Source of the DNA: Myxococcota bacterium
Lineage (GTDB): Bacteria; Myxococcota_A; UBA9160; UBA4427
Direction of reading: 5' to 3'
NCBI GenBank assembly: GCA_965250285.1
Contig: OZ252299.1
Span: 256,001-320,000, forward strand
Length of the DNA stretch: 64,000 nucleotides
Below, in pieces: positions 1 to 64,000 of this stretch. The notes under the pieces were generated by a model, which saw nothing but the letters and a program-made list of their open reading frames with translations, ran no database searches and was not told the DNA's origin. Both the position numbers and the translations under genes were made by a program. Numbering within the stretch: the first letter of the stretch is position 1; every line of letters starts with the position of its first letter.

Positions 1-141
1 GAGACCAAGGCGTTCGGCCTCTACCAGGATCGCTACCTCAGGGTCGACGCGGGTTGGCGGTTCGCCGAGCGCCGCTTTCAGCCCACCGTCTGGAGCGGTC
101 GCGATCTCTCGACCCTGCCCTTGCCCGACCTCGACTTTTGA
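1..141 (+). CDS. C-terminal fragment of a SnoaL/NTF2-like family protein (5' truncated by window edge)
   Basis: Frame 1 reads ETKAFGLYQDRYLRVDAGWRFAERRF...*; G-x-Y-x-D...GWRF-x-x-R is the typical SnoaL_4 C-terminus. Confidence 0.7.
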   Translation, partial: ETKAFGLYQDRYLRVDAGWRFAERRFQPTVWSGRDLSTLPLPDLDF

Positions 142-153
142 GCGGAGCGGCGC

Positions 154-939
154 TCAGAGCTCGTTGAAGCCGTCGAGGTAGTGACCGGCGTGGGCGCCGC
201 AGTCGACGGGCAGGTCGACGCCCGTGCAGTGGTCACTCGCTTCCGACGCGAGGAAGAGAATGGCGCGCGCGATCGACTCGAGCGGCACCTCGCTCGGAAT
301 CGCCCTGTCCTCGACGTAGGCCTTCGTGCGGTCGATCAAGCCGACCAACTTGTCCATCCACGGACCGTACATCTGCGGGTTGCCGCCCGCCGGGCAGACG
401 CAGTTCACGCGAATGCCGTCGCGCCCGAGCTCGAGGGCGGCGCTCTTCGTGAGCCCGCGCAGTCCCCACTTGCTCGCGGCGTAGGCGGCGACACCGTTCA
501 TCCCGAGCAGGCCGTCGACGGAGCTGACGTTGACGATGGCGCCCGACCTCTGGGCCTTCATCGTCGGCACCACCGCGCGAATGCCCAGGTAGGGGCCGAT
601 GAGGTTCACGTCGACGACCCCTCGCACGTCGTCGACGTCGGCGTGCTCGATCGCGCCCATCGAGAGCCGCGCGGCGTTGTTCACGAGCACGTCGATCCGG
701 CCATGCTCTTCGACGACCACGTCGACCAGACGGCTCCAGTCGCCCTCACGCGTGACGTCGAGCGCGGCGAAAGACGCGCTTGCGCCGAGGCGCGCTGCGA
801 CGGCGCGCCCGTCTTCCTCGTTCACGTCCGCGACGATCACGTGGGCGCCCTGGTCGACCATCTGCTCCGCGACCACGGCACCGAGGCCACGGGCGGCGCC
901 GGTGACGATGGCGACGCGCGGCGCGGGCGCGGGGCTCAT
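154..939 (-). CDS. SDR oxidoreductase (3-alpha/20-beta-hydroxysteroid dehydrogenase-like)
   Basis: TGAARGLG, NNA, YAASKWGLRGLTK motifs; ATG at 939 overlaps the upstream gene's stop. Confidence 0.9.
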   Translation of the reverse strand: MSPAPAPRVAIVTGAARGLGAVVAEQMVDQGAHVIVADVNEEDGRAVAARLGASASFAALDVTREGDWSRLVDVVVEEHGRIDVLVNNAARLSMGAIEHADVDDVRGVVDVNLIGPYLGIRAVVPTMKAQRSGAIVNVSSVDGLLGMNGVAAYAASKWGLRGLTKSAALELGRDGIRVNCVCPAGGNPQMYGPWMDKLVGLIDRTKAYVEDRAIPSEVPLESIARAILFLASEASDHCTGVDLPVDCGAHAGHYLDGFNEL

Positions 940-2003
940 ACGACGTTCTTCGAAGGTGTGTAGGGCAGGTCGAAGGTGTCGATGAGGCCGGGGGCGTGGG
1001 CGCGCACGGCCGGGATCGCGTTGATCACGCGCATCGCAGTGGCCTGGACGCCGCCCGTGTTGTGATCGCCATCCTCGCCGGTGACGAAGCAGTCGAGCTG
1101 GACCGAGGGCGAACCCGTCACGACGCACCGGTGGACGCCAGGGTGACCGACCGGCGGGGCCGGCCAGTGCGGCGCGGCCTCGTCCCGCAGTCGATTCACG
1201 TGCTCGGTCACGATGACCGGGCGACCGTCGACGCAGCCCTCGAGCTCGAAGCGCACGGCTTCGCAGGTCCCCTCTTCGACGCGCATCATCGGCGTCTCGT
1301 AGGTCGTCTCGGCATAGCTGCGCTCGAATCGCTCGACGATCTCGTCGAGCTCGATCCCGAGCTCACGCGCGAGGATCGATACCATGCCGCCCCAGCCGGC
1401 GCGCAGGATGCCCGGCAGCGCGAGCGGCGGCGTGTAGCTCTCGGGGCGTCCGAAGCCGAAGCTGACGCCCGTGAACTCGGGATCTTCATAGGTCGAATAG
1501 TCGACCAGCTCCTGCACCCGCACCTCTTCGACGCGATCCGCGAGCTGCAAGGCGGTGATCGGCAGCACGTCCCCCGAGAAGCCTGGATCGATGCCATTCA
1601 CGTACATGGTGGCGCCGCCCTGCTGACAGGCCTTCTCGAGCGGCTCGCGCATCGACGCGTCGGCGTGGGCGGGATGAATCAGAAAGATCATCGCGGTCGA
1701 CACGACGTCGATGCCCGCTGCGAGAATGCGCTCGAGCTCGGGGATCACCTCGTGCGCACGGGTCTCACCCTTGATGGTGTAGACGACAACGTCGGGTTCG
1801 AGCGCGAGCAAGGCATCGACGTCGTTGGTCGCGAGGATCCCGGTCGGGTCATCGAGGTCGCACAGCGTGGCGGCGTCGACGCCTTGTTTCGCCTCCGAAT
1901 GGGCGTGCACACCGACGAGCTCGAGGTCGGGGTGACGGATGACGTGCTTGAGACTGTGGACGCCGACGTTGCCCGTCCCCCACTGCACGACGCGATGAGG
2001 CAT
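936..2003 (-). CDS. NAD(P)H-dependent amine dehydrogenase family / dihydrodipicolinate reductase-like protein
   Basis: MPHRVVQWGTGNVG Rossmann start, GIDPGF motif, TAMRVINAIPAV C-terminus; SD GGAG upstream. Confidence 0.8.
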   Translation of the reverse strand: MPHRVVQWGTGNVGVHSLKHVIRHPDLELVGVHAHSEAKQGVDAATLCDLDDPTGILATNDVDALLALEPDVVVYTIKGETRAHEVIPELERILAAGIDVVSTAMIFLIHPAHADASMREPLEKACQQGGATMYVNGIDPGFSGDVLPITALQLADRVEEVRVQELVDYSTYEDPEFTGVSFGFGRPESYTPPLALPGILRAGWGGMVSILARELGIELDEIVERFERSYAETTYETPMMRVEEGTCEAVRFELEGCVDGRPVIVTEHVNRLRDEAAPHWPAPPVGHPGVHRCVVTGSPSVQLDCFVTGEDGDHNTGGVQATAMRVINAIPAVRAHAPGLIDTFDLPYTPSKNVV

Positions 2004-2138
2004 GCCGAATCTCCTTCGCTGACCTACCGATGAACGCGCAAGGATCGCACGCTTCGCGCGCAGATCGCCATGGCCTCGGTATGCTCTGAAGCCGCGAGCA
2101 TCTCGTTTGTCCAGATTGAGCGAACCAAGGAGTCGAGC

Positions 2139-3206
2139 ATGACGTATCGGGTGATCCAGTGGGCGACGGGGGGCGTCGGCCGCGCCGCCATCGAGGCGAT
2201 CGCTTCGCATCCCGAGCTCGAGCTCGTCGGGTGTTGGGTGCACGGGGAAGCGAAGGAGGGGCGAGACGCGGGCGAGCTGGCCGGGGTCGGGCCCCTCGGC
2301 GTGGCCGCGACGCGCGACGTCGATGCGCTGCTCGCGATGGAAGCTGACTGCGTCATGTATTCACCGGTCGTCGCCGACCGAAAGCTCGTCGTGCGCATGC
2401 TCGAGGCGGGCAAGAACGTGGTCACGCCGCTCGGCTGGTTCTACCCGGGTGACCGGGACGTAGCCGACCTCGAGGCGGCCTGTCGCGCGGGTGGCGTGAC
2501 GCTGCATGGCACGGGGATCCACCCGGGCGGCATTACCGAGCGGCTCCCCCTCGTCATCTCTGCGTTCTCGCGTGCCATCACCCATGTCCGAGCCGAAGAG
2601 TTCTCGGACATCCGGACCTACGGTGCGCCCTTCGTCGTCGGCGAGATCATGCGCTTCGGCAAGACCCCCGAAGAGGCGGCGGCGAGCCCGATGCTCGACG
2701 TGCTCGGGGGTGGGTTCTTCGAATCGATCGACATGGTTGCGACCGCGCTCGGGTTCGATCTCGATGAAGAGCGGCGCACGCGACACGACGTGGCCGTCGC
2801 GACGCGAACGATCGATTCGCCCATCGGTCCGATCGAGCCCGGTCTCGTTGCGGCCCAGAAGTTCACGTGGCAGGCCACCGTTCGAGGCGAGCCCGTCATC
2901 ACGGTCATCACCAACTGGTTCATGGGCGAAGAACACCTCGATCCGGCGTGGTCGTTCGGCGCGGAAGGCGAGCGCTTCGAGGTCGAAGTGACCGGCGATC
3001 CGAGCTCGAAGGTGGTCTTCCACGGCTGGCACCCCGAATCGGTCGCCGCCGGGCTCGAGCGCAACCCGGGCATCGTCGCGACGGCGGTGCACGGCGTGAG
3101 CGCGATCCCGACCGTTTGCGCCGCGGAGCCCGGTCTCCGCACGTACCTCGATCTGGGGATGGTCGCGGGGCGCGCCGCGCCCGAGCTGTCTCGCCAAGGG
3201 GGCTGA
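2139..3206 (+). CDS. NAD(P)H-dependent amine dehydrogenase family / dihydrodipicolinate reductase-like protein
   Basis: MTYRVIQWATGGVG, GTGIHPGG, ATAVHGVSAIP; SD AAGGAG upstream. Confidence 0.8.
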   Translation: MTYRVIQWATGGVGRAAIEAIASHPELELVGCWVHGEAKEGRDAGELAGVGPLGVAATRDVDALLAMEADCVMYSPVVADRKLVVRMLEAGKNVVTPLGWFYPGDRDVADLEAACRAGGVTLHGTGIHPGGITERLPLVISAFSRAITHVRAEEFSDIRTYGAPFVVGEIMRFGKTPEEAAASPMLDVLGGGFFESIDMVATALGFDLDEERRTRHDVAVATRTIDSPIGPIEPGLVAAQKFTWQATVRGEPVITVITNWFMGEEHLDPAWSFGAEGERFEVEVTGDPSSKVVFHGWHPESVAAGLERNPGIVATAVHGVSAIPTVCAAEPGLRTYLDLGMVAGRAAPELSRQGG

Positions 3207-3423
3207 GCCCCCTCGCGGCCTCGCCGCATTCCCCGCTGCGCTGCGACGCGAGGATTCCGCTCGGCTCGGACTCGTTCGTCCTTCGAGCCGGCACCGCGTG
3301 TGGCGCCTGGCTGCCGCTGCCCTCGGCTCGGTCACGTCAGGTCGCCCGTCGGATCGACCGATATCGGGGAGTCGCCCGTGCGCAGCCGGCTGCCCGTCGG
3401 CGAGGGCGTGACGGAGATCGCCC

Positions 3424-4368
3424 ATGTCGTCTCACTCACTCGCTCCCCGCGCGTGCAGCCGCGTCCGCTCGCAGAGCGCGGCACTGGCGCCGGCGGCGCT
3501 CTTCTCCACGCTGACGCTGCTCTTCACCGCGCCGGCGCTCGCCATCGAAGTCATGCGCGTCGAGGTGCAGTTTCTCGATGTGGCGCGGGGCGATGCCTCG
3601 CAGCATGCGATGCTGACCATCGCGCCGCGGCTCCTGCGCGTCGACCAGTACACGAACCTCGAGCATCGAGCCGCCCACACCCTGATCTACCGGGGTGATC
3701 GCGACGTGATCTACAGCATCGACCCCGAAGATCGGCACTACATCGAAGTCGATCGCAGTCTCATCGCCGACTTCGGCATCGAGCTGCAAGCGGCCCGTCG
3801 CGAGATGGAGACGGTCATGCGGCGGCTGCCCGACGATCAGCGCAAGACTGGCGAGCGCATCACCGGGCTCGACGTCCAGGAGGACGACGGCAAAGTGAAA
3901 GCCGCGCTCTGGGTGCGCGATGAAGGCAGCACGGCCAAGCGAATCGGGCGCTCGTGTCGCAAGGTCACGCTCTGGCGGGCCGAGGCGCACGTCGCTTCGG
4001 GGTGCGTCGTGACGTGGAAGTCGATGGGGATCGGCCCGCGTGATCTCGACGTGTTTCGTCAGCTGGCCAACTTTCAGCGCGAGATCATGGGCGCGGGTGG
4101 GCTCACCCCGCTCGAGGTCGTGCCCGATCAGCCGCTGGACATCCTGGTTCAGCTCGACGGGTTTCCGCTCGAGCTGTCTCGTCGCAAGGGCGGCAAGCTC
4201 GTGAGCGCGATTCGCGTGCTGCGGGCCGCGAAGATGCAGGTCTCTGACGCGACGTTCGAAGTGCCGCGTGAGTACGCGATTCGGCCCGGCTTCGAGTTTC
4301 TGATGGGCGACTTGGCCGAGCTGCCCGAGGAGCAGCCGGGCCCGGCCAAGCCGGCGCCGAAACGCTGA
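3424..4368 (+). CDS. Exported hypothetical protein (DUF4412-like)
   Basis: Signal-peptide-like N-terminus; ends with DGFPL...FEVP-x-x-Y, as in DUF4412-type proteins. Confidence 0.5.
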   Translation: MSSHSLAPRACSRVRSQSAALAPAALFSTLTLLFTAPALAIEVMRVEVQFLDVARGDASQHAMLTIAPRLLRVDQYTNLEHRAAHTLIYRGDRDVIYSIDPEDRHYIEVDRSLIADFGIELQAARREMETVMRRLPDDQRKTGERITGLDVQEDDGKVKAALWVRDEGSTAKRIGRSCRKVTLWRAEAHVASGCVVTWKSMGIGPRDLDVFRQLANFQREIMGAGGLTPLEVVPDQPLDILVQLDGFPLELSRRKGGKLVSAIRVLRAAKMQVSDATFEVPREYAIRPGFEFLMGDLAELPEEQPGPAKPAPKR

Positions 4369-4421
4369 ATCGCCAGGCCCTTCGGCCTGAGATCTGGGCG
4401 CAATCCGAGCCGGGCGCGGGT

Positions 4422-4491
4422 GCATCAAGCACTGCGCACCGAGCACCAAGCACTGAACACCGATCGCTGAACACGGATCGCCGAGCGACGA
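4422..4491. repeat. Degenerate heptamer tandem repeat (~10 units)
   Basis: gcatcaa gcactgc gcaccga gcaccaa gcactga acaccga tcgctga acacgga tcgccga gcgacga, in an intergenic region. Confidence 0.65.
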
Positions 4492-4640
4492 CCGACCGCA
4501 CCCGCGGCCGTCGGTGACCCTGCGCCCGCGCCCCCTTCGTTGCGATGCGGAGGCGCCCGCGCCGGTGCTGCAGGCGGGTCGGGGGTGCAGCATCATCCCG
4601 GGCCACGGTTCTGCCACGCTTGGTTCAGCTGGGAGCAGCG

Positions 4641-6209
4641 TTGCCCGCAAGAGACGACCCCGAGTCGGTTCCGCTCCGCGGCCGTCGTCCGGATCTCGCC
4701 GACTGGCTCGATCTCGTCGTGCTGCTGCGGCACGACGAGGGGCTGCCCGGCAGCGAGCTGCGACGCCGCGACCGATCGGTCGGCGAGCGCGTGGTGCCGA
4801 CCGGTGCCCCGCCCGAGCGCTGGCTGACCGCCTGGGTCGAGGCGCGGCGCGCGCAGACCTCCGGCCCGGCGGAAGCCCAAGACCCCGCCCTGCCAGGTCA
4901 GCGCACCGCGGATGCGCTGCGCTGGATCTCCGCGGCGCTCGTGCTCGCCGGTCTCTTCTTCGGTGCCACCGCCGCCTGGGGCGCGCTCTCCTTTCAACCG
5001 CAGGGTCGGATCAACGTCGTTGCGGTGCTCGCGCTGCTCGTGTTGTTGCCCACGCTGCTGCTCGTCTTCGCGCTCTTGAACGCGTTGCCCGCGCGCTTGC
5101 GGCGCGCGCTCCCTTTGATCGGAGCCGAGCGCGAGGGTGGGGGGCTGCTGCAACCGGCGCGCTGGGCGCTGCGTGCGCTGCCGCAGTCGGCGCGCGAGAG
5201 CCTCGATGCCGTCTTTGCCCGCGGCGTGTCGGTCGAACGGCTCGCGGCGCCGATCCAGCGCTGGCTGCTGCTCTCGGCGAGTCAGGGCGCGGCGGTCGCG
5301 TTTCAGGTCGGTGCGCTGTCGGCGGCCATCGCGCTCGTCGTGTTCAGCGATCTGTCGTTCGGGTGGAGCACGACACTGCGCGTCGAGCCCGCGACGGCGC
5401 ATGGCATTGCGTCCGCGCTCGCGACACCCTGGGCAGCCCTCTGGCCCGACGCCGTCCCGTCCCTCGCGCTCGTCGAGCAGACGCGTTTCTTTCGGATCGC
5501 GTCGAAGCCGTCGCCCGCCCTCGACCCCGAACTCTTCGGCCAGTGGTGGCGCTTCGTCGTTGCGGCGCTGGTCGTCTACGGGTTGATTCCGCGCGTCGTC
5601 TTCTTCGCCGTGGCGAGCGTGCGCCTGCGCGCGAGCCTGACGCGCGCCACGATCGACGCGCCCGGCGCACGCGGTTTGCTCGAGCGCATGCGGGATCCCC
5701 TGGTCGAGCTCGGGCACGTGGGCCGCGACGAAGCGATCGCGGGCGTCGGTCTCGGGGCGGACGAGACCATCCCGCTCGACTCGTCCCCCTGGCCCGACGC
5801 CCCCGTCGTGGTGAGCTGGTCGGAAGCGATCGAGTCGAGCCCCGGACTCGCCGCCCAGCTGAACGTTGCGAACGAAGGCATCCTCGCGGCGGGCGGGCGA
5901 CTCGCCGCGGCGGCCGATCTCGAAGCGGCGGCCCGCGCGGCCGAACGCGCGCGAGCGGACGACCGGGACGTGGCCGTCGTCGTACGCGGCTTCGAGCCTC
6001 CGGTGCTCGAGGTCGTCGACTTCCTCGTCGAGCTGCGACGGCGGCTCGGCGATGGGCGCACGATCGTGGTGGGCTTGACCCAGGCCGACGACGATCATGC
6101 GCGCGTGTGGCGACGACGCATCGACTCGATCGGTGACCCATGGACGCGCTGTACGCGCGCGCTGCCGTCGTTGGGTGGCGCCCGTTCGGAGGGCGACGGC
6201 GATGTCTGA
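4641..6209 (+). CDS. DUF2868 domain-containing membrane protein
   Basis: Several TM helices; FSDLSFGWSTTL and WWRF..ALVVYGLIPR motifs; probable TTG start after GGGAG; overlaps the GTPase start. Confidence 0.75.
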   Translation: MPARDDPESVPLRGRRPDLADWLDLVVLLRHDEGLPGSELRRRDRSVGERVVPTGAPPERWLTAWVEARRAQTSGPAEAQDPALPGQRTADALRWISAALVLAGLFFGATAAWGALSFQPQGRINVVAVLALLVLLPTLLLVFALLNALPARLRRALPLIGAEREGGGLLQPARWALRALPQSARESLDAVFARGVSVERLAAPIQRWLLLSASQGAAVAFQVGALSAAIALVVFSDLSFGWSTTLRVEPATAHGIASALATPWAALWPDAVPSLALVEQTRFFRIASKPSPALDPELFGQWWRFVVAALVVYGLIPRVVFFAVASVRLRASLTRATIDAPGARGLLERMRDPLVELGHVGRDEAIAGVGLGADETIPLDSSPWPDAPVVVSWSEAIESSPGLAAQLNVANEGILAAGGRLAAAADLEAAARAAERARADDRDVAVVVRGFEPPVLEVVDFLVELRRRLGDGRTIVVGLTQADDDHARVWRRRIDSIGDPWTRCTRALPSLGGARSEGDGDV

Positions 6210-7644
6210 CACCGGATCGAGCGTGCCCGTCTTCGCCGTCGTCGGTCACCCGAACAAGGGCAAGTCGAGCCTGGTCGCGACGCTGGCCCAGGATGACCGA
6301 GTGGCCATCGGGGCCGATCCGGGGACGACCACACGCGCCGCGCGGTACCCCATGCGCGTCGACGGCGAAACCCTCTACGAGCTGGTCGACACGCCGGGGT
6401 TCCAACGGGCTCGCGCCGTGCTCGGCTGGCTGCAGGCCGAGGGCGAGCGCAGCCAGGCCTCCGCCGCTGATCGCCCCGCGCTCGTCGAGCGATTCGTGCG
6501 GGCCCCCGAGCACGCCGCCCGCTACCCCGACGAGATCGAGCTGCTCACGCCCATCGTCGAAGGGGCGGGCATCCTCTACGTCGTCGATGGTTCGGTCCCG
6601 TACGGCGCCGAGTACGAGGCCGAGATGGAGGTGCTGCGCTGGACGGGGCGGCCGAGCTTCGCGGTGATCAACCCGATCGGATCGGCCGATCACGTCGACG
6701 CGTGGCGTTCGGCGCTCGGTCAGTACTTTCGCGCCGTGCGCGTCTTCGACGCGCTCGATGCCGACTTCGACAAGCGACTCGATCTGCTGCGCGGCTTCGC
6801 CGAGCTCGAGGAGTCGTTCCGGGCGCCCCTGCAGCGGGCCGTCGATGTGCTCGGCGCCGACCGCGATGCGCGTCGCCGCCGGGCAGCGACCGAGATTGCC
6901 TCGTGGCTCGTCGAGGCGACGAGCTTCACGATCGAGCAGCGGATCGGACGGGACGAACGCGCCGAAGATCATCGCGCCGCCCTCGAAGAGCGTTTCCGTA
7001 CGCAGCTGCGTCGGCTCGAGCGTCGTGCCCGCAGCGCGGTCGAAGCGATCTACGACTTTCACGATCTCGACCGCGTCGAGGGAGAAGACGCCGAGCTCGA
7101 AGCCGACCGCGCGCTGCTCGAAGAAGACCTCTTCGATCGCGACACCTGGCTCGTCTTCGGCCTGCGCAGTCGCGACCTCGTGACGGCAGGTGCCGCGGCC
7201 GGCGCGGCAGCGGGTGGCACCGTCGACGCCGCCGTTGGCGGCGTGAGCCTGCTCGCGGGCCTGGCGATCGGGAGCGTCGTCGGCGGCGCCCTCGGCTGGC
7301 TGGGGGGCAATCGGCTCGGGAAGCTCGAGGTGATGAACCGCCCGCTCGGCGGGGCGGTCGTGCGATACGGCCCCGCGCGCAGCGTAAACTTCGTCGCCGT
7401 GCTGCTCGGGCGCGCCTGTTTGCATCAGGCGCTGATCGCCCGACGCGCGCACGCCCGCCGCGATGCGCTCGCTCTGGCCGCGGCGGTCAAGAGCGACGAA
7501 GGCGTGGCTTCGGGCGCCGAGCTCGTCGCGGCGTCGAAGAAGATCGACCCGCAGCGCGTGCGCAGCGTCGTCGATGCTCTGAAGCGCCGGGACGGGCCCG
7601 ATGCCGCCGCGGTAGCCGAGGCGATCGCGCCGCTGCTCGGCTGA
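6202..7644 (+). CDS. GTPase / DUF3482 domain-containing protein
   Basis: G1 GHPNKGKS, G2 PGTT, G3 DTPG; C-terminal Gly/Ala-rich hydrophobic hairpin. Confidence 0.8.
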   Translation: MSDTGSSVPVFAVVGHPNKGKSSLVATLAQDDRVAIGADPGTTTRAARYPMRVDGETLYELVDTPGFQRARAVLGWLQAEGERSQASAADRPALVERFVRAPEHAARYPDEIELLTPIVEGAGILYVVDGSVPYGAEYEAEMEVLRWTGRPSFAVINPIGSADHVDAWRSALGQYFRAVRVFDALDADFDKRLDLLRGFAELEESFRAPLQRAVDVLGADRDARRRRAATEIASWLVEATSFTIEQRIGRDERAEDHRAALEERFRTQLRRLERRARSAVEAIYDFHDLDRVEGEDAELEADRALLEEDLFDRDTWLVFGLRSRDLVTAGAAAGAAAGGTVDAAVGGVSLLAGLAIGSVVGGALGWLGGNRLGKLEVMNRPLGGAVVRYGPARSVNFVAVLLGRACLHQALIARRAHARRDALALAAAVKSDEGVASGAELVAASKKIDPQRVRSVVDALKRRDGPDAAAVAEAIAPLLG

Positions 7645-7677
7645 TCGGCAGCCGGACCGGCCGAGATCGAGGGGGCG

Positions 7678-8631
7678 CTACTGGCCGAGCAGTGGCGCCA
7701 TGACCTCTTCGGCAAATTGCTCGACCAGGTCGTGGTCGCGTCCCTGGATCACGATGTAGTTGATGCCCGTCTTCTCGCGCCGCGATTCGAGGCGGTCACG
7801 AATCTCGGCGGCCGACCCGGTCAAGAAGAGCGGACAGTCGGCGACCTCGTCGACGCTCATCCCCGAGCTCTGCGACAACGCGCCGCGGATCCCCGATGGA
7901 TCTTCGGTCAGCGCGACGACGAAGACGAGCGAGTTGAACTCGAGCGCGGCGGCGTCGCGCCCGGCCCGATCGGCCGCGGTCCGCACCCACTCGATCTTCT
8001 GGAGCGTTCGGTCGGGACTCAGATCGGCCGCGGTCTCGTTCGTGATGCGGCCGTCGACCATCGTCGGGTTGATGCCGACGATGTCCGCGTGGCGCCCGGC
8101 GAGGCTCAGCACGCGCTCGCCCCCACCGCCGACCAACACCTTCGGTGCGCTGCCCGGCGGCAGCGGGGCGGCCTGGGCGATGTCGGTGATCGTGTAGTGG
8201 CGCCCTTCGAAGTGGGTCTTCTCCTGGGTCCACATCGATCGGCAGATCTGCAGCGCCTCGTCGAGTCGCTCGATCCGCAGGCCGATGCGGTCGTACGGCA
8301 TGCCGGCCTCGACGTAGTCGGTCTCCATCCAACCTGCGCCGAGGCCGAACTCGTGGCGCCCGCCCGAGAGCAGCTGAATCGTGGCGGCCTGCTTCGCGAA
8401 GACGACCGGGTGTCGGTAGTCGACGTCGTACACGAGGCTTCCGACGGCCAGCTCTTCGGTCACCGCAGCGACGCCGGCCATGAGCGCCGTGGGATCCCAC
8501 TGCGGGCCGAAGTGATCGGGCACGAACACGGTCGAGAACCCGAGGGCCTCGATCCGACGGACGCGTTCGCGCCAGCCGTCCGCGGGAAGCTCGGAGACCT
8601 GGAGGCCGAAACGGAAGGGATGTGTGGGCAT
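7678..8631 (-). CDS. LLM class F420-dependent oxidoreductase
   Basis: PFRFG start, PDHFG, YRHPVVFAK, SGGRHEFGLGAGW, VGGGGERVL. Confidence 0.85.
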   Translation of the reverse strand: MPTHPFRFGLQVSELPADGWRERVRRIEALGFSTVFVPDHFGPQWDPTALMAGVAAVTEELAVGSLVYDVDYRHPVVFAKQAATIQLLSGGRHEFGLGAGWMETDYVEAGMPYDRIGLRIERLDEALQICRSMWTQEKTHFEGRHYTITDIAQAAPLPPGSAPKVLVGGGGERVLSLAGRHADIVGINPTMVDGRITNETAADLSPDRTLQKIEWVRTAADRAGRDAAALEFNSLVFVVALTEDPSGIRGALSQSSGMSVDEVADCPLFLTGSAAEIRDRLESRREKTGINYIVIQGRDHDLVEQFAEEVMAPLLGQ

Positions 8632-8802
8632 GGGGCGATCTCCGGTGAGGGCGAGTGTGACCGGTGCCGGGCTGGCCGGCGCGTTCAGCGTATCGGATCG
8701 GCGGCCGGTCCCGCGACGCGCCCCCGGCGCACGCCGTCTCGCCTAGACTCCGCGCCTCGCGGCTGCCCCGAGGCTCGACAGGCGAGCGCTCGGCCCGGGC
8801 CC

Positions 8803-9726
8803 ATGCGTGTGGAGACGAGCATCGTGACGAGTGCCTACCAGAGTGTGCTTCGGGCGGGTGTCTTCGAAGGACAGACGGTCCTCGTAACCGGCGGCGGGAC
8901 GGGCATCGGGCGATGCACGGCGCACGAGCTGGCGAGCCTCGGTGCGCGGGTCGTCATCGCCGGCCGCCGCGAAGACGTGCTGTCGGCCACCGCCGACGAG
9001 ATCATCGCCGACGGGGGTGAGTGCGAGTTCGAGGCGATGGATCTGCGCGACGGTGACTCGGTGCGTGCGGCGGTGGGACGCATCGTCGAGCGCTGCGGGC
9101 CGATCCACGGCCTGTTCAACAACGCCGGCGGCCAGTTCTCGGCACCGGCCGCGAAGCTCAGCGAGAACGCCTGGCAGAAGGTCGTCGACCTGAACCTGCA
9201 CGGCACCTTTCGGGTGACGCGCGCCGTATTCGACGCTTCGATGAAGGAGCACGGCGGGGCGGTGGTCAGCATGCTCGCCGACATTCGCAGCGGCTACGTG
9301 GGGATGGCGCACAGCTCGGCCGCGCGAGCCGGCATCCAGAACCTGACGATCACACTGGCCCTCGAGTGGGCGCGCAACGACGTGCGCCTGAACTGCGTCG
9401 CACCGGGTACGATCCTCGCGGCGGGCATGCGCACGTATCCGCCTGCCGTGCAGGAGGCATCGGTGCGCGGTGCCAGCCGCATTCCCGCTGCCCGACTCGG
9501 GACCGAGAGCGAAGTGTCGGCGGTCGTGTGCTTCCTGCTCTCGCCCGGTGCCGCTTTCGTGACGGGGCAGGCCATCGCGATCGACGGCGGGTCTTCGTTC
9601 CAGAAGAGCGTGCTCTACGACATCGCCAAGCACGCGCCGACGACGCAGTTCGACGGCTTTCATCGACGTGAAGACTGGTCGGGCACGCCCTATGCCGACC
9701 TGGCTCGGCCGAAGAGCGGCGAGTGA
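8803..9726 (+). CDS. SDR oxidoreductase (trans-2-enoyl-CoA reductase / citronellol dehydrogenase-like)
   Basis: TGGGTGIG, NNAGGQF, HSSAARAG; start may instead be GTG at 8824. Confidence 0.85.
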   Translation: MRVETSIVTSAYQSVLRAGVFEGQTVLVTGGGTGIGRCTAHELASLGARVVIAGRREDVLSATADEIIADGGECEFEAMDLRDGDSVRAAVGRIVERCGPIHGLFNNAGGQFSAPAAKLSENAWQKVVDLNLHGTFRVTRAVFDASMKEHGGAVVSMLADIRSGYVGMAHSSAARAGIQNLTITLALEWARNDVRLNCVAPGTILAAGMRTYPPAVQEASVRGASRIPAARLGTESEVSAVVCFLLSPGAAFVTGQAIAIDGGSSFQKSVLYDIAKHAPTTQFDGFHRREDWSGTPYADLARPKSGE

Positions 9727-9738
9727 GGCTGCGCAGGC

Positions 9739-11244
9739 TCAGGGGGCGCCGGGTGTCGACGCATCCGCCGCGTCCGCCGGCTCGACGTCGGCGAGGCCCG
9801 TGAACTCGAGCACGCGCTCTGCCAGGTAGGGAAAGAACGGGTTCCAGCGGATGCGCAGCATGTCGCCTGGCGAGATCGCCAGGACACCGCGCTCGCCGCG
9901 CAGCGCGACCCGTCCGATGTGGATCCGGTCGGCGTTCGGCGTCGACTCGCCGCCGTAGAGCGGATCGTCGGGCGGGAACGGGATCGCGATGTGCCCGAGC
10001 GAGAACAGGTCGTTGGGCCAATCGAGCCCGAGCGGTGTCACGCGAAAGTCAGTCGCGTTCGGTTCGCGGCGGTGCTCGACGACCGCGGTGCTCTCGTCGT
10101 CTTCGTTCGAGACGACGGTGAGCGTGAAGGCGTGCCCCGCCTCTTCGAGATGTTGCTTCAGCACGGGGCGTGGGTCGTTGCGCAACAGGGCGTCGAGCTC
10201 GGATCGCCGGTTGACGTCGAACAGAATCAGCTCGTGCCCGCCCTCGGGCAGGCGCGCCATCAGGCCGTCGATCAGGGTCGGCACCGTCACGGTCGAGTCG
10301 ACGGCCGACGAGATCGCCAGCACGGGCGGCATGGCGTTGAGCTGCCCAGCGGCCTTCACGGCGGTCAGCCGACGGTCGAGCTCGTGGGTCAGGCGAAACG
10401 TCTGGTCGCCGGCGTTCACGGCGAACGACGCGTACTTGAAGGGGTCGTACTCGGGGCCGACGCTGTTCCAGAACAGCTTGTCGAGGTCGAGCCAGCGGCC
10501 GATCCGCGACTGCCAGATCGCGAAGGCCGCGGCCGGGGTGACGCCGATCATGGGCGAGAGCAGGATGATGCCGTCGGGGCGAGCGATCGTGTCGTCTTCG
10601 ATCGCCGCCAGCGCGTGCTCGGTCGCGAGGGCCGCGCCGTTCGAGTAGCCGACGAGATAGAGCGGTCGGTCGCCGATCTGGTCGCGGACGTGTCGAGCCG
10701 CGATGCGCACGGCGGCGGCCATGTCTTCCCAGGTGGCATAGACGAGGCCCGTGGGTGCGGTGCCGTGCCCGGGCACCCGCAGCCCCACGACCCAGGCGCC
10801 TGCATCGTGCAGGCGCTCGCCGATCGCGCGCAGACTGTACGGCGAGTCGGACATGCCGTGAACCAGCACGACCCCCGCTTTCGGTGCGTCGACGGGCCAC
10901 TCGAAGCTGCGATTCCAGTCTCGATCCCAGCGCGTCGGCGAGGACCGGCTGCCTTCGTAGAACCGGTTCAGCACGGTGCGCTCGTCGGGCTCGATCTGGC
11001 GCGTCACCTCGCGGTCGAGCTCGTCGAAGAGGCGCTCCTCGAGCGCGAGGTAGCCGGCGAAGTCGGTGACGTCCGACTTGCGCGTGAACTCTTCGTCGAG
11101 CCGCACCTCGTGCCAGACGCTCAGGTCGTCCTTCGAATTGAGAAAGAGCACGCCGGCGACGACGACCACGGCGAGGATCGCGAGCGTGCCGTAGAAGGCG
11201 AGGCGATACAGGCCGCGAAACGTGGAACGGGCGTATCGGGGCAT
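9739..11244 (-). CDS. Membrane-anchored alpha/beta hydrolase
   Basis: N-terminal TM, HGMSDSPYS, PGHGT, nucleophile elbow GYSNG. Confidence 0.8.
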   Translation of the reverse strand: MPRYARSTFRGLYRLAFYGTLAILAVVVVAGVLFLNSKDDLSVWHEVRLDEEFTRKSDVTDFAGYLALEERLFDELDREVTRQIEPDERTVLNRFYEGSRSSPTRWDRDWNRSFEWPVDAPKAGVVLVHGMSDSPYSLRAIGERLHDAGAWVVGLRVPGHGTAPTGLVYATWEDMAAAVRIAARHVRDQIGDRPLYLVGYSNGAALATEHALAAIEDDTIARPDGIILLSPMIGVTPAAAFAIWQSRIGRWLDLDKLFWNSVGPEYDPFKYASFAVNAGDQTFRLTHELDRRLTAVKAAGQLNAMPPVLAISSAVDSTVTVPTLIDGLMARLPEGGHELILFDVNRRSELDALLRNDPRPVLKQHLEEAGHAFTLTVVSNEDDESTAVVEHRREPNATDFRVTPLGLDWPNDLFSLGHIAIPFPPDDPLYGGESTPNADRIHIGRVALRGERGVLAISPGDMLRIRWNPFFPYLAERVLEFTGLADVEPADAADASTPGAP

Positions 11245-11248
11245 CCGG

Positions 11249-11653
11249 TCAGCCTGCCGCGTTGGCCAGATCGACCTGCTCGTTCAGCGTCCAGAAGTCG
11301 AAGAGCAGGCCGAGACCGAAGAGCCCGCCGGTCAGCAGATACAGGATCGCGGTGGGCCACTTGCCGATGTAGAAGCGGTGCAGGCCGAAGAGGCCGAAGA
11401 AGGTCAAGAGGATCCACGCGAGGTTGTAGTCGAAGGGGCCCGTTCGATATCGAAAATCGGCCTCGCGATCCATGCTCGGGATGAGGAAGAGGTCGATCAG
11501 CCAGCCGATGCCGAGCAGGCCGAGGGTCAGGAACCAGATCGTGCCGGTGATCGGACGGCCGTAGTAGAACCGGTGGCTGCCGAGAAACCCGAAGATCCAG
11601 AGCACGTAGCCGAACGTCTTGAGGTGGGTGTCTGCCGGCTGCGTTTCGGTCAT
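11249..11653 (-). CDS. TM2 domain-containing protein (two TM2 repeats)
   Basis: FGFLGSHRFYYG and FGLFGLHRFYIGK repeats. Confidence 0.9.
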   Translation of the reverse strand: MTETQPADTHLKTFGYVLWIFGFLGSHRFYYGRPITGTIWFLTLGLLGIGWLIDLFLIPSMDREADFRYRTGPFDYNLAWILLTFFGLFGLHRFYIGKWPTAILYLLTGGLFGLGLLFDFWTLNEQVDLANAAG

Positions 11654-11803
11654 GCGATCTCCCGGTCGGCGCCTCGTCGAGCGCCGCACGAGAGTAGCGG
11701 TCTGGCGATCCTTCGTTGCGACGTCGACTCTCGAGACGAGCGAGGGACGGGGTCGGATGCCCCCGGATACCCACTGTGCCCGCAGTGCAGCGCGCGGGGT
11801 ACC

Positions 11804-14800
11804 TCAGTGCGCGGCGAGGTCCAGCTCGGTCAGCGATCTGTCGTCTGACGCCATCGACTCGACCGCGACGTCGAGGACGAAGATGCGCTCGGCCGGGATC
11901 GCGCCGTTCGCGGTCAGGTAGTCGCGGACGGCGCCGGCCCGCCGGCGGGCCAGCTCGCGGAGCGCTGCGTCGTCGATCGAGATCGTCTCGGCGACGCGCC
12001 GCTCGATCTCGGTCTGCCAGGCGGCCATCATCTCGTCGGACTGCGCGCCTTCGAGCGGGCGGTCTTCTTCGGGTGCCGGGACGGGCACCAGCATCTCGAC
12101 CGGCTTCTCGCCGAAGATCGATTCGTAGCGGCTGAGCAGGAGGCGCTGTCGCTCGTCGTCTTCGAGCACGACCTCTTCGACGGATTCGGGTTTGCGTCCG
12201 AACCAGCGCGACTGCAGCTCGCGGTAGCGCTCGCGCCGCAGCTCCTGCTCGAGGGCCTGACGCTGCAGCTCGGGTCGGTCGAAGGCCTCGTCGGCGCGCC
12301 CGGTGATCTCGAGCGACAGGGCCGGGCGCTCGACGAGCGCCTTTGCGAGCTCATCGAGCTTCGATCGTTCGGCTGCGTCGAGGTCGGCCAGACCGGCCGA
12401 GAAGCCGACGCTCTTCATGTCGTCGCCGTCGTCTCCGCCGCCGGCGAGTCCGCCCAGGGCGGCGAAGGGAGAGAGCGCGACCTTCGTGATCAGGTTGCCC
12501 AGGGCTCCGAACACGAGCTTGCCGACACTGAACTCGGGATCGTCGGTGCGGCCGCGCACGGGCAGGTCGATGTGGATCTCACCGTTGCGATCCTTGAGCA
12601 GCGCGATCGCGAGACCGACCGGCAGATTCATCGCATCGGGGCTGTCGGTCTTCTCGCCGAGAGAGAACTGATCGAGGAAGAGCTCGTTCTCGCCTCGGAT
12701 CGAGGGGCCATCGATCACGTACTCGACGTCGAGGAAGAGCTTGCCCCGGTCGATCATCTGCCCGATGTGGTGGCTCGAATAGGGCGAGAACTGCGTGAGC
12801 CCGAAGTTGCGGAACCCGACGCGCAGGTCGATGTAGGGGTTCTCGGCGAGGGGGCTCATCTCGCCCGCCACCGAGACGGGGGTCGACCCGTCGATGTGGC
12901 CGGCCAGCGCCAGTCGCGCGCGGGCCTCGGCATCGGAGGAGAGGCCTTCGAGCTTGCCGTCGATCCGGCTGAGAGATGTCGAGAAGCGCGGCTGGATGCT
13001 GCCGTCGACGAACTGGGCTTCTCCGCCCTCGATGATGACGGCCCCGATCGAGATCGGGGGCGGGGCCGTGGGGGCGGCCTCGCCGGTGTCGCCGCCCGCC
13101 GTGCCGTTTTCGCGGACCACCGAAGCCACGTTGGGCGTGCCGTCGCGAGCGATGACGACTCGGGCTTCGGGCTGACGCAGCGTGACCGTATCGAGGGCGA
13201 TGCGCATCGGTTCGAGGTCGAATGTCAGGCCGGCGAGCTCGAGCGCGTTCCATGAGAGCAGCGCCTGCGAGAGCCGGTCGTCGAAGGTCGCGAGCTCGTC
13301 GATGCGCACGTCGCCCGCGAACCGCATCGAGACGGGGCCGTCGCTCGGCGCGGCGACATCGAGGTCGGCGTCGATGCCGAGGCGCGCCGACGAAGCGTGC
13401 ACCGCGAGGGCCGGCAGCCAGTAGGGCTCGAACGGCGTCAGGTCGAAGCGCGTGAGATCGATCTCGAGGTCGGCCGAGGCGGGCTCGGGCGTGACCGTGC
13501 CCGTCACCTGCAGATGGCCGCGCTCGCTGGTCGCCGGCGCCGCGTCGGAGCTGGCTTCGGCGCTCGCTTCGAGTTCGGCGACGGCCCCGAAACCCATCTC
13601 GGCCCGCAGGCCGATGGGCTTCGTCATGTCCGACGAGATGCCGTCGAATCGCAGCGCAATCGGTGCCACGGTGAGTCGCGTGTTCGGATCGGTGGAGCGG
13701 TCTTCGAAGTCGATGCGATGCTCTTCGATCTGCACGCGTTCGATCGCGTACGTCCACGGCGGCGTCTCGAGTTCGGGCTCGCTCTCTTCGGCGGTCGCTG
13801 CCGCCATCGGTGCGGTCGGGCCGCTGTCCCCGTTCGTTCTCGTCTCGGAGAGCTTCTCCATCCTGAACCGACCGTCCGGAAGGCGGACGAGATGATGGCG
13901 ACCGCCTCGGCCCTCGACGGCCGCGACGTCGAGCGTCTGTTCGGGGTACGCGACCTCGATGCCCGTGACGTCGAGCGCGTCGAGCGACACGGCGATGTCA
14001 CCGCTCTCGCGGTCGGCCACCTTGAAGTCGCGCAGCCGGATCTCGCCTTCGTGCAGCCGCGCGGTCAGCGCGTCGCGTGCGTCGAAATCGTACTGTCCGA
14101 GCACATCGACCGTGCCGCTCACGACCTCGAAGAGCACGTCGTCTTGCACGTAGAGCCAGCCTGTGCGCGGGCGCACGCCCGTCAGTGCGAAGCGGCCCTG
14201 GCTGTAGAGCGGCACGACCGAGAGGTTGCCTTCCCACTCGAGGGCCTCGCCCCTGCCGGTGGTCGCCTTGAAGTTGTACGGCGACTCGTCGTCGGGTCGC
14301 GTGCCGAAGTCGGTCAGCTCGATGTCGAGCGGGGCGATCTCGGCCTCGAAGTCGGTCGGCCGGCTGAAATCGGTGAAGGCGATGCGGCCGCGCTCGATGC
14401 GTGCCACATGAATCAGCAGGGGCGGCGGGCCGCCCGGCTCCGCTTCGGCTTCGTCGTCGTCGTCGGCGAGCAGCGTGTCGATGATGTCGCCAAAGTTGAG
14501 CGCACCATCTTCGAGGACCTTCACGTGGACCGAGGCTTCAGTGAGCCGGATCTCGCGAAACGTGAAGGCGAAGTGAAAGAGCGATGACAGCTCGAAGTCG
14601 GCAAACAGCTCGTCGAAACGAACGAAGTCGGATCCGTCGCGATCGGGCAGCGCGAAGTCGCGCACGTCGACCGAGAGCAGGAACGGATTGATCCGGACCT
14701 CGCCGATCGATGCATCGCGGTGGAACTCTTCTCGGAGGATCTCGGTCGCCTGCGTGCGCACGATCCATGGCAGCAGCAGGAAGCCGAAGGCGGCGTACAC

Positions 14801-14908
14801 GGCCACGGCGAGGGCGGCACCGAGGGCGAGCTTCTGCCTTCGGCTGAGGTTCTTGAGGGCGTCGATCCAGGACACGCGGGGGGGCTGCTCCAGCCGACGC
14901 CGAGCCAT
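11804..14908 (-). CDS. DUF748 domain-containing protein with C-terminal OmpA-like region
   Basis: N-terminal TM, INPFLLS, AIALLKDRNGEIHIDLPVRG, LARRRAGAVRDYL; start uncertain (up to 14998). Confidence 0.85.
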   Translation of the reverse strand: MARRRLEQPPRVSWIDALKNLSRRQKLALGAALAVAVYAAFGFLLLPWIVRTQATEILREEFHRDASIGEVRINPFLLSVDVRDFALPDRDGSDFVRFDELFADFELSSLFHFAFTFREIRLTEASVHVKVLEDGALNFGDIIDTLLADDDDEAEAEPGGPPPLLIHVARIERGRIAFTDFSRPTDFEAEIAPLDIELTDFGTRPDDESPYNFKATTGRGEALEWEGNLSVVPLYSQGRFALTGVRPRTGWLYVQDDVLFEVVSGTVDVLGQYDFDARDALTARLHEGEIRLRDFKVADRESGDIAVSLDALDVTGIEVAYPEQTLDVAAVEGRGGRHHLVRLPDGRFRMEKLSETRTNGDSGPTAPMAAATAEESEPELETPPWTYAIERVQIEEHRIDFEDRSTDPNTRLTVAPIALRFDGISSDMTKPIGLRAEMGFGAVAELEASAEASSDAAPATSERGHLQVTGTVTPEPASADLEIDLTRFDLTPFEPYWLPALAVHASSARLGIDADLDVAAPSDGPVSMRFAGDVRIDELATFDDRLSQALLSWNALELAGLTFDLEPMRIALDTVTLRQPEARVVIARDGTPNVASVVRENGTAGGDTGEAAPTAPPPISIGAVIIEGGEAQFVDGSIQPRFSTSLSRIDGKLEGLSSDAEARARLALAGHIDGSTPVSVAGEMSPLAENPYIDLRVGFRNFGLTQFSPYSSHHIGQMIDRGKLFLDVEYVIDGPSIRGENELFLDQFSLGEKTDSPDAMNLPVGLAIALLKDRNGEIHIDLPVRGRTDDPEFSVGKLVFGALGNLITKVALSPFAALGGLAGGGDDGDDMKSVGFSAGLADLDAAERSKLDELAKALVERPALSLEITGRADEAFDRPELQRQALEQELRRERYRELQSRWFGRKPESVEEVVLEDDERQRLLLSRYESIFGEKPVEMLVPVPAPEEDRPLEGAQSDEMMAAWQTEIERRVAETISIDDAALRELARRRAGAVRDYLTANGAIPAERIFVLDVAVESMASDDRSLTELDLAAH

Positions 14909-15116
14909 CGGTCGCCGGCCGCGGAGGAAGGGGCCAAGAGGTGCCAGTCTACCACCGGGCGGCAGCGAGGACACCGGGACGCGGGGTTCGGCCTTCATTC
15001 GCGGGCGGGTGCTCGGAAGATCGGGACAGGGCCGCGCGGGTGGCCCATCCGTGCCGCTGCATGCGCGTTCGGCGGCCCTGCTCGGGTACCATCAACGGGC
15101 GGGGGAATCGGCTTCT

Positions 15117-16541
15117 TTGGGATCGATCGAGACGATCTTCGAATGGATCGCGCGTCACGAAACGGTGCTGTCGGGCATCGCTGCCGCCATCGTGATCGTC
15201 GGCGTCGTGGTTGCGCCGGTCGTTCGCGCGCTGCGCCGCTTGACCCGCCGGGCCCCGGGCGAGCCTGCGGCGCCGTCGGCGCCCTTCGTCGACGCACCGG
15301 CGCCCCAGGAGGACGACGCCCGCCCCTCGGTCGCGGTGATGCCCTTCGTCGATCGCTCGCCAGGGGTCACGATGGACGGCCTCTGCGACGGCCTGCTCGA
15401 AGACCTGATCGCAGCGCTCTCCCGAATCAAGCCGTTCTTCGTGATCGCGCGCAGCTCGATGCTGACCTACCGCGACCGCGACGTCGATCCGCGCGACGTC
15501 GCCCGCGAGCTCGGGGTCCGGTACGTGATCACGGGCAGCGTCGTCACGTCGGGCGATGCCCTGCGCCTGACCGCCGAGCTCGTCGATGCACGGACGGGTG
15601 AGCAGGTCGACACCCAGCGCTTCGAGCGCCCCCAGGCCGAACTCTTCGATCTGCAGGACGACATCGTGCACCACGTGGTGGCCTCGCTGCAGCCGGCGCT
15701 CAAGGGTGCCGAGGCGGACCGGGCCCAGCGCAGCGAGACCGAGAGCCTCGATGCGTGGGCGATCGTCAACCGGGCCCACATTCGCCTCAACCAGAATCTG
15801 TCCGATCGCGACGCGACGCTGGCGGCCATCGCCGATGCGAGGCGGGCGCTCGAGCTCGATTCGGAGTACGGCCTGGCCTGGGCCGTGCTCGGTCTCGCGC
15901 TCGCGTTGGCCTGGACCCATCGCTTCGAGACCGCTTCGAGCGAGCTCGACGTCGAGGCGGGTGCGGCGAGCCGACGGGCCGCCGAGCTCGATCCAAACGA
16001 TGCCGCCGTGCAGCACTGCGTGGGCGCGACGATGGGCAACCTGGGCCGCACCGCCGAAGCGGTGCGCGCGTATACGCGCGCACTCGAGCTCGATCCCAAT
16101 GCGGCGGCCAGCTATGGCGGTCTCGGCGCCGCGCTCGTCTTCGCGAAGCGCGCCGAAGATGCGAAGGATTCGCTCGACAAGGCGATCCGGCTCTCGCCCC
16201 GAGATCCGCTGCTCTATCACTGGGTGGCCTATCGAGGCCTCGCCGAGCTGGTCATCGGCCGCTTCGAGCAGGCGCGCGACGATGCGCGTGCTTCGCTCGA
16301 CCGTGTGCGGGGCCGCGTCGCCCTGGCGGTGCTCGCGGTCGCGCAGGCGAACCTCGGCGCGCAGGCCGACGCGCGCGCTGCCTACGATGAGCTGCGTGCG
16401 CTCGACCCGGCCGTGAATCCCGCGGGCTGGGCCAACGTCGTCGAGTCGACGGTGCGCGAAGACTACGAGCGGTCGCAGCTGGTCGAGGGCATGTGGCTCG
16501 CATCGGGCCTCGCCCGCGACGACGCCGAGCCCCGCGACTGA
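15117..16541 (+). CDS. TolB-like domain + TPR repeat membrane protein
   Basis: N-terminal TM, RPSVAVMPF, FVIARSS, ARELGVRYVITGSV, TPRs (ALELDPN, AIRLSPRDP); TTG start inferred. Confidence 0.8.
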   Translation: MGSIETIFEWIARHETVLSGIAAAIVIVGVVVAPVVRALRRLTRRAPGEPAAPSAPFVDAPAPQEDDARPSVAVMPFVDRSPGVTMDGLCDGLLEDLIAALSRIKPFFVIARSSMLTYRDRDVDPRDVARELGVRYVITGSVVTSGDALRLTAELVDARTGEQVDTQRFERPQAELFDLQDDIVHHVVASLQPALKGAEADRAQRSETESLDAWAIVNRAHIRLNQNLSDRDATLAAIADARRALELDSEYGLAWAVLGLALALAWTHRFETASSELDVEAGAASRRAAELDPNDAAVQHCVGATMGNLGRTAEAVRAYTRALELDPNAAASYGGLGAALVFAKRAEDAKDSLDKAIRLSPRDPLLYHWVAYRGLAELVIGRFEQARDDARASLDRVRGRVALAVLAVAQANLGAQADARAAYDELRALDPAVNPAGWANVVESTVREDYERSQLVEGMWLASGLARDDAEPRD

Positions 16542-16573
16542 ACGAGCAAGGCGCAGGCCTCCGAGCCGTGGGC

Positions 16574-17482
16574 CTAGCTCTGGACCGGTTCGATGAAGAG
16601 CGTGGGGACGCCGAAGGGCGCGTTCTTGACGGTGAAGACGCGGGTGCCGGGCTTGTGACCGTCGCGGACCGGCGTCACGTCGTAGCCTGCGGCCTCGACG
16701 CGTGCCCGGGCGCGGTCGGCATCACCGACCTGGTGGGCGATGCCCCAGAGCAGGTCGGTGTCTTCGCCGGGCGAGCCCAGGTCGCTGCCTTCCTTCAATG
16801 AGGCACCGATCTCGAGCGTCAGGCCGCCGCTGCGAAAGAAGATCAGGCGGACGCCGCGTTTCTCGAAGCGCTTGTCGAGGGCGAGCCGCAGGCCGAGCCC
16901 CTCGCCGTAGAACGAGAGCGCATGCTCGGGCGCCTTCGTCATCACGACGACGTGATCGAGGTGGCCGACGCAGCTGCCGTCGTCGTCGATGGGCGACGCG
17001 TGGGGCACGATCTCGTCGGTCGACGCGTCTTCGACGATGCGCGCCGTGATGCCGCGGGCGGCGTCGGCCGGCAAGTCGACGACGCGGTAGCGGCGCCACG
17101 CGCCCGATGGATCGTCGTGGGACAGAGCGTCGACGGGCTCGTGGGTTTCGACGCCGATCGACGCGAGGCTCGCACGCACTGCTTCGAGGTCGCGCGTGCC
17201 GAAGTCGAGCCGAAGCAGCCCCTCGCCCTGCGCATCGATGTGCGTCCGAAGCGCTCGGCCCACCGGTCCGTCGCCCTCCGGCGCGAGCAGCTCGAGCGTC
17301 GTGTTCGCGAGCCGAAACAGCACATTCGAGGTGCCATCGGCGGGCTGAGGTCCCTTCCAGGAAGGAGAGCACCCGAGCAGCCGCGCCATCTCGGGCGTCG
17401 CCTGGGCGACGTCACGCACGGCGATCACCACGTGATCGATTCGATCGACCCGGGTCGGCTCGGGTTCGCGCGCCTCGGCCAT
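16574..17482 (-). CDS. VOC/glyoxalase family protein (two domains)
   Basis: IDHVVIAV and LDHVVVM, LELL; SD GGAGG. Confidence 0.85.
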   Translation of the reverse strand: MAEAREPEPTRVDRIDHVVIAVRDVAQATPEMARLLGCSPSWKGPQPADGTSNVLFRLANTTLELLAPEGDGPVGRALRTHIDAQGEGLLRLDFGTRDLEAVRASLASIGVETHEPVDALSHDDPSGAWRRYRVVDLPADAARGITARIVEDASTDEIVPHASPIDDDGSCVGHLDHVVVMTKAPEHALSFYGEGLGLRLALDKRFEKRGVRLIFFRSGGLTLEIGASLKEGSDLGSPGEDTDLLWGIAHQVGDADRARARVEAAGYDVTPVRDGHKPGTRVFTVKNAPFGVPTLFIEPVQS

Positions 17483-17492
17483 GGCGGCCTCC

Positions 17493-17795
17493 TCAGAGGA
17501 TCGCTTCGAAGCCTTCGAAGACCGGGTGCCCGAGGTACGTGCCCTGGGGCGCGCGCGCCTGGGCGTGCGCCTTCTTGAACGACTCACTCTCGGTCCAGGC
17601 ACGGAAGTCGGCCTCGGTCTTCCAGATCGTGTGCGACGCATAGAGCGTCGCCTCGTCGTCCTCGGGGCCCTTCAGCAGTCGGAACGACTCGAAGCCGGGC
17701 GTGCCGTCGAGGTGCGAATCCCGGTTGCGCCAGAGCTCTTCGAAGTCGTGCTCGTGGCCCTTCGCGATGCGAAAGCGGTTCATGGCGATGTACAT
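17493..17795 (-). CDS. Antibiotic biosynthesis monooxygenase family (IsdG/HmoA-like heme-degrading monooxygenase)
   Basis: MYIAMNRF, FEELWRNRDS, YASHTIW, WTESESFKKAH. Confidence 0.85.
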   Translation of the reverse strand: MYIAMNRFRIAKGHEHDFEELWRNRDSHLDGTPGFESFRLLKGPEDDEATLYASHTIWKTEADFRAWTESESFKKAHAQARAPQGTYLGHPVFEGFEAIL

Positions 17796-17862
17796 GGGGT
17801 GCTCCTCCAGCGAGAGGATCGAACCTACCACACGGCCGATCGGGACGAAGGGCGATGCCGGC

Positions 17863-18762
17863 TCAGTCGGCGCTGGCCGCCGGTTCGAGCGCGCGCTCGA
17901 CGGCGTCGAGCCGATCGGCATCGGTGCCCGCGACCCGGCGCGCGAGCGGCAGCGTCTGCTGCGCCAGGAGCGCGTAGATGGTTTCGAGCGCGGGCGAGAC
18001 GGCCCGCAGCGCGGTGCGCTGCCGCGCGACGATGTCGGCCTCACCGCGCACGATCGGGCCCGAGAGCGCGCCGGCTGGCCCGCGTTCGAAGACGTTCGTG
18101 ACCGTGCCGCCGACGAGCCCCTCGAGCGCCGCCATCGCCGTCGCGCGGTCGACCCCCGCCGCTTCGTATGTCTGCAGGCTCGCCTCGACGAGGCCCACCA
18201 CGTGGTTGCAGGCCAGCACCGCCGCGGCGTGATACAGCGTCTTCGCGCCGCTCTCGATGCGCACCGTGCGGGCGCCGGCCTGCTCGAAGAGGGGGAGGGC
18301 GACGTCGAGCGCTGCGGCGTCGCCCTCGGCGCCGCACACCGTGCCTTCGAGCAGGTCGTCGCGCGCCTCGGCCACGGCGAAGCTGCGAATGGGATGCACG
18401 CTCGCGACGCTGGCCCCCTGCTCGCGCAAGACGCCGAGCACGTCCGATCCGAGGGCACCGCTCGTGTGCACGACGACGGCGCCGTCGAGATCGATCGGGG
18501 CCGAGGCCAGGGTCTCTGCGCTGCGCGCGAGGTCGGCGTCCGGTGTCGCGATGAACACGAGGTCGGCGCGCTCGAGAGACTCGATCGAGGCCACGGCCTC
18601 GCCCGCGCCGATGAAGTCGACGGCGGCCCGTGCACTCTCGAGCGATCGCGTGAGCACTTGCCCAGGCTCGATCGAGCCGCGCGTGGCGAAGAGCCTCGCG
18701 ACCGAGACCCCCAGCCGGCCGCAGCCGATGAAGTGCGTGCGCAGCGCTGCCGGGGGTGCCAT
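17863..18762 (-). CDS. Rossmann-like and DUF2520 domain protein (PanG-like)
   Basis: IGCGRLG, HTSGAL, HPIRSF, YHAAAVLACN, LSGPIVRG. Confidence 0.85.
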   Translation of the reverse strand: MAPPAALRTHFIGCGRLGVSVARLFATRGSIEPGQVLTRSLESARAAVDFIGAGEAVASIESLERADLVFIATPDADLARSAETLASAPIDLDGAVVVHTSGALGSDVLGVLREQGASVASVHPIRSFAVAEARDDLLEGTVCGAEGDAAALDVALPLFEQAGARTVRIESGAKTLYHAAAVLACNHVVGLVEASLQTYEAAGVDRATAMAALEGLVGGTVTNVFERGPAGALSGPIVRGEADIVARQRTALRAVSPALETIYALLAQQTLPLARRVAGTDADRLDAVERALEPAASAD

Positions 18763-18779
18763 GGCCGACCTCTTGGGCG

Positions 18780-19958
18780 TCAGTCGTCTCGTGAGAGGAT
18801 CGCCGCGCTGGTCGGGACACCGGTACCGGCGGTGACGAGCACGTTCGTCGCGCCATCGACCTGGTTGACCGAGGTGCCTCGCACCTGTCGAGCCGCTTCG
18901 GCGATGCCGTTCATCCCGTGAATGTACGCTTCGCCGAGCTGTCCGCCGTTCGTGTTGATGGGCAGGTCGCCGCCGAGCTCGATGCGGCCGTCCTTCACGA
19001 AATCCTTGGCCTCGCCGACCTTGCAGAAGCCGAACTCCTCGAGCTGCGGCAGCACCAGCGGCGTAAAGTGGTCGTAGATGACGGCCGTCTGGATGTCCTT
19101 GGCCGAGAGACCGGTGTCGGCCCACAGCTGGCGCGCGACCAGGCCCATCTCGGGGATCGCGGCGATGTTGTCGCGGTAGTAGCTCTTCATCATCTGCTGG
19201 TCTTCGCCGCTGCCCTGCGCGGCCGAGGCGATCACGACCGGCGGGTTCGGCAGGTCGCGCGCTCGCTCGAGGCTCGTGACGACGAGGGCCTGCCCACCGT
19301 CGCTCTCCTGGCAGCAGTCGAGCAGATGGAGAGGCTTCACGATCCAACGGCTCTCTTGATGCTCTTCGAGCGTGATCGGCTTCTGGTAGAAGAACGCCTC
19401 GGGATTCGTCGCCGCGTGCTTGCGGTCGGCGACCGAGACGCGCCCGAAGTCTTCGCTGGTCGCTCCGTACTCGTGCATGTACCGCGTCGCGAACATCGCG
19501 ACCCACGAAGCCGGGGTGAGCAGCCCGAACGGCGAGCTCCAGCCGAAGTCGACCATCGAGGGAGTCGCGTCGGCTTCGCGGGCCTGAACGCCCGTGCCGA
19601 AGCGTGTCTCGCTGCGCTCGTTGAACGCGCGATAGACCAGCACATTCTCGGCCGCGCCGCTGGCGACCGCCATGGCAGCCTGGTGGATCGTTCCGCAGGC
19701 CGCGCCGCCGCTGTGGTGGATCCGGCTGAAGTGCGTCAGCTCCTTGATGCCGAGTGAGCGAGCCACGTCGATCTCGTGGTTGTCGTCGGTCGTGTAGCTG
19801 ACGATGCCGTCGATCTGATGGGGCTCGAGGCCCGCGTCGCGAATCGCCGTCTCGCTGCACTCGACGGCCAGTCGCAGCGTGCTGCGGCCCGAGTTCTTCG
19901 AGAACTCGGTCGCGCCGAGGCCCGCGATGGCCGTCTTGCCTGCGAAGGACATGGTCAT
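18780..19958 (-). CDS. ltp2: Lipid-transfer protein / thiolase-like steroid side-chain aldolase (Ltp2-like)
   Basis: GATEFSKNSGRS, DCCQESDGG, YDHFTP, GGQLGEAYIHGMNGIAE, TAGTGVPTS match Ltp2. Confidence 0.85.
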   Translation of the reverse strand: MTMSFAGKTAIAGLGATEFSKNSGRSTLRLAVECSETAIRDAGLEPHQIDGIVSYTTDDNHEIDVARSLGIKELTHFSRIHHSGGAACGTIHQAAMAVASGAAENVLVYRAFNERSETRFGTGVQAREADATPSMVDFGWSSPFGLLTPASWVAMFATRYMHEYGATSEDFGRVSVADRKHAATNPEAFFYQKPITLEEHQESRWIVKPLHLLDCCQESDGGQALVVTSLERARDLPNPPVVIASAAQGSGEDQQMMKSYYRDNIAAIPEMGLVARQLWADTGLSAKDIQTAVIYDHFTPLVLPQLEEFGFCKVGEAKDFVKDGRIELGGDLPINTNGGQLGEAYIHGMNGIAEAARQVRGTSVNQVDGATNVLVTAGTGVPTSAAILSRDD

Positions 19959-20000
19959 AAGAAGAGGTCTCCTGCGGATGCGCGTGGGAGGAGCCGGGGC

Positions 20001-21395
20001 TCAGCCCTTCGGCAGCTCGAGCTCGATGGTGCCGGTGACGTGGGGCCCCATCTTGTTCAGGCCCTGGATCTGAACGGTGACCTTGCCGTCGGGCGACTTC
20101 TCGGTGACCTGGCCCGTCATCGTCATGGTGTCATAGGGGTAGTTCGGCACGCCGAGCCGGATGGCGAGCTTGGTCAGCTTTGCGTCGGGACCGGCCCAGT
20201 CGGTGACGTAGCGCGCCGACAGTCCGCTCGAGGTCAGGATGTTCATGAAGATGTCCGGCGACCCGCGCTGAATCGCGAGGTCGCGATCGTGGTGGACATC
20301 TTGGTAGTCGCGAGATGCGATCGCCGTCGCGACGATGAGCGTGGGCGTGATCGGGATCGGCAAGGGGCCCAGCGCGTCGCCGACACTCACATCGCCGATG
20401 CCGAGCGTCGTCTCGCGGCGCCGCTGGGCGCACGGTCGGAACACCGGCAGCCGGGCGCCATCGGCGCCGCGCTCGATGTAGCACTCGACCTCGATCCCCA
20501 CCTCGACGTCGTCCGGCGCGATGCCCGCCACGTTGGCGATGAGGCGCGTGCCTTCTTCGAGCTGCACGAGCACGACCGGCAGGGGATACTCGAAGCCCGG
20601 TACCTGGGGATGGTTCACCTCGACGTGGCTGTAGATCACGCCGCGACCGCTCGACACCGTGTGGCCCAGCTCGTACGAGCCGCACTCGGGGCACCGAACC
20701 ACGGGCGGGTGGTGGAGCGATCCGCAGCTCTCGCACTGCTGAATGCGCAGCTCACCCTCTTCGAGGCCGTCCCAGAAGAACTTCGTGTCGCGGCTGACGC
20801 CCGGTTTCGGTCGCGGCACGACGGCCGGGGCCGCGCTCGGGTCGGCTGCGGCCATGCGGCCCGTGCCCGGCTTGAACTTGAGGATCTTGAAGGTCATCGA
20901 TCCGACCTTCTCGCCGGATTGGTTGGTGTACTCCGTCTCGCTGGTGACGAAGTGGCCGATGCCGAGCGCTGTCTTCTTCTCGTCGGAGACGCTCGACACG
21001 TACGAGCTCATGTGGAGCTCGTCGCCGAGCTCGAGGTAGCGCGTGTACTCGTGCGCCGAATCGGTCGCGACCACCGAGGTGAAGCCGGCGGCGTCGAGCA
21101 TCGCGTAGACCTTGCCTGCCGGATCGACGCGGACCGCTTCGGGGTCGCGGCCCTTGAGGCCGGGCATTCCCCACGCGTTCAGCATGGCAGGCGGCGCGAC
21201 GATCTGGCCGAAGGGAGATGTCGCAGCCACCGCCGGGTCGACGTAGTTCGGGTTCTCGTCGCCCATCGCGTCGCACCAGTGGCGAATCATCGGCTGGTTG
21301 ACCGGGTCGCGGGCGATCGTCGTCGGGCTGCGTTCGCCGACGAGGGCACGCATGCGTGCGACGAGCTCCGAGGTCGGGGCTTCTTCGTTGCTCAA
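20001..21395 (-). CDS. Fused steroid acyl-CoA hydratase: MaoC-like + DUF35 OB-fold (ChsH2) + MaoC (ChsH1)
   Basis: RDPVNQPMIRHWCDAMGDENP; CESC...CPEC zinc ribbon; RDYQDVHHDRDLA..GSPDIFMNILT; TTG start after GGAGGAG. Confidence 0.85.
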   Translation of the reverse strand: MSNEEAPTSELVARMRALVGERSPTTIARDPVNQPMIRHWCDAMGDENPNYVDPAVAATSPFGQIVAPPAMLNAWGMPGLKGRDPEAVRVDPAGKVYAMLDAAGFTSVVATDSAHEYTRYLELGDELHMSSYVSSVSDEKKTALGIGHFVTSETEYTNQSGEKVGSMTFKILKFKPGTGRMAAADPSAAPAVVPRPKPGVSRDTKFFWDGLEEGELRIQQCESCGSLHHPPVVRCPECGSYELGHTVSSGRGVIYSHVEVNHPQVPGFEYPLPVVLVQLEEGTRLIANVAGIAPDDVEVGIEVECYIERGADGARLPVFRPCAQRRRETTLGIGDVSVGDALGPLPIPITPTLIVATAIASRDYQDVHHDRDLAIQRGSPDIFMNILTSSGLSARYVTDWAGPDAKLTKLAIRLGVPNYPYDTMTMTGQVTEKSPDGKVTVQIQGLNKMGPHVTGTIELELPKG

Positions 21396-21517
21396 GGCGT
21401 CTCCTCCACCACAGCGGGCTCGGTCGAGTTCGAAGCGGGGTGCGCGTCATCGCACCCGAGCGCGCGCCGGGCGTTCGTCGCGCGCCCGGCATCGACCGAG
21501 CCATCGAAGCTAGCCGA

Positions 21518-22540
21518 TCAGGTCATCGATTCGAGCGCTGCCTCACCCGGTGAGCAAGCGTCGAGCAGCGCGGTTCTGTCTGCGGCCGAGAGCCGTGGGA
21601 GCCGAGACCGCGGTTGGCCACGGACGAGCGCGGCGGCGCGCTCGAGCCAGTCGGGTCGTTCGGGCAGCTCGAAGAACCGGGCAATTCGTTCGAGCGTCTC
21701 GCCCGGCGCGTCGATCATCGCCTCGAACGAGACGACGAGCAGGCGATCGCCGGGCAGGTCGGTGAGGCCAGCCGCGCCGCGCTCGATCTGGTCGCTCCAG
21801 TAGCGGCCGAAGGCCTCGACCGAGGGGCGTGAGGCGAGGATGCGGCTGATGGTGTCGTCGCCCGACGGCGCGCCGAAGAGGTCGAGGGGCGGGCAATCCG
21901 AAACGCGGATCCCGGGCTCGATCTCGACGTCGTAGAGCAGGGAGATCGGCAGTCGATACGCATGATGCTCGCGCATCGAGAGGGCGACCTCGGGACCGCT
22001 GCGATGAATGTGCACGAAGCGTGCATCGTCGAAGACCCGCACGAGGTCGCCGGCATAGTCGATGCTCGAGCCCGACCGTTCGATCCAGCAGGGTCGAGCC
22101 GCTCGTTCGCCGAGCCAGGCGAAGAGCGCGCGGTGGTGGTCGGCGGCGCTTCGCTCGGGTTGGGCGCCCGCCCACGCCAGAGCCCGGTCGAAGAGCGCAT
22201 CGGGCGCATCGTCGAGTCGCGGCAGCATCGTCACGAGCAGCCAGGGCAGGGCATCGTCCCGCGCATAGCGCCCATCGCTCGGGCCTTCAGGGGCATCGGC
22301 GTAGGGATAGATGACCTCTTCGACCGGGTAGCCCCGCCGCACGACGGCGTTCAGTACGGGCTGCACGGCCGCGATGCGCTCGGCGAAGACCGCACCCGAC
22401 ACGGGCGTCGGGTCGAAGCGCGTCCCCATGTCGAACCCGTTGAAATACTCGAAGATGCTCAGCACATCGGGGTGTTCGCCGACCATGCGCGAGAGAAGCG
22501 TCGATCCGCACCGGCCTGTGCCGACGATGAAGCGATCCAA
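21518..22540 (-). CDS. Sulfotransferase family protein
   Basis: 5'-PSB loop GTGRCGSTLL; FVHIHRSGPEVALS 3'-PB motif; TTG start after GGGAGG. Confidence 0.8.
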   Translation of the reverse strand: MDRFIVGTGRCGSTLLSRMVGEHPDVLSIFEYFNGFDMGTRFDPTPVSGAVFAERIAAVQPVLNAVVRRGYPVEEVIYPYADAPEGPSDGRYARDDALPWLLVTMLPRLDDAPDALFDRALAWAGAQPERSAADHHRALFAWLGERAARPCWIERSGSSIDYAGDLVRVFDDARFVHIHRSGPEVALSMREHHAYRLPISLLYDVEIEPGIRVSDCPPLDLFGAPSGDDTISRILASRPSVEAFGRYWSDQIERGAAGLTDLPGDRLLVVSFEAMIDAPGETLERIARFFELPERPDWLERAAALVRGQPRSRLPRLSAADRTALLDACSPGEAALESMT

Positions 22541-22627
22541 GAGGCCTCCCGGGGCGGGGGCTGCGCGCCCGCGAGCGCCGAGTCTACCTTCTCGTCGCAA
22601 ACGTCCCCCTCACCCCAGGAGCCCTGC

Positions 22628-23833
22628 ATGGCGACCTTCGAAGACCCCGACGTGATGAGTGGCGAGGCGTGGGGCGATCTCTGCGATGCAATCCGTCGCG
22701 CCGGGGATCGGGTGCTGGCCGACGGGATCGACGCGTCGCCGCGCATGCGCGCCGAGGGGTTTCGCTACCTGACCCGATTTCTTGCGGCGGGCATCGTCGG
22801 GTGCGTCACCCACGACGACCCGGCGCAGCCGGTGTTCGGTCGCCTGATGGACATCACGATGCCGTGGGGGCTCGACAACCCCGACTGTCTCTATCTCTAC
22901 GCGCCACTCGAGCCCGGCGCGGTCTACCGGGTCTTCGGCGATCGTGGCACGGCCCGTCACATCGACCTGCAGGTGAACTTCGGGCACTTCGCCGAGGGAG
23001 AGATCGCGAAGTGGGGCACGATCGCGTCGATCGACGGTCCGGGCCTCGAGGCGGACGAGAACGGCATGTTCGAGCTGCGGCTGGGCGGCCGACCCGCGCC
23101 CGGCGGCCCGCCGATGCTGCCGCTCGGTGACGACGCGCAGTTTCTGCTCGTGCGTCAGTACTTCGATGCCTGGGCGACCGAGCGGCCCGCCGATCTGCTG
23201 ATCGAGCGCGAGGATGGCGCGATCCCCGCCCCGCCGCCGACGACGCGCTTCGTCGGCGAGCGCCTGCGCAAGCTCGTGCGCTGGCTCGATCGCGGGGGCC
23301 TGCTCTGGGAGAACATGAGCCGCGGGTTCGTCGGGATGGATCCGAACTCGATCCTCATGCACCGCGCCGATCTCGCAGCCGAGCGAGCTGGGCTGCGGGG
23401 GCAGACCTACGGCATGGGCAACTTCCACTGCGCGCCGGGGGAGGGCGTGCTCGTCGAGTTCGAAGTGCCTCGGTGCCATCATTTCGGCGTCGCGCTCGCC
23501 AACGAGTACTGGGAGTGCATCGAGTTCGCGACGCACCAATCCTCACTCAATCGCTCGCAGAGCGCGATCGACGAAGACGGCGTGTTTCGAGCCGTGATCG
23601 CCCACGACGATCCGGGGATCGCGAACTGGCTCGATCCGGCGGGCCTCGAGCGCGGCACGTTGACGGTGCGGTTCCTCGCGGCCGACGAAACGCCCGACGT
23701 TCGACTCGAGCGCGCGCCCATCGACGCGCTGCTCGCTCGGCTCCCCGCGACGACGGTCCGCATGGATGCGGCCGAACGTCGCGCCGCGCTCGTCGCGCGG
23801 CGACGGGCCGTCCACCGGCGGTATCGGCGCTGA
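22628..23833 (+). CDS. DUF1214 domain-containing protein
   Basis: RAEGFRYLTR, WGLDNPDCLY, LVRQYF, HQSSLN, DPGIANWLD. Confidence 0.8.
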   Translation: MATFEDPDVMSGEAWGDLCDAIRRAGDRVLADGIDASPRMRAEGFRYLTRFLAAGIVGCVTHDDPAQPVFGRLMDITMPWGLDNPDCLYLYAPLEPGAVYRVFGDRGTARHIDLQVNFGHFAEGEIAKWGTIASIDGPGLEADENGMFELRLGGRPAPGGPPMLPLGDDAQFLLVRQYFDAWATERPADLLIEREDGAIPAPPPTTRFVGERLRKLVRWLDRGGLLWENMSRGFVGMDPNSILMHRADLAAERAGLRGQTYGMGNFHCAPGEGVLVEFEVPRCHHFGVALANEYWECIEFATHQSSLNRSQSAIDEDGVFRAVIAHDDPGIANWLDPAGLERGTLTVRFLAADETPDVRLERAPIDALLARLPATTVRMDAAERRAALVARRRAVHRRYRR

Positions 23834-24022
23834 GCGCTCGACCCCTCTGCGTGCACCCGTGAGAATCAACGGTCGCGCGGGGCGGCGGCTGGCTATGCTG
23901 CCGGGGCCGGTACGCTCCCGCTCGGGTGTGCCCGGCGCGTGGCCATCGGCTCACTCGATGAACGCGCCCACCCCCCGCCCCGGATCGTCGCGCCGACGAA
24001 CCGACCTTCGAAGGAGTCGTTC

Positions 24023-24673
24023 GTGAAGTTCTACAACTCGCTCGGGCCCAACCCCCGGCTCGTCCGCATGTTCCTGATCGAGAAGGGGCTCGAGATTCCC
24101 TTCGAAGAGGTCGACATCATGGGCGCCGAGAATCGACAGGATGCCTATCTCGCGAAGTACTCGATGGGCGAGCTGCCTTGCCTCGAGCTCGACGATGGCA
24201 CGGTCATCGGCCAGACGATCGCGATCTGCGAGTACATCGAAGAGACGCAGGGGGGGACGCCGCTGGTCGGTGCGACGCCCGAAGAACGCGCGCTCACGCG
24301 CATGTGGATCCGCAGTATCGAGGCGAAGGTCAACAACCCGATGACCGACGGGTTTCGCTGGGCCGAGGGCCTGGCCATGTTCAAGGAGCGGCGCTTCACG
24401 GCGCCCGACGCCGCCGACGCGATGAAGGCGCAGGCGCGCCACGGGCTGCAGTGGCTCGATGCTCAGCTGGCCGGCCGCGACACGGTGACCGGCGGCGCCT
24501 TCGGCCTGGCCGACATCCTGCTGTACTGCTTCCTCGACTTCGGCGCCGGGGTCGGTCAGCCCTTCGACCCGAGCCTCGGCAATGTGAAGCAGTGGTTCGA
24601 CGCCGTCGCGGGCCGCGACTCGGCCGAGGCGAGCCTGCACCCGGTGGCGGCTGCCGGTGGCATGCGTGCGTAG
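24023..24673 (+). CDS. Glutathione S-transferase family protein
   Basis: GPNPRLVRMFLIEKG, LPCLELDDG, AICEYIEE, FGLADI; GTG start after AAGGAG. Confidence 0.9.
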   Translation: MKFYNSLGPNPRLVRMFLIEKGLEIPFEEVDIMGAENRQDAYLAKYSMGELPCLELDDGTVIGQTIAICEYIEETQGGTPLVGATPEERALTRMWIRSIEAKVNNPMTDGFRWAEGLAMFKERRFTAPDAADAMKAQARHGLQWLDAQLAGRDTVTGGAFGLADILLYCFLDFGAGVGQPFDPSLGNVKQWFDAVAGRDSAEASLHPVAAAGGMRA

Positions 24674-25745
24674 TCCGCGCGCGAGCGCGCTCGCCCGAGC
24701 GAGTGCGCTCGCGCTGTTCGCCTGGCTCGTGGTCGGCGCGATCCCGACCTCGGCGCGGGCGCAGAGTTCTGCTGCGCCTTCCGCGTCGGACGGTGCGTCC
24801 GCGCCGTGGGCCCGTCCGCCGATCAATGTGCAGGGGGGCTTCACGCTCGACCGCGGCGAGGTCGTGCTCGCGTATCGCTTCGAGCGCGTCGGCAAGAACG
24901 GACTCCAGTCGGGCAAGCAGAAGATCGATCCGATGTCGGTCCTCGGCGTCTACGAGTCTGCGCCCGAGACCCTCGATCTCGATCGGCACGTCTTCAGCGC
25001 GCTGTGGTCGCCGGTCGAGGCGCTCACGCTGCAGGTCGATCTGCCCTTTCTGCGGACGTCTGCGGATCAGATCTACGTCGACCCGATCGATGGGCTCACC
25101 GGTTTCGAGACGCTCTCGAACGGCTTCGGCGACGTCGGCCTCTGGTTCCTATACCGCGTCTTCGAGGACGCCTACTCGAACCTGCATCTGAACCTGGGCC
25201 TCACGTTTCCTTCCGGCTCCATCGGCGAGGCTCAGCAGCTGCCGATCGGGAGCAACCCCGACGAGCTGCAGCGGCTCGCGTATCCATTGCAGCTCGGGTC
25301 GGGGACGGTCGATCTGCGGCCGGGCTTCACCTATCGCGGGCGCTATGCGCGTGCGGGGTGGGGCGTTCAGGCGCTCGCCGTCTTGCGCGCCGGCACGAAC
25401 CAGGCCGACTACATCCTCGGGAACGAGTACTCGGTGAAGGCCTGGGGCAGCTATGCCTGGAACGACTGGCTGGCGAACTCGTTCACGCTCGCCTGGAGTC
25501 AGCGCTTCGACACCAGCGGAGTGGACGAGCTGATCGATCCCGCGACGAGTCCGATGGCGGTCGCCGACCTGCAGGCGTACCGGCGGCTCGACGCGCTCTT
25601 CGGCCTCGCGATCACGCCGACGGGCGGTCGGCTCTCCCGAACCCGCTGGGTGCTCGATGCGGGGCTGCCCGCGTTCCAGGATCTCGACGGCCCGCAGCCG
25701 CGAACGAAGTGGCTGGTCCAGTTCGCGCTCGAGATCGCGATCTAG
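24666..25745 (+). CDS. Putative outer-membrane beta-barrel ('transporter', MetA/phenol-degradation-like)
   Basis: Signal peptide, GFGDV, YPLQLGSGT, LDGPQ, amphipathic C-terminal strand. Confidence 0.65.
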   Translation: MRSPRASALARASALALFAWLVVGAIPTSARAQSSAAPSASDGASAPWARPPINVQGGFTLDRGEVVLAYRFERVGKNGLQSGKQKIDPMSVLGVYESAPETLDLDRHVFSALWSPVEALTLQVDLPFLRTSADQIYVDPIDGLTGFETLSNGFGDVGLWFLYRVFEDAYSNLHLNLGLTFPSGSIGEAQQLPIGSNPDELQRLAYPLQLGSGTVDLRPGFTYRGRYARAGWGVQALAVLRAGTNQADYILGNEYSVKAWGSYAWNDWLANSFTLAWSQRFDTSGVDELIDPATSPMAVADLQAYRRLDALFGLAITPTGGRLSRTRWVLDAGLPAFQDLDGPQPRTKWLVQFALEIAI

Positions 25746-25806
25746 CGTCGATCAACGGGATGCTCGCGCTCGGTCGTCATTTCGAGCGCCGAAGCGAGCG
25801 GCCTCG

Positions 25807-26583
25807 TTACAGCGTGAACTCGGCGATCACGGGCGCATGGTCCGATGCCGTGAGTCCGTCGATCTTCTTGCGGAAGTCGCGGTCGACGTAGACCGCCTCG
25901 AGCCCCGTGCGGACAGGCTCGGTGGCGAGCACGAAGTCGATGCGCAGCCCGTGGCCGCGGTGGAACGAGCCGCCTCGATAGTCCCACCACGAGAAGCCCG
26001 GCTCGTCGGGATGCAGCACGCGAAACAGGTCGTGCAGGCCCCAGTCGATCAGCGATGCGATGCGTTCGCGTTCGGCATCGGTATGGAAGATCGCGTCGCG
26101 GTGGCCTTCGGCGTCCCAGCTGTCGAGGTCGGTCGGGCAGATGTTGAAGTCGCCGCACAGGATCGTGGGCTCGCTGGCATCGTGGCTCTCGTCGAGGTGG
26201 GCCCGGAGGCTCTCGAACCAGGCGAGCTTCTTCGGGTAGTCGTCGTGGTCGACGCTCTTGCCATTTGGACAGTACACCGTGGTGAAGCGCAGGCCGCCGA
26301 CCCGAGCCGAGATGAGCCGCGAGCCGAAGTCATCCTCGCCGGGCAGCCCGGTCTGCACGAGCTCACCCGGCTCTCGGCTCAGAATCGCGACGCCGTTCCA
26401 GGCCTTCTGGCCATAGGTCAGCGCGTGGTAGCCGAGCTCTCCGAAGACGTCGTGCGGAAACTGCTCGTCCTGCATCTTGAGCTCCTGGAACCCGACGACG
26501 TCGGGCTCGCGCGCTTCGAGCCACGCGCGTACGTAGTCGAGCCGGGCCCGCAGGCCATTCACGTTCCAGGTCGCGACGCGCAT
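25807..26583 (-). CDS. xth: Exodeoxyribonuclease III
   Basis: MRVATWNVNG, QELK, GDFNI, FSWWDYR, GLRID, SDHAPV. Confidence 0.95.
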   Translation of the reverse strand: MRVATWNVNGLRARLDYVRAWLEAREPDVVGFQELKMQDEQFPHDVFGELGYHALTYGQKAWNGVAILSREPGELVQTGLPGEDDFGSRLISARVGGLRFTTVYCPNGKSVDHDDYPKKLAWFESLRAHLDESHDASEPTILCGDFNICPTDLDSWDAEGHRDAIFHTDAERERIASLIDWGLHDLFRVLHPDEPGFSWWDYRGGSFHRGHGLRIDFVLATEPVRTGLEAVYVDRDFRKKIDGLTASDHAPVIAEFTL

Positions 26584-26588
26584 GCTCT

Positions 26589-27566
26589 TCATCCTCTCTC
26601 GTCGTGTGCCGCGCCGCGCTTCGTTCGGTCGGCGAGCGCGGCGTAGTCGACCTCCGTCAGCTCGATGCTGCGCTGCCAGAGCGCCTCGGCCAGCGTGTCG
26701 TCGCGCGCGCGCTCCGAGGGCTGCACCTTGACGGCGCGCTTCCCGCGCATCTGGAAGCGCCCCGACGGCGCGTAGTAGTCGCCATTTTCGCTGGTCGAAT
26801 CGGTCGCGGCTGCGACCGTCGGGATCGCGCCCTGGTCGGCCGATTGAGCGAGCAAGCGGTTGCCGAGGCGAAAGATGCGGTCGCGGAGGGAGGGCGTCTC
26901 GCGTTCGTCCTTGTCGGCGAGAAGGCTCGTCGCCGAGTAGCCCGGATGGGCGCCGACCGCGATCGGGCCGTCTTGGTAATCGGCGAGTCGGCCTGCCAGC
27001 GAGCGCAGATAGAGCAGGTTGGCGAGCTTGCTGTTCGCGTAGGCGCTCCAGCGGTTGTAGCTGTGCTCGCCCTGCAGATCGTCGAGATCGACGCGACCTG
27101 CGGTGTGGGCGTTGCTGCCGACCTGCACGATGCGCGACCTGGGGGTCGCGAGCAGCGGTTCGAGCAGCTGACCAGCGAGCGCGAAGTGCCCGAGGTGATT
27201 GATGCCCATGTGCATCTCGAAACCGTCGCGCGTGAGCGTGCGCGGCAGGCCCATGACGCCGGCGTTGTGGCAGAGCACATCGAGTCGATCCAGCCGCGCA
27301 CACAGTCGCCCAGCGAGGTCGGCCACCGACGAAAGGTCGGCGAGGTCGAGCGCTTCGAACTCGAGTCGGGCCTTCGGGTCGTGCTGTTTCAGGTAGTCGA
27401 TGGCCCGCGCGGCCTTCGGCTCGGATCGGCACGCGAGGACGACGTGCGCCCCGCGAGCGGCGAGCTGTCGGGTCGCGGCGAGGCCGATGCCGCTGTTCGC
27501 CCCGGTCACGACGACCGTGCGCCCCTCGAGGTCGCGCTGCGCGGGCTCTGCGGCTCGGTCGTTCAT
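26589..27566 (-). CDS. SDR oxidoreductase (retinol dehydrogenase-like)
   Basis: TGANSGIG, NHLGHF, YANSKLAN, AHPG. Confidence 0.9.
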   Translation of the reverse strand: MNDRAAEPAQRDLEGRTVVVTGANSGIGLAATRQLAARGAHVVLACRSEPKAARAIDYLKQHDPKARLEFEALDLADLSSVADLAGRLCARLDRLDVLCHNAGVMGLPRTLTRDGFEMHMGINHLGHFALAGQLLEPLLATPRSRIVQVGSNAHTAGRVDLDDLQGEHSYNRWSAYANSKLANLLYLRSLAGRLADYQDGPIAVGAHPGYSATSLLADKDERETPSLRDRIFRLGNRLLAQSADQGAIPTVAAATDSTSENGDYYAPSGRFQMRGKRAVKVQPSERARDDTLAEALWQRSIELTEVDYAALADRTKRGAAHDERG

Positions 27567-27772
27567 CACGCTCCGTCTCGGGCAGCGGGGGCTCGCGCCA
27601 TGCGCGCGCAACGGCAGCGAGGAAGGGCCCGATCGGCCCGTGTGCCCCCGCGGCGGCACGGTAGCAGGCTCGTCCGCGGTCTCGTCCAGATCCGTGGGCC
27701 TCCGACGATGCGCTGCGTCCGATATGCTCTGGCGCTGGGTTCGAGCCCATACCCGCGCCCGGGAGGATCGTC

Positions 27773-28435
27773 ATGTTCTTCAAGAAAGACCCTCGCATGC
27801 CCACCGCCGAAGAGGCCTTTCCGGGGCGCGAAGCCCGAATGCCGGTGGCCTCGACCCATCTCGTGACGGGTGAGCCCATGGAGCCCGACCTCGATGGTCT
27901 CGAGGAGGCGATCTTCGGGCTCGGCTGCTTCTGGGGGGCCGAGCGCAAGTTCTGGCAGATGGACGGCGTGGTCACGACCGCGGTCGGCTACGCCGGTGGA
28001 TTCACACCCAACCCGACCTACGAAGAGGTGTGCACCGGTCGCACCGGGCATACCGAGGTCGTCCGCGTGGTGTACGACCCGAAGCGCGTCTCGTTCGCCG
28101 CGCTGCTCTCGATGTTCTGGGAGAGCCACGACCCGACCCAGGGCATGCGCCAGGGCAACGACGTCGGCACGCAGTACCGGTCGGTGATCCATGCGACGAG
28201 CGACGAGCAGCTTCGCGTCGCGCTCGCCTCGAAGGAAGCGTTCGAGAAGCGCCTCGGCGAGGCCGGCTACGGCGCGATCACGACAGAGATCGTTCCGGCG
28301 CCTGCGTTCTACTTCGCCGAGGACTATCACCAGCAGTATCTCGCGAAGAATCCGAACGGCTACTGCGGTCTCGGCGGCACCGGTGTGTGCGTGGCCGAGG
28401 GCGAGATCGAAGCCGCGAGCGGCGAGGCGCCCTGA
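27773..28435 (+). CDS. msrA: Peptide-methionine (S)-S-oxide reductase
   Basis: [34 protein letters not shown]. Confidence 0.97.
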
Positions 28436-28447
28436 GCCCAAGCCAGG

Positions 28448-29257
28448 TCAGGCGAGATACATCCCCGCATTGATCTGGTAGATCTGACCGGTGACGAAGC
28501 CGAGCGTGCGGGCGTCGGCGAGGGCGGCAACGGCCGAGGCCATCTCGCGCGGTTCGGCGATCCGGCCGAGCAGTGTGCCGCGCTCCATCGCCTTCTTCAC
28601 CTCGGGCGGGACGGCCGCGAGCATCGGCGTGTCGACCGGGCCCGGCGCGATCGCGTTCACGCGGGCGCGATAGCCCGAGAACTCGAGTGCAGTGGTCCGC
28701 GTCATCGCTTCGATGGCGCCCTTCGCGGCCGTGTAGTCGATCTGGCCGACGTTGCCGCTGCGCGCGCTCACCGACGAGAAGTTCACGATGAACCGGTTCA
28801 CGCCATCGTCGAGCGGTGTGTTGCCGTTCTGCTTGAAGAGCGGATGCCAGTGCTGCGCGGCGACTTCGCGCGTGAACAGGAACGTGCCGTGCACGTGCAC
28901 GCCCATGACGAATTTGAAGTCGTCGTAGCTCTTCTTCGCGATGCGGGCGTCCTTGGTGACGCCGGCCACGTTGACGACGCCGTTGATCGTGCCCGTTGCC
29001 TCGAGCGCCATTCCGACGGCGCGCTTCACGTCTTCTTCTTCGGTGACGTTGGCCGGGGCGATGACCGGCTCGACCTGCGCGTCGTCCGCGAGGGCCGCGC
29101 GCGCGTCGGCGAGGCGCCCTTCGTCGAGGTCGACCATCACGACCTGCGCGCCGTGCTTCGCGAGCATGCCTGCGACCGCGTGGCCAATGCCCTGGGCGGC
29201 GCCGGTCACGATGTGGGTTTCGCCGATGAAGGCGTCGCTTCGGAGGACGGGATCCAT
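28448..29257 (-). CDS. SDR oxidoreductase (FabG-like)
   Basis: TGAAQGIG, GNVGQIDYTAAKG, NAIAPG. Confidence 0.9.
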   Translation of the reverse strand: MDPVLRSDAFIGETHIVTGAAQGIGHAVAGMLAKHGAQVVMVDLDEGRLADARAALADDAQVEPVIAPANVTEEEDVKRAVGMALEATGTINGVVNVAGVTKDARIAKKSYDDFKFVMGVHVHGTFLFTREVAAQHWHPLFKQNGNTPLDDGVNRFIVNFSSVSARSGNVGQIDYTAAKGAIEAMTRTTALEFSGYRARVNAIAPGPVDTPMLAAVPPEVKKAMERGTLLGRIAEPREMASAVAALADARTLGFVTGQIYQINAGMYLA

Positions 29258-29315
29258 GTCGGGCTCGATCTCTGTTCGTGTTTTTCGAGTGGGTCGGCTC
29301 GGGTGGCGGCGCGGC

Positions 29316-29735
29316 TCAGCTCTCGACGAGGTTCGCGAGGGCGGCGAGCGCGCCGGTGTAGGCACCGGTCATGGCGGGCTTCACGGCTTCGGCGTCGACC
29401 CCGTCGGGCGTCTCGAAGCGCGCGCTCCACTCGACCTTGCAGCCGCTCCCTTCAGGCTTGACCTCGATCGTGGCGAGATAGTCGATGACGGGCGCAGGGC
29501 CGTCGGTGATCGAGTACGAGAGGCTCTTCGCCGATGTGTCGTGGGCCTCGAGCCGCTCGACGACGCACGTCGTTTCGTTGAAGTAGAGCTTGCGGACGGC
29601 GCCGACGCCTTCGCCCTCGACTTCGTTCTTGGCGATGCCCGGCATCCAGTCGCCGAGGCCGGCAAAGTCGCCGAGCTTGCTCCAGACGGTATCGGCGTCC
29701 GCCGTGAAGCTGCGTTCCACGATGAAGTCGGCCAT
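29316..29735 (-). CDS. SRPBCC (polyketide cyclase-like) family protein
   Basis: VWSKLGDF, GVGAVR, LSYSI, VEWSARF. Confidence 0.85.
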   Translation of the reverse strand: MADFIVERSFTADADTVWSKLGDFAGLGDWMPGIAKNEVEGEGVGAVRKLYFNETTCVVERLEAHDTSAKSLSYSITDGPAPVIDYLATIEVKPEGSGCKVEWSARFETPDGVDAEAVKPAMTGAYTGALAALANLVES

Positions 29736-29842
29736 GGGGGTGTCCTTTCGGTCGTCTCGCGGACGCGTTCGCGTGCGCATTGGAAGGGGGTGTGGGGCGC
29801 GGAGTCTACCGAACGAAGCGGGCGGCGCCGCGGGGGAGCGGC

Positions 29843-30685
29843 CTAGAAGTACTTGGCGTGCGAGGTACAGACCAGGAGCGCGCTGCGGTCGAGCGCCTCG
29901 TCTCGATCGACTGCGGCCGCTGCATAAGCGTCTGAAGTCGCCATGCCGACGAAGTCGGCGCGCGAGGGGTACTCGACGCAGGCGAGCTCGTCCCAGGACT
30001 GGGCCGGGGTGCCGTCGTCGGGTGACAGTCGCGTGCCGCGCGAGCGCAGTCGACCGCCGAGCCCGGCGATCATGCGGGTGACGACGCGCCCGTAGCGCCC
30101 ATAGGCTTCGCGACCGGCGCGCATGTTGCCCTGCGCGTCGCGTCGATACTGAAGCAGATTGAGCATGATCACCTTGCCCTCGATCCCCGATGCCGCATAG
30201 GCCTCGACGGCTTCGCGCGACGGGCGCAGCGACGGGTCGCCGTCGACGAGCACCGCGGCTTCGAGTCGCGATGGATCGGACAGGTCGGCGATGGGCGTGC
30301 GACGGCCCCGTAGCGCGAAGAGCCGGAAGAATGCGCGCGCCGCGACGCGCTCGAATGCAGGCGCCGGGCGGAAGGCGAGCGTGCGGACGCGGTCAACGAG
30401 CGCGTCGAGCCCCCACTCCCGGCGCGCAGCGAGCGCGTCGATCGCGTCCTTCTTGGATGGGTACGTGTGAATCAGCACCTCATTGGGCGCGTCGCTCACG
30501 TCTCCGAAGAAGACCTGGTCGACGTGCCCGGCCCATTCGACGCCGCCTCGATGCTGACTCGCGGCGCGCGTCGTGACGGCTTCGGTCGCGAGGCCGGCCT
30601 CGGGGTTCTTCGCGGTGATCAAGTCGAGCAGGCCGACCCGGCCCTGGTTCGGCAGATGCTTGAATGCGTCGTCGAGGGCGGGCAC
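29843..30685 (-). CDS. DUF1330 domain-containing protein (apparent tandem domains)
   Basis: MLNLLQY, AYGRYG, WDELACVEYPSRADF; degenerate N-terminal copy (HTYPSKKDA). Confidence 0.7.
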   Translation of the reverse strand: MPALDDAFKHLPNQGRVGLLDLITAKNPEAGLATEAVTTRAASQHRGGVEWAGHVDQVFFGDVSDAPNEVLIHTYPSKKDAIDALAARREWGLDALVDRVRTLAFRPAPAFERVAARAFFRLFALRGRRTPIADLSDPSRLEAAVLVDGDPSLRPSREAVEAYAASGIEGKVIMLNLLQYRRDAQGNMRAGREAYGRYGRVVTRMIAGLGGRLRSRGTRLSPDDGTPAQSWDELACVEYPSRADFVGMATSDAYAAAAVDRDEALDRSALLVCTSHAKYF

Positions 30686-30790
30686 GCGCGATCCTGTCGA
30701 GTGCGGCGGGCCGGCGCGTCGCGCGACCGGCCGGGTAGACGGCGGAGCGCCGCGAGTCTATCACGCGGCCGGTCGAGCTAGCCTCAGGGC

Positions 30791-31543
30791 ATGAAGTCGT
30801 CTCGAGGCCGGTCTCTGGGGAGCGCCGATGGTCGCATTCGATTGCGCGGCGTCGAGTCGATTGCGGCTGCACTGGACGACGGTGCGCCGGTCCGCGCGCT
30901 CTTCGTCGACGAAACGGCGAAGCGGAGCGAGGTCGGCGCGATCGCGAGCCGCGCGGACGCGGCCAAGATCCCCGTGCGGCGCATCGGACCGCGCGCACTG
31001 CGCCGCCTCGGAGGCCCCGGTGATCCGGTCGAGGCCCTGGCCCTCGTCGGGCCCGATCCGACTGCGACGATCGAAGAGACCCTGCACCGAAGCGGTGCCG
31101 TCTGGCTGCTGGTCGGCACCGAGTACCCGGGCAACGCAGGGCTGGCCGCCCGCACGGCCGAGGTGTCGGGCGCCGCGGGCGTCTGCATCGACGCACCGTT
31201 TGATCGCGCCGGACGCATGGCGTGTCTGCGCGCATCGATGCGCTCGGATCGGCTCATGCCGGTGCACTTCGCCGCCGCCGACGACGTGCTTCGCGCAGCG
31301 CGCGGCGCCGGGCGCCGCGTCGTCGTGGTCGAAGACGTCGGGGGGCGCGCGCCGTGGGAGGTCGACCTGACCGACCCCGTGCTCTTCGTCGTCGGCGGCG
31401 AGGCCGACGGCGTGCCGAACGCGCTCATCGAGCACGCCGATGCGTGCGTCCGCATCCCGACGCCGGGCTTCGTCTCGTCGTACAACCTGCAGGCCGCGAT
31501 GGCCGTGGTGGTCGGCGAGCAGCTTCGGCAGCTCGGGCTCTAG
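30791..31543 (+). CDS. TrmH/SpoU family RNA methyltransferase
   Basis: YPGNAG, VGGEADGV, IP..GFVSSYNL SPOUT motifs. Confidence 0.85.
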   Translation: MKSSRGRSLGSADGRIRLRGVESIAAALDDGAPVRALFVDETAKRSEVGAIASRADAAKIPVRRIGPRALRRLGGPGDPVEALALVGPDPTATIEETLHRSGAVWLLVGTEYPGNAGLAARTAEVSGAAGVCIDAPFDRAGRMACLRASMRSDRLMPVHFAAADDVLRAARGAGRRVVVVEDVGGRAPWEVDLTDPVLFVVGGEADGVPNALIEHADACVRIPTPGFVSSYNLQAAMAVVVGEQLRQLGL

Positions 31544-31562
31544 CTCGGGCGTTCGCCGGCGC

Positions 31563-32735
31563 TCAGCCCATTGGCAGATAGAGCAGCACGCGCGTGCCCA
31601 CGCCCGGCACGCTGTGAACGCGCATCGCAGCGCCGAGCCGCTCGGCCCGGGTCGCGGCCAGGGCGAGCTCGAGGGTGCGCACGTCTCGCGGCCCCGCGCC
31701 TTCACGGGTCGCGATGAACTGGCACGCCTTCCGCGACAGGGAGATCGCCGTGTCATGGATCTCGAGGAAGACGTGCGGGTCTTCGGTCGTGAGCGGGAAT
31801 CGGTCGATCGTCGGGTCGACGCACGACGAGAGTGCGAGCCCGGGCTCGGCGAGGCCGGTCGTGATGCTGATCGTGCCCCACTCGGTCCCGATCGCTTCGG
31901 CGGCCGAGTCGACGAGCGCTCGGACGAGGTCATCGAACGACGCGTCGTCGACCGTGGCGCCGGGCAGGCGATCCGAGAATGCGATGTCGAACGCGACGCT
32001 GCCCGGCAGGGTCTGCGAACGCTCGGCGGCGATCCACTGGGTTCGTTGGTTGACGTCGATGAAGCCGCCGGTGGCCGAGTCGGTCACCTGCTCGTCGAGG
32101 GCCTCGTCGGCCTGCTTGCGGACCGCGTCGGCCACGGCGCGCCAGTCGACGTCGCTCCGATCGGCGCTCGCCCGGTCGAGGGTCTCGACGATGCGAGCGA
32201 GGGCGAGGGTCGGCTCGAGCCGTTCGACCTCGAGGTCGCTGCGTGCGCTGCGCTCGGCGTCGACGGCGACCGACGGCGCGTCGTCGTCGCTGCTCGAGAG
32301 TGCCTCTGCAATGCGGCTCTCGAGTGCGATCTCGCCCGCCCGACGGGCCGTAATGTCGGTGGCGACGGCGACGAAGTCGGAGATCTCGCCGAGCGCGTCC
32401 TTGAACGGTTCGACGTCGAGGTGCACCCAGATCGGTCGATCGTCGGGTGTCGTCACCGCGAACTCGATCTCGCAGCGGCGACCCGACAAGAAGTGACGCT
32501 GGACGAAGTCGACGACGGAAGCATCGATGTCGGCCTCTTCGAGGAGCCAGCCGATCGGCTTCGAGATCGCGTCGTCGACCGGATAGCCGGTGACCTTCGT
32601 CCAGGCGGCGTTCGCCCACTCGATCACCCCGGCGCGGTTGCCGACGACGATCGCTTCGTCGGCGCCCGATGCGCGGGCGGCGATCTTTCGAGCGATCTTG
32701 GGCGACACGTCGGCTTCGTCGATTCGCTTGGCCAT
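31563..32735 (-). CDS. PAS domain protein with degenerate histidine-kinase ATPase-like domain
   Basis: PAS/PAC (IEWANAAWTKVTGY...FVAVATDITARR); C-terminal SVPGVGT..LYLP, but N/G1/G2 boxes degenerate. Confidence 0.7.
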   Translation of the reverse strand: MAKRIDEADVSPKIARKIAARASGADEAIVVGNRAGVIEWANAAWTKVTGYPVDDAISKPIGWLLEEADIDASVVDFVQRHFLSGRRCEIEFAVTTPDDRPIWVHLDVEPFKDALGEISDFVAVATDITARRAGEIALESRIAEALSSSDDDAPSVAVDAERSARSDLEVERLEPTLALARIVETLDRASADRSDVDWRAVADAVRKQADEALDEQVTDSATGGFIDVNQRTQWIAAERSQTLPGSVAFDIAFSDRLPGATVDDASFDDLVRALVDSAAEAIGTEWGTISITTGLAEPGLALSSCVDPTIDRFPLTTEDPHVFLEIHDTAISLSRKACQFIATREGAGPRDVRTLELALAATRAERLGAAMRVHSVPGVGTRVLLYLPMG

Positions 32736-33180
32736 GCGGCTCCTCATCCTTCAGCGCCGAGATCGATCCAGCGGCGGCGCAGCTTCGATGCGAGACAGGG
32801 GCGCTCGTGGCGGCCCGGCCTGCGGGTCGGCGGGGGGCGTCGGTCAGCTGGAGAGTACGTGCGTTCGGCCGCTTGTCTTCGAAGCGTTGGACACTCGGGC
32901 GCTCCGAGTCGGGCGATCCGGCTTCCGACGGACAGCGAGGTGCGCGACACATTCCCGGGGGCATTGACCCTCGGTTGCGCGCCAGAGCGGCTTCCGACAC
33001 AGCTCGTCGTCGAGACGGCCCTCGGCGAGCGCGCGCGACGTTCATCGACGAATTGGGATGGGATAGCCTGTGGACAAGCGAATCCGGGCGGGTGGCGCGT
33101 CTCTGCGCGTGCTCCCGGCTCGAGGGGGTGCCGACGGAGTGGGGAACTCGACACGAGAAGCGGTCGTCGATGCGAGCGGA

Positions 33181-33774
33181 ATGCCGCTCTCGGGCAAGGC
33201 GGCGACCCAGGAACGCATCCTTCAGGCCGCGACCGCGCTCTTTCTCGAGCAGGGCTACGATCAGACCACGGTCGCTCAGGTCGCCGAGCGAGCCGGCGTG
33301 AGCCGCGCGACGGTGTTCTGGCATTTCAGCGACAAGGCGGGGCTCTTTCGCGAGGCGTTCAATCGACTCGTCGAGCCGTTTCGGCGCAGCATCGAGCAGG
33401 GCGTCGAGGCCGCCGACCCCGAAGAGCGACTGCACGAGCTGCTGGTTCGCTACCCGAGCTTCATCGCGTCGCACCGGGATGCGATGGAGGGGTTCGTGCG
33501 TTGGGCGATGGAGGCCCAGGATTTTCGCAAGACCCTGGTCGACACCCTGCTCGATATGCACCAGCGCTACATCGGTGCGCTCACCGAGGTGATCGCCGAG
33601 ATCGCGCCCGAGGGTGAGGATCCGCGCGCGCTCGGCGTCGCGCTGATGGGGCTCATCGACATCGACATGATTCTGTCGTTCGTCGATGAGTCGGATCGCC
33701 GTTCGACCGAGCGCAAGGAAGCCGTCGAAGCGGTCGCGCGCATCATTCCACGCAAGGTGCGACCCGCGGGCTGA
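33181..33774 (+). CDS. TetR/AcrR family transcriptional regulator
   Basis: ILQAATALFLEQGYDQTTVAQVAERAGVSRATVFWHFSDK; start uncertain. Confidence 0.9.
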   Translation: MPLSGKAATQERILQAATALFLEQGYDQTTVAQVAERAGVSRATVFWHFSDKAGLFREAFNRLVEPFRRSIEQGVEAADPEERLHELLVRYPSFIASHRDAMEGFVRWAMEAQDFRKTLVDTLLDMHQRYIGALTEVIAEIAPEGEDPRALGVALMGLIDIDMILSFVDESDRRSTERKEAVEAVARIIPRKVRPAG

Positions 33775-33899
33775 GTCGTCCGCGCGCCCGATCGAGCCCA
33801 CACTGCGCCGGCCCGGCCTCGCTCACGCTCGGTTCGCGTGCCGCGCGGGCGCGCTCGCGCGCCGGTGCGCGATCTCATCCTGCTCGCGTGGGCCGACGC

Positions 33900-35624
33900 T
33901 CAGTCGACGGACGCGATGATGCGATCGGCGCGCTCGATCCGATCGGCCGAACCACTCTTGATGCGGTTGCAGCGGCTCTCGAGGTCGACCATGCGTCGAT
34001 TGATCCACGACGCTGCGATGTCGAAGCGACCCCGATCGGCCTTGGCCTGCTTCAAGAGCTCGGCGCCGGCGATCACACTCGAGACGGCCTCGGCGAGGCT
34101 CTGCGCCGACATCAACGCGTAGCTGAAGTCGGAGAGCAGGGCGCCCGACGCATCGAGGATGTGCTGCATGCCCTCGAGCACCTTGTCGGCGTACGACTTG
34201 AGCTCGGGGTCTTCGAACGCCTTGAGCTCGGATTCGAGCGCTTCGAACAGAGCACCGAGCGCACCCTTGCCGATCTCCTTGAGCGCGAACGAAACCTGGA
34301 TCTCACTCGTGCCCTCGTAGATCGTCGTGATGATCGCATCGTTGTGCAGCTTGCCGACCTCGCTCTCGCGCATGAAGCCGACACCGCCGTGCACCTGGAT
34401 CGCCTCGCGCGTGATCTGATCGGCGGCCTCGGTGCCCATGTACTTCGCGAGCGGGGTGAGGAGCCGGATCCGCACGTCGTTGCGCTCGTACTCGGCCTGC
34501 AGCTCGGTCTTTTCGGCCTCGCTCGCGTCGCCGCGTGCGATGGCCATGCTGATCGCCTTGTTGCGGTCGATGAGCGCGCCGGCGCGGTAGAGGATCGCGC
34601 GCGAGCCTTCGAGCAGGATTGTCATGCCCGAGAGCTTGTCCTTCATGAGGGGCTGCTCGGCGATCGGCTGGCCGAACTGAACGCGCTCGCGGGCGTACTG
34701 GACGGCCGCAGCGAGCGCCGCCTCGCCGATCCCGATGCCCTGGGCCGCGACGCCCATGCGCGCGTTGTTCATGAGCGTGAGCATGGCCTTGAAGCCCTGG
34801 CCCTTCTCGCCGATCAGGTAGCCCACGCTCTCATCGAAGTGAATCGCTGCGGTCGGCGAAGAGTGGATGCCGAGCTTCTCTTCGAGGCGGGTCACGGTCA
34901 CGCGATTGTCGGTGCCGTCGAGCAGCGTGCGCGGCACGAGGATCAGCGACAGGCCGCGCGTGGTGCCCTTCGACTCGTCGTACGTGTCGCCATCTCGGGC
35001 GAGCACGAGGTGCACTCGGCAGCCGCCGTTCGTGATGTAGATCTTGTCGCCCGACACGACGTAGTGATCGTCTCGCGCGTCGGCGCGGGTCGTGATGGCA
35101 CCGAGATCGGAACCGGCCTGGGGCTCGGTCAGATCCATGGCGCCGAGCACCTCACCGCTGGCGAACAGCGGGAGCCAGGCCTTCTTGAGCTCTTCGCTGC
35201 CGTAGAGCTGAATGTCCTCGGCCACGCCCGCCTGCAGCCCGATCACCGTCATCAGACCCGCGTCGGCGCGCGAGACCATCTGCATGATGAGGTTGCCGAC
35301 GAAGCTCGGCAGACCGAAGCCGTCGTACTCTTCGGCCACGCCCCAGCTGACGAGACCGGCCTGGGCGAGCTTGTCGTAGAACTCCTGAATGTGAGCGGGA
35401 TACACGACCTCGCCGTTCTCGAGGCGCGAGTGCTCCTCCCAGCCAGCGCGGCATGCATCTTCCATCTCGGCGCAGATCGCCGCGGCCGTCTGAACGACTT
35501 CGTAGAGCGCAGCGCGCTCTGCTTCGACGTCGACATCGGCGCCCTTGCGCCAGGCGAAGTACGACTCCCAATCGATGAGCTCGTTCAGATAGAGCCCGAC
35601 GGATTCATTCATGTAGTCGCTCAC
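33900..35624 (-). CDS. Acyl-CoA dehydrogenase
   Basis: MDLTEPQAGSDL, KIYITNG, EKLGIHSSPT, QVHGGVGF, IYEGTSEIQ; GTG start after GGAG. Confidence 0.92.
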   Translation of the reverse strand: MSDYMNESVGLYLNELIDWESYFAWRKGADVDVEAERAALYEVVQTAAAICAEMEDACRAGWEEHSRLENGEVVYPAHIQEFYDKLAQAGLVSWGVAEEYDGFGLPSFVGNLIMQMVSRADAGLMTVIGLQAGVAEDIQLYGSEELKKAWLPLFASGEVLGAMDLTEPQAGSDLGAITTRADARDDHYVVSGDKIYITNGGCRVHLVLARDGDTYDESKGTTRGLSLILVPRTLLDGTDNRVTVTRLEEKLGIHSSPTAAIHFDESVGYLIGEKGQGFKAMLTLMNNARMGVAAQGIGIGEAALAAAVQYARERVQFGQPIAEQPLMKDKLSGMTILLEGSRAILYRAGALIDRNKAISMAIARGDASEAEKTELQAEYERNDVRIRLLTPLAKYMGTEAADQITREAIQVHGGVGFMRESEVGKLHNDAIITTIYEGTSEIQVSFALKEIGKGALGALFEALESELKAFEDPELKSYADKVLEGMQHILDASGALLSDFSYALMSAQSLAEAVSSVIAGAELLKQAKADRGRFDIAASWINRRMVDLESRCNRIKSGSADRIERADRIIASVD

Positions 35625-35875
35625 GGTGCACTCCGGATGGCCCGCACGATCGGGCGTTGTCGAGAGAGGGAAGAGGGCGCGTCGGGTGGGGGTTGCTTGG
35701 AACTTCGGCCGCGCCCCGACAGCATATGGTGGGTTGCGTCGACTGCGAGTCAGGCGACGGCGCGCGCTCCGCGGCCGACGGAGCCCTCGACCGGTGCTGG
35801 ATCTAGACGGCCCAGATGGGCAGCGCACGCGCAGTGTGGACGCAGGCCGAGGCCCGCTGGCCGCGACCGACGCGT

Positions 35876-36844
35876 TCAGAAACAGCGATGCGCTCGAGGT
35901 CGCTCGCCGCCCATCCCCCTCGGTGCAAGCGACACGACGTCGGTGCGTGGTCCGTTGCAGGGCGGTGTCGTGCTCGAGCGACTCGAGGTCACGATCCAGA
36001 TCGGGACCGGACGCTGTGCGCTCAGCACGAACGCCAGCATGCGCTCGGTCGCAACATCATCGGCACGGCGCCCGTCGATCCACAGCGCCAGAGGCCCTCT
36101 GCATGCACGGCGGCGCAGCGCGCGCGCGAGCCCATCGCTCACGGCGCAGCGGCGCTGTCGCTCGGTCGCCGGCTCGGGCGGCCGGCTGCCGTGGCGACCG
36201 AGCCACTCGATCTCTCGCACGAGCCGGCTCCATTCGGCGCGCGCGCCGCCGTCGCCGTCTCGAAGAGACGAGGCGATCTGTCGCCACGGCCCGAGGGCCG
36301 CACCGTCGTCGTCGACGCGCCGGCCCGCGTGCAGACCCCAGCCCCGGTCCGCCGCGGCTTCGGCCCACTCTCGCGCGAACGCCCGGGCGCACGGTCCGGA
36401 GACCGCGAGGTGACGCGGGCCGTCGCGCAGGGCGCCGGCGAGCGAACGCTCCGCGATGTCGGCCGCGGCGGCCCAGCCCGTCTGCAGCTCGCACCGCATT
36501 GGTCGGTTCGGCGGACCGGAGCGGGGCGACGGGACCACGATCGAGACGCGCGCGACGAAGCGGTGGCCGCGCCGGCGGCACGTGCGGATCACCCGCTGGC
36601 TGCGGCCGTCGTCCCCCACCGCCCGGCGCACCTCGGCGAGCAGGGTCGAGTGGGAAGAGGAGCTGACGCGCAGGCCCCCCCACACCCGCGCCGCCAGCTC
36701 ACCGCGCGTCACCCAACGCGATCGGTGTCGGATCAGGTCGGCGAGCAGAGCCGCGGCCTGGGGACGGAGTCGCAGCGCGGCTCCGCGATACACGAGCTCG
36801 CCCGGTGTGGCTTCGAAACGATAGTCGTCGAACTCGACGATCAC
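35876..36844 (-). CDS. OmpR/CadC-type winged-helix regulator with degenerate, truncated AAA-like region
   Basis: FDDYRF...LIRHRSRWVTRGEL...VWG...LAEVRRAVGDDG...IRT..RRGHRF; downstream region lacks a Walker A. Confidence 0.65.
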   Translation of the reverse strand: MIVEFDDYRFEATPGELVYRGAALRLRPQAAALLADLIRHRSRWVTRGELAARVWGGLRVSSSSHSTLLAEVRRAVGDDGRSQRVIRTCRRRGHRFVARVSIVVPSPRSGPPNRPMRCELQTGWAAAADIAERSLAGALRDGPRHLAVSGPCARAFAREWAEAAADRGWGLHAGRRVDDDGAALGPWRQIASSLRDGDGGARAEWSRLVREIEWLGRHGSRPPEPATERQRRCAVSDGLARALRRRACRGPLALWIDGRRADDVATERMLAFVLSAQRPVPIWIVTSSRSSTTPPCNGPRTDVVSLAPRGMGGERPRAHRCF

Positions 36845-37147
36845 GGTTGGGCTCCAGCGGGGCCGGTCGGGGGCGTGGCGCGCCCGCGGTGGGCCTGCGC
36901 TCGGAGCGAGCCTGACCGTGGTCGCGGCACGACGCAGCGTTCGTCCGTACGTCGGCTGCGTTCGACGACGACCGGATTCGGACGCGGCTGCACCATCGTG
37001 GCCGCGCGCAGTTCGGGTGTTCACCCGTCCGGGCATCTCACTTTGCGCCGCACTCGGCATCTCAAGTGCCGGATGCGCGCGCGGCCAGATGCGCGGCGTG
37101 CCGGCCAGCGTGTAACGTAGGCCACGCACCCCTGGAGACTCGCCGAC

Positions 37148-37534
37148 ATGCCGCTGACCTGGGAAGTGGAAGCCGCGACCGGGCTGATCCTGATCGAGGC
37201 GAAGGGACGCATCGAGGTCGATCGCTACCTGACGCTCTGGGACGAGCTGATGGCCGATCCTCGCGTCGAGGCCGGGCCGAACCTCTTGGCCGACTTCCGC
37301 GAGGTCGAGGTCACGCGCAGCGGCAGCGAGGTGCGCACGGTCGCCGCGGGCAACAAACGCTTCAACGACTACATCGAGGGGGGGCGCCTGGCCGTCGTGG
37401 CCAGCCAGCAGGCGTCGTTCGGCCTCGCGCGCATGTACGAGGCGCTGATCGAGTCGCAGAGCCTCGAGGTGCAGGTGTTTCGCGCGTACGAGCCCGCGCG
37501 CGCCTGGCTCATCGAGCACCTCGACCCCGAATAG
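37148..37534 (+). CDS. Hypothetical protein (STAS/SpoIIAA-like small protein)
   Basis: SD GGAG; RLAVVA...FGLARMY...VFR...ARAWL pattern. Confidence 0.65.
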   Translation: MPLTWEVEAATGLILIEAKGRIEVDRYLTLWDELMADPRVEAGPNLLADFREVEVTRSGSEVRTVAAGNKRFNDYIEGGRLAVVASQQASFGLARMYEALIESQSLEVQVFRAYEPARAWLIEHLDPE

Positions 37535-37547
37535 CGCCCATCGCCGC

Positions 37548-37934
37548 TCAGTCGGCGCCGAAGACCTTCTGCCAGAGTGAGGGGGCGAGCACGCAGAGGC
37601 CTGCGACCGCCGCCGTGGCCGCGATGATGAGCACGCCGCCCGCGGCCATGTCCTTGGCGCGCTCGATCAGAGGATGGGGCTCGGCGTGAACGGCATCGGC
37701 GAGCGCCTCGATGGCCGCGTTCAGCGCTTCGGCACACAGCACGCTGCCGATGGCGAGCGCGAGCACCGCCCATTCGAGCCTCGATACGTCGAGCCAGAGC
37801 CCGAGCGCGATGACTGCTGCGGCGATGGCGAGATGAATGCGTGCGTTGTGCTCGTGCACGACGAGCGCCTGGATCCCCCGCCACGCGTAGACGAAGCTGC
37901 CCGCCCGCGTCCGCCATTCGAAGCGCTCGCTCAT
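37548..37934 (-). CDS. dgkA: Diacylglycerol/undecaprenol kinase family protein
   Basis: SFVYAWRGI, EHNARIH, EALNAAIEALAD, AKDMAAGGVL. Confidence 0.9.
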   Translation of the reverse strand: MSERFEWRTRAGSFVYAWRGIQALVVHEHNARIHLAIAAAVIALGLWLDVSRLEWAVLALAIGSVLCAEALNAAIEALADAVHAEPHPLIERAKDMAAGGVLIIAATAAVAGLCVLAPSLWQKVFGAD

Positions 37935-38035
37935 GTCGCGTGCTCCCCGTTTCGATTCTCGCCGACCCCCCGATGCCGCGCCATCGAATCGGTATCGTTC
38001 GCGCGTCGAACGCGACCGTGACGGGAGGAGCTGGA

Positions 38036-38974
38036 ATGCGAGCCGTGCGCTGTGCCGGAGACGCCATCGAAGTGGTGCAGGTGCCCCAACCGAACGGAGA
38101 CGGCGTGCGCGTGCGTGTCGCTTCGGCGGGCATCTGCGGTTCGGATCTGCACCTCGTCGGCGGCCCCTTTCCCATCACGGGCACGCTCGGCCACGAGGTC
38201 GCCGGCATCCTGCCCGACGGTCGGCCGGTGGCGATCGAGCCGCTCTCGCCGTGCGGGCACTGCCCGGCGTGCGCCTCGGGTGACTACAACCTCTGCGAAC
38301 GGGGGCCGGCCATCGTGATGGGGACCATGCTCGATGGCGGCATGGCCGATGAGATGCTCGTGCCCGAGCGCAGCATCGTGCCGCTGCCGGCGGGCGTCTC
38401 GGCCTCGGATGCCTGTCTGGTCGAGCCCCTGGCCGTGGCCGTGCACGGTCTGCGCCGCGCGGCGCTGCGGGGGGACGAGCGGGTCGCCATCGTCGGCGCA
38501 GGAGCCATCGGCCTGTGCGGCGCCGCTGCCTGCGTGGCCGCTGGGGCCGCCACGTATGTCGAGGCGCGTCACGACGCGCAGCGCGAAGCCGCGGCCCGCA
38601 TCGGCGCCTCGACGAGCGAAGAAGGAACATTCGACCTGGTGGTCGACGCGGCCGGCACGACATCGTCGCTCGAGCGCTGCGTCGAGCTCGCCCGGCCGGG
38701 CGGTCGCCTGCTGCTGCTGGCGACGTACTGGGAGGGGATGCAGCTGCCCGGGATCGCGCTTTGTATGAAGGAGCTCGACGTGATCCCGGCCTCGATGTAC
38801 GGCGCCGCCGGCGCGGTGCGCGATGTCGACACGGCGGCGGCGATCCTCGGTCGCAGCGCCGACCTCGCCGACATCATGATCACGCACCGGTTCCCACTCG
38901 ATGCGGCCGTCGAGGCGTTCGAGACCGCGCGAGACCGTTCGGCGGGCGCAATCAAGGTCGTGCTCGAGCCTTGA
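38036..38974 (+). CDS. Zn-dependent alcohol dehydrogenase family protein
   Basis: GICGSDLH, GHE, CGHCPAC..C, GAGAIG, ITHRFPL. Confidence 0.92.
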   Translation: MRAVRCAGDAIEVVQVPQPNGDGVRVRVASAGICGSDLHLVGGPFPITGTLGHEVAGILPDGRPVAIEPLSPCGHCPACASGDYNLCERGPAIVMGTMLDGGMADEMLVPERSIVPLPAGVSASDACLVEPLAVAVHGLRRAALRGDERVAIVGAGAIGLCGAAACVAAGAATYVEARHDAQREAAARIGASTSEEGTFDLVVDAAGTTSSLERCVELARPGGRLLLLATYWEGMQLPGIALCMKELDVIPASMYGAAGAVRDVDTAAAILGRSADLADIMITHRFPLDAAVEAFETARDRSAGAIKVVLEP

Positions 38975-39068
38975 GGCCGGCGAGTTTCCCCCGTCGCGGG
39001 CCTCGAAACGCGAGACGGGACAGAGGATCGCTCCTCTGCCCCGCCCGAGAGAACATCGCTTCGACCGG

Positions 39069-40094
39069 TCAGTCGATGAAGCCGAGCGCCTTGTCCTGGG
39101 CCTCCGGGTCGGCATCTTCGAACTGGATGATCTCGAGCTTCTCGAACGCCTCCCGGACGCGCGGCGTGATCAGGCCCAGCTTCTTGAGGTTGGGCACGAC
39201 GCGCATGAAGAGCATCGCGCGGAACGCCTTGCCGATTTCGCTCTCGAGCACGAGGGTGCGCACCTCCTCCTGATCCCAACCCATCGTGCGGGCGATCTCG
39301 TCGCCGACCAGGCGGTTTCGCATCAGCTCGCAGGCGTAGATGATGAAGTCTTCGCGGTCGCGCATCTCGTTGGCGGGCATGTCGCGGTAGTAGTCGCGCA
39401 GCGAGAGCACGCCGAACGCGACGTGGCGCGACTCGTCCTTCATCACGTACTTGAGCAGATCCTTCACGAGCGGCTCCTGGGCCGCCTGGTAGAGGTTGCC
39501 GAAGGCGGCCATGGCGAGGCCTTCGATGATGATTTGCATGCCGAGATACTTGAAGTCCCAGCGGCTGTCCTGGATCGTCGCGTCGAGCAGCTGCTTGAGA
39601 TGGGGGTTGATCGGCCACTCCATCTCGAGCTTCTCGTTCACGTACCGGGCGAACACCTCGACGTGGCGCGCCTCATCCATGGTCTGCGTGCCGGCGTAGT
39701 ACTTGGCGTCCATCCACGGCACCGCGGCGACGAGCTGCGAAGCCACGATCAGCGCGCCCTGCTCTCCGTGCAGAAACTGCGACATCTGCAGCGCGATCTG
39801 CGCGTGGTTGAGCCGGGCCTGCTCCTTGTCGTTCAGCTTCTGGTACGGGCCATAGTCCTTGAAGGGGTTGAACGTCGGCGGGATGATCGGCTTCTCCGGG
39901 TCGACGTCGATCGACCAGTCGAGCTGCGTCGTGCCGTTCCACTGATCCCGCTTGGCCTTCTCGTACAGATCGCGCAGACCTTCCTTGACGGTCCCGTAGT
40001 TCCACACGTAGTTCGAATCGAACGAGGTGAGGATCGTGTCGAGCTCTTCGTCGATCTGCGTCGCGGGCGTCGTCGTTTCGGGGGCAGTGGCCAC
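39069..40094 (-). CDS. Ferritin-like diiron protein (AurF/N-oxygenase-like)
   Basis: QFLHGEQGA, DEARH, IEGLA, DESRH diiron ligands; GTG start. Confidence 0.85.
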   Translation of the reverse strand: MATAPETTTPATQIDEELDTILTSFDSNYVWNYGTVKEGLRDLYEKAKRDQWNGTTQLDWSIDVDPEKPIIPPTFNPFKDYGPYQKLNDKEQARLNHAQIALQMSQFLHGEQGALIVASQLVAAVPWMDAKYYAGTQTMDEARHVEVFARYVNEKLEMEWPINPHLKQLLDATIQDSRWDFKYLGMQIIIEGLAMAAFGNLYQAAQEPLVKDLLKYVMKDESRHVAFGVLSLRDYYRDMPANEMRDREDFIIYACELMRNRLVGDEIARTMGWDQEEVRTLVLESEIGKAFRAMLFMRVVPNLKKLGLITPRVREAFEKLEIIQFEDADPEAQDKALGFID

Positions 40095-40311
40095 GGGGGT
40101 CTTCCTCTCTCGTTTCTCGCCTCTCGTCGATCCGGCCGAGGCCGATCGAAGGGGTGGGCGTGTGTCGGTTGCTCGACCCGGTGCGGTGCTCGCCGCGAGC
40201 ACCGTTCAGGGCCGCCTCTCGGTTCGCGCCGGGTCGCCTCGTTGCAGGCGGCGATCCGGCGGTTCGCGGCGCGTCTCCACTTTTCGGAAGTGCCGCCTCG
40301 AATCTTTCTTG

Positions 40312-40331
40312 CGAATCCGACGTTGGATTCG
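40312..40331. promoter_or_regulatory. Palindromic candidate TetR operator
   Basis: CGAATCC-GACGTT-GGATTCG between the divergent diiron gene and TetR. Confidence 0.6.
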
Positions 40332-40374
40332 TATTTTGGAGAGGATCCCAGATGTCAGGGGGACAGGTCAACCC

Positions 40375-41067
40375 ATGAGCGAAGATTCGCAGCGAACCGA
40401 GCCACATCCGGCCAGCCAGGGCCCCGAGGGGGCATCGTCTGGCCGTGCTGGGCGCGGGGTCCGCGTGCCTCAGCAGGCGCGCAGCCGGCGCACGCGTCGG
40501 CGCATCGTGGAAGCGGCGCTCCACGCCTTCGAGGCCGGTGGGTACGACGAGACGACGACGGCCGTGATCGCGAAGCGCGCGGGCATCGCCGTCGGCACGC
40601 TCTATGGGTACTTCGAGAACAAGCGCGACATTCTGCTCGAGGTCGTGGACGCCACGTTGGGAGAGGTGAGCGCGCTCGTCGTCGAGCAGCTCGATCCGGC
40701 GAGCTGGCGCGGCCGTGATCCCCGCGACGTCGTGCGCACCCTGATCGATACGCTCTTCCACATCCAGACGCTCCGCCCCGGAACGCAGCGTGTGATCTAC
40801 GAGCGCTACTTCAAGGACGACGCGTTTCGCGATCTCGTCGAGGCGCGCCAGCAACCGGTGCGGGCCGCGATCGTGCGCTTTCTCGAGAGCGTCGGCCCCG
40901 AGTACCGTCCTCGCGCGCTCGACCGCGAAGCGGCCGCCATCGCGATCTACAACACGGTGCAATGGAACGCGACGCAGGCGATCATCGGCTCGAGCGACGA
41001 TCCGGCGGCGATCGACGCCGCGGCCCGCGAGGCCGCGGATCTGATCGAGCGATACGTGTTCGAGTAG
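40375..41067 (+). CDS. TetR/AcrR family transcriptional regulator
   Basis: PQQARSRRT, IAKRAGIAVGTLYGYFENK. Confidence 0.92.
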   Translation: MSEDSQRTEPHPASQGPEGASSGRAGRGVRVPQQARSRRTRRRIVEAALHAFEAGGYDETTTAVIAKRAGIAVGTLYGYFENKRDILLEVVDATLGEVSALVVEQLDPASWRGRDPRDVVRTLIDTLFHIQTLRPGTQRVIYERYFKDDAFRDLVEARQQPVRAAIVRFLESVGPEYRPRALDREAAAIAIYNTVQWNATQAIIGSSDDPAAIDAAAREAADLIERYVFE

Positions 41068-41120
41068 CCCGCCGCTTCGGCGCTCCTTCACGCGATGCAT
41101 GCAGAGAAGGAGAGGGCCCC

Positions 41121-41342
41121 ATGCGAAGAGCGATCGGATTCGTCGTGGTCGTGCTGATGGCGGCGTCGACGGGATGCGCCACCCAGAGCCACCGCGCCAC
41201 GAACGTCGGCGGCAGCGAGGACTCGACCTGGGTCTTCATCGAGCAGGGCAGCGAAGGTCGCAGTGGCATCTATCGCTGCGTCGACAGCGTCGATGAGGGT
41301 GTCGTCTGCAAGCGCGCGAAGCACCTCGACTCGGCTCCCTGA
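41121..41342 (+). CDS. Small predicted lipoprotein (73 aa)
   Basis: SD AAGGAG; MRRAIGFVVVVLMAASTG-C lipobox-like signal; two further Cys. Confidence 0.7.
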   Translation: MRRAIGFVVVVLMAASTGCATQSHRATNVGGSEDSTWVFIEQGSEGRSGIYRCVDSVDEGVVCKRAKHLDSAP

Positions 41343-41383
41343 CCCGCACGTGGATCGGCGGTGGCTTCGAAGTCTGCCCGGGT

Positions 41384-41857
41384 TCACCCATCGCTCGAGA
41401 AAGTGTCGATGATGGCCGCGAGGCCGCGCTTGAGCGTCTCGCGTTCGCGCTTCGAGAGCTGTCCATCGAGATCGTCCTCGAGGCTCGCGAGGACGCCGAG
41501 GCCGTGGGTCATGGCGCGGCGCCCCTTCGCCGTGAACGTGACCAGGCGCGCCCGCGCATCTTCGGGATCGGGGCGGCGCGTGACGATCCCTTCGGCTTCG
41601 AGCTCGGTCACGGTCTGACCCACGGCCTGCTTCGTCGCGCCCACCCTCGCGGCCAGATCGGTGATCCGCGTGCCTTCCCAGTCGATGTGGGGGAACAGCC
41701 GGGCGTGGGCGGGCCTCAGCTCGCCCCGCCCGGTGTCGGCGACGCGCTGGCGGGCCGTCTGATCGTAGAGCCGAGCTGCCTTCAGCAGCAGCTGCCCGAG
41801 GTTGCCTTGCTTGGCGGCTTCGACGGACGCCTTCGAACCGGCCGGAGCTCGGGCCAC
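41384..41857 (-). CDS. MarR family transcriptional regulator
   Basis: GTRITDLAARVGATKQAVGQTVTELE...PDPEDARARLV..T.KG; start approximate. Confidence 0.9.
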   Translation of the reverse strand: MARAPAGSKASVEAAKQGNLGQLLLKAARLYDQTARQRVADTGRGELRPAHARLFPHIDWEGTRITDLAARVGATKQAVGQTVTELEAEGIVTRRPDPEDARARLVTFTAKGRRAMTHGLGVLASLEDDLDGQLSKRERETLKRGLAAIIDTFSSDG

Positions 41858-41907
41858 GTCCACCCCCTCGTTCGCACACCACGGGTTGGCGGTGCTGCCT
41901 CCAGATG

Positions 41908-41922
41908 GTAAAGTATCTTTAC
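41908..41922. promoter_or_regulatory. Palindromic candidate MarR operator
   Basis: AT-rich GTAAAG-TAT-CTTTAC between the divergent MarR and DUF4336 genes. Confidence 0.7.
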
Positions 41923-41969
41923 TAAATGCACCAGGCGGCTTCGAGCGAAGCCGCGGTTGGGAGGCCGCG

Positions 41970-42680
41970 ATGTCCGCAAGGGAGAACGACCGCATCCGAT
42001 CGCTCGACGACGGGCTCTGGGTGATCGACCACGACTTCAGCGTCGGCGGGCTCGCCCTGGGCACGCGCACGACGATCATCCGGCTGGCCGACGGGGGGCT
42101 GTGGGTGCACTCGCCCGGGCCGCTCTCGAGCGCGTTGGCCGACGCAGTTCACGCCCTGGGTGACGTGACGTGTCTCGTCGCGCCGAACCTCATGCACCAT
42201 CTCTTCCTCGGCGACTGGATCGAAGCGTTCCCGGCGGCCCGCACCTTTGCCGTCGCCGGGCTCGAGCAGAAGCGGCGCGACCTGCGCCTCGATGAGACTC
42301 TGGGCTCCGAGCCGCCCGCGGCATGGAAGGGGCAGATCGAGCAGCTCTGTACGCGAGGTGTGCCGAAGCTCGATGAGGTCGATTTCTTCCACCCCGACAC
42401 TCGCACGCTCGTGCTGACCGATCTCTGCTTCAACGTACAGTCGAGTGACTCGTGGCTCACGCGCGTGGGGCTGCGCATCAACGCGGCCTGGCAGCGCTTT
42501 ACCCCGAGTCGGCTGTTCAAGTCGTTCATCAAGGATCGTGAGGCGCTGCGCTCGAGCGTCGAGCAGATCCTCGAATGGGATCTCGATCGCGTCGTATTGG
42601 CCCACGGTGACGTGCTCGAGCAGGGCGGCCGGCCGGCCCTCGCCGAGGCATACGGCTTTCTGGGGGTCTCGGCCCGCTAG
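41970..42680 (+). CDS. DUF4336 domain-containing protein
   Basis: RTTIIRL..GGLWVHSP, APNLMHHLF, FFH....TLVLTD, LAHGD. Confidence 0.85.
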   Translation: MSARENDRIRSLDDGLWVIDHDFSVGGLALGTRTTIIRLADGGLWVHSPGPLSSALADAVHALGDVTCLVAPNLMHHLFLGDWIEAFPAARTFAVAGLEQKRRDLRLDETLGSEPPAAWKGQIEQLCTRGVPKLDEVDFFHPDTRTLVLTDLCFNVQSSDSWLTRVGLRINAAWQRFTPSRLFKSFIKDREALRSSVEQILEWDLDRVVLAHGDVLEQGGRPALAEAYGFLGVSAR

Positions 42681-42937
42681 GGACCTTTGCCCAGTCCGCG
42701 GTGCCAGGGCCGGGGCAGGCGGGGGCACCGTGCTCAGACATTCTCGGCGCGATCTAGCTGGGAAGCTCGTTCGTTGCGCACGTCGCGCCTGCGAACTGCG
42801 CGCGGTCCCCCCGCCTGCCCCGGCCTCGGGACGCTTCCGTCACAGCGCAGCGCTCGCTTCGGGTGGCGTCGGCTTGGGTCGCATCGTGGCGAGAAGCGTT
42901 CGCGGCGCGTGCGTGGCGCGCGTTCTGCGGAGGCTCC
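42681..42937 (+). mobile_element. MITE-like structured repeat, copy A
   Basis: Near-identical (inverted) to 53262-53490; imperfect TIRs; CTAG/CCAG flanks; long internal inverted repeat. Confidence 0.7.
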
Positions 42938-43076
42938 CCAGGCGGCGCGCTCGCGTATCCCATCCTCGCCGATTCGTGCGGCTCTCGGGCCGTTTCGGTG
43001 CAGCCGCTTGCGCCCGCGCGATGACGAACGAAGCTATGCCTCTGGCCGCGCGCGGGTTGCGGCTTCGGAGGCATCG

Positions 43077-43478
43077 ATGTCCAGCGTCTCGAACGAATCT
43101 GCGCTCGCGGCGCTCGGCGACACGCCCTACGTGAGCCTCGCCACCTGGCGCAAGAATGGCAAGGAAGTGCGCACCGCGGTGTGGGTCGCGCGCGCCGGCT
43201 CACGGCTCTACGTGTTCACCGAGGGCACGGCCGGGAAGGTGAAGCGCCTGCGCAACTCCCCCAGATCGGCGGTCGCGCCGTGCGATGTGCGCGGCAAGCT
43301 GAAGGGCGACTTCGTCGCGGCGCAGACGGTCGTCGTCGAGGATCCGACGGTCGTCGCCCGAGCCTACGAAGCGTTCCGGGCGAAGTATGGCTGGCAGGTT
43401 CGGCTGACCGACTTCATGTCGAAGCTGAGCGGTCGCTACGACAAGCGGGCGATGCTCGAGATCGAGCTCGTCGATTGA
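43077..43478 (+). CDS. PPOX class F420-dependent oxidoreductase
   Basis: YVSLATWRKNG..V.TAVW, GKVKRLRN.P...VAPCD.RG, KYGW. Confidence 0.9.
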   Translation: MSSVSNESALAALGDTPYVSLATWRKNGKEVRTAVWVARAGSRLYVFTEGTAGKVKRLRNSPRSAVAPCDVRGKLKGDFVAAQTVVVEDPTVVARAYEAFRAKYGWQVRLTDFMSKLSGRYDKRAMLEIELVD

Positions 43479-43568
43479 TGGAAGTGATGTTCGAACCGGG
43501 CCGGGTTCGCCCCGGCTGAGCCTTCGAGCACAGAGCGAGCAAGGGTTGAACACAGAGAAGGGAACGAG

Positions 43569-44330
43569 ATGGGGATCTTCGACCTGACGGGTCGCAAGGC
43601 CGTCGTGACCGGCGGCAACGGAGGCATCGGGCTCGGGATCGCGAAGGGGCTGGCCGAGGCCGGCGCCGACATCGCGATCTGGGCGCGCAACCCCGAGAAG
43701 AGCGCGGCGGCCCAGGCCGAGATCGAGGCGCTCGGGCGTCAGTGCATCGCAGTGCAGTGCGACGTCGCCTCCGAGGAGCAGACCGCCGCCGCACTGACTC
43801 AGACGCTCGAGGCCCTGGGGCGCGTCGACATCGGCGTGGCGAACGCCGGCTTCGGTGCGCCCGGAGATCCGCTGCGCACCACACTCGATCGCTGGCGGAA
43901 GGTCACGAGCGTCGATCTCGACGGTTGCTTCCTCACGATGCGCGACATCGCGAACCACATGGTCGAACGCGGCGGCGGCGGCAAGCTGATGGCGATCTCA
44001 TCGATCACCGAGTCGATGGGGGCCCCCAACCAGGGGCACTACGCCGCGTCGAAGGCGGGCGTCAGTGCGCTCGTGCGCTCGATGGCCGTCCGGCTCGGGC
44101 GCTACGACATCCAGGTGAATTCGATCCTGCCCGGCTGGATCCTCACCGACGCGCTCGCACCCATCGAGGCGTACGCGCCGCTCAAGGACGCGGTGCTCAA
44201 GCGATCCCCGAATCGGCGCCTCGGTACGCCCGAAGATCTCGCGGGCGTGGCCGTGTATCTGGCGAGCGACGCCTCGAACTTCCACACCGGCGACAGCATT
44301 CGCGTCGATGGGGGCTATTCGATCTACTGA
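43569..44330 (+). CDS. SDR oxidoreductase (KduD/gluconate dehydrogenase-like)
   Basis: TGGNGGIG, YAASKAG, NSILPGWI.T, VDGGYS. Confidence 0.9.
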   Translation: MGIFDLTGRKAVVTGGNGGIGLGIAKGLAEAGADIAIWARNPEKSAAAQAEIEALGRQCIAVQCDVASEEQTAAALTQTLEALGRVDIGVANAGFGAPGDPLRTTLDRWRKVTSVDLDGCFLTMRDIANHMVERGGGGKLMAISSITESMGAPNQGHYAASKAGVSALVRSMAVRLGRYDIQVNSILPGWILTDALAPIEAYAPLKDAVLKRSPNRRLGTPEDLAGVAVYLASDASNFHTGDSIRVDGGYSIY

Positions 44331-44344
44331 GCGCCGAGCGTCGA

Positions 44345-44749
44345 TCAGCCGTCGTCCGGCCAGCTCGTTGTATCGGTTGGCAGATCGAACCAGGCCTGTC
44401 GTGCCGCGGTCCAGAAGTGCCCGCTGGGGCGCAGCTCGGAGCGGTCGTCGAGGGTGCCGGCCTTCACGCTCAGCTCGTCGTCGCGCGTGTCGTGATGAAT
44501 GCGCACGCCACACTCGGGGCAGAACGAGCAGATCTTCTTTCGCCCACTGTCACAGTCGACCACGAACGACTTGAGCTCGCCGTGCACCAGCGAGAAGGCC
44601 GAGGTCGGCACGGCGAGGCTCATGCCGAACGCGCTGGCCGACTGCCGCTGGCAGCCGTTGCAGTGGCAGACCGAGAGGCTGATCGGCTCGCCTTCGATCG
44701 CGTAGCGCACGTACCCGCATTGGCAGCCGCCTTCGAGCGTCGGTGCCAT
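44345..44749 (-). CDS. GFA family protein
   Basis: GGCQCG, CHCNGCQR, FCPECG. Confidence 0.92.
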   Translation of the reverse strand: MAPTLEGGCQCGYVRYAIEGEPISLSVCHCNGCQRQSASAFGMSLAVPTSAFSLVHGELKSFVVDCDSGRKKICSFCPECGVRIHHDTRDDELSVKAGTLDDRSELRPSGHFWTAARQAWFDLPTDTTSWPDDG

Positions 44750-44773
44750 CTTGATGCCTCCTCGTGAGCGGGG

Positions 44774-47182
44774 TCAGGCTGCGTTCGCCGATTCGTCTTC
44801 GATGTGGCGCACGATCCCGTGATCGCCGTCGAGCTCGACGAGGTCGCCGGTGGCGAATACGTCGGTCGCGAAGCGCGTGTTGACGACGGCCGGCAGACCG
44901 TACTCGCGGGCGACCACCGCGCCGTGCGACACCGCGCTCCCGACGTCGGTGACGAGCCCCGCGATCAAGCTGAAGTAGGGCGTCCAGCCGACGTCCGTGA
45001 TCGGCGCGATCAGGATCTCACCCGGCTCGAGCGCTTCGGCTTCGGCCAGATCGCGCACCACGCGCACGCGGCCGATGACCCGACCGCGGCTGACCGGCGC
45101 GCCCGTCACGCTCCGCACGCCGCTCTGGAGCTCGGGCACCTCGGGCTGGGGGACGCCGACGAATACGTCGGGGAAGCGCAGCTGCGACTGAAGCCCGTGG
45201 GCCTCTCGCCGGACGACCGCACGCTCGGCGAGCGCCGTGTCGCCACCGATGCACTGACCGAGCTCGGCGTGGGTCAGGAAGAAGACGGCGTCGGCGTCGG
45301 GGAGCAGGCTCTCGGCGGTCATCAAGGCGCCCAGCTGGCGGTAGCCGCCCTTGAACGCCGCCGCGACCGCGACGAGCCCCGACTTGGTCTCTTCGCGCGC
45401 CCGCACGGCCTCGCGCGCGCGCGCCGTCAGCCAGCGAACGAAGCGACCCTCGGGCAGCTCGGACGCGGGCGCGGCGGCGCGGTGGGGCGAGCCGCCGCTG
45501 TCGCGCAGCCCGCGCAGCGCGACCTGCAGTGATCGGACGAGCGGCGTCGGGTCGTGGCGCCACTCGGCCTGTCGCAGCTCGAGCTCCTTGATCGCCCGGT
45601 GGCCGTGGCGATCGAGGTAGGCACCGAACGCATCGTGCGCGTCGCCCGAGGCCCGGTCGCGCAGCCACGCGAGCGCGGCGTCGACGTCGGCGTCGATGAA
45701 GCGGTCGTCGGCCTCCGGGCTTCGAAGGATCGCCTGCTCGACGCGCTCGGCCCCGGCGACGATGTCGGCGCTCTCGACGCCTTCGGCGCCTGCGAGCAGC
45801 GCGGCGGCCTGGGCCTGGTGCTCGTCGCCCGGCGTCTGGCCCCCTGCGAGCACGCCGATCAGCGTCGGTGTGAGCACGCCGGAGCTCGCCGATGAGATGA
45901 GGTGCCAGTGCATCGCCCACGCATTCAGCTCGAGCTTCGTGTCGAGATCACGCCACGCTTCGGCGGCGGTGTCGAAAGTCGGAAACTCGATCTCGCGGGC
46001 GAGCCGGGCGATCTCGCGCCGTGCCTTGCGGCGGCTGAAGAGATAGCGGCCGTAGCGCGCCGCGTTCACGAAGCGGCGGTGCAGCGGCGGCGCCGGCGGC
46101 TCCTTCATCGCGATCTCGGTCAGCGGCCGGCCGCAGATCGAGAGTGCGAGATCTTCGGTGCTCGAGCCGAGCGCGCCCCCCGACGTCTCGGCCATGGCCG
46201 ACATGTTGAGGAACAAGTGGCCCGAGTGCATGCCGACGAAGCGCATGTGAGGCGTCATCGCAGGGATCAGGCCGATCGTGCGCTGCATCATCTGCATGCC
46301 GCGATCGATTCCCCAGGCGGTGAACGAGTAGGAAAGCGGCGTGCACGCGCCCGGGAACATCTCGCCGATGTTGCAGCGCGTGTACACGTCGTCCCGGGCG
46401 AAGATCGGCGTGTCGAGCTCGTGCAGATCGGGCCCCAGCGTGGTGATCGGGCGCGCCTGCAACCAGTGGACGAGGCCGTCGGCGTCGATCGCCCACTCCA
46501 TGTCGAGGGGGTCGCCGAGCGCGCGCTCCGCGTAGAGCGCTTCTTCGACGAGTCGGTCGCGCTCGGTCGGCGAGAGTACGGGCGCGCTGCCCGCGAGCGT
46601 CTCTTCGACGATGCAGCCGGCGCGGTCGACGAGCAGGTGATCAGGTGAGGAGTGGCCACTGACCAGCGCCTCGCCCAGGCCCGCGACCGCATCGATCACG
46701 ACGTGCGCGCGTCGGTCGCTCACTGGATCGGCGGTGAAGAGGACCCCGGCGGCCCGGGCGGCGACCATCCGCTGCACCACGACGCACATGCGCGGCGCGC
46801 CCTCGCTGGCTGCGTCGGCGCCCTGGGCCTGCTGGTATGCGGCGGCGCGTGCGCTGTCGAGCGATTGGAGGCAGAGCTCGATCGCTTCGGCAACGGCCTG
46901 CTCGCCCTGCACGTCGAGTACGGTCTCGTACTGGCCTGCAAAGCTCGATTCGGCGCCGTCTTCGCCGAGGGCCGAGGACCGCACGGCCACCGGCCCGTCG
47001 CCGAGGTGGCGGAGCGCTTCGCTGAGACCCGCAGGCAGCGCGCCTGGACGCGCGTCGACGATCACGAAGCCCGGGGGCACGCGCAGGCCGGCCCGGATCA
47101 GGCGGCCGAGGCCCTCGGCCTTGCCGCCGACGGCTTCGTCGCGGATCTCTTCCAGACGCAGGATGCGAGGTTCGGGGGGGAT
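44774..47182 (-). CDS. PEP-utilising enzyme (ATP-grasp / substrate-binding / swivel-His; rifampin phosphotransferase-like architecture); apparent ATC start
   Basis: VGGKA, VPPGF, AVRSSA.GED....SFAGQY, DMEWA, LQARPIT, SHGAVVAREYG; SD GGAG 6 nt before ATC at 47182. Confidence 0.85.
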   Translation of the reverse strand: MPPEPRILRLEEIRDEAVGGKAEGLGRLIRAGLRVPPGFVIVDARPGALPAGLSEALRHLGDGPVAVRSSALGEDGAESSFAGQYETVLDVQGEQAVAEAIELCLQSLDSARAAAYQQAQGADAASEGAPRMCVVVQRMVAARAAGVLFTADPVSDRRAHVVIDAVAGLGEALVSGHSSPDHLLVDRAGCIVEETLAGSAPVLSPTERDRLVEEALYAERALGDPLDMEWAIDADGLVHWLQARPITTLGPDLHELDTPIFARDDVYTRCNIGEMFPGACTPLSYSFTAWGIDRGMQMMQRTIGLIPAMTPHMRFVGMHSGHLFLNMSAMAETSGGALGSSTEDLALSICGRPLTEIAMKEPPAPPLHRRFVNAARYGRYLFSRRKARREIARLAREIEFPTFDTAAEAWRDLDTKLELNAWAMHWHLISSASSGVLTPTLIGVLAGGQTPGDEHQAQAAALLAGAEGVESADIVAGAERVEQAILRSPEADDRFIDADVDAALAWLRDRASGDAHDAFGAYLDRHGHRAIKELELRQAEWRHDPTPLVRSLQVALRGLRDSGGSPHRAAAPASELPEGRFVRWLTARAREAVRAREETKSGLVAVAAAFKGGYRQLGALMTAESLLPDADAVFFLTHAELGQCIGGDTALAERAVVRREAHGLQSQLRFPDVFVGVPQPEVPELQSGVRSVTGAPVSRGRVIGRVRVVRDLAEAEALEPGEILIAPITDVGWTPYFSLIAGLVTDVGSAVSHGAVVAREYGLPAVVNTRFATDVFATGDLVELDGDHGIVRHIEDESANAA

Positions 47183-47347
47183 GGCGGACTCCGGTTCGGG
47201 CCCCTTGAATGCCTCAGATCCGATGCCGCCACAAGCGCTGCGAATGCCGCCCGTCGTCGATCTTCACGGGCCCTCTATGGCCGCCCCCCGAACCCGGTAG
47301 GATCGACACCCGAGTTGCGCACGGCGCAGGTCGCTCAGGGAGTCGCT

Positions 47348-48127
47348 ATGTCGGCCTACGGGCTACTCGAAGGCAAGGTCGCGCTGGTCACCGGCGGCGG
47401 GAGCGGGATCGGCCGCTCGACCGTGCAGGTCCTCGCCCGCGATGGCGCGCAGGTTGCGCTCTGCGACGTCGACGCGGAGGGCGGGCACGAGACGGTGGCG
47501 CACGTCGAAGCCGAGGGCGGCGAAGCGCTCTTCGTCGAGGCGAGCGTCGCATCGGCGGACGACATGCAGCGCTTCGTCGACGCGACGGTGTCGCGCTTCG
47601 GCGCGCTTCACTGCGCCGTCAACAACGCCGCGGCCGGCGCCGGGTTCCGGCTGCTCGAAGACATCCCCGAGGCGAGTTGGGATCGCGTGATGGACGTGAA
47701 CCTCAAGGGGGTCCACCACTGCATGAAGGCGCAGATCCCGGCGATCCTCGAAGCCGGCGGCGGTTCGATCGTCAACGTCGCTTCGGTCTCGGGCATGCGC
47801 GGCGAGGCGAGCCAGGCGGCGTACAGCGCCTCGAAGGGGGGGCTGCTCGCGTTGACGAAGACGGCCGCCGCCGAGCTCGGGCAGCGGGGCGTGCGGGTCA
47901 ACGCGGTTTGCCCGGGCGGGATTCGCACGCCTTCGATCGCCGGCTACTTCGAGCGGGTCCCCGAAGTCGAGGCAGCGACGGTCGCGACGCACGCGATGCG
48001 GCGCCTCGGTGAGCCCGAAGAGATCGCCGACGCCATCGCATGGCTGTGCTCCGAGCGGTCTTCATTCGTCACCGGACACGCGCTCGTCGTCGATGGCGGG
48101 ATCCTCGTGAATCCCCACTCGATGTGA
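47348..48127 (+). CDS. SDR oxidoreductase
   Basis: TGGGSGIG, NNA, YSASKGG, NAVCPG, VDGG; SD GGGAG. Confidence 0.92.
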   Translation: MSAYGLLEGKVALVTGGGSGIGRSTVQVLARDGAQVALCDVDAEGGHETVAHVEAEGGEALFVEASVASADDMQRFVDATVSRFGALHCAVNNAAAGAGFRLLEDIPEASWDRVMDVNLKGVHHCMKAQIPAILEAGGGSIVNVASVSGMRGEASQAAYSASKGGLLALTKTAAAELGQRGVRVNAVCPGGIRTPSIAGYFERVPEVEAATVATHAMRRLGEPEEIADAIAWLCSERSSFVTGHALVVDGGILVNPHSM

Positions 48128-48144
48128 CCCTTGCGCCGAGGGCG

Positions 48145-48687
48145 CTAGGTCTCGGGGCTGCACACGAACATCGGGATGTTGCGGTCGGTGCGCGCCTGAT
48201 AATCCTCGAAGTCGGGGTAGATCGTGAGGATGTGCGGCCAAAGCGCCTTCTTCTCCGCGTCGTCGACCTGCCGCGCGATCATCCGGCGCTTGCGCGCGCC
48301 GTCCTGGATCTCGACCTGCGGGTGCTTCTTGAGATTCCAATACCAGATCGGATGCTTCTCCATGCCGCCTTGGGAAGCGACGATGATGACGTCGTCGCCG
48401 TGGGGCAGGTAGATCAGCGGAATCGTCCGCTTCCGGCCGCTCTTCGCGCCGGTCATGGTCACGAGACAGACCGGCGCGCCACCGGGGAACGTGCCCCACA
48501 CCTTGCCGTTGGTCGCCTCGTATACGAAGACGTTCGCCTTCGACATGAACCGCATGATGGGCTTCACCCATTTCATCGAGCTCTCGGGGATCGGCTTCAC
48601 GTCGCCGCGCGCGCGGGCGACCGCGCCGGGGTCGGGCAGGTCGGCGCTGGCGGTCGAAGTTTCAGTCGGCGGGGTCGCATCGCTCAT
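48145..48687 (-). CDS. Deazaflavin (F420)-dependent nitroreductase family (Ddn-like)
   Basis: [17 protein letters not shown]...[17 protein letters not shown]. Confidence 0.9.
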
Positions 48688-48866
48688 GGGGGCTCCGATC
48701 GATCGGGTGGGCTGCGCCTCCCCGGTATAGCGAAGCCGAGCGCGCGCGTGCCTCGACATGCTGCGCCCGCACGCCGAGAGCCGTCGAGCGTCGCTGCTAC
48801 CTTCGCTGTCGAGGCGCCGCGCGGCGCAGGGGCCGACGCGGCGGCCGACCACGAGAGGGCACCGAC

Positions 48867-49811
48867 ATGGGCGCGCATGCACACGCATCCCAGGTCGACG
48901 CGGTCCGCGCCTACCTGACCGACCTGCAAGATCGAATCTGCGCCGGCATCGAAGCGGCCGATGGAGAGGCGACGTTTCGCCGCGACGAGATCGAGCGGCC
49001 GGGCGGCGGTGTCTCGCGGCCGCGCGTGCTCGAAGGTGGACCGAACGTCGAGAAGGCCGCCGTCAACTTCACGCATACGACCGGCAACCAGATGCCCCCC
49101 GCGGCCACCGATCGCAGGCCCGATCTTGCGGGCGGGTCGTATCAGGCGGTGTCGGTGTCGCTGATCGTGCACCCACGCAACCCCTACGCCCCCACGTCGC
49201 ATGCGAACTTCCGTCTCTTTCACGCGACGCCGCCCGATCGCGCTGCGTCGAGCGAGCCCGTCTGGTGGTTCGGGGGCGGCTTCGACCTCACGCCCTACTA
49301 CGGCTTCGAAGAGGATGCGGTGGCCTGGCACCGCACCGCGCGCGACGCCTGCGCGGCGTTCGGCAGCGACCTCTACGCGCGCTTCAAGAAGGAGTGCGAC
49401 GACTACTTCCAGCTGCCCCATCGTGGGGAGCCCCGCGGCGTCGGCGGCGTGTTCTTCGACGACTTCACGGGCGAGGGCTTCGACCACGCCTTCGGCTTCG
49501 TACGCAGCGTCGGTGATGCCTACCTCGAGGCCTATCTGCCGATCCTCGAGAAGCGCAAGGGGACGCCCTTCGGCGACCGCGAGCGAGAGTTCCAGCTCTA
49601 TCGGCGGGGGCGCTACGTCGAGTTCAACCTGCTCTACGATCGAGGCACCAAGTTCGGTCTGCAGGCGGCGACGCGAACCGAGAGCGTGCTCGCGTCGATG
49701 CCGCCGATGGTGACGTGGCGATACGATTGGCACCCCGAGCCGGGATCGCCCGAGGAGCGCCTCTACACCGACTTCCTGCGTCCGCGTGAGTGGGCGGATC
49801 ACGACGGTTGA
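48867..49811 (+). CDS. hemF: Oxygen-dependent coproporphyrinogen III oxidase
   Basis: [57 protein letters not shown]. Confidence 0.97.
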
Positions 49812-49828
49812 ACCGACTGCAACCGGAA

Positions 49829-49860
49829 CGAGAGCAACCAACGACGAGAGCAACCAACGA
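49829..49860. repeat. Perfect 16-bp direct tandem repeat (2 copies)
   Basis: cgagagcaaccaacga x2, immediately before the SD of the selenoprotein gene. Confidence 0.75.
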
Positions 49861-49876
49861 TAGGAGGCTGCGCCCG

Positions 49877-50215
49877 ATGGCGAAGCGTGTCGACTGGTAC
49901 TACGAGCGCAAGGGCTGAACGTCTTGTCAGCGAGCGTCCAAGTTTCTGGACGCACATGGAATCGAGGCGGCCGAGGTCGTGCCCGCGAGCCGCAAGCTCG
50001 GCAAGAGCGACGCGGCCAAGCTGGCCAAGGCCGCGAGTGAAGTGATCGTCGCGAAGGGCAAGAAGCTCGATCGCTTCAAGGGCGCATCCGCGAAGCCCGC
50101 CGATGTCGAGAAGATGCTCGGCCCGACCGGCAACCTGCGGGCCCCCTGCATTCGCAGCGGCAAGAAGATCCTCGTCGGCTTCAACGAAGAAGTCTTCGAA
50201 GAGGTGCTCGGCTGA
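49877..50215 (+). CDS. ArsC/Spx-like (seleno)protein, 112 aa, Sec at codon 14 (TGA 49916-49918)
   Basis: SD AGGAGG; MAKRVDWYYERKG-U-TSC-QRASKFL...MLGPTGNLRAP..R.GK.ILVGFN; U-x-x-C redox motif; hairpin downstream of the TGA. Confidence 0.85.
49934..49953 (+). promoter_or_regulatory. Candidate bacterial SECIS element
   Basis: GCGTCCA-AGTTTC-TGGACGC: 7-bp stem with a G-containing loop, starting 15 nt after the in-frame UGA. Confidence 0.65.
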
Positions 50216-50220
50216 GACGT

Positions 50221-50253
50221 CGCCGGGGGCGGCGCCGAGCGCCGCCCCCGGCG
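50221..50253. terminator. Perfect GC hairpin between convergent genes (terminator-like, no U-tract)
   Basis: CGCCGGGGGCGGCGC-CGA-GCGCCGCCCCCGGCG, 15-bp stem. Confidence 0.55.
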
Positions 50254-50275
50254 CCATCCTCGCGGTCGAGCGGCC

Positions 50276-50830
50276 TCAGCTCGGAGCTGCCCGGCCCTGC
50301 AGCTGGAAACGAAGATCGCAGCGTCGGGCCTCGCCGCGGGTCTCGAACCCGAGCCGTTCGAGCAGCCGGATCGACGCCGTGTTCTCGGCTTCGACGAAGC
50401 ACTCGATCGTCGAAGAGCCGGCGTCGACGGCCCAGTCGATCGCCCGGTGCGCGGCCAGCGTCGCGAGCCCCCGCCCCCAGCAGCGCGGTACGAGGTGGTA
50501 CGCGAGCTCGGCGACATCGCCGAGCGCATTGAAGCCGATCGCGCCCGCGAAGGTGTCGGATGGCCGCTCGATGATCGCCCAGCGAAAGCCCGTGCCGGCC
50601 TCGGCGCGTCTCAGCCAGAAATCGAGCAGTCGGTCGCTGTCGGCCGCCGTCGTCGCCGGTAGGGCGATCGGCGCGCCGACGGCATCGATCGCCGGCCCGG
50701 AGTGACGGCACACGCGCTCGTCGCTCCACAGCTCGAACATCCCCGGCGAGTGGGCGCGCTCGAGCGCGCAGAGCCGAAGCTCCGCGCACTCGAGCAGCGG
50801 GGGCACGAACCCGGCCGAGTCGTCGTTCAC
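50276..50830 (-). CDS. GNAT family N-acetyltransferase (RimJ/RimL-like)
   Basis: ELAYHL....WGRGLATLA, ENTASIRLLERLGF; start approximate. Confidence 0.85.
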   Translation of the reverse strand: MNDDSAGFVPPLLECAELRLCALERAHSPGMFELWSDERVCRHSGPAIDAVGAPIALPATTAADSDRLLDFWLRRAEAGTGFRWAIIERPSDTFAGAIGFNALGDVAELAYHLVPRCWGRGLATLAAHRAIDWAVDAGSSTIECFVEAENTASIRLLERLGFETRGEARRCDLRFQLQGRAAPS

Positions 50831-50859
50831 CGCATCGAACCTCGTCGCGCCCGATCGAA

Positions 50860-51735
50860 TCAGAGCTTCGAGAGAATCTCGTTGCCCAGCTGCTCGAGGC
50901 CCTGGGTCACCTGATCGGGGGTGAAGCCCGGCGGCGGGCCCACGACGCGCGAGATACCGAGGTCTTCGAGCCGCTTCGCGTCGTCGAGGCTGCGCAGCGG
51001 TGCGCCCGTCGTGATCTCGATGTCGCTCGGGTTGCGGCCGCTCTTCTCGGCCTCTGCACGCATCGTGTCGAAGAGGTGCGCGAGGGCTTCGAAGTCGATC
51101 TTGCCGCCCTGGACCATCGGGAAGTAGCCGTCGCCGATGCGTCCGGCGCGCCGCGCGGCGCCGTCGGAGTGTCCCCCGACCACGATCGGGATACCGCCTG
51201 CCTGGACCGGCTTCGGGTTCGACTCGATCGCGTTCCACTCGTAGAACTCGCCCTGGAAGGGCTTCGCGTCGCCGCTCCAGAGCTGGCGCAGGGCCGCCAC
51301 ACACTCGTCGGTGCGGGCGCCGCGGCGGGCGAACGGGACGCCGAGCGAGTCGAACTCTTCTTCGAGCCAACCGATCCCGATGCCGCAGGTGATGCGGCCC
51401 TTCGAGAGGACGTCCAGGGTGGCGAGCTCTTTCGCGGTGTAGATCGGGTGTCGCTGCGGCAGGATCAGAATGCCGGTGCAGAGCCGGATCTTCTGGGTCA
51501 CCGCCGACGCGTGGGCGAGCCAGATCAGCGGATCGGGGATCGGCGCGTCTTCGGCGCCGGGCATCTTGCCCGTGTCGCTGTAGGGGTAGGCCGACTGGTA
51601 GCCGACGGGCACGGCCACGTGCTCGACGGTCCAGAGCGACTCGACGCCGACGCGCTCGGCTGTCTGAGCCAGGTGGGCGAGGCCCTCGGGCTGACCGAAG
51701 GGGCCGACGTTCGCGAACGCGAGTCCGTACTTCAT
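50860..51735 (-). CDS. LLM class F420-dependent oxidoreductase
   Basis: WTVEHV, DPLIWL, ILPQRHP, ATLDVLSKGR, GWLEEEF, VGGHS. Confidence 0.9.
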   Translation of the reverse strand: MKYGLAFANVGPFGQPEGLAHLAQTAERVGVESLWTVEHVAVPVGYQSAYPYSDTGKMPGAEDAPIPDPLIWLAHASAVTQKIRLCTGILILPQRHPIYTAKELATLDVLSKGRITCGIGIGWLEEEFDSLGVPFARRGARTDECVAALRQLWSGDAKPFQGEFYEWNAIESNPKPVQAGGIPIVVGGHSDGAARRAGRIGDGYFPMVQGGKIDFEALAHLFDTMRAEAEKSGRNPSDIEITTGAPLRSLDDAKRLEDLGISRVVGPPPGFTPDQVTQGLEQLGNEILSKL

Positions 51736-51913
51736 GGTGGGAGATTCCTTGTTCGGTAGGGGGTTCGAGAGGCGGGTCGCGAGACCGGCTCACACGTTCG
51801 CGCGACGCGGCGCCAAGCCGAAGGAAGAGCGTATCACCGAATCGGTCCGAGCCGCGGGCGCGATTCGGGGCGCTCGACCGAGCAGAACGCGTCGATTCGG
51901 GCATGCTATCGGG

Positions 51914-53248
51914 ATGCGCCTCGCGCCCCGTCTATCACGCATCGCCCGTTCGGCGCTCGTCTCCCTCATGGTCGTGGTCGCCGCCGCGCTCCACGCATGC
52001 TCGGACCGGGCGCCCGAGCGCCCTTCGGTCGTCGTGGTCAGTTTCGATGCGCTGCGCGCCGACGCGATCTCCCCCTACGGCGCGCCCGCCCTGCTGACAC
52101 CGCACATGCAGGCGTTCGCCGACGCCGGAACCCGCTTCGAGGCGGCGTACTCGCCGACCGCCAAGACGCCGAGCTCGTTCGCCGCCTATCTGACCGGTCG
52201 CCATGCAACGGATGCGCTGGTCGACTGGAAGCTGCCCGCCGACACGCCGACGCTCGCCGAACGGTTCGACGCCGAAGGCTATGCAACGGCCGCCTTCTTC
52301 AACAATCCGGCGCTCCAGGCCGGTCGGGGCTTTGCGCGCGGGTTCGACACGTTCGAGATGTTCAAGGGCGCCGACGACGCGCAGGTGGTGCAGCGCGCGC
52401 TCGCCTGGCTCGACGCCGCACCCGAGCCCTTTCTGCTTTGGGTGCACCTGATCGATCCGCACACGCCCTGGTTGCCCCATGCCGAGGCCCGTGCGTTCTA
52501 CGACGACCCGGGCACCTTCGATGCCGGCCCGATGCCTCCGCTCATGGTGCTGAACGACCCGGCGCAGCTGGCGCGGGCCCACGACCTGTATCGCGGCGAA
52601 GTGCATCGCAGCGATCGCCTCTTTGGTGAGCTGCTCTCGAAGCTCGATGCGCTGCGGGTCGAAGACCGGACCATCGTGCTGCTCACGTCGGACCACGGCG
52701 AGGAGATGATGGAGCATGGCATGCTCCAGCACGGCGCACTCACCGAGGAGAACATCGCCGTGCCCGTCCTCGTGCGCGCGCCGGGACGGGCCGGTGGCCA
52801 AACGCGCCCGCTCTGGCGGGGCGTCGATCTGCTGCCGACGTTGCTGGCGCTGGCCGGTCTCGATGCCCAGGCCGGCCTCGACGGTGTCGATGCCCTCTCG
52901 GAGACGCCCGAAGCGGTCATCGCCGTCGCCCACACGAATCGACGCAAGCAGTCGGCCAGCATCCGCGTCGGCGACGACAAGCTGATCGTCGTGTGTCTTC
53001 GAGACGGACCCACGAGGCGCACGCTCTACGACCTTGCGCGGGACCCCGACGAGCGATTCGACCTCTCGAAGCAGGAGCCGGCGCGCGCCGATGCGCTCGA
53101 AGCCCGGCTGTGGGCCGACCTGCGCCGCGACGGCTGCGACGCGCTGCCGATGCGGCGGGACGTCGCGCCCGACGTGCCCGCGGCCGACCGCGCGGCGCTC
53201 GAGGCGCTCGGCTACATCGGCGCCGAGGCCGGCGGCGAGGACGACTGA
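51914..53248 (+). CDS. Exported sulfatase-like / alkaline phosphatase superfamily protein
   Basis: Signal/lipoprotein N-terminus, DALRAD, WVHLIDPH.P, TSDHGEE, LYDL..DP.E, LEALGY. Confidence 0.85.
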   Translation: MRLAPRLSRIARSALVSLMVVVAAALHACSDRAPERPSVVVVSFDALRADAISPYGAPALLTPHMQAFADAGTRFEAAYSPTAKTPSSFAAYLTGRHATDALVDWKLPADTPTLAERFDAEGYATAAFFNNPALQAGRGFARGFDTFEMFKGADDAQVVQRALAWLDAAPEPFLLWVHLIDPHTPWLPHAEARAFYDDPGTFDAGPMPPLMVLNDPAQLARAHDLYRGEVHRSDRLFGELLSKLDALRVEDRTIVLLTSDHGEEMMEHGMLQHGALTEENIAVPVLVRAPGRAGGQTRPLWRGVDLLPTLLALAGLDAQAGLDGVDALSETPEAVIAVAHTNRRKQSASIRVGDDKLIVVCLRDGPTRRTLYDLARDPDERFDLSKQEPARADALEARLWADLRRDGCDALPMRRDVAPDVPAADRAALEALGYIGAEAGGEDD

Positions 53249-53261
53249 CACCCCCGACTGG

Positions 53262-53490
53262 AGAGGCTCTGCAGAACGCGCCCCACGCACCCGCTGCGAG
53301 CTCTTCTTGGCCGAGCGTGCTGCGCTGTGACCGAAGCGTCCCGAGGCCGGGGCAGGCGGGGGGACCGCGCGCAGTTCGCAGGCGCGACGTGCGCAGCAAA
53401 CGAGCTTCCCCGGCCGGTCGCGCCGAGAATGTCTGAGCACGGTGCCCCCGCCTGCCCCTGCCCTGGCACGCCGGACACCGCAGAGGTTCC
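53262..53490 (-). mobile_element. MITE-like structured repeat, copy B
   Basis: Reverse complement of copy A; ends GGAACCTCTGC ... GCAGAGCCTCT; abuts the CTAG holding the CoA-transferase stop. Confidence 0.7.
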
Positions 53491-54714
53491 CTAGAGGATC
53501 GCCCCTTCGGCCTTGAGGCGTTCGATCTCTTCCCACTCGAGCCCCATCTCCATCAGGACGACCTCCGTATCCTGACCGTGCTCGGGGGCGTGGCTCATCT
53601 CGGGGGCCGTCTCGTCGAACTGCACCGGATTGGCCACGAGCTGGCAAGCGTCGCCGCCGCCGAGCTCGACCTGGCGCAGATACTCGTTCGCGAGCACCTG
53701 GGGATCTTCATAGAGCTCACCTGGATGCTGCACCGGCGCCCACACGCCGTCGGTGGTCGCGAGACATTGCTTCCACTCTTCGAGGCTCTTCGTGGCGAAG
53801 ATGGCGTCGAGCTCGCCGACGCATTCCGGTCCGTTCTGCGCCCGTAGGGCCGAGCTGGCGAAGCGCTCGTCTTCGATCAGATCGGGGCGACCGAGGTGCT
53901 CGCAGAGATCGGGCCAGTTGCGGTCGCTCTGCAGCATGATGAGCATGATCCAGCGCGCATCCTTCGTCTGGTAGGCGTTGACGATCGGGTTGGGCACGCG
54001 CGTGCGGTCCATCTTCGGCATGCCGCCCTTGAGGCCGAGGCCTTCGAGCGCCTTCGCCATCGTGACGTCGGCCGAGATGTTCCACATGGCCGTCGAGAGC
54101 AGCGAGATGTCGACCACGCTGGGTTCGCCGGTGCGGGCTCGCTTGAAGAGCGCTGCTGCGACGCCGCCGGCGATGTTCATGCCACCCAGGCTGTCGCCGA
54201 ACGCGGGCCGCTGCATGACGGGCGGGCCGTCGCTGCGACCGGTGAGCGCCGACCCGATGCCGCCGCGCGCCCAGTACGACGCCCCGTCGTAGCCACCGCG
54301 TTCGGCCTCGGGGCCCCGCGTGCCCTGGCCGCTGCCTCGCGCGTAGATGATGTCGGGGTTGACCGCGCGAATGTGCTCGACGTCGATCGCGAGCCGCTGC
54401 CGCGCGCCGGGCAGGAAGCTCGTGAGGAAGACGTCGCTCTCGGCCGCGAGTTTGTAGAGCAGCGCGCGCCCGCCCTCGGTCTTGACGTCGATGCCCACGC
54501 TCTTCTTGCTGCGATTCGGCTGCTCCCACATGAAGTTGAAGCCGCCGGCCGGCAAGAGCCCGCTCGTCACGAGGCCGCGCTGAGGGTCGCCCGTCTCGGG
54601 GTGCTCGACCTTGATCACCTCGGCGCCCCAGTCGGCGAGCACCGCCCCAGCGCTCGGCACGAACCACCATGCCGCGACCTCGAGCACCTTGATGCCTTCG
54701 AGGGGTCGTTCCAT
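53491..54714 (-). CDS. CoA transferase family III (CaiB/BaiF)
   Basis: PLEGIKVLE, LADWGAEVIKVE...GDPQR, NRSKKS, APEHGQDT; SD GGAGG. Confidence 0.93.
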   Translation of the reverse strand: MERPLEGIKVLEVAAWWFVPSAGAVLADWGAEVIKVEHPETGDPQRGLVTSGLLPAGGFNFMWEQPNRSKKSVGIDVKTEGGRALLYKLAAESDVFLTSFLPGARQRLAIDVEHIRAVNPDIIYARGSGQGTRGPEAERGGYDGASYWARGGIGSALTGRSDGPPVMQRPAFGDSLGGMNIAGGVAAALFKRARTGEPSVVDISLLSTAMWNISADVTMAKALEGLGLKGGMPKMDRTRVPNPIVNAYQTKDARWIMLIMLQSDRNWPDLCEHLGRPDLIEDERFASSALRAQNGPECVGELDAIFATKSLEEWKQCLATTDGVWAPVQHPGELYEDPQVLANEYLRQVELGGGDACQLVANPVQFDETAPEMSHAPEHGQDTEVVLMEMGLEWEEIERLKAEGAIL

Positions 54715-54754
54715 CGGATCCTCCTCCACGCAGCGGCGAGCGGCCGGTCGGCCG

Positions 54755-54773
54755 ATCTGACGATGCGTCAGAT
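54755..54773. promoter_or_regulatory. Palindromic candidate operator upstream of the CoA transferase
   Basis: ATCTGACG-ATG-CGTCAGAT perfect 8-bp inverted repeat. Confidence 0.6.
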
Positions 54774-54831
54774 TCAGGATCATCACAGTAGGAGGGCCAC
54801 GCGGGCGTGTCCAGCAGGCCGAGCAGCGGGA

Positions 54832-55500
54832 TCAGATCTTCATCTGGACCCGGATGAAGAGGCCCTCGGCCTCGGTGAGCAGCCGGTCGCCGGCGAAGCA
54901 GCGTCCACCGGCGAACACCTTTCGCGCGTCGATCCGGTCGGTCCAGGCCTCGAACCGCAGGGGTGTGTCGAGGGGCGTGGGCGCCCTGAAGTGGATCGTC
55001 AGCCGACCCGTCGCGCCCGACGCACCGTTCACCGTATTGGCCAGGGCGAGCACCTCGTCGTACATCGCCGAGACGACGGCGCCATGCACGAGGCCGGGAG
55101 CGCCCTGGTAGGCCTTGCCGAGGGTGACGTCGCCGACGACGCGGTCGCCGTCGCGCCGCAGCACGAGCGGCGGAGCAACGGGGTTGAGCTGGCCCATGAC
55201 CGGGCTGAAGGGCACACCTGCGCTCACCGCCTCGGGCTCGCTCTCGGCGCCGCCCCCGAACAACGCGATCCCCCGACCGCGCGCGAGCGCGGCCAGCTCG
55301 TCGGCCAGTGCGTCGGCGCGTTCGCATGCGGCCTCGATCTCGTCAGTGCTCGCCGAGAGGTCGACCGCCGCCTCGACGCAGCGTCTGAGGCTCCGCGTCA
55401 ATCGTTGCCACGCGAGTCGCTCGGCATCCCCCATCTCGGACGACACACGATCGGTGTGCTCGCTGAAGAGGTGATCTTCGGTGAACGCGTCCTTGACCAT
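54832..55500 (-). CDS. PaaI family (hotdog) thioesterase
   Basis: SPVMG..NPVAPP, YQGAPGLVHGA, DEVL, PTPL. Confidence 0.88.
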   Translation of the reverse strand: MVKDAFTEDHLFSEHTDRVSSEMGDAERLAWQRLTRSLRRCVEAAVDLSASTDEIEAACERADALADELAALARGRGIALFGGGAESEPEAVSAGVPFSPVMGQLNPVAPPLVLRRDGDRVVGDVTLGKAYQGAPGLVHGAVVSAMYDEVLALANTVNGASGATGRLTIHFRAPTPLDTPLRFEAWTDRIDARKVFAGGRCFAGDRLLTEAEGLFIRVQMKI

Positions 55501-55536
55501 CGGGCTTCGCCGGCCTCGCTCGTCGACCGCGCGCGC

Positions 55537-56670
55537 TCAGCGCGGCGGGTCGACGATCCCCTCGAACCCGTAGCGCGCGTGCTCGCCGAGATGGATCTGC
55601 TCGAGGACGCCGATGCCGATGTCGTCGCCCGAGCGCGCGCGCACGACCTGCTGGATGTGCTGATTCTCGATCGCGTTCGGGTCGACCTCGTCACACTTGA
55701 AGCGGTCGCCGCCGATGGCCAGCTCGTCGTGCCAGCGACCGTGGCCCCAGACCGGGTGTGTGTACCCGATGCCCTTCATGCGGAAGATCAGCAGGGGTTC
55801 GAGCTCGATGTCGAGCCGGCTCGCGTCCGACCCCACGAGCGCAATGCGGGCGGCGCTCGCGCGACGCGTGCCCGGGACGAACTCGAGTTCGTGCTCGACA
55901 CGCTTGTACGTCACGGTGTCGGGATCCATCACGCCGGGGATCTTGTCGGGGTTGCCGTCGTGTACGGGCACGACGGCGCCGTCCTGGTGCCAGGTGTAGC
56001 CACTCGCATCATCGAAGCAGCCGAAGTGCGTACAGCGGTTGGGCCAGTGGAGCGGCGCCCAGAGGAAGAAGATCTGGGGCATGGCGAAGGCGGGGGCACC
56101 GCCGGCATCGGGCTCGCCCACCGGGCGGATGCCCCACGAACGATCTTTCGTACCGAAGACGTGCTCGGCGTCGATGGGCAGCGTGCGGCCGGCGAAGCGG
56201 ATCTCGCCCGACCAGCGACCGAACTGAGCGAAGCGCGTCGCGTCCATCACGACCTTCGTTCCGGCCGGATTGCGCAGGGTCTGTCGCCCCTCTTCGACAC
56301 ACGCCGTGCGCGCGGTGAACGTGAGGTCGCAGGCGAGTCCCGTCTCGTTGTCGTCGAGCACGACGCGGATCTTGCGCATCGGCTCGATGATCTCGATGCG
56401 GAACGGGCCGCATTCGGTCTCGCTCGGGTCTCTCGGTGCCCGCCGCGAGCCGTAGAAGCAGTGCTGCTCGCCGTCGATCACGAGACTGAAGCCGCAGTCG
56501 AGCACGCCGCGATGCGGATAGAGCCCCATGGCGATGCCGAAATAGAAGTCGCCGTCGTCGGCGTAGCCGTTGAACCAGTAGCGGTCGTAGTGATTGCGGT
56601 CGCCCGTCGAGGGGTGAGCGACCGGTTCGGGCGTCTGGTGGATCGGGTAGTCGTCGAAGCGGCTCAGCAT
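55537..56670 (-). CDS. Conserved hypothetical beta-rich protein (actinobacterial-type, tocopherol cyclase/hydroxyneurosporene synthase-like fold suspected)
   Basis: DDYPIHQTPEP, YDRYWFNGY, DRSWGIRPVGE, GIGY.HP.WGHG. Confidence 0.6.
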   Translation of the reverse strand: MLSRFDDYPIHQTPEPVAHPSTGDRNHYDRYWFNGYADDGDFYFGIAMGLYPHRGVLDCGFSLVIDGEQHCFYGSRRAPRDPSETECGPFRIEIIEPMRKIRVVLDDNETGLACDLTFTARTACVEEGRQTLRNPAGTKVVMDATRFAQFGRWSGEIRFAGRTLPIDAEHVFGTKDRSWGIRPVGEPDAGGAPAFAMPQIFFLWAPLHWPNRCTHFGCFDDASGYTWHQDGAVVPVHDGNPDKIPGVMDPDTVTYKRVEHELEFVPGTRRASAARIALVGSDASRLDIELEPLLIFRMKGIGYTHPVWGHGRWHDELAIGGDRFKCDEVDPNAIENQHIQQVVRARSGDDIGIGVLEQIHLGEHARYGFEGIVDPPR

Positions 56671-56794
56671 GGTTCGCCTCAGGGTTGCGGGGTGCGTGCA
56701 GTCGAGGTCTGAGAGTACCGCGGCTGGCGGCGGCTCGAAGCACGCGCGTGCGCATGGGGTGCGGGGTGGGGCGGGGCGTCGCTAGCGTCGGGGC

Positions 56795-57886
56795 GTGATG
56801 CGGGCTTTCGAAGACGGGCAGCGCGTCGGTCTCTTCCGACGGAAGCGACTGTGGAGCACTTGGCTCGGCTGCGTCGGAGGGCTCGCGCTCATTCTGTGCG
56901 GCATGGCCGGCGGGCCCGACCCGGCCGCTGCCCACCCGCTCGCTCCGAGCCTTCTCGAGCTTCGCGAACGAGATGACGGGCTGGTCGACGTCCGATTCAA
57001 GGCCGCGATCATGCAGGCGCGCGGCGCGGTGCACGCGCCGCGACTCCCCGAGGTGTGCAAGCCGGTCGGCGAGGCGAACGAGACGCGCGAGGGCACGGGC
57101 ATCGTCATCGACTACGTCGTCGACTGCGACGGCGTCGCCCTGACCGGTCTCACCGTCGGTCTGGATGGCCTCGAGGCAGGCGTCGCAAACGCGCTGGTGC
57201 GGGTCGTGTCGGCGGACGGCGTCGTGCGCCAGGCGCTGCTCTCGGCGAACGAGCCCGAGTTCGTCGTGCCCGCCGATCCGAGCAAGTGGAGCGTCGCCGC
57301 CAGCTACATCGAGCTCGGCATCGAACACCTCGTGTTCGGCTTCGACCACGTGCTCTTCGTGCTCGGCCTCTTGATGCTGATTCGGGGCCTGCGGCCGCTG
57401 CTGCTCACCGTGACGTCGTTCACCGTCGGGCACAGCGTGACCCTGGCGCTCGCCGCGCTCGGCCTCGTTCGGTTTCCGACCGGGCTCGTCGAGGTGGGCA
57501 TTGCGCTGAGCCTGCTCGTGCTCGCGATGGAGATCCCGACGCGTCTCGATTCGGACGACGAGACGCGCGGGCTCTTTCAGCGTCGCCCGTGGCTCATCGC
57601 GTTCGCGTTCGGTCTGCTGCACGGGCTCGGGTTCGCCGGCGCCCTCGCCGAGATCGGTCTGCCGCCGCGCGACATCCCGCTGGCGCTCTTCACGTTCAAC
57701 GTGGGCATCGAGCTCGGCCAGATCGCGCTCGTACTCGTCGCGCTCGCGCTCTTTCGGCTGGCGCTCGCCCTCGCGATCCCGATGCGGTCGCCTGCGCTGC
57801 GGGCGGTCGGAATCGCGGGCATCGGCAGCCTGGCCGGCTACTGGGTGATCGAGCGAACGGCCGCCTGGCTCGGGGGCTCGGCGTAG
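56795..57886 (+). CDS. HupE/UreJ family membrane protein
   Basis: AAAHPL, LGIEHL..GFDHVLF, TSFTVGHSVTL, FGLLHGLGFA, FNVGIELGQ. Confidence 0.9.
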   Translation: MMRAFEDGQRVGLFRRKRLWSTWLGCVGGLALILCGMAGGPDPAAAHPLAPSLLELRERDDGLVDVRFKAAIMQARGAVHAPRLPEVCKPVGEANETREGTGIVIDYVVDCDGVALTGLTVGLDGLEAGVANALVRVVSADGVVRQALLSANEPEFVVPADPSKWSVAASYIELGIEHLVFGFDHVLFVLGLLMLIRGLRPLLLTVTSFTVGHSVTLALAALGLVRFPTGLVEVGIALSLLVLAMEIPTRLDSDDETRGLFQRRPWLIAFAFGLLHGLGFAGALAEIGLPPRDIPLALFTFNVGIELGQIALVLVALALFRLALALAIPMRSPALRAVGIAGIGSLAGYWVIERTAAWLGGSA

Positions 57887-57918
57887 CTGCGCCGCTCCGT
57901 CCCGGCGCGTCGATTGCA

Positions 57919-59019
57919 CTACGAGATCAGATCGAACGCCTCGAGGTCGAGTGCGTGCTGGGCGTGACGCGACGCCATCGCCATGAACATCTCGTCGCCC
58001 CGCTCGGTCACCTCGACGATCATCGATGCGACCACGGCCATGATGACGCCGGCGAAGGTGAAGAGTCGGTATTCGCGCCAGCACGTCTCGAAGTCGTAAT
58101 CGGTGACGCCCCCGGCGAGCAGACCCTCGTGATAGCGGCGAATCAGCGCGTCTTCGTGCGTGCGCCGCGCTTCGATGGGCAGGCCTGCCCCCATGAAGTA
58201 CGCCGCGTCGCCGAGCGCAGCGCCGCAACCGACGGTCTGCCAGTCGACGATGCAGAGCGGCGTCGCCGAATCGCCCGCCCCAAAGAGCATGTTGTCGAGT
58301 CGGTAGTCACCGTGGGTGAGTGTCTTGGGGCTGTCGGACGCGGCGGCCCACGCGCCGATGAGCGGGCCGAAGCGTCGCGTGACGTCCATCAGCTCGGGAG
58401 CGAGACGATCGGCGTACCGGGCTTCGAAGCCCGGTTGCAGCGCCGAGTACACGCCCTGCAAGAGCGGCGCACTCTCGGGCGAAGCCTGCTGCAGATAGGC
58501 GAGTCCGGGGAGCTTCGCGTCGTCCCACCAGGGGGCGTGCAGACGCGTGAGTTCGTCGAGAGCGAGCTCGGCCTCTTCGACGCTGCAGCCCGCGATCTGG
58601 TCGCCCTGTCGGGCGGGCGCCATGTCTTCGAGCACGATCGAGAAGAACTCGGGGTTCGCCTCGTCGATCGTCGCGTAGTCGCAGCGCGGCGTGCGCATCG
58701 GCGTATCTCGGGCGAGCTGCTGGTAGAAGCGCACTTCGCGCATGTACGAGCCCTGGCTCGCGCCCGTCCCGCGGCTCGTCGGATCGTCGGAGGGGATCTT
58801 GACCACGACCGACGCCGACGGGGCGTCGTCGCCCTCGAAGCGCAACCGCAGCCGGACGCTGCGACCCATCTGACCGGTGCCGACCATCTCGGTCTCGAAG
58901 TCGGCGACCACTCGACCGCCGCGCACATCGCTCTGTGCGAGGGCGCCTTCGATCCAGGCGACGTCGATCTCTTCGGGCAACGTGATGGGCTTCGGCCCGC
59001 TCGATTGCGCACTGCTCAC
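57919..59019 (-). CDS. APH/ecdysteroid-kinase-like phosphotransferase
   Basis: VGTGQMG, REVRFY, LLED-like IVLED, HGDYRLDN, VDWQT. Confidence 0.88.
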   Translation of the reverse strand: MSSAQSSGPKPITLPEEIDVAWIEGALAQSDVRGGRVVADFETEMVGTGQMGRSVRLRLRFEGDDAPSASVVVKIPSDDPTSRGTGASQGSYMREVRFYQQLARDTPMRTPRCDYATIDEANPEFFSIVLEDMAPARQGDQIAGCSVEEAELALDELTRLHAPWWDDAKLPGLAYLQQASPESAPLLQGVYSALQPGFEARYADRLAPELMDVTRRFGPLIGAWAAASDSPKTLTHGDYRLDNMLFGAGDSATPLCIVDWQTVGCGAALGDAAYFMGAGLPIEARRTHEDALIRRYHEGLLAGGVTDYDFETCWREYRLFTFAGVIMAVVASMIVEVTERGDEMFMAMASRHAQHALDLEAFDLIS

Positions 59020-59140
59020 GCGAGTCTCCTCTCGATCCGGGGCCGATCCGGGACCGATCCCGATCAGCGCCCGGCACGCAGGCCGGAGCATACGAGATCG
59101 GCGACTCGAGGGAGTGCTGCCATCGGGGCCCGCCCGAAGG

Positions 59141-60316
59141 TCAGAACTTGATCGGGAAGCTCGCGTAGCCCTGCACGAAGTCGGTCACGAGGCGCTCGGC
59201 GTTGTCGAGGTCGAGCTCGTACTCGGGGAACGCCGCGAGCATCTCCTCGAGGCAGATCTTGCCTTCGAGCTTCGCTGCGTGCATGCCGATGCAGGCGTGC
59301 GTCCCCGCGCCGAACGAGAGGATGCGCTTTGCCTTGCGATCGATGTCGAACACGTCCGGGTCGTCGAACTCGTCCGCGTCGCGATTGGCGGCCGGATAGA
59401 GGAAGAGGACCGGCTGGCCTTCCTTGAGCGATTGACCGCGCAGCTCGAGATCGTTCGTGACGCTGCGGCAGAGGAACTGCGTCGGCATCCAGTACCGCAG
59501 CCCCTCTTGCAGGGCGTCGGGCACCAGCGACGGATCGGCCACCACCTTCGCACGCTGATCGGGGTGCTCGGCGAGCAGCTGCGTCATGTTGGCGAACGTC
59601 TTCGGGAACGTCTCTGAGCCGCCGATGATGAGCAGCGTCAGATGCGACGCGATCGCCTCGAGCGGGAACTGCTCGCCGTCGAGCTCGAAGGCGCAGAGGA
59701 GGTTGAGCACGTCGGGCTCATCCGCCCCCTTGGCTCGACACTTGGCCGCCAGCTCGTAGAAGTAGGCGCCGATCTCCTCCATGGCCGCGAGCCCGTCTGG
59801 GGTCATGCCGTCGACTTCGGGGTCGCGGGCGAAGAAGCGCCAGACCAGGCTGTTCAGCATGTCGCCATCTTCCTGGGGGATGCCGTTCAGCTTGCACGCC
59901 ACGGCGGTCGCGACGTTCGACGAGAAGTCGTTCATCACGTCCATGCCGCCTCGACCCTTCGCCTCTTCGATGTAGCTCTTCACCATGTCGCGGATGAACG
60001 GCTCGAGCGGCGCCACCTTGGCGGGCGTGAAGTACTGCCGCATCTCCGTCCGCAGCTTCGTGTGCTCGGGCGGATCCATCATGTTGAGCATCGGGGTGAC
60101 GGGCTGCACCTTCGTGAGAAGATGGGCCGACGTCGTCCCCTTCGTCGCGGTGAAGTGCTTGTTGTCCATCGAGCAGTCCCAGATGTCCTGGAACTTCGAG
60201 AGCGCCCACGCGTCGTATTCCTCGATGTAGTAGACCGGCGCCTCTTCGCGCAGCTGCGCGTAGACGGGGTAGGGGTCTCGCATCACCTCGTCGGAGAACG
60301 GGTTGTAGTGGACCAT
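59141..60316 (-). CDS. Cytochrome P450
   Basis: DPPEH..LR, GGSET I-helix, EGLR, AANRD, FGAGTHACIG heme ligand. Confidence 0.95.
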   Translation of the reverse strand: MVHYNPFSDEVMRDPYPVYAQLREEAPVYYIEEYDAWALSKFQDIWDCSMDNKHFTATKGTTSAHLLTKVQPVTPMLNMMDPPEHTKLRTEMRQYFTPAKVAPLEPFIRDMVKSYIEEAKGRGGMDVMNDFSSNVATAVACKLNGIPQEDGDMLNSLVWRFFARDPEVDGMTPDGLAAMEEIGAYFYELAAKCRAKGADEPDVLNLLCAFELDGEQFPLEAIASHLTLLIIGGSETFPKTFANMTQLLAEHPDQRAKVVADPSLVPDALQEGLRYWMPTQFLCRSVTNDLELRGQSLKEGQPVLFLYPAANRDADEFDDPDVFDIDRKAKRILSFGAGTHACIGMHAAKLEGKICLEEMLAAFPEYELDLDNAERLVTDFVQGYASFPIKF

Positions 60317-60452
60317 GGCGGTGGGCTCCTTCGCTGCCGGGTTCTCGCGCGCGAGCATACCGCCGCGGCTCGCGGGCTGCCGCCGCGAACGCATCGGAGG
60401 CCACTCCGATTCGGGGATCGGGGTGACGGCTGGAGTCGACGCGGTGGGGCGG

Positions 60453-61526
60453 CTAGCGCGCAGCGATCGAGGCGCAGCGCTCGCGCGCTGCGTTTCGGAG
60501 GAAGGGCTTGGCCATTTCGCGCCGGGCTCGCGGCCCGTTCAGGCAGCGCGCCTTGCGCTCTTCGAACGTGAGCGCAGCGCTCGTCGAGTCGCTGCCCGAA
60601 TCAGCCATGTGCTCGAGCGAGGCGTCTTCGTCGCCCGACGCGACCACGTCGGCTCGATCTTGCAGGAACGCTGAACGAAGCGCTGCATAGAAGTCGAGCG
60701 ACTGGTCGCGCAGCATCTCGAGCTCGAATTCACTCTGCTCGCGACGCGTGAAGTCTTTGCTGGCACCCATGATCATGCCGGGCAGCGGGCCGAGCACCCA
60801 GCTCGCGGGCTGCATGGCAAAGTCGGCGCCCATGCCGACGCCATGTCGCACCGTCATCGGGCCGAGGAAGGGGAAGATCAGGAAGGGCCCCTGCGGTGTC
60901 CCCCAGGTTGCGAGCGTCTGGCCGAAGTCGGCGTGCTGCTGCTTGAGGCCGATGCGGCTGCCGACGTCGAACAGACCGCCGAGACCGAAGGTCGTGTTGA
61001 ATACGAATCGGCCCAGCATGATGCCGGCCGCCTTCGGGCGACCCTGGAGCATGGCGTTCGTGAGTCGCGCCGGCGAGTCGAGGTTGCGGAAGACGTTGAA
61101 GACGCCTTCGCGTCCGGCCGACGGGACGAGCGCCTGATACACGCCGGTGATCGGCGTGAGCAGAAAACGATCGACGCCCCGGTTGAACTGGAACACGACT
61201 CGGTTCGCCGGCTCGAGCGGGTCTTCGTTCACGATGCCGTCGTACTCGTCGTCGAGGCTGAACTCGTCTTCGAACCACTCGTCGTCGTCCCAGGCCTCGG
61301 CGTCATCCGATGCCTGGGGCTTTGCCGTCTGGCCATCGGGCGACGGGTTCGCATCGAGCGAGGGCAGCGCACGGGGCTCGCTCTTGTCGTTCAGCGCGAG
61401 CAGGCTCTCCCCAGCCAGGGGGGCGCTCGGCGCAACCATCAGCAGAGCCACGCACGCGAGCACGCCGAGCCCGAGGTGGGCGGCGCGGCGCGGTGTGTCG
61501 CACGGCTTCGATTCGGCTCGACGCAT
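60453..61526 (-). CDS. mlaA: VacJ/MlaA family lipoprotein
   Basis: DPLEPANR.VF.FN, RFVFNTTFGLGGLFDV, DFGQTL..WG...GP, LGP. Confidence 0.85.
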   Translation of the reverse strand: MRRAESKPCDTPRRAAHLGLGVLACVALLMVAPSAPLAGESLLALNDKSEPRALPSLDANPSPDGQTAKPQASDDAEAWDDDEWFEDEFSLDDEYDGIVNEDPLEPANRVVFQFNRGVDRFLLTPITGVYQALVPSAGREGVFNVFRNLDSPARLTNAMLQGRPKAAGIMLGRFVFNTTFGLGGLFDVGSRIGLKQQHADFGQTLATWGTPQGPFLIFPFLGPMTVRHGVGMGADFAMQPASWVLGPLPGMIMGASKDFTRREQSEFELEMLRDQSLDFYAALRSAFLQDRADVVASGDEDASLEHMADSGSDSTSAALTFEERKARCLNGPRARREMAKPFLRNAARERCASIAAR

Positions 61527-62052
61527 CGGATCCTCGTAAGGGTGCGCCTCGGTGACCCGGGTCACTCGAAGCGCGCTCTGCGTTGGCTGGGGGAACGGGG
61601 AGGGTCGGCCAACAGCGCCCGATTGCAACTCCTGATCGGCGGGATTCTGCTTCGATTTCAGTCCTTTGGAGGATCATTCGGGCCCGGTGGGGGACCTGGG
61701 CCCCGGCAGGTCGAATAGGCCCCCCGCGGGTCTTCCCGGGCTCTTCGAATTGTGTCCAGAACCGTCGCGGCCCGCCCCTTCCGAGACGGACGGGGCAGCG
61801 CGGCACCGGGCGCGAGCGCCCGGCCCGGTTCACTCGGCCGGTCGAACTCGGCCGCGCGGGCCCTCCTGCTCGATCGTCGAGCGCCGAGCGTGGCGTCGGC
61901 GTGCTCGGCCCCCGCTCGCGCGGGCAGGCTAGGCTCCTCGCGCGCCTCGTCCGGCCTCTCCCTCGACTGGCCGTAGCCGGTCGGGCGAGCGAATGGCGTT
62001 CGTCGACGAAGCGCGCCGTACACGAAACGCAATCCGACCAGGAGCGACGTAG

Positions 62053-63057
62053 ATGAAGATCGATGGTGGAGTGATGGGCTTCGACCTGTCGAAGGTGCCG
62101 GCTCGGGCGAAGGCCCTCGAAGAGCTCGGGGTCGACGGCATCATGAGTGCCGAGGTGTCGAACGATCCGTTCCTGCCGCTGGCGCTCGCGGCCGAGCACA
62201 CCGAACGGGTGCGCCTGCAGACGAGCATCGCGGTCGCGTTCGCACGCAACCCGATGCTCCTGGCGCAGATGGGCCACGACCTGAACGCCTACTCGAAGGG
62301 GCGCTTCACCCTCGGCCTCGGCTCGCAGATCAAGCCGCACATCACGCGCCGCTTCAGCATGCCCTGGTCGAAGCCGGCCGCGCGCATGCGTGAGATGATC
62401 CTCGCGATGCGCGCGATCTGGGAGTGCTGGTATGACGGCAAGCCGCTCCACTTCGAGGGCGAGTTCTACGACCACACGCTGATGACGCCCATGTTCACGC
62501 CGCCGAACCTCGAGCACGGGGCGCCCGACGTTTGGCTCGCCGGGGTCGGGCCGCTGATGACCGAAGTCGCCGGAGAGGTCGCCGACGGTCTGATCGCTCA
62601 CGCCTTCACGACGCCGAAGTACATCGACGAGGTCACGATGCCCGCCGTGAAGAAGGGCCTCGCGAAGTCGGGTCGCAGCCTCGACGACTTCACGCTCGTG
62701 TGCCCGATCTTCACCGTGACGGGTGCGAACGAGGAGCAGATGAAGGCGAATCACACGGCGACCACCCGGCAGATCGCCTTCTACGCGTCGACGCCGGCCT
62801 ACCGGCCCGTGCTCGAGCTGCACGGCTGGAACGATCTCGGCCCCGAGTTGACCCGGATGTCGAAGCAGGGCCAGTGGGAAGAGATGGGGACGCTGATCAC
62901 CGACGACGTGTTGGCCGAGTTCGCGGTGGTCGGTACGCCCGACGAGGTCGTCGAGGGGCTGCGTACGCGGTACCCCCACGTCGATCGCACCGTGTTCAGC
63001 TTCGAGTTCCTGCCCAAGGATCAGCAGCGCGAAGTGCTCGCGCGGCTGCAGGCCTAG
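62053..63057 (+). CDS. LLM class F420-dependent oxidoreductase
   Basis: [42 protein letters not shown]. Confidence 0.92.
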
Positions 63058-63062
63058 CCGGC

Positions 63063-64000
63063 GTGCCGCACTCACTCGGTGAAGCGCGTCCGTTCGGTCT
63101 CGGCTACTGGCCGCTGCCCGAAGACGAGCCCGATCGCCCGGTCACGCGCGAGCCCGTGCGCATCGTGACCGAAGATCGCGCGCTCGTGCGCGGCATGCTG
63201 TGGACGCCGGCCGACGGCCGGCCGTGGAAGACCGCGATCGTGCTCTCGCACCCGCGCGGTGACTTCTCGGTGCACTATGCCTGCCCGCTGCTCGCGGCCG
63301 CGGGCTACGCCGTACTCGGCTTCGCGACCCGCTACATCAACAACGACACCGACTGCCTGCACGAGCGGTGCGTCGTCGACGTGGCGGCCGCCGTGGGCGA
63401 GATGCGAAGGCGGGGGGCCGAGGCGGTCGTGCTCTTCGGCAACAGCGGCGGTGGGTCGCTGATGGCGCTGACCCAGAAGGAGCGCGACTGCGGCGACGGG
63501 TTCGTCGCGGTGGCGGCGCATCCGGGCGAGGGCGTCTTCATGGCCCAGGTGATCGACCCGTCTGTGGCCGACGAAGACGACCCCCGAGCGGTGATCCCCG
63601 AGCTCGACATGTACGACCCCGACAACGGCTGGCGACCCTGGCCCGAGCCGTGCAGCTACGATCGCGACTGGCTCGTGCGCTATCGCGAGGCCCAGCTCGC
63701 TCGCATCGCGCGACTCGACACGATCGCCAAGGCGTCGATCGACGAGGCCCAGGCGAGCTTCCGGCGCGCGCGAGAGATCGACAAGCTGAAGGATCCACGC
63801 GCCTGGCGACGCGAGCGCAGCCGGGGCGTGCACACGAAGTACATGACGATCTACCGGACGCTCGCCGATCCGGCCTATCTCGACCTCGACATCGATCCCG
63901 ACGATCGCCCAATGGGATCGCTCTTCGCCTTCCCCGATCCGCTCGATGCGAACTATGGCCTCGGCGGCCTCGCGCGCGTGATGACGGCGCGCGGTTGGCT
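63063..64000 (+). CDS. Alpha/beta hydrolase (3' truncated by window edge; absent from the ORF track)
   Basis: Open frame from GTG 63063: [17 protein letters not shown], nucleophile elbow [15 protein letters not shown]. Confidence 0.8.

Follow-up and report, generated by a model that had tools for sequence, protein, structure and literature searches.

Does the 78-residue open reading frame at position 49979 represent a complete gene, or the remainder of a longer selenoprotein gene whose in-frame TGA has been read as a stop? The question arose in the window (the whole stretch of 64,000 nucleotides analysed here, from a Myxococcota genome), in which a first-pass annotation had described an ArsC/Spx-like gene with an in-frame UGA in a U-x-x-C motif, followed by a SECIS-like hairpin and lying directly after hemF. 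The features concerned, in window coordinates, are these:

48867–49811, plus strand: hemF (oxygen-dependent coproporphyrinogen oxidase; NF003727, 403 bits), ending 65 nt upstream of the ArsC-like gene
49862–49867, plus strand: Shine-Dalgarno-like AGGAGG, 9 nt 5' of the start codon ATG 49877
49877–50215, plus strand: ArsC-like (seleno)protein gene of the NF041106 family, 112 aa, stop TGA 50213–50215
49916–49918, plus strand: in-frame TGA, codon 14, the predicted selenocysteine of U-T-S-C
49925–49927, plus strand: TGT codon of Cys17, the predicted resolving cysteine (Cys in 180/181 distinct loci)
49934–49953, plus strand: bacterial SECIS-type hairpin with a 7-bp stem and a 6-nt loop AGUUUC, G at loop position 2
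49979–50215, plus strand: truncated 78-aa ORF reported by standard callers, without the redox motif
50117–50146, plus strand: signature L-G-P-T-G-N-L-R-A-P, residues 81–90
50216–50258, no strand assigned: GC-rich inverted repeat immediately 3' of the stop, −39 kcal/mol, lacking a U-tail

The DNA bore out the annotated frame: the AGGAGG site and ATG 49877 open 112 codons, in the same frame as the truncated ORF at 49979, and translation with TGA as U gives G-U-T-S-C, with U at position 14, the first position of the CxxC motif. With C substituted for U, the product has a mass of about 12.1 kDa and a computed pI of 9.6. At this locus the table-11 ORF list held just the GTG-started 78-aa piece at 49979, and public protein entries include a 78-aa version. 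Indeed, truncation by gene callers, as the annotation had proposed, appears to be the rule in the family: among the best 120 of 3,380 protein matches, 102 start past the site, 8 have W there and 10 have C (the Cys forms as given in the protein records). The 8 entries with W presumably reflect TGA translated under another code. A TGC or TGT at 49916 would have turned the codon into an ordinary cysteine codon; in one study, three runs yielded contigs that span it, and all read TGA with no other letter, an agreement that is not independent, as one contig may be the window's own source.

The hairpin was found where the annotation had placed it. It begins 15 nt after the TGA, its loop lies 22 nt after the UGA, and its fold energy is −10.9 kcal/mol (z −4.9; equally stable shuffles, 1/200). 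The bSECIS model of PMC13188914 specifies a loop of 3–9 nt, a stem of 4–16 bp, G in the first two loop positions, a UGA-to-loop distance of 16–37 nt and a minimum free energy of at most −7.5. The window's hairpin agrees with the model on 4/4 counts, with 6 nt, 7 bp, G at position 2 then U, 22 nt and −10.9 kcal/mol.

Across 60 distinct family loci, the seven stem pairs were kept in 90.7% of cells, a level reached by 0/500 shuffles and compared with 25–41% in slid controls, and two-sided changes occurred in four of the seven pairs. The stem is coding sequence, so we tested its pairing by synonymous codon resampling, which gave a mean of 4.15 expected Watson-Crick pairs against 6.0 observed. For the window gene alone, 7 pairs were observed against 4.7 expected (p = 0.064); its own stem is modestly beyond what the peptide dictates, and the strong signal is at the family level. 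The in-stem Ser codon was TCC in 52/52 and 74/74 loci, and 43 of 240 downstream Ser codons in the same genes were TCC. The extended lower stem was weak (59.5% paired). Eight of the 60 TGA loci did not pair in the hairpin register, five of them forming a hairpin in a shifted register, with GUU in the loop, and three folding differently; in about a dozen of 26 parsed Planctomycetota TGA loci, a consensus-type hairpin was not found at this place.

Homologues had been expected to carry C or U at position 14, and over 181 distinct homologous loci the codon was a stop in 177, C in 3 and D in 1 (the loci are related, and the counts overstate independence). The first locus set comprised 81 loci, 80 of which extended over codon 14. 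TGA was present in 64 of these (60 distinct ones, counting the window's own). The other 16 carried TGT or TGC, and every one was a distant match of Spx- or glutaredoxin-like type: 15 had ≤38% identity, and one matched over 22 residues. A metagenome scan with ten Cys-form queries returned TGA in 79/79 distinct loci and no Cys-form locus among the 80 kept of 575. In a host-phylum sample of 201 genomes, 27 matched NF041106, 26 of them in full with one TGA each and one partially. Sec/Cys pairs do exist among homologues, through TGC forms in three genomes without sel genes. A quick tree needed eight Sec/Cys changes, two of them forced by well-supported branches; it included one in four of the metagenome loci and left out sequences shorter than 95 aa, and repeated Sec/Cys reversion is only suggested. 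Two further family copies are unusual. In one (L238, G303:C12:140623-140940), Asp replaces Sec and the resolving Cys remains; this is a second copy, and its genome has a TGA copy and the sel genes as well. In the other (L127, G098:C167), the N-terminal part is out of frame with the rest, through an error in the assembly or decay of the gene.

The annotation had also held that the organism uses selenocysteine. In the host genome (6.25 Mb, one contig, 95% complete) all four components scored above their cut-offs: tRNA-Sec (selC) at 62.6 bits (cut-off 47), selA at 492, selB at 317 and selD at 281 bits. The tRNA-Sec was the sole TCA-anticodon tRNA found. The host SelD is a Cys form (C-G-G-C-A-A-K; L018, G000:C1:5312234-5313154), and because it forms the last part of an open frame of 781 codons it is probably fused to an N-terminal domain.

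Among 63 relatives searched, selA was present in 41/41 that bear the gene (in one, split over two contigs) and in 16 of the 22 that lack it; none of the six selA-negative relatives carries the gene. In a sample of 201 Planctomycetota genomes, 51 had a family match. All 47 TGA-form genomes had selA, as did one further genome with a partial family match only and 14 of the 20 gene-negative genomes checked (of 150). In the three TGC-only genomes, selA, selB and tRNA-Sec were all not found, and two control genomes had all three; two of these three are sister sequences and the genomes may be incomplete, and the pattern of TGC without sel genes counts as two independent cases, both as expected. The cross-genome pattern, TGA with sel genes and TGC without, supports the selenoprotein status of the family. 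For the recoding step alone, we are nearly certain that the codon-14 UGA is decoded as selenocysteine.

The gene proved less novel than its description as a hidden selenoprotein had implied. Its product matched the curated NCBIfam model NF041106 (ArsC_rel_Se_1, 'ArsC family (seleno)protein') at 110.4 bits (cut-off 85) over profile positions 1–107 of 107, and at 102.8 bits when read from the genome through the TGA. The U-x-x-C near the N-terminus is present as U14-T-S-C17, and signature residues G82, G85, R88 and P90 are invariant in 181/181 loci, with Ala (175) or Ser (6) before the signature Pro. The annotation had named RAP as an ArsC/Spx motif, which is right for NF041106 and wrong for Spx, where the motif is RPI (PMC8501982). 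The family appears as 'Arsenate reductase 2 UxxC' in Dataset S1 of the 2008 GOS selenoproteome (Zhang and Gladyshev 2008, PMC2398784) and as 'Arsenate reductase-like protein, UxxC' in PMC9312934, which attributes it to that study, and in PMC13188914; 'ArsC-like' selenoproteins were already listed in PMC1794560. The 2026 review PMC13188914 places NF041106 under 'predicted with high confidence', not 'experimentally verified'. Our literature search, whose coverage left out most subscription papers, found no experimental study of the family, and the available part of bioRxiv 10.1101/2022.07.06.499078 makes no mention of NF041106.

By its sequence, then, the window gene joins a family that was described in 2008 and has a curated NCBI model. 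The gene call should be lengthened from its 78 residues to 112, and in most public entries of the family the active site is missing, as the counts of short protein matches show. As one more member of a widespread family, the window copy is no easier to test than the others; the natural Cys forms are a convenient starting point for biochemical work. A search for longer homologues as evidence of fusion partners gave just seven single sequences with unrelated attachments, which is weak evidence; these look like read-through or chimeric calls. One protein (P0130) is an apparent 211-aa fusion of an NF041106-type protein with a glutaredoxin-like gene, and looks as if two neighbouring genes had been translated as one with TGA=W; its glutaredoxin-like part has a probable Sec of its own (W-G-P-C), possibly making a cluster of two selenoproteins.

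In the surroundings of the gene, no conserved neighbourhood was found: the largest real cluster covered 9/60 loci, and 4/26 in a second set, the top three clusters of the 60-locus analysis being shadow frames of the ArsC-like gene itself. The GC-rich repeat sits between the ArsC-like gene and convergent genes, and is possibly a terminator-like or mRNA-stabilising hairpin; we rejected it as a dispersed repeat, with just one weak further genome match (E 6.5e-4), and the hairpin at this place in the same-genus genome is a different one. An exact 16-nt tandem duplication at window 49828–49859, just 5' of the ribosome-binding site, has no counterpart in the same-genus genome, where the gap after hemF is shorter. 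On the minus strand, the flanking genes encode an F420H2-dependent (deazaflavin) oxidoreductase (48145–48888) and an F420-dependent LLM-class oxidoreductase (50860–51735). A GNAT acetyltransferase domain lies between the LLM-class gene and the selenoprotein gene, in the frame of a long upstream ORF.

The fold offers the main guide to function. The AlphaFold model had a pLDDT of 94, and its best structural matches were ArsC-related, Spx and YffB proteins (Z 8–9.4, rmsd 2.6–3.2, 85–89 residues aligned), with 3gkx at the top (Z 9.4, rmsd 2.6, 89 aligned) and 2m46 also among them. NrdH, glutaredoxins and GSTs followed, and among the top matches of a wide fold search there was none beyond this thioredoxin/glutaredoxin/GST-type group. 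Over the 181 loci, R11 is invariant like R88, and R/K19 and K/R60 are conserved. Of the annotation's ArsC/Spx-fold Sec redox protein, the fold, the U-x-x-C and the hairpin thus stood, and the redox function is a prediction. From fold and motif, an oxidoreductase function is likely. Taking recoding and stand-alone function together, we consider it somewhat probable that the locus encodes a 112-residue NF041106 protein which, with UGA read as Sec, acts as a stand-alone selenol/thiol oxidoreductase.

On this account, SelB carrying Sec-tRNA(Sec) would recognise the hairpin's G-U loop, 22 nt past the UGA, and insert Sec at that codon, a step we infer from the established bacterial pathway. In the predicted thioredoxin-type fold, U14 would be the residue that attacks the substrate, and C17 is predicted to resolve the U14 intermediate to a selenenyl-sulfide, with invariant P90 predicted to lie beside the pair. 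Re-reduction is predicted to come from glutathione (the host genome carries gshB, 344 bits) or a thioredoxin-type system, and R11, R/K19, K/R60 and R88 are putative binders of an anionic substrate.

Other explanations of the locus differ in how much of this account they replace. The most radical takes the codon-14 TGA as a real stop or an error, leaving the 78-aa ORF or nothing as product; public gene calls are mostly short (102 of the best 120 protein matches), as it would predict. However, several phyla keep the TGA, flanked on either side by conserved coding sequence; its occurrence follows that of the sel genes, with TGC in its place where they are missing; the contigs of three runs agree on it; and the only TCA-anticodon tRNA found is tRNA-Sec. 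We give this reading a negligible probability. An operon that ties the gene functionally to hemF and haem synthesis would fit the shared strand, the 65-nt gap in which no promoter-like or terminator-like site was found, and the gene order kept in the same-genus genome; yet a sigma-70 scan finds little in GC-rich DNA of this kind, and hemF was adjacent in only 2/60 distinct genome loci (the window's own and same-genus G001) and 1/79 metagenomic loci, 62 of which had at least 400 nt of upstream flank. These three loci group together in the tree. With adjacency confined to the host and its closest relatives, a meaningful link to hemF found no support; we rejected the hemF operon as a clue to function and consider such a tie highly improbable.

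Two further readings accept the selenocysteine and assign the protein another role. As a Sec-bearing Spx-like redox switch, it would sense oxidation through U-x-x-C and act on RNA polymerase or promoter DNA instead of serving as an enzyme. Spx proteins gave the best sequence-profile matches in the PDB (E 1e-7) and the best Foldseek matches, U-T-S-C equals the C-T-S-C of Spx, and the protein is basic (pI 9.6) and its gene stands alone. Spx contacts the DNA backbone through T11, S12, K15, R60, K62, R91 and Y105–D108 (PMC8501982), several of which align with conserved T15, S/T16, R/K19, K/R60, K/R62, R88 and F102–E105; this alignment of many contact residues with conserved ones keeps the regulator reading alive. 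Of the marks of the Spx family, CXXC, G52 (the alpha-CTD contact) and RPI (PMC8501982), however, G52 lies in a 4-residue stretch missing from the NF041106 profile, and the base-reading R92 of Spx aligns with Ala89. The model predicts a beta hairpin at 55–67 in the inserted subdomain, just 85–93 of 113 residues align with Spx-like structures, and the Spx/MgsR model TIGR01617 gave 28 bits, far under its cut-off of 75. For the window protein we regard this role as unlikely, and for the family as a whole, a selenium-based Spx-like transcription switch in Myxococcota, Planctomycetota and marine Gammaproteobacteria, as slightly more doubtful still. If true, it would be a selenoprotein regulator of transcription that keeps the T-S core and many of the DNA-backbone-contacting residues of Spx and has rebuilt the polymerase-facing subdomain. 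As a separate observation, among the matches listed for Planctomycetota (L252–L271), counted by eye, 17/20 genomes have a second protein besides RpoA with two tandem alpha-CTD-like domains.

The protein could instead be a true reductase of arsenate, or of another oxyanion, in which Sec replaces the catalytic Cys. The ArsC-type fold, a His at −4 from the Sec in 115/181 loci and the basic residues (invariant R11 and R88 plus R/K19 and K/R60), which may form an alternative anion pocket, are in its favour. Classical ArsC has HX3CX3R and an Arg60/Arg94/Arg107 triad (PMC3169414), neither of which is kept. The window protein reads E10-x3-U14-x3-Q18, position 18 in the family is mostly T, and K60, A89 and F102 occupy the triad's places in a sequence alignment. 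In classical ArsC, Arg94 precedes the Pro and Arg107 follows the final strand; R88, one residue off the aligned Arg94 place, could be a substitute. The Pfam ArsC model PF03960 scored 19.2 bits, below its cut-off of 24, a reading by eye of the recurring neighbour clusters turned up no arsenic genes, and the host has a separate classical ArsC in Cys form (HNPRCSKSR; L128, G000:C1:927723-928040) plus three LMWPc-family genes elsewhere in its genome. We think a true reductase of this kind distinctly unlikely, and favour the stand-alone selenol/thiol oxidoreductase.

Set beside known systems, the predicted oxidoreductase shares its fold and the position of its attacking residue with the glutaredoxin-dependent ArsC of the E. 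coli R773 type (PF03960) and with the 'Arsenate reductase 1, UxxS' selenoproteins, whereas its motif is the dithiol-type U-x-x-C in place of their C/U-x-x-S. YffB/ArsC-related proteins (PDB 1rw1, 3gkx, 2m46) are its top structural matches (Z 8.7–9.4) at about 20% identity. YffB, reported to bind glutathione (PMC3169414), likewise lacks the full Arg triad, but as described there it has a single Cys, against Sec plus a resolving Cys here. With Spx of Bacillus subtilis (PDB 1z3e, 3gfk, 7f75) it has in common a thioredoxin-type core, several aligned basic residues and, as a Sec variant, the N-terminal CXXC; R-A-P-x stands in place of R-R-P-I, and the inserted subdomain is predicted to be different. 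From the NF041106 family it differs in nothing of substance, the local neighbour hemF alone being particular to a small clade, and with the sequences of the 2008 Dataset S1 it shares the W-Y-Y-x-R-x-G-U start, the position of U-x-x-C and the LGPTGNLRAP signature.
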